A stretch of DNA of 13,048 nucleotides from Thermoflexales bacterium. Its GTDB lineage: Bacteria; Chloroflexota; Anaerolineae; B4-G1; SLSP01. The stretch is from positions 1 to 13,048 of the forward strand of contig SLSP01000316.1 of the NCBI GenBank assembly GCA_007130345.1, in the 5' to 3' direction. Positions 1 to 13,048 of the stretch are shown here, piece by piece; within the stretch, counting starts at the first letter, position 1, and each line of letters begins with the position of its first letter. A program made the position numbers and the translations under genes. The notes beneath the pieces were generated by a model. It saw nothing but the letters and a program-made list of their open reading frames with translations. It made no database searches and was not told where the DNA came from.

Positions 1-1
1 A

Positions 2-98
2 AAAAATCCGATTTTTTAGAAACTTGATACGAGATGTAGATTTTCCGCGTGCGAATTTCATATATTTAGTAGGTCGCGTGTGGAAAAATCGGATTTTT
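2..98. promoter_or_regulatory. Pair of perfectly inverted 15-mers, AAAAATCCGATTTTT (2-16) and AAAAATCGGATTTTT (84-98). Each is a 7-1-7 near-palindrome. They lie in an AT-rich block upstream of the TspO-like gene and are a candidate dimeric-regulator operator pair.
   Basis: Read directly from the sequence. The two 15-mers are exact reverse complements of each other. Each has two 7-nt half-sites around a central C or G. Their centres are about 82 bp apart. Region 1-120 is far more AT-rich than the rest of the window. Confidence 0.4.
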
Positions 99-349
99 GG
101 ACTTTTTTCAGGGGACTCATAAATACTCCCCCCAGTTGAATGTGCTCAGAGAGGAATGTCAGTCGCCGCGCTGTACTAGGGCGGGGAGCGCCCGAAGTCA
201 AGCTCAGTGAGTCCGAAAGGACATTGAATTGAGAAGCGGCTCTGCGTGAGCATCCGCACGCCACACTACGCTTAGAGGCGCGGGGATGTGGGTTTTCGGG
301 CATCTCCCGATGCCGCCAATTCAAATCACAAGTCTACAGGAGGGTATCA

Positions 350-1096
350 ATGCAAAAAAACAAAGTGCTGGTGTGGTTAAACGTCATCGCAACGGTGGCC
401 ACAATAGTGATGAATGGCCTGGCGAACGCCTTGCCCTTCAACAATCTGAGCACCGCTGAGATTTCAGATAGTTTTGAGGTGTATTTTGTGCCGGCGGGCT
501 ACGTGTTCGCCATCTGGGGCGTCATCTACCTCTTCTTGCTGGCCTTCGCCATCTACCAGGCCCTCCCCGCGCAACGTGACAATCCCCGGTTACAGCGGAT
601 TGGGTACGCCTACTTGCTGAGTTGCGTCGCCAACAGCGTGTGGTTGCTTTTCTGGCATCATTTGATGTTCTGGTGGACGCTGGTTGCCATGCTGGTGTTG
701 CTCGGATCCCTGATCTACATCTACCTGCGCCTGGACATCGGGCAAGCGACGCCGCTAAAGATGGAGCGCTGGGCCGTCGATACCACGTTCAGCCTGTACC
801 TGGGCTGGATCACCGTAGCGACCGTCGCCAACGTGACCTCGCTGCTGGATTGGCTGAACTGGGGCGGATGGGGCATCGCGCCGCAGGTGTGGGCGCTGAT
901 TATGCTGATCGTGGCGACGGGCGTCGCGCTCGCCGTCAGCCTCACCCGCCGCGACGTGGCCTACATCGCCGTCATCGTCTGGGCCTTCGTCGGCATCGCC
1001 GTCAAACACTCCGGCGTCGGCCTCGTGGCGATCCCGGCGGTGGTACTGGCGGCGGTAGCGGGGCTGTCGCTGTTATATCGAAGAAACCTTACGTGA
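350..1096 (+). CDS. TspO/MBR-family (tryptophan-rich sensory protein-like) integral membrane protein with a hydrophobic C-terminal extension of about 70 aa
   Basis: The ATG at 350 is preceded by a GGAGGG Shine-Dalgarno at 338-343. The product is 248 aa, Trp- and aromatic-rich, with multiple TM segments. Three segments align by eye to the conserved TspO helices: PAGYVFAIWGVIYLFLLAFAIYQA, SVWLLFWHHLMFWWTLVAMLVLLGSLIYIYLRLD and LYLGWITVATVANV. Compare Rhodobacter TspO PPRWVFPLAWTSLYFLM / LWTPVFFG..FFQLD / YLIWATAATGLN. This is a recalled similarity, not a search result. Confidence 0.55.
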   Translation: MQKNKVLVWLNVIATVATIVMNGLANALPFNNLSTAEISDSFEVYFVPAGYVFAIWGVIYLFLLAFAIYQALPAQRDNPRLQRIGYAYLLSCVANSVWLLFWHHLMFWWTLVAMLVLLGSLIYIYLRLDIGQATPLKMERWAVDTTFSLYLGWITVATVANVTSLLDWLNWGGWGIAPQVWALIMLIVATGVALAVSLTRRDVAYIAVIVWAFVGIAVKHSGVGLVAIPAVVLAAVAGLSLLYRRNLT

Positions 1097-2247
1097 ACCT
1101 TCCAACGCGCCGGATCATCGCGCTCGCCATACTCGTCGGCCTGCTGGCGATAGCCGGCGCGGGGCTGACGGCTTCGGATGTGGGCCGCGCGGTCACGTTC
1201 TCCTGCGCGGATGATGAGGCGACGGTCGCGGCGCGGGGCGGCCCGCGCGCGACGCTCGGCGCGGCGACGGTGTACGTCGGCTACCGGCAAGTAACGGCCA
1301 ACAACCAAGACCCCATCGTCGTCAAATTCTCCGGCGGGGAGCAGGTTTGGTGCCGCACCGACTACGAGCAGACCGGCGTGGATGGCCGGGCCTATGGCGT
1401 GCTATGGGACGCGGACGGGCTGTACGTCGTCTTCAGCGTCGATGGCGGTAACTACGATTTCAACTTCGGCACGGCTAACGGCTGGCTGCGGAGCTATGGT
1501 GCCGGCGGCGGGCCAAAGGTCGCCGTGATCTCGCAACTCGATCCCGCCGATGGCCGCCCGGTTCACGGCACGTTCCTCTCCGCGCAACTGAGCAACGGGA
1601 ACACCAACTCGCTAGAAGTGCTCGACCTCTGCCGGGTGCAGGACGAGATCCGCGTCGTCGCCAATTCCTGGTATTCGCCTAGGGATGTGGCTGGCCGCCG
1701 CCTGACCGCGTGCGAAGGCTCCTCGCCCCTGGATTACGTGATCGCCTTCCGCCCCGATCTGACCGGCGCGAGCGCGGTCTCGTCCGAAGCGTGCGGGGTG
1801 GTGGATGCGCGTATCCAGCGCGGCTGCGATGTACGCCCGGAGCTTGCCATCACGGTGGCGACGCGCCCCCATCTGGTGAGCGCGGGCGATAGCGTGACGG
1901 GCACTGTGCGTTTTGCGAATATCGGGCAAACGGCAGCGGACAGCATCACCGTCAGCGTGACGCTGCCCGTCTCCTTCACGCTGGATAGCCTCCTGGCGGC
2001 AGGCGTTCCTCTCACCGAGTCGCTCGCCGCGCCGCCGCACTACGTGTGGACTGGCGGCCCGCTGGAGCCGGGCGCGGCGGGTGGGATCACCGCCACTGGG
2101 CAGATCAGCGCGACGGCCCCGCCGGGCTTCTACACACTGCGCGCCACCATCGCCAGCGCGGATGCCGCCATCGCGCCGACCAGCCACCAGATCAGCGTGG
2201 GCGTCGATGTGCTATCGTACTACCTGCCCCTGGTGCTGCGTCATTAA
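1093..2247 (+). CDS. Secreted or membrane-anchored hypothetical protein with a C-terminal DUF11-type conserved repeat domain. It is translationally coupled to the upstream gene.
   Basis: The GTG at 1093 overlaps the TGA of the upstream ORF (GTGA). The N-terminus VNLPTRRIIALAILVGLLAIAGAGLTASD has an RR n-region, a hydrophobic core and a TASD-like cleavage region. The C-terminal segment SAGDSVTGTVRFANIGQTAADSITVSVTLPVSFTLDSL fits the DUF11/TIGR01451 pattern (Gd.vtYt..v.N.G...A.nv.v...LP.g..f.s). The longer ORF from 622 in the track is an R-rich alternate frame of the preceding gene and was rejected. Confidence 0.6.
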   Translation: MNLPTRRIIALAILVGLLAIAGAGLTASDVGRAVTFSCADDEATVAARGGPRATLGAATVYVGYRQVTANNQDPIVVKFSGGEQVWCRTDYEQTGVDGRAYGVLWDADGLYVVFSVDGGNYDFNFGTANGWLRSYGAGGGPKVAVISQLDPADGRPVHGTFLSAQLSNGNTNSLEVLDLCRVQDEIRVVANSWYSPRDVAGRRLTACEGSSPLDYVIAFRPDLTGASAVSSEACGVVDARIQRGCDVRPELAITVATRPHLVSAGDSVTGTVRFANIGQTAADSITVSVTLPVSFTLDSLLAAGVPLTESLAAPPHYVWTGGPLEPGAAGGITATGQISATAPPGFYTLRATIASADAAIAPTSHQISVGVDVLSYYLPLVLRH

Positions 2248-2853
2248 CCATTGCAGCCACGCGGGATAGCTGTGCGCGGCCTCCAGCATCAGCGGGAAGG
2301 GCGGCGGCGTCTGCGCGAAGACGTGCCCGGCGACGCGGCGCAGCGTCTTGTCCAGCGTAGCGTCCGGGCCGGCGGCCTCGAAGCCGAGCGTCCAGCACGC
2401 GATGCCCGCGATCTCCACGGCAGTCAGTTCGACGTCGCAGCCCCACGCCACGACCTTATCGGCGGGGACGGCGGAGAGTGTGCCATAGTCCGCGATCCGG
2501 TATTGGCGCGACCAGCGGCGCTTGCGCACGGCGATCCATGTGGCCCGCGCCGTCGCCAGCGAGACCAGCGAGTTCGCGTCCGCCGTCATCCCGAAGCTCC
2601 ACTTGGCCCAGCGCGCTGCGTACCCGACGGCTTCGGCGTGATAGCGTTCGCGGCGTGGCGCACTCTGCCGCTGCTTGATCTCGACGCGGCCCTCGCGCAC
2701 TTTGACGCCCAACGCGGCATCGGCCAGCGGGAGGTAGTGATCGACGCGGGCGGGCTGCGCTTCGGGCGGGCGCGCGTCCTGGCAGAACCAATCGCGCGCG
2801 GCGACGGGCAGTTCGCCCGTGAAGAACCAGCGGACTTCGGCGGTGTGTAGCAT
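2212..2853 (-). CDS. Hypothetical protein, possibly a divergent CYTH-like domain (EVRW in place of the ExExK motif, D.Y..D, a basic strand KVREGRVEIKQR)
   Basis: ATG at 2851-2853 with a GGGAG Shine-Dalgarno 6 nt upstream on the minus strand. Third codon positions are very GC-rich. The antisense plus-strand ORF 2251-2850 is arginine-rich junk. The CYTH resemblance comes from motif memory only. Confidence 0.5.
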   Translation of the reverse strand: MLHTAEVRWFFTGELPVAARDWFCQDARPPEAQPARVDHYLPLADAALGVKVREGRVEIKQRQSAPRRERYHAEAVGYAARWAKWSFGMTADANSLVSLATARATWIAVRKRRWSRQYRIADYGTLSAVPADKVVAWGCDVELTAVEIAGIACWTLGFEAAGPDATLDKTLRRVAGHVFAQTPPPFPLMLEAAHSYPAWLQWLMTQHQGQVVR

Positions 2854-2958
2854 AGACGACTCCCTAGGCAAATGGCAAAATGCAAGGCAAACTTTAGTTT
2901 GGGCTACATTTTCGTCCTAATAGTGACGGCTTGTAGGATACGGGCAGGACGCGAGACC

Positions 2959-4125
2959 ATGATAGATGAATTTGCCGGGCAGTTCAAGCAGAAGGGCGGG
3001 TGGGCGTTGCTATGGCTGGTATTGGTGCTGGTAGCCTGCGCGCCGCCTTCGGTCGCTTCACCGGAGATGCCGTCGGAGATGCTGCTGGAGATGTCGTCGA
3101 TGCCGACGCGCACGCCCGCGCCGCCGGTGGTCGTGGCGACGTTCACGCCGCTGCCGGAGGCGGCACCGCCGGATGGAGCGGTTGAGGTTGAGGCCCTATC
3201 TGCGCCAGAGGCCGCGCCGGACTTCGTCGCGCCGGTGGGCGTGACGGAGCACGTCGTCCAATCGGGCGAGACGCTGCTCGGACTCGCGCTGCATTACGGC
3301 GTGCCGATGGCGGCCATCCAGTTGCAAAACGACTTCGGCATTGCGACCGGGCTGCGGGCCGGGCAAATCCTGGACATCCCGCCGCGCGTGGGGTGGGAGG
3401 GCGCGTCGCCGTTCTGGGTGGTCTACGAAGTGACCGCTGGCGAGACCTTGAGCGCAATTGGCGCGCGTTACGGTTTCGACGTGGCGACGTTGCAGGGCGT
3501 CAATGGCCTGGGGGATGCTGACCGTCTCAGCATCGGGCAGCCGCTCATCCTGCCGCTGACCGCGCCCGCCGAGGTGGTAGCGCGCGCGCCGGCCCCTACC
3601 CCCACGCCGGTTCCCCCCGCGCCTCCCACCCCGACCGCTGCTCCAGGGGCCGATGCGCCTCCGCCGCCCCCCGCGCCCACCGCGACGCCCGTCCCGGCAC
3701 CGGCACCTGCCCGGCCTCCCGCCGACGTAGCCGCGCTGCCGGGCGAGATCTTCCGCCTGGTCAACGCGCAACGGGCGCAGTACGGCCTTTCGCCCCTGGC
3801 CTGGAACGCGACCCTGGCCCACGCCGCGCAGGCGCACGCCGATGACTGCTACGCGCGCGGCTGGTGCAGCCACACAGGTTCGGACGGGGCGACCGTGCGG
3901 GAGCGGATGATCCGCGCGGGATACACCCCCACGCGCTGGTCGGAGTGTTGGGCCTGGTTCCGCACCCCGGAGCAAGCGGTGGCCTTCTGGATGGATGAAG
4001 TCCCGCCCAACGATCCGCACCGGCGCACCATCCTCAGCACATGGCTCACCGAGGTAGGCGTTGGCGTCGTGCCCGGTTCTACTCACGGCTACTACTTCAT
4101 CGCCAAATTCGGTGCGCCCAGGTAA
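2959..4125 (+). CDS. Secreted protein with two LysM peptidoglycan-binding domains and a C-terminal CAP/SCP (PR-1, YkwD-like) domain
   Basis: ATG at 2959 (MIDEF..) followed by the hydrophobic signal or anchor WALLWLVLVLVACAPPSVAS. Two LysM-like units: HVVQSGETLLGLALHYGVPMAAIQLQNDF..GQILDIP and YEVTAGETLSAIGARYGFDVATLQGVNGL..GQPLILP. Pro/Thr/Ala-rich linkers separate them. The C-terminal region LVNAQRAQYGLSPLAWNATLAHAAQAHADDCY..HTGSDG..WSECWAW..AVAFWMDE..HRRTIL..EVGVG..GYYFIAKFG matches the YkwD/CAP consensus. Confidence 0.75.
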   Translation: MIDEFAGQFKQKGGWALLWLVLVLVACAPPSVASPEMPSEMLLEMSSMPTRTPAPPVVVATFTPLPEAAPPDGAVEVEALSAPEAAPDFVAPVGVTEHVVQSGETLLGLALHYGVPMAAIQLQNDFGIATGLRAGQILDIPPRVGWEGASPFWVVYEVTAGETLSAIGARYGFDVATLQGVNGLGDADRLSIGQPLILPLTAPAEVVARAPAPTPTPVPPAPPTPTAAPGADAPPPPPAPTATPVPAPAPARPPADVAALPGEIFRLVNAQRAQYGLSPLAWNATLAHAAQAHADDCYARGWCSHTGSDGATVRERMIRAGYTPTRWSECWAWFRTPEQAVAFWMDEVPPNDPHRRTILSTWLTEVGVGVVPGSTHGYYFIAKFGAPR

Positions 4126-4179
4126 AGCGGGAATTCAACATCCCCTTGCCATTTGAAATTCTCACAAAAGGAGAAACCC

Positions 4180-5319
4180 ATGACTAACAAAGTGATCGGT
4201 ATATTGACATCAGGCGGGGACTGCCCCGGCCTCAACGCGGCGATTCGCGGTGTGGGGAAGGCGGCCAATTCCCTGGGGATACAGGTGATCGGCTATCTCG
4301 ACGGCTTCCACGGGCTGGTGGAGAATCGCTTCATCCGCCTGGGGCCACGGGAGCTTTCGGGCATCTTGACGCTCGGTGGCACCATCCTGGGCACCAGCCG
4401 CGACAAGCCGTATAAGATGCCCGCGGGCAGGCTCGGTACAATGGATATGACACCCATCGCGGTTGCCAACTACGAAAAGCAGCACCTCGACGCGCTGGTC
4501 TGCCTGGGCGGCGGGGGCACGCAGAAGAACGCCCTGCACTTGATGCAGCACGGGCTGAACGTCATCACATTGCCTAAGACTATCGACAACGACGTGGCGA
4601 AGACCGACGTGACCTTCGGCTTCGATACGGCGATGGCGGTGGCGACGGAAGCGGTGGATCGGCTGCACTCCACGGCAGAGAGTCACCATCGCGTGATCAT
4701 CGTGGAGATTATGGGGCATAACGCCGGCTGGCTGCCGCTCGGATCGGGGATCGCCGGGGGCGCGGATGTCATCCTCATCCCCGAAATCCCCTACAGCATC
4801 GAGAGCATCGCGGAGGCGGTGCTGCACCGCAGCCACACGGGCAAGCGGTTCAGCATTATAGCGATGGCTGAGGGCGCGCTATCCCAAGAGGAGGCCGAGG
4901 CAGCCCGCAAAGCCAAAGCAGCGAAGAAGAAGGCGAAGAAGGCGGACAAAAAGAGCGGCAAGAAGGGCAAGCGTAAGAAGAAGTCCCCAAAATGCGTCTC
5001 GCACACTTTCGAGAGCGTCAGTGTGCGGCTGGCACGACGGTTGGAAGAGATGACCCGCCTGGAATCGCGGGTCACGGCGTTGGGGCACTTGCAGCGCGGC
5101 GGATCTCCGAGTCCCGGCGACCGGTTGCTGGCGACGCGCCTGGGCACCGCCTGCGCGCAACTCATCGCCGAGAAGCATTATGGCGTGATGGTGGCTGTGC
5201 GAGGGAGCGAGTGCGTACCTGTTCCACTGGAAGAAGTCGCGGGCCAGCGCAAAATCGTACCCATCGACCATCCCTGGATCGTCAGCGCGCGCATGGTGGG
5301 GACGAACTTCGGGGATTAA
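4180..5319 (+). CDS. pfk: 6-phosphofructokinase (PFK-A family) with an internal lysine-rich low-complexity insertion
   Basis: AAAGGAG Shine-Dalgarno directly upstream of the ATG at 4180. Family motifs present: [29 protein letters not shown] (the GGDGS position), [22 protein letters not shown]. An insert of about 45 aa ([35 protein letters not shown]) sits between the MAEGA and RVTALGH blocks. Lys occupies the position of E. coli Gly124. Confidence 0.85.
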
Positions 5320-5348
5320 AGTATGGACGCGGGGCGTCCGTTGGTTTA

Positions 5349-5375
5349 CCCCCCGGACAAAGCCGGGGGGTTTTT
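5349..5375 (+). terminator. Rho-independent terminator downstream of pfk, lying between convergent genes
   Basis: CCCCCCGG (5349-5356), loop ACAAAG, CCGGGGGG (5363-5370), then TTTTT (5371-5375). It is 30 nt after the pfk stop and about 12 nt beyond the stop of the minus-strand gene. An A-tract (GAAAAA) on the other side would give partial bidirectionality. Confidence 0.8.
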
Positions 5376-5386
5376 CATGCGGACGT

Positions 5387-8005
<2,619 letters not shown>

Positions 8006-8018
8006 CAATTTCGAGCTT

Positions 8019-8057
8019 GAGACTTCCGAAGTCTAAACAGCAGACTTCGGAAGTCTC
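8019..8057. repeat. REP-like nested palindrome: GAGACTTCCGAAGTCT, loop aaacagc, AGACTTCGGAAGTCTC
   Basis: Perfect 16-bp inverted repeat. Each arm is itself a 7-1-7 near-palindrome (AGACTTC C GAAGTCT). It lies 12 nt downstream of the tkt stop and about 10 nt upstream of the DUF2723 start codon. No U-tract follows it. The same element recurs at 11947-11983 and in degenerate form at 10181-10250. Confidence 0.75.
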
Positions 8058-8069
8058 AGGTCGTAGAAT

Positions 8070-10073
8070 TTACTCCGCCATCAACTCGAGGGCGCGGCGG
8101 ACGATGTGCTCGGCGGTGAAGCCGAACTCTTGCTTGAGGCGCTGGTAGGGGGCCGAGGCCCCGAAGCGGTCGATGCCGATGACATCGCCGGATTTGCCGA
8201 CGTAGCGTTCCCAACCCAGGGTGACGCCGGCCTCGATAGACAGGCGCTTGAGCACGCCTTCGGGCAGGACGCTGAGTTTGTAGAAGAGCGGCTGCTGCTC
8301 GAAGAGTTCCCAACTGGGCATACTCACCACGCGCGCGCCCACCCGCCGTTCCATGAGCAGCTTCTGCGCTTCGAGGGCGTCGGCGACTTCGGAACCGGTG
8401 GCGATGAGAAGCAGGTCGATGCGGTCGATGGGCGACTCGCTGAGGACGTAGGCCCCGCGTGCCACGCCGTCGCGGGCTTTCTCGGCGGTCTCCGGCATAA
8501 TCGGTAGGTTTTGCCGGGTGAGGATGAGGGCGGTGGGGCCAGCGTGTTCCAGCGCGATCTGCCACGCGGCAGCGGTCTCGTTGGCGTCGGCAGGGCGCAG
8601 GACGAGCAGGCCGGGGATGGCGCGGAGCGACATCACATGCTCGACGGGTTCGTGCGTGGGGCCGTCCTCGCCCACGAAGATGGAGTCGTGCGTCCACACG
8701 TAGACCACGGGCAGCTTCATCAGCGCGGCGAGGCGCACGGACGGGCGCATGTAATCGGAGAAGACGAGGAACGTGCCGCCGTAGGGCCGCGCGCCGCCAT
8801 AGAGCGCCATCCCGTTGAGCAGGCCGCCCATCGCGTGCTCGCGCACGCCGAAGCGCAGGTTGCGCCCGGCATAGCTGCCCGCCTGGAACTCGCCCGGGCC
8901 GTTCATAAACGTCTTGTTGGAGGGGTCAAGGTCGGCGGAACCGCCGATGAGTTCGGGGAGGGCGGGGGCCAGCGCATTGATGACCTTGCCGGAGGCGGCG
9001 CGGGTCGCCATCACGCCAGTGTCGGGGGCGAAGCGCGGGAGGGCTGTCTCCCAGTTGGCGGGTAGTGTCCCCTTGAGCCGCCGCTGCAATTCGGCGGCCT
9101 CCTCCGGGAAGGCGGTCTCGTAGCGGGAGAGCAGGTCGCGCCATTTGGCCTCGGCGCGCTCGCCCTGGGGCGCGGCCAGCCGGTAGTGGGCCAGCACGTC
9201 ATCCGGCACAAAGAACGGTTCGTGCGAGGGCCAGTTGAGCGCGTCTTTGGTCAGGCGGATCTCCTCCGCGCCGAGGGGCGAGCCGTGCGCGTCCGCCGTC
9301 CCCTGCTTGTTGGGGCTGCCGTAGGCGATGTGCGTCCGGCAGACGATGAGATGCGGCTGACCGGGGGCGGCTTTCGCCTGCCGGATCGCGCCGTCGATGG
9401 CATCCACGTCGTGGCCGTCGATCTCCTGAACGTGCCAGCCGTAGGCGCGGAAGCGGGCGGGGACATCCTCGGTGAAGGTGATGGCGGTAGCGCCCTCGAT
9501 AGTGATGCGGTTATCATCGTAGAAGTAGATGAGGTTGTCGAGCTTCAGATGCCCGGCGATGGAGGCGGCCTCCTGCGAGACGCCCTCCATCAAGTCGCCG
9601 TCGGAGACGATGGCGTAGATGACGTGGTCGAGCAGGGCGTGGTCGGGGCGGTTGAAGCGGGCGGCCATGTGGCGCTGCGCAATCGCCATCCCCACGCCGT
9701 TGGCGAAGCCCTGGCCGAGCGGGCCGGTGGTCGTCTCGATGCCCAGGTCGGGGTCGTGTTCCGGGTGGCCGGGCGTGCGGCTCTCCCACTGGCGGAACTG
9801 CTTGAGGTCGCTCATCAGCAGCGGATAGCCGGTGAGATAGAGCAGGCTGTAGAGCAGGGCCGAGCCGTGTCCGGCGGAGAGGATGAAGCGGTCGCGGTTG
9901 GCCCAGGTGGGATTCTTGGGATTGTGCTTCAGGTGGCGCGTCCACAGGACGTAGGCCACGTCGGCCATCCCCATCGGCAGGCCGGGGTGGCCGGAGTTGG
10001 CTTGCTGCACGGTGTCCATAGCGAGGACGCGCAGGGCGTTGATGCACCGTTGGTCGAGATCGGTTTTGGGCAT
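8070..10073 (-). CDS. tkt: Transketolase
   Basis: 667 aa. Transketolase N-terminus with SGHPG, the ThDP/metal motif [13 protein letters not shown], and full-length collinear similarity to bacterial Tkt. AAGGAGA Shine-Dalgarno 7 nt upstream of the ATG (10071-10073 reverse complement). Confidence 0.95.
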
Positions 10074-10103
10074 AGAGGTCTCCTTTTTGGGTAAATGGGT
10101 GCC

Positions 10104-10134
10104 GATTATGGTATGTCAAAGGCGTGAAAAGTCA
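10104..10134 (-). promoter_or_regulatory. Candidate sigma70-type promoter for tkt: TTGACT with TACCAT at 16 nt spacing or CATAAT at 19 nt spacing
   Basis: Minus strand reads gcgTTGACTtttcacgcctttgacaTACCATAATcgg. This is about 30 nt upstream of the tkt start, so the 5' UTR would be short. The spacing is suboptimal for either -10 choice. Confidence 0.35.
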
Positions 10135-10142
10135 ACGCGGGG

Positions 10143-10171
10143 TTGCATGGCGCGCGGGGGCGTGTTACAAT
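10143..10171 (+). promoter_or_regulatory. Near-consensus sigma70-type promoter: TTGCAT, 17-nt spacer, TACAAT. It faces the small low-GC cassette.
   Basis: TTGCAT at 10143-10148, a 17-nt spacer, TACAAT at 10166-10171. The predicted TSS is near 10178, giving a leader of about 133 nt that contains the degenerate REP-like copy. Confidence 0.45.
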
Positions 10172-10180
10172 CGAGGTATA

Positions 10181-10250
10181 CGGGCTTCCGAAGTCTTACA
10201 GAAAGCGTGCTAAATTTTGGGGCCTCTCAAAGACCTCGGAAGTCTACCCG
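10181..10250. repeat. Degenerate split copy of the REP-like element (cgggCTTCCGAAGTCT, 34-nt spacer, AGACcTCGGAAGTCTacccg) inside the predicted 5' leader of the cassette
   Basis: It shares the CGAAGTCT / CGGAAGTCT half-arms and the CGGG..CCCG outer pairing. There is one mismatch and a long spacer compared with the two intact copies. Confidence 0.5.
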
Positions 10251-10311
10251 ATTTCTTGAGAAGATACGAGGGTCACTTATTTTGACGGGTTTTCGAAGGG
10301 GGGGACTTTGT

Positions 10312-10641
10312 ATGAACACCACAGTGACAATGATAATTGAACCGTTCGTTCGGCGTGGGTTGTTTGCCAGTCCTGAGCAGGCTGTAACGGAAATGGCTCG
10401 TGATTATGTGTTGCGGCAAATTGAGCATCATCAGGCTATCGTTCAAAAACTACAAACCCGCTATGGAATGACTTATGAACAATTTGAGGATTACCTTCGC
10501 GCGCGTTCTGAGACTTTGCAAGCCGTCCCTGATCCGGCGCTCAACCTAGCGGTGATGGCGGAAGAGGACGACGCCCTAGATTGGAAAATTGCCCGCGAGA
10601 TGCTGCGAAGCTGGCTAGGATTGCAAATTGAGCCGGTATGA
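10312..10641 (+). CDS. Small hypothetical protein (109 aa), first gene of a low-GC two-gene cassette. Possibly an antitoxin-like helical protein, but no confident family.
   Basis: ATG at 10312 with AAGGGGG about 9 nt upstream. Roughly 47% GC against about 67% in the flanks. The acidic C-terminus reads MAEEDDALDWKIAREMLRSW. Its stop overlaps the next start (ATGA at 10638-10641). The ORF from 9997 in the track is an upstream extension through the promoter region and was rejected. Confidence 0.55.
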   Translation: MNTTVTMIIEPFVRRGLFASPEQAVTEMARDYVLRQIEHHQAIVQKLQTRYGMTYEQFEDYLRARSETLQAVPDPALNLAVMAEEDDALDWKIAREMLRSWLGLQIEPV

Positions 10642-11015
10642 ACACGCTTGCCCGCTTATTGAACCAGGTGGTCAGTGCGTTACAAACCTGGCCTGGCTGT
10701 GTGAATGTGCGTGTTTTGGAAACCCAACAGTTTTCTGATGTGCAATTTGCGCTTAAAGTGCGTGCTGAGACACATTCAGGGGCGACTTTACATGTGCGCT
10801 TGTATCAAAATCGTCAACATATTGATTACGCTTACCATTTGATCCACGAGCAATGCTCACTGCGTTGGGACAACAAAGAGCATTTTCCTACACTTTCGAC
10901 ATATCCCCATCATTTTCATACCGCTTCCGGTGAAGTGCAAGCTTCGCCGTTGACGGGCGATCCAAATCACGATTTACCTCTGGTATTGCGCTTGATTTCT
11001 AAAATCATTGATTGA
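10638..11015 (+). CDS. Small hypothetical protein (125 aa), second gene of the low-GC cassette. His-rich motif YPHHFHTASGE. Toxin-like partner is only a guess.
   Basis: ATG overlaps the upstream stop by 4 nt. Low GC, with an AT-rich, codon-atypical reading frame relative to the host. A strong hairpin follows downstream. Confidence 0.55.
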   Translation: MNTLARLLNQVVSALQTWPGCVNVRVLETQQFSDVQFALKVRAETHSGATLHVRLYQNRQHIDYAYHLIHEQCSLRWDNKEHFPTLSTYPHHFHTASGEVQASPLTGDPNHDLPLVLRLISKIID

Positions 11016-11051
11016 TGGCTGTTAAACCCCGCCAAAAGCGTTGCTCTCACA

Positions 11052-11089
11052 CAAACCCGCGCCAGGCTGCGTGACCTGGCGCGGGTTTG
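11052..11089. terminator. Bidirectional hairpin between convergent genes: CAAACCCGCGCCAGG, loop ctgcgtga, CCTGGCGCGGGTTTG
   Basis: Perfect 15-bp inverted repeat. The stem bases are AAA/TTT, which gives short T-rich stretches on both strands. It lies 37 nt after the cassette stop and 26 nt after the SDR stop. Confidence 0.55.
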
Positions 11090-11114
11090 CGTTGGGTGGA
11101 GTTATTACGCTTTT

Positions 11115-11918
11115 CTACCCCACCCCAATCGCCGCTTCCCCGCCATCCACCGGGATGACGTCGCCGGAAATCCACGCGACGCGCGGATCGGCCAGGGCGA
11201 CGATGACCTGGGCCACGTCCTCCGGCGTGGTGAGGCGGCCGGCAGGATGGTGCGTCTGCACGGCGGCGAGGATGGCTTCGTGGCCGGGGATGGCGCGCAG
11301 GGCGGGGGTGTCGCACACGCCGGGCCGCAGGCAGTTGACGGCGATGCCGCGCGGCGCGAGTTCCAGCGCGAGTTGGCGCGCGTGCGCCTCGAGCGCGGCC
11401 TTCGCCGCCGAGACCGCGCCGTAGTTGGCGGTCGCCCGCTCCGCGCCCAGGCTGCTCAGGGCGTAGATGCGGCTCCCGCGCGCGAGCAGCCCGGCGTGCG
11501 TCAAATCCTGGCTCCAGTAGACGAGGCTGTGGGCCATCACGCGCAGGGTCATGTCCATTTGTTCCTCGGAGAGGGCTTTTTCTGCGGGATCATCTGCAAT
11601 GTAGGGGCGCAGGCTGCCGAAGGCCAGCGAGTGGACGAGCAAGTGGAGGGGGGTGTCGCCGAGCGCCTCCGGGAGCGCGGCGATGACACGGGCGCGGCGT
11701 CGGGCGTCGGCGGCGTTGGTGTTGAAGAAGACGGCGCGCCGGCCGGCGGCCTCCACGTCGGCGATGACGGCCTCGGCCTGCGCGATGCTGCGGCGCGGGT
11801 CGAGGTGGACGCCGCAGATGTGCATCCCGGCGGCGGCCAGCGCGCGCGCTATCGCCGCGCCGAACCCGCTCGACGCGCCGAGGATCAAGGCCCAACGGTT
11901 TTCCAGGGATGGGGACAT
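11115..11918 (-). CDS. SDR-family oxidoreductase, enoyl-ACP reductase-like (FabI/FabL-type Tyr-x6-Lys)
   Basis: Rossmann N-terminus ALILGASSGFGAAIARALAAAG. The catalytic region YGAVSAAKAALEAH resembles the FabI Y-x6-K block (YNVMGVAKAALE). AGGAGG Shine-Dalgarno 5-6 nt before the ATG (reverse complement of 11916-11918). Confidence 0.7.
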   Translation of the reverse strand: MSPSLENRWALILGASSGFGAAIARALAAAGMHICGVHLDPRRSIAQAEAVIADVEAAGRRAVFFNTNAADARRRARVIAALPEALGDTPLHLLVHSLAFGSLRPYIADDPAEKALSEEQMDMTLRVMAHSLVYWSQDLTHAGLLARGSRIYALSSLGAERATANYGAVSAAKAALEAHARQLALELAPRGIAVNCLRPGVCDTPALRAIPGHEAILAAVQTHHPAGRLTTPEDVAQVIVALADPRVAWISGDVIPVDGGEAAIGVG

Positions 11919-11946
11919 AGGAACCTCCTAAAAATTGGGGAAAAGT

Positions 11947-11983
11947 CCAGACTTCCGAAGTCTTCAAGACTTCGGAAGTCTGG
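11947..11983. repeat. REP-like nested palindrome, second intact copy: CCAGACTTCCGAAGTCT, loop tca, AGACTTCGGAAGTCTGG
   Basis: Perfect 17-bp stem with a 3-nt loop. It sits between the stop of the SPFH gene (11990) and the start of the SDR gene (11918). Its arms are identical to the copy at 8019-8057. Confidence 0.75.
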
Positions 11984-11989
11984 AACGTT

Positions 11990-13048
11990 CTACGCTTCTG
12001 ACTTGCCCGTGACCGCGCCGAGGAGTCCGTTGGCCGTCCCGAAGAGGTTGATGGGGCTGTGGCCGTCGGTGATGAGGATGCTTTGCAGGCCCAGGCCGCC
12101 GAGCAGCTTCGCTTGGAGTTCCGGCCCGGCCAGGGCGATGGCCCGGAGGGTGTCCGGCCCGATGGCGGCGATGCGCTCTTTGAACTCGGCCATCGTGATC
12201 TCGGCCATCTGCTCGGCTTTGGCGACGTCCATCTCGTTGAGGGCGCGCTGATGGGTCAGTTCGGCCTCCTGCTGCTCGCGCAGGTAGGCCAGTTCGGTCT
12301 CCTGCTTGACGCGCTGCGCTTCGGCCTCCTGCCGCGCCAGCGTGACGGCGGCCTCGCCTTTGATGCGCTCGGCTTCGGCGCGGGCGCGGGCCTCGGCGGT
12401 CGCCTCGCCCGTCGCGGTGATGGCGGCGTTCTCGGCCTCCAGCTCGATCAGCTTTTTGCGCTCGGCCTCGGCGGCGCGCTTGTCCACAATCCCCTGGCGC
12501 TCCAACTTGGCGCGGGCCTCTTGCGCGATGCGCTCCGCGTCGTGGCGGGCGGCGGCCTCCTGCGCGTCGGTCGTGATCTTGATGGCGATCTGCACCGATT
12601 TTTGCAGGCTCTTCAGCGTCTCCTCGTCAATTGGCTCCACCGATTGGATGTCAATGTTGGTGATGACTAGGTGGTTGGTCGAGAAGCGGAAGTCGTCGCC
12701 GACGTGGCCCTTATCGTCGGCGCCGAAGACGGCAGCGCGGATGATTTTGGCCGAGTTGCGGTGGAATTCCTCGAAGCGCGAGCCGGCCACCGCGCCGCGC
12801 ACGCGGGAGGCGACGGCCTTGCACGCATCGCCGACGAAGTCGGGGGCCTGGAACAGGCGGGCGGCGGCCTCCGGGTCATCCTTATCCACATCGAAGTACC
12901 AGTTGTAGGAAAGCTGCAACTGCAAGCGGGCGTGGTCGGCGGTCTCGACGGTGAAGATGTCGGTCATAAAGTCCGGGCCGAGCAGCAGCGCGAGCGATTT
13001 GATGAGGTTGGGCTGCTTGGGCTTGCCGCCGGAGAGGCTGAGGACGGT
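11990..13048 (-). CDS. SPFH/band-7 domain protein, flotillin-like (YqiK/FloT type). It is partial: the 5' end lies beyond the window.
   Basis: The reading frame stays open to the window edge upstream of the listed Met. The end of the SPFH domain (..HLVITNIDIQSVEPIDEETLKSLQKSVQIAIKITTDAQEAAARHDAERIAQEARA) is followed by an EA/R/K-rich coiled-coil region (AEAERKKLIELEAENAA.., AEAQRVKQETELAYLREQQEAEL) and a Gly-rich C-terminus, as is typical of flotillins. Confidence 0.75.
   Translation of the reverse strand, partial: TVLSLSGGKPKQPNLIKSLALLLGPDFMTDIFTVETADHARLQLQLSYNWYFDVDKDDPEAAARLFQAPDFVGDACKAVASRVRGAVAGSRFEEFHRNSAKIIRAAVFGADDKGHVGDDFRFSTNHLVITNIDIQSVEPIDEETLKSLQKSVQIAIKITTDAQEAAARHDAERIAQEARAKLERQGIVDKRAAEAERKKLIELEAENAAITATGEATAEARARAEAERIKGEAAVTLARQEAEAQRVKQETELAYLREQQEAELTHQRALNEMDVAKAEQMAEITMAEFKERIAAIGPDTLRAIALAGPELQAKLLGGLGLQSILITDGHSPINLFGTANGLLGAVTGKSEA

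Follow-up and report, generated by a model that had tools for sequence, protein, structure and literature searches.

What is known of REP/RAYT systems comes almost entirely from Proteobacteria, in which the repeats have a GTAG foot and every family is confined to a single lineage. The described cases comprise the REP, BIME and REPIN repeats of E. coli, Pseudomonas and Stenotrophomonas together with their partner, the RAYT (TnpA_REP) (Nunvar 2010; PMC3116915; Ton-Hoang 2012; PMC8266576). In the established model, the repeat folds up in single-stranded DNA and is bound there by the RAYT, which cuts the DNA next to it and joins it again (PMC8266576, PMC3116915). The GTAG/CGTC foot defines the catalogued REP super-families and not REPs as such (PMC3733652), and it is required by the RAYTs studied in vitro, those of perfect-palindrome REPs included (PMC8266576). 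Intragenic REPs are known as well, also within RAYT genes (PMC3733652, PMC6006769).

Only RAYT Groups 2 and 3 are judged to be REP-associated (PMC5581495). Subclass 2.1, with its signatures NH[YF]H, W[EQ] and Y[IV]HLNP (Quentin et al. 2018, PMC6006769), is the same as Group 1 (Bertels et al. 2017, PMC5581495) and as the 'TIRYT/TIRtron' (Di Nocera et al. 2013, PMC3733652). Its genes are reported without adjacent REP-like sequences and only with long TIRs carrying GGGG[AT][CG]A[CG]; the flanking 16-mers are of low abundance (about 12 per replicon) and the proteins have a mean length of 238 aa (PMC6006769, PMC5581495, PMC3733652).

The DNA studied here, i.e., the whole stretch of 13,048 nt called the window in the following, stems from an Anaerolineae (Chloroflexota) MAG. 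The nearest named relatives are Anaerolineae, and its transketolase is 100% identical to a protein on contigs of GCA_003562415.1 and GCA_007119705.1. The genes considered are all encoded on the minus strand, namely a TMEM260-like/DUF2723 gene (~5387-8005), the transketolase gene tkt (8070-10073), an SDR/FabI-like gene (11115-11918) and a full-length homologue of the major vault protein, the 3' part of which lies in the window (11990 to window end).

A pattern scan of the 13-kb window for AGACTTCNGAAGTCT with at most 3 mismatches yields six matches and none elsewhere, compared to 0.18 expected by chance; six matches were reached in 0/200 shuffles. Four of them are perfect (8020-8034, 8042-8056, 11949-11963, 11967-11981), while the other two are degenerate, with 2 mismatches in 10182-10196 and 1 in 10231-10245. 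All are built from AGACTTC-C/G-GAAGTCT. This bears out the initial annotation, which had described two intact and one degenerate intergenic copy of this motif. Our reading, to which we assign a probability of about 85%, is that the hairpins formed by these copies are a REP-type non-autonomous repeat partnered with a RAYT, the latter known from other genomes.

Within each intact pair, the centre base is C in the first arm and G in the second, such that the arms are exact reverse complements. The doublet at 8018-8058 consists of the arms 8020-8034 (AGACTTCCGAAGTCT) and 8042-8056 (AGACTTCGGAAGTCT) around a 7-nt loop (AAACAGC). Its stem is lengthened by TG/CA to 17 bp (8018-8034 / 8042-8058). The doublet at 11946-11984 shows the canonical form of the family, i.e., the arms 11949-11963 and 11967-11981 are separated by a 3-nt loop (TCA), with a stem of 18 bp (11946-11963 / 11967-11984) due to an extension by TCC/GGA. 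The 16-17 bp given for these stems before were thus essentially right and are corrected here to 17 and 18 bp. Folding confirms that both intact stems are strong, with -33 to -36 kcal/mol on either strand and z-scores of about -7. The decayed pair (10182-10245), with arms GGGCTTCCGAAGTCT (10182-10196) and AGACCTCGGAAGTCT (10231-10245) and a 34-nt spacer, is much weaker (-31 to -34 kcal/mol, z about -3 to -3.7). An Rfam search of the window (E<=1) returned a chance miRNA-like match on the hairpin and nothing else of relevance.

All three copies are intergenic. Both intact hairpins separate genes on the same strand and are located 5-13 nt past the preceding stop codon. The copy at 8018-8058 lies between the tkt stop (8070, minus strand) and the ATG of the TMEM260-like/DUF2723 gene (8005, minus strand). 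It had been proposed to sit exactly where the Shine-Dalgarno sequence of the latter gene would be expected and thereby perhaps to occlude translation initiation. This is not supported, because the hairpin ends 12 nt upstream of the start codon, i.e., beside the Shine-Dalgarno window, and contains no Shine-Dalgarno sequence; none is visible around this copy ahead of the ATG at 8005. The copy at 11946-11984 lies 5 nt past the stop codon of the major-vault-protein-like gene (11990-11992, minus strand) and 27 nt ahead of the SDR/FabI-like start (11918), upstream of its AGGAGG ribosome-binding site. The decayed pair is found upstream of tkt, in the divergent region that separates its start (10073, minus strand) from a low-GC island with a TumE-like toxin ORF.

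Hairpins so close behind upstream stops, and with very stable RNA stems, could also be locally evolved RNA elements, i.e., terminators, attenuators or RNase III-type processing sites without any connection to a transposase. Like intrinsic terminators, they form a stable stem-loop just past a stop codon. In contrast to these, they have no proper U-tract. The copy at 8018-8058 is followed by CAAGCUCGAAAUUG, such that the terminator arrangement of a stem and a subsequent U-tract is missing. The previous statement that no copy is followed by a U-tract therefore holds for this copy, but not strictly for that at 11946-11984, which carries on its transcribed strand a short and weak U-rich tail (ACUUUUCCCCAAUUUUU / ACUUUUCC, four U's) that speaks for an RNA element. 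On the other hand, a simple terminator scan calls neither intact copy, in agreement with the view that they are not classical terminators, although a canonical terminator, complete with a T-run, is present in the window at 5348-5371 and looks quite different.

A further argument against a locally evolved RNA element comes from the comparison of the tkt junction with that of relatives. In the window, the distance between the tkt stop and the TMEM260-like start is 64 nt including the hairpin. Four independent assemblies of this organism show the same distance and an identical copy. The respective gap measures 9 nt in a relative with a 92% identical transketolase and 3, 2 and 20 nt in three relatives with 77-78% identical tkt, each time without the hairpin. 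Aligned to the 92% relative, a block of about 55 nt is unique to the window lineage; it comprises the hairpin plus 11 and 4 nt at its sides. Because four relatives have the nearly abutting genes without the hairpin, we conclude that the copy at 8018-8058 is an insertion into a gene pair that was ancestrally almost abutting. Within about 79 kb from the four relatives, neither a pair of AGACTTC arms nor the hairpin was found, the sole match being an isolated 15-mer with 3 mismatches (locus L231). The hairpin family is thus patchily distributed even within this Anaerolineae group.

Next, we consider the distribution beyond this group. Here, one genome per species was scanned with the pattern AGACTTCCGAAGTCT-N(1-30)-AGACTTCGGAAGTCT. 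The 15+15-nt core was found at 30/30 identity in at least 120 genome stretches from many independent MAGs of several phyla. Taking the taxon labels given by the MAG submitters, the carriers are Chloroflexota (Anaerolineae, Thermoflexus, Caldilinea, Chloroflexia, Ardenticatenaceae, Brevefilum), Planctomycetota (Gemmataceae, Planctomycetaceae, Pirellulales, Schlesneria) as well as Ignavibacteria/Kapaibacterium, Armatimonadota and Moduliflexus. Several matches lie on contigs of 0.4-10 Mb, and mis-binning is therefore ruled out. The carriers of the identical 30-nt stem span 33-71% GC. Such an identity at unrelated loci and across phyla is neither a property of intrinsic terminators nor expected for any locally evolved RNA element. 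It also settles a concern raised initially, namely that a motif occurring in the window alone would speak against a REP-like family: the motif is widely dispersed.

The matches listed, together with the window, contain 130 perfect copies (128 in genome stretches, 2 in the window), and about 35 imperfect pairs are listed besides these. The loop of the perfect copies comprises 3 nt in 94/130 and 4 nt in 24/130 cases; its sequence is variable and differs even inside one MAG. Arm pairs with spacers of 33-85 nt are also found in other genomes. The flanks are unrelated between copies, and the stem shows no systematic extension. Over 230 flanks, no conserved flanking tetranucleotide was detected, only a C at position -1 (53%).

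These data allow us to judge whether the hairpins are miniature inverted-repeat elements, i.e., solo TIRs left or mobilised by a DDE-type insertion sequence. The inverted 15-mers do resemble terminal repeats with their cargo deleted, and both the versions with 33-85-nt spacers and the presence/absence polymorphism at the tkt junction are in line with this idea. However, target-site duplications of 2-8 bp are not seen beyond chance (4, 0, 2, 0, 0, 0 and 0 cases among 115 copies), there is no conserved internal sequence, loops differ within one genome, and the hairpin is complete on either side of those genes that it brackets, which encode HUH Y1 enzymes and not DDE transposases. We therefore regard this origin as extremely unlikely. 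Unrelated flanks and missing target duplications likewise answer the objection that the motif could be part of a longer IS or MITE end, such that the reading as REP-type repeats is retained.

REP-type repeats are expected mostly, and not exclusively, outside of genes. Based on crude ORF calls for the matches listed, about two thirds of the copies are intergenic and one third is located inside ORFs. A simple ORF caller underlies these gene contexts, and some of the intragenic calls are artefacts of over-long ORFs. Nevertheless, clear in-frame copies exist, in which the 33 nt are read as 11 codons: in MetH within the homocysteine methyltransferase domain (L142), in GcvP (L115) and in the linker of HsdR (L179). 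In addition, one RAYT gene (L112) contains in frame a variant hairpin encoding ..TSEVFKTSEV.... In-frame copies of this kind stand against an RNA element evolved in place, while the excess of convergent over divergent gene contexts (17 vs 8, again from crude ORF calls) stands in its favour.

Hairpin copies are also present in phages. A single-arm scan of viral contigs revealed the C-then-G doublet, with 18 nt from start to start, many times in few contigs. One of these (L090) encodes a tape-measure protein and a head-tail adaptor and is thus a genuine tailed-phage module. Its hairpins lie 18-31 nt past gene stops, a position compatible with an RNA element. Among 2.9 million viral contigs, a single one encodes a relative of the RAYT (35% identity), which makes the phage copies passengers. 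BLAST searches of the 33-mer gave no match in the PLSDB plasmids and a chance partial match only, in a microvirus capsid gene, in the INPHARED phages.

Evidence for a REP-type repeat is also provided by the genes found between hairpins. In other genomes, ORFs bracketed by the hairpin encode IS200-like Y1 enzymes. In a Planctomycetaceae MAG (L151), a RAYT gene at 4975-5571 on the minus strand has the canonical hairpin 27 nt upstream and 18 nt downstream. Its product matches Pfam Y1_Tnp (PF01797, E 8e-7) and the NCBIfam model NF047646 'REP-associated tyrosine transposase' (E 4e-22), the latter with 78.6 bits and thus just under the curated cutoff of 80 bits. An Anaerolineales MAG (L112) encodes a RAYT at 3881-4486 on the minus strand that is accompanied by the canonical hairpin and an AGACCTC variant; it matches NF047646 with E 1.5e-14 and shares 42% identity with the protein from L151. 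Three further cases carry the canonical hairpin: a RAYT of about 70% identity (L313) with hairpins 24 nt upstream and 27 nt downstream and two more nearby, one (L314) with the hairpin embedded in a 44-bp perfect palindrome just upstream, and one from a Chloroflexi-labelled genome (L315, 55% identical) with the hairpin 30 nt upstream. That is, the search for a RAYT suggested by the initial annotation was successful in five other genomes, four of them with the identical hairpin (L151, L313, L314, L315) and one with a mixture of the hairpin and its variant (L112). Together with the dispersal over at least 120 stretches, this substantiates REP/BIME-type extragenic palindromes, the first of the options given there.

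In each case with hairpins on both sides, these are complete and not split into left and right ends, and the RAYT is the only gene consistently found beside the hairpins. More than 6000 homologues of the RAYT exist, many of which bear the JGI name 'REP element-mobilizing transposase RayT'. Compared with solved structures, a profile of the RAYT clade retrieves only PDB 4ER8, i.e., the E. coli TnpA_REP, with an alignment that covers the HUH, Y..NP and DW.FS motifs. The clade itself shows the motifs NHYH, WE..SS and Y[I/L]H[L/A]NP in proteins of about 190-210 aa.

We also examined about 80 metagenomic loci encoding relatives of the RAYT. Many of their RAYT genes have on both sides perfect hairpins that are built alike, with a 15-bp stem and a 3-nt loop, but differ in sequence, e.g., AGAAACCAGGTTTCT, AACCTTGCGAAGGTT, AGGTGCGACGCACCT, AAACTTACGAAGTTT or AGACCTCCGAGGTCT. 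Protein clusters of the RAYT match the hairpin type, as observed for AGACTTC, AGACCTC, AGAAACC, AACCTTG and AGGTGCG. At the same time, one hairpin allele is 30/30 identical across phyla, while the accompanying RAYTs are 55-71% identical. Hairpins that flank RAYT genes and co-vary with them are not accounted for by RNA elements of local origin; we thus hold the latter to be very unlikely.

For the window organism, three hairpin copies are seen within 18.5 kb. A tblastn search with RAYTs found no RAYT gene in the window and the 18.5-kb contig of its organism. Given the hairpin-RAYT association in other genomes, a RAYT presumably exists and acts in the window's own genome.

Next, we turn to the symmetry of the hairpin, which is nested: each AGACTTC arm is a perfect 7+1+7 dyad, and both arms pair with each other. 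For this analysis, we used the imperfect copies, which are additional, non-ascertained copies in the same loci. They maintain arm-arm pairing via compensatory changes (L108, L113, L120, L130, L137, L191, L199), where both arms are changed together as in AAACATCGGAAGTCT/AGACTTCCGATGTTT, AGACCTCCGAAGTCT/AGACTTCGGAGGTCT and AGACTTCCGAAGTTT/AAACTTCGGAAGTCT. Arm-arm complementarity is preserved even where the symmetry of the single arm is lost. In a few copies, all four half-sites are changed in step (AGACCTCCGAGGTCT tta AGACCTCGGAGGTCT).

The dyad symmetry within arms is common to other hairpin types and not peculiar to the AGACTTC allele. Over 30 hairpin types, 86% of the cells show an intra-arm pair vs 54.7% after shuffling (0/500 shuffles as high), with slid controls at 35-54%; the intra-arm covariation score is 0.81 vs 0.20. 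Here, the second arm mirrors the first by construction, such that the test comprises seven independent pairs. All of 24 arm types start with A at position 1 and end with a pyrimidine at position 14 and T at position 15; at the centre of the 5' arm, 22/24 have C or A. We also considered whether nested palindromy serves to form the same hairpin on both DNA strands. This was rejected, since any perfect inverted repeat already does so. G.U wobbles are located on the transcribed strand in 3/3 informative cases, a tendency that is not significant.

Perfect arm dyads raise the question of tandem operators, i.e., whether a dimeric DNA-binding protein (a transcription factor or nucleoid protein) reads AGACTTC-N-GAAGTCT as duplex. 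The conservation of intra-arm symmetry by covariation across 30 hairpin types is compatible with this, as are the additional half-sites that adjoin some of the phage copies. But the centre base flips from C to G between the arms, and it is the complementarity between arms that is kept where arm symmetry is lost, which an operator would not require. Furthermore, the copies are found past or inside genes and not at promoters, the RAYT is the sole gene consistently adjacent, and the family is absent from close relatives. An operator as the primary role of the hairpin is thus highly improbable, while a host protein may additionally bind to it. The dimeric protein that had been invoked as an alternative is not needed.

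We therefore return to the reading as REP-type repeats and outline how they would work. Each 15-nt arm is a small palindrome, in this reading a REP, and two inverted arms 3-4 nt apart form the 33-nt hairpin, which then amounts to a very compact REPIN/BIME. The decayed window copy with its 34-nt spacer and the copies with 33-85-nt spacers resemble the conventional longer doublets. The RAYT (TnpA_REP, an HUH/Y1 endonuclease), whose usually single-copy gene has the same hairpins at its own sides (a REPtron), would recognise the hairpin as folded single-stranded DNA. By analogy with the described systems, cutting and rejoining beside the hairpin would spread or maintain copies without target duplication. 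A single-stranded-DNA mechanism is probable for the hairpin, and its sharply bounded unit and the absent target duplications, which are expected for HUH enzymes, fit the RAYT cut-and-rejoin model. Mobility of the hairpin through the RAYT would also accord with the polymorphism at the tkt/TMEM260 junction. In the window lineage, one copy came in with the block of about 55 nt between tkt and the TMEM260-like gene, a second one lies just past the vault-protein-like gene, and the third has decayed.

With regard to expression, the transcribed stems of 17-18 bp are most likely passive 3' structures that would act as barrier to 3'-5' exonucleases and perhaps as partial terminators. As for E. coli REPs, protection of the upstream mRNA or attenuation of read-through may result, and it is plausible by this analogy that the tkt message is stabilised by its hairpin. 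Any such effect on tkt or on downstream expression is putative, and a role as dedicated regulator is unlikely.

Every defining feature of REP/RAYT systems that we tested was found, except for the foot. As in REP/BIME/REPIN systems, the repeats are short, palindromic, dispersed and mostly extragenic, with inverted doublets that fold into one hairpin. As in these systems, the repeat flanks a RAYT gene, co-varies with it and is found without target duplication, and copies occasionally occur in frame inside genes including that of the RAYT. Units comprise 33-37 nt with perfect stems of 15-18 bp. In contrast to the catalogued REPs, the hairpins have no unpaired GTAG/GT[AG]G or CGTC foot. GTAG does occur near both intact window copies, which is a coincidence: one is provided by the TAG stop of the vault-like gene, and the two copies have it at different distances and on different sides. 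Further differences to the described REPs are the perfect 15-bp stem without bulge in a doublet of 33 nt only, the strict A...T arm ends and the C/A centre base of the 5' arm. The hosts are Chloroflexota, Planctomycetota and others instead of Proteobacteria. Finally, one hairpin allele is the same in several phyla; in the literature, by contrast, most REPINs are specific to a lineage and passed on vertically.

A second related system are the ends of IS200/IS605 elements and their PATE/MITE derivatives, which have in common with the hairpins an HUH Y1 enzyme, single-stranded hairpins and the lack of target duplication. IS200/IS605 elements have different, imperfect hairpins at the left and right end, a multi-copy transposase gene and a Y...Q motif. 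The elements studied here differ in that the same perfect hairpin is found on both sides, that the motif is Y...NP and that the enzymes match NF047646 and 4ER8.

Concerning the RAYT, the clade resembles subclass 2.1 / Group 1 as judged by motifs alone. The motifs fit, and the genes are flanked on both sides by identical inverted sequences as in subclass 2.1. In contrast to subclass 2.1, these flanks are short hairpins with further copies scattered over the genome, and the proteins are shorter. Because subclass 2.1 / Group 1 is reported as not REP-associated, the link between the hairpin and this RAYT clade is new rather than textbook. In literature searches, queries with the exact DNA/RNA sequence and shorter cores returned unrelated primer matches only, and queries combining RAYT/REPIN with the host phyla returned nothing relevant. 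We tentatively suggest, at somewhat less than even odds, an uncatalogued REP/REPIN class that combines a foot-less, doubly palindromic hairpin with a subclass 2.1-like RAYT and with the allele AGACTTCCGAAGTCT shared across phyla and phages.

We consider the findings to be of moderate interest, mainly due to the symmetric architecture, the apparent tie to a supposedly repeat-less RAYT group and the cross-phylum identity. The REP/RAYT partnership extends to Chloroflexota and Planctomycetota, with a far more compact and fully symmetric hairpin, and a RAYT group thought to be without repeats may have them. A repeat that is unchanged between phyla suggests that the system as a whole has moved horizontally. 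The nested symmetry is a concrete and testable clue to the substrate recognition by this RAYT clade, because it is conserved by covariation across many sequence types. For annotation, the hairpins break assemblies, occur in frame in genes and part tightly coupled genes, and are worth recognising in MAGs; among the matches listed, one MAG (CAZOAL01) contributes at least 17 stretches.

We determined the base composition of loops and flanks over all perfect copies of the REP hairpin, i.e., the copies from the window together with those from 120 further genome stretches (L107-L226; at least 120 among the matches listed). Within three-nt loops, A is never observed as the first base (0/91) and T only once as the last base (1/91), while four-nt loops are predominantly of the form NCGN. 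The base preceding the first arm is a C in 53% of the copies. This bias of loop and preceding base may reflect the bases that the RAYT, the REP-associated tyrosine transposase, favours when it cleaves or joins.

The hairpin and its arms also occur within larger arrangements. In four Planctomycetota MAGs (L113, L120, L122, L155), a second repeated hairpin, CCACGTTC-TGGC-GAACGTGG, lies 10-20 nt away from the REP hairpin, which suggests composite, BIME-like units. Immediately upstream of the RAYT gene of L314, a 44-bp perfect palindrome (5895-5985; 91 nt overall) is centred on the canonical hairpin. In an Ignavibacteria MAG (L144 2868-3050), G-centred and C-centred arms alternate, one per 42 nt, and are separated by two kinds of 27-nt spacers that take turns. 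That is, the array is a tandem repetition of an 84-nt unit and is distinct from the compact hairpin. On phage contigs (L017 4494-4533, L026 3419-3450, L052 40-78), partial arms repeated in short tandem arrays, e.g., GACGACCAGACTTC in three repeats, border the hairpins; these arrays could be the product of slippage or of nested partial insertions.

Two other loci carry hairpins of other types. An AT-rich viral contig (L094, IMGVR_UViG_3300031853_000242; 35% GC) holds about 20 copies of the palindrome AGACTT-N3-AAGTCT, spaced roughly 500 bp apart; this looks like a separate gene-junction hairpin system unrelated to the REP hairpin. A RAYT locus that appears to be a BREX-type defence island (L316 4577-7855) carries hairpin type AGAAACCCGTTTTCT after three consecutive genes, namely the RAYT, a DNA methylase and an Mrr-like gene.

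Within the window, the decayed hairpin copy borders an island of about 1 kb (~10100-11100) with a GC content of 0.50 compared to about 0.68 outside. The island encodes on the forward strand a TumE-like toxin ORF (10638-11015) and, upstream of it, a 109-aa ORF (10312-10641) without a match in Pfam; both are omitted from the gene calls of the public assemblies. The island may be an acquired toxin-antitoxin module. Between the TumE-like ORF and the convergent SDR gene, we find a perfect 15-bp hairpin, CAAACCCGCGCCAGG, with an 8-nt loop (11052-11089), which is unrelated to the REP hairpin and possibly acts as a bidirectional terminator. How an ordinary terminator appears in this genome is shown by a canonical terminator-like site 3' of the phosphofructokinase gene (5348-5371, forward strand), i.e., a 9-bp GC stem followed by TTTTT.

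The immediate upstream neighbour of the intact hairpin at 11946-11984 is a gene whose bacterial product is homologous to the major vault protein of eukaryotes (11990-13048, reverse strand). The entire gene is found at L227 3829-6468, where the full-length protein of 879 aa comprises Vault repeats and the MVP shoulder domain.

Follow-up and report, generated by a model that had tools for sequence, protein, structure and literature searches.

A probable TumE-TumA-type toxin-antitoxin operon, recently imported between transketolase and short-chain dehydrogenase genes of a Thermoflexales bacterium

A low-GC cassette of two small genes in the high-GC genome of a Thermoflexales bacterium (Chloroflexota, Anaerolineae) is very probably a recently imported type II toxin-antitoxin (TA) operon of the TumE-TumA superfamily, lying in the intergenic gap that separates a transketolase gene from a short-chain dehydrogenase/enoyl-reductase (SDR) gene. 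The window analysed here is the whole stretch of 13,048 nucleotides from contig SLSP01000316.1. Within it, gene 1 (ORF1, 109 aa) occupies positions 10312-10641 and gene 2 (ORF2, 125 aa) positions 10638-11015, both on the + strand, and the start of ORF2 overlaps the stop of ORF1 in an ATGA at 10638-10641 that would couple their translation. The transketolase gene on the left (8070-10073) and the SDR gene on the right (11115-11918, with its stop at 11115) are both on the opposite strand. These coordinates agree with an initial annotation made from the sequence alone, which had described two ATGA-coupled ORFs of this size, had taken them for a type II TA or similar two-component module, and had assigned neither protein to a family. 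The module reading is now supported, as gene 2 is TumE by Pfam and by predicted fold and the pair is co-conserved. An in-frame extension of ORF1 upstream to a TTG at 9997 (214 aa) was considered and rejected, because it would overlap the opposite-strand transketolase gene and because the homologues are 107-117 aa long. TumE-TumA is a TA superfamily with experimental validation, and in it the toxin gene lies downstream of the antitoxin gene (Durairaj et al., Nature 2023, PMC10584680). The system is of an already described kind, and it is the antitoxin of this subgroup that escapes current models.

The profile searches that the initial annotation had proposed gave a direct answer for gene 2. Its product scores 52.6 bits (E 4.6e-14) on Pfam PF20126 (TumE, formerly DUF6516), whose gathering score is 23.4, over profile positions 4-77 of 81, and the same domain is present in 120 of 120 gene 2 homologues among the matches listed. 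The AlphaFold2 model of gene 2 (pLDDT 91.2) has a helix at residues 3-17, seven strands and a second helix at residues 109-124, in agreement with the published alpha+beta fold of TumE, in which two helices pack on a seven-stranded antiparallel sheet (PMC10584680). A search with this model found no specific PDB neighbour, as the same paper reports for TumE. No sequence or fold relationship was detected between gene 2 and toxins of the RelE, MazF, VapC or HicA type.

For reference sequences, standing in for the six validated pairs, we used the TumE and TumA named by PGAP on a Nostoc plasmid. Profile alignment with hhalign relates gene 2 to the Nostoc TumE with 96.5% probability. The two share R76, D78, H82, F83, P84, P90, H91, H92 and H94, that is, the stretch R-x-D-x3-H-F-P-x5-P-H-H-x-H, which in gene 2 is RWDNKEHFPTLSTYPHHFH (residues 76-94, positions 10863-10919). 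In the family alignment R76, D78, N79, K80, E81, P90 and H92 are invariant, and the PHHFH cluster is among the most conserved positions. The histidine cluster pointed out in the initial annotation is thus present and conserved, and its occurrence in the Nostoc protein identifies it as a family signature. Gene 2 is about 30% identical to a canonical TumE, and against the NCBIfam TumE equivalog NF045777 it scores 35.9 bits (E 6.4e-9), below the cutoff of 90, which places it outside the experimentally validated gammaproteobacterial subcluster. Judged by sequence and predicted fold, gene 2 is a TumE toxin, as a superfamily member outside the tested subgroup.

The assignment of gene 1 is less direct. 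Searches of its product against Pfam, NCBIfam, PADLOC and PHROGs returned no match, and neither the NCBIfam TumA model NF045776 nor the PADLOC model PDC-M44A was matched up to E 10; canonical TumA, the 76-aa protein of NF045776, corresponds to PDC-M44A. The gene 1 family is small, with 138 cluster representatives at E <= 0.001 among 1.84 billion proteins, and a word-index search gave 194 homologues at 63-78% identity. PF26405 is precomputed on two of the homologues and was absent when both were rescanned against Pfam. The AlphaFold model (pLDDT 90.9) is all-helical, with four helices forming a generic helical bundle or hairpin. Two segments stand out in the family alignment: an invariant N-terminal motif EPFVRRGLF (residues 10-18, positions 10339-10365) and a conserved C-terminal helix rich in acidic residues and tryptophan, MAEEDDALDWKIAREMLRSWLGL (residues 82-104, positions 10555-10623). 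The acidic helical C-terminus noticed in the initial annotation is thus present, and it ranks among the most conserved positions of the family. Residues ~68-79 (positions 10513-10548) are absent from the shorter, distant relatives and are therefore an insertion in gene 1.

A link from gene 1 to TumA was found through an intermediate family. On a Pseudanabaena plasmid, a 108-aa protein encoded upstream of a DUF6516 gene matches the NCBIfam TumA model with E 3e-12. An alignment of the family of this protein (A3) was compared by hhalign with a gene 1 alignment widened with distant representatives (A4; 42 members, Neff 4.8), and the two were related with 87.3% probability and E 3.8e-6, collinear over 79 columns. 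They have three motifs in common: G-x-x-x-S...E-x-A at the start of helix 2, K-Y-G-M-x-F/Y-x-x-F, and the acidic helix D/E-D-x-x-E/D-W. In addition, the NCBIfam TumA model is weakly matched by 5 of the 42 members of A4 (best E 0.0029), more members than match any other family. A direct hhalign comparison of the gene 1 profiles with a single canonical TumA sequence gave a null result. On this evidence we take gene 1 most likely to be a long and divergent TumA antitoxin, and grade the link as inconclusive to likely, since the homology runs through the single intermediate family A3.

It is very unlikely that gene 1 is neither a TumA homologue nor an antitoxin, and instead an unrelated helical partner that travels with TumE, for example as its regulator, chaperone or adaptor. 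Such a partner would fit the missing direct match to any TumA model, the generic fold, the mere 9% probability given against A3 by the less diverse gene 1 profile A1, and the description of TumE partners as diverse and unrelated (PMC10584680). It is opposed by the three common motifs in the collinear A4-A3 alignment, by the weak direct TumA matches of the five members, and by the behaviour of the pair, in which a gene 1 placed upstream with a 4-nt overlap, co-evolving tightly with TumE and outlasting it fits an antitoxin.

That behaviour was followed across many loci. Two look-ups that started from gene 1 homologues showed TumE directly downstream in unrelated contexts; conversely, in three look-ups selected by TumE, a partner of 110-114 aa was directly upstream, and two of these partners are gene 1 relatives (hhalign, 99.9%). 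The immediate upstream position of gene 1 in one operon with TumE is the layout of TumA. When metagenomes were scanned with the alignment of gene 1, 80 loci were obtained; counting the two earlier loci and the window, 70 had enough downstream sequence. The pair is intact in 49 of the 70, and all 49 have the 4-nt start/stop overlap. Of the others, 12 have a TumE with a frameshift, a truncation or an internal deletion and 9 have no TumE, and in 14 of the 21 gene 1 is still full length, counts that were ascertained through gene 1 only. Over 41 distinct pairs, the distance matrices of the two proteins correlate with a Mantel r of 0.845, which none of 2000 permutations reaches. Coupling, co-inheritance and the loss of the downstream gene with the upstream one kept are what an antitoxin-toxin pair predicts, and a toxin lost or decayed while gene 1 survives is as expected for an antitoxin. 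Neither of the two observations that the initial annotation had named against its reading, a housekeeping family with host-like composition or a lack of co-conservation, applies to the pair.

The decayed loci also give some reason to ask whether the copy in the window is itself a silent or decaying passenger, intact in sequence and either unexpressed or no longer toxic in its host. TumE is degraded or missing in 21 of 70 related loci (~30%), the promoter described below matches the consensus at only 9 of 12 positions, and a codon composition far from that of the host could limit expression. However, both ORFs in the window are full length and keep every invariant residue of both family alignments, neither the ATGA coupling nor a Shine-Dalgarno-like site has been lost, and the same cassette occurs in the same context in three independent assemblies with 99.9-100% identity. 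We regard a passenger as hardly probable.

Several related loci deserve mention in their own right. Stages of TumE decay (internal deletion, frameshift, early stop) were seen in some and a solitary full-length gene 1 in others; loci with one or the other condition are L100 (5323-5511), L120 (5448-5712), L124 (483-650) and L128 (1515-1730), and, downstream of the match, L097, L107, L110 and L139. A 489-aa ORF comes next in L107. Locus L170 (1-5393) carries a more distant TumA-like/TumE pair among UPF0175, HicB-like UPF0150 and HicA genes with a DDE transposase adjoining, and the region looks like a TA island. In L001 the TumE ORF (1420-1797) is left out of the ENA gene call though it is 100% identical to that of the window; public annotations may be missing TumE genes of this clade.

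The foreign origin of the cassette is seen most clearly in its composition. Its GC content is 0.480, compared with 0.684 for the flanks (4.8 kb), as the initial annotation had noticed, and the contrast at third codon positions is stronger than was stated there: GC3 is 0.50 in gene 1 and 0.44 in gene 2, against 0.80-0.90 in five host genes. This gap of about 0.4 indicates a recent import. Of 28 loci compared, 24 have a cassette poorer in GC than the sequence around it (median difference -0.05), and the window is the extreme among them. Homologues at 60-78% identity are found in Chloroflexota/Anaerolineae, in a Thermodesulfobacteriota MAG and in Candidatus Hakubella, and their genomic contexts are unrelated; one of them has HicAB and UPF0175 TA genes and a DDE transposase as neighbours. 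Atypical composition and a patchy distribution over several phyla together mark a horizontally mobile module, and the earlier proposal of horizontal acquisition is well borne out by the GC3 gap, the unrelated contexts and the range of phyla. Among 80 genomes of Anaerolineae and Thermoflexales MAGs with an SDR orthologue (58-79% identity), none has the pair near that gene, and at none of the 80 loci fetched is the transketolase or Major Vault Protein (MVP)-shoulder neighbour kept; because synteny around the SDR orthologue is not conserved in these loci, they do not offer a comparable empty site.

The genes around the cassette have features of their own. MVP-shoulder proteins are unusual in bacteria, and the neighbour just mentioned, a 325-aa ORF downstream of the SDR gene (11990-12967, - strand), carries the MVP 'shoulder' domain PF11978 at residues 1-114 (E 1.4e-49), followed by a long Ala/Glu-rich coiled-coil region; its true start may lie beyond the ATG. 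A phosphofructokinase gene (PF00365; 4153-5319, + strand) has a lysine/alanine-rich insertion of 34 residues at ~4880-5010, coinciding with a strongly positive AT skew of 0.40 at 4801-5100. In a TMEM260-like gene of 873 aa (5387-8008, - strand), GC dips to ~0.62 at 6900-7100 against ~0.74 elsewhere; the dip coincides with the peptide GQRAKSKMKNSAPLRLCAFALNLCPSSK and may reflect a short inserted segment. Lower GC (0.49-0.60) is also found at 1-600, before and into a 248-aa membrane-protein ORF that has no Pfam match, and at 2700-3150, at the divergent junction before a LysM-CAP protein gene. Rfam and tRNA scans of the window gave no match.

Structures on either side suggest where the imported segment ends. 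On the left, the repeat remnant that had been noticed upstream of gene 1 is a degenerate copy (10185-10242; 18-nt arms, 83% complementary; core CTTCCGAAGT / ACCTCGGAAG) of the palindrome AGACTTCCGAAGTCT. Perfect hairpin copies of this palindrome, with 15-bp stems, lie at 8022-8054 and 11951-11979 (z -7.7 and -5.3), just 3' of the transketolase and MVP-shoulder genes, and its 10-mer core has 11 matches where 1.04 are expected. The copies resemble a family of REP-like or terminator repeats belonging to the host genome. The degenerate copy would then be host intergenic DNA at the left limit of the import, and since it is of host type, the imported DNA probably begins to the right of it.

The right limit of the low-GC segment is a GC-rich 18-bp hairpin at 11049-11092, between the convergent TumE (+) and SDR (-) genes. 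Its arms (11049-11066 and 11075-11092) are 18 nt long and 94% complementary, and its folding z-score is -4.2 for the + and -6.2 for the - strand; none of 200 shuffles folds as well. No proper U-tract follows it, and a terminator scan listed only a sub-stem with a weak T-run. The strong hairpin said in the initial annotation to close the cassette is thus real as a fold; to call it a terminator outright would be somewhat too firm, and it is likely a bidirectional terminator or a transcript-end structure.

Between the left repeat and gene 1, a promoter-like site TTGAGA-16 nt-TATTTT at 10256-10283 (+ strand) ends 28 nt before the ATG of ORF1. It is a plausible site; the description 'near-consensus' was generous, as it agrees with the consensus at 9 of 12 positions (5 of 6 in the -35 and 4 of 6 in the -10 element). 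A promoter scan of the region found 2 sites where 0.5 are expected, and a second candidate, TTGCAT-17-TACAAT with a TG, can be read by eye at 10143-10171. A purine-rich, Shine-Dalgarno-like stretch, GAAGGGGGGGA, read from the sequence at 10296-10306 (+ strand), precedes the start of ORF1 by 5 nt, and most homologous loci have a GGAG-type site in the same place. For the 5' leader (10172-10311), folding does not exceed that of shuffled sequence (z -0.9). An operator or promoter moving with the cassette was also looked for and rejected: in the upstream 110 nt of 44 loci, the only common motifs were -10-like TATAAT boxes and the GGAG sites.

Autoregulation of the operon by gene 1 is unsupported, because the protein has no DNA-binding fold and the upstream regions have no conserved operator. 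No RHH, HTH, AbrB or Phd-type DNA-binding domain was detectable in it. Its N-terminus (TVTMII...RRGLFASPEQAV) has a ParD-like look that might suggest a ribbon-helix-helix, an assignment that we rejected: AlphaFold predicts a helix there, searches of Pfam and NCBIfam gave no RHH match, and one family member shows a weak ParD match with E 0.018.

From these features and the published TumE-TumA pairs, a mechanism can be proposed. A single transcript would start from the promoter just upstream of gene 1; the antitoxin would be translated first, and the ATGA overlap would couple the translation of TumE to it. The helical antitoxin is expected to bind and neutralize TumE, probably through its invariant acidic/tryptophan C-terminal helix, although this contact surface is speculative. 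By analogy with studied TumE proteins, once the supply of antitoxin stops, free TumE would shut down protein synthesis. All six gammaproteobacterial TumE proteins that were tested are toxic in E. coli and are neutralized by their cognate co-expressed TumA (Durairaj 2023, PMC10584680), and we infer toxicity, neutralization and the translation target here from those six pairs. For the TumE of A. tepidum, one protein for which metabolic labelling was done, incorporation of 35S-Met was reduced (PMC10584680). An RNase activity of TumE is proposed and unproven (PMC10584680). More speculatively, the toxin in the window would probably cut RNA with the conserved R-x-D...H-F-P...P-H-H-x-H site, in which R76, D78, H82, H91, H92 and H94 are candidate catalytic residues.

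Some departure from this known mechanism is conceivable, though improbable. The ~110-aa partner, with its EPFVRRGLF motif and inserted helical segment, could form a distinct branch in which TumE is neutralized or regulated unlike by the 76-aa TumA; alternatively, the four histidines of TumE together with its aspartate and arginine could form a metal site and act on translation beyond simple RNA cleavage, or the pair could be a phage-defence switch.

A related question is whether the main service of the pair is abortive infection or another defence against phage, and not addiction or stabilization; infection would then free TumE, and translation would stop in the infected cell. Such a reading bears on biological role, and the molecular mechanism could stay the same. 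A defence role comes into consideration because canonical TumA and TumE equal the PADLOC defence candidate PDC-M44 (146.9 and 222.7 bits to PDC-M44A and PDC-M44B, respectively); gene 2 itself matches PDC-M44B weakly (E 1.6e-9), and other TA genes cluster around one relative. However, PDC-M44 is a candidate system for which we found no paper that names it, gene 1 does not match PDC-M44A, the neighbours in the window are housekeeping genes and not a defence island, and the searches gave no PHROG match and a single weak match to a phage record. Defence as the main role is a tentative and somewhat unlikely proposal, and an imported TumE-TumA-type operon acting as a TA module continues to be the preferred reading.

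This reading provides a firm annotation for a pair labelled 'hypothetical protein' and 'DUF6516 family protein' in public records. It also ties the family of ~110-aa partners that accompany Chloroflexota-type TumE to TumA through remote homology, which suggests that at least some of the 'unrelated' TumE partners are divergent versions of one antitoxin. The decay of the toxin with its partner persisting supports the toxin and antitoxin roles outside Gammaproteobacteria, and the compact conserved set R76, D78, H82, H91, H92 and H94 offers mutagenesis targets for the chemistry of TumE.

We have compared the pair with three known kinds of system. It differs from classical type II TA systems such as RelBE in its toxin, which is unrelated to those of the RelE, MazF, VapC and HicA types, and in its antitoxin, which has none of the DNA-binding domains named above; it resembles them in having the antitoxin gene first, overlapping frames, small proteins and horizontal spread, as well as translation as the target, as reported for TumE. 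With the PADLOC system PDC-M44 (A+B), whose two models match canonical TumA and TumE end to end, the likeness lies in PDC-M44B, a TumE model to which gene 2 gives its weak match. Unlike that system, whose defence function is only a candidate one, the pair has a first gene that PDC-M44A does not match, so the PADLOC models would not call it. Compared with the TumE-TumA superfamily itself (Durairaj et al., PMC10584680), gene 2 falls outside the tested gammaproteobacterial subcluster (35.9 bits against the cutoff of 90), and the partner is missed by the TumA models and is longer, 109 aa against ~76 aa, with an extra N-terminal helical segment and the insertion of ~12 residues. In other respects the pair agrees with this superfamily: the toxin belongs to the family by HMM and by predicted fold, the operon is bicistronic, with a small partner gene that precedes and overlaps the toxin gene, the His-rich H-F-P...P-H-H-x-H stretch is also present in the TumE named by PGAP, and the partner is remotely similar to TumA-related proteins.
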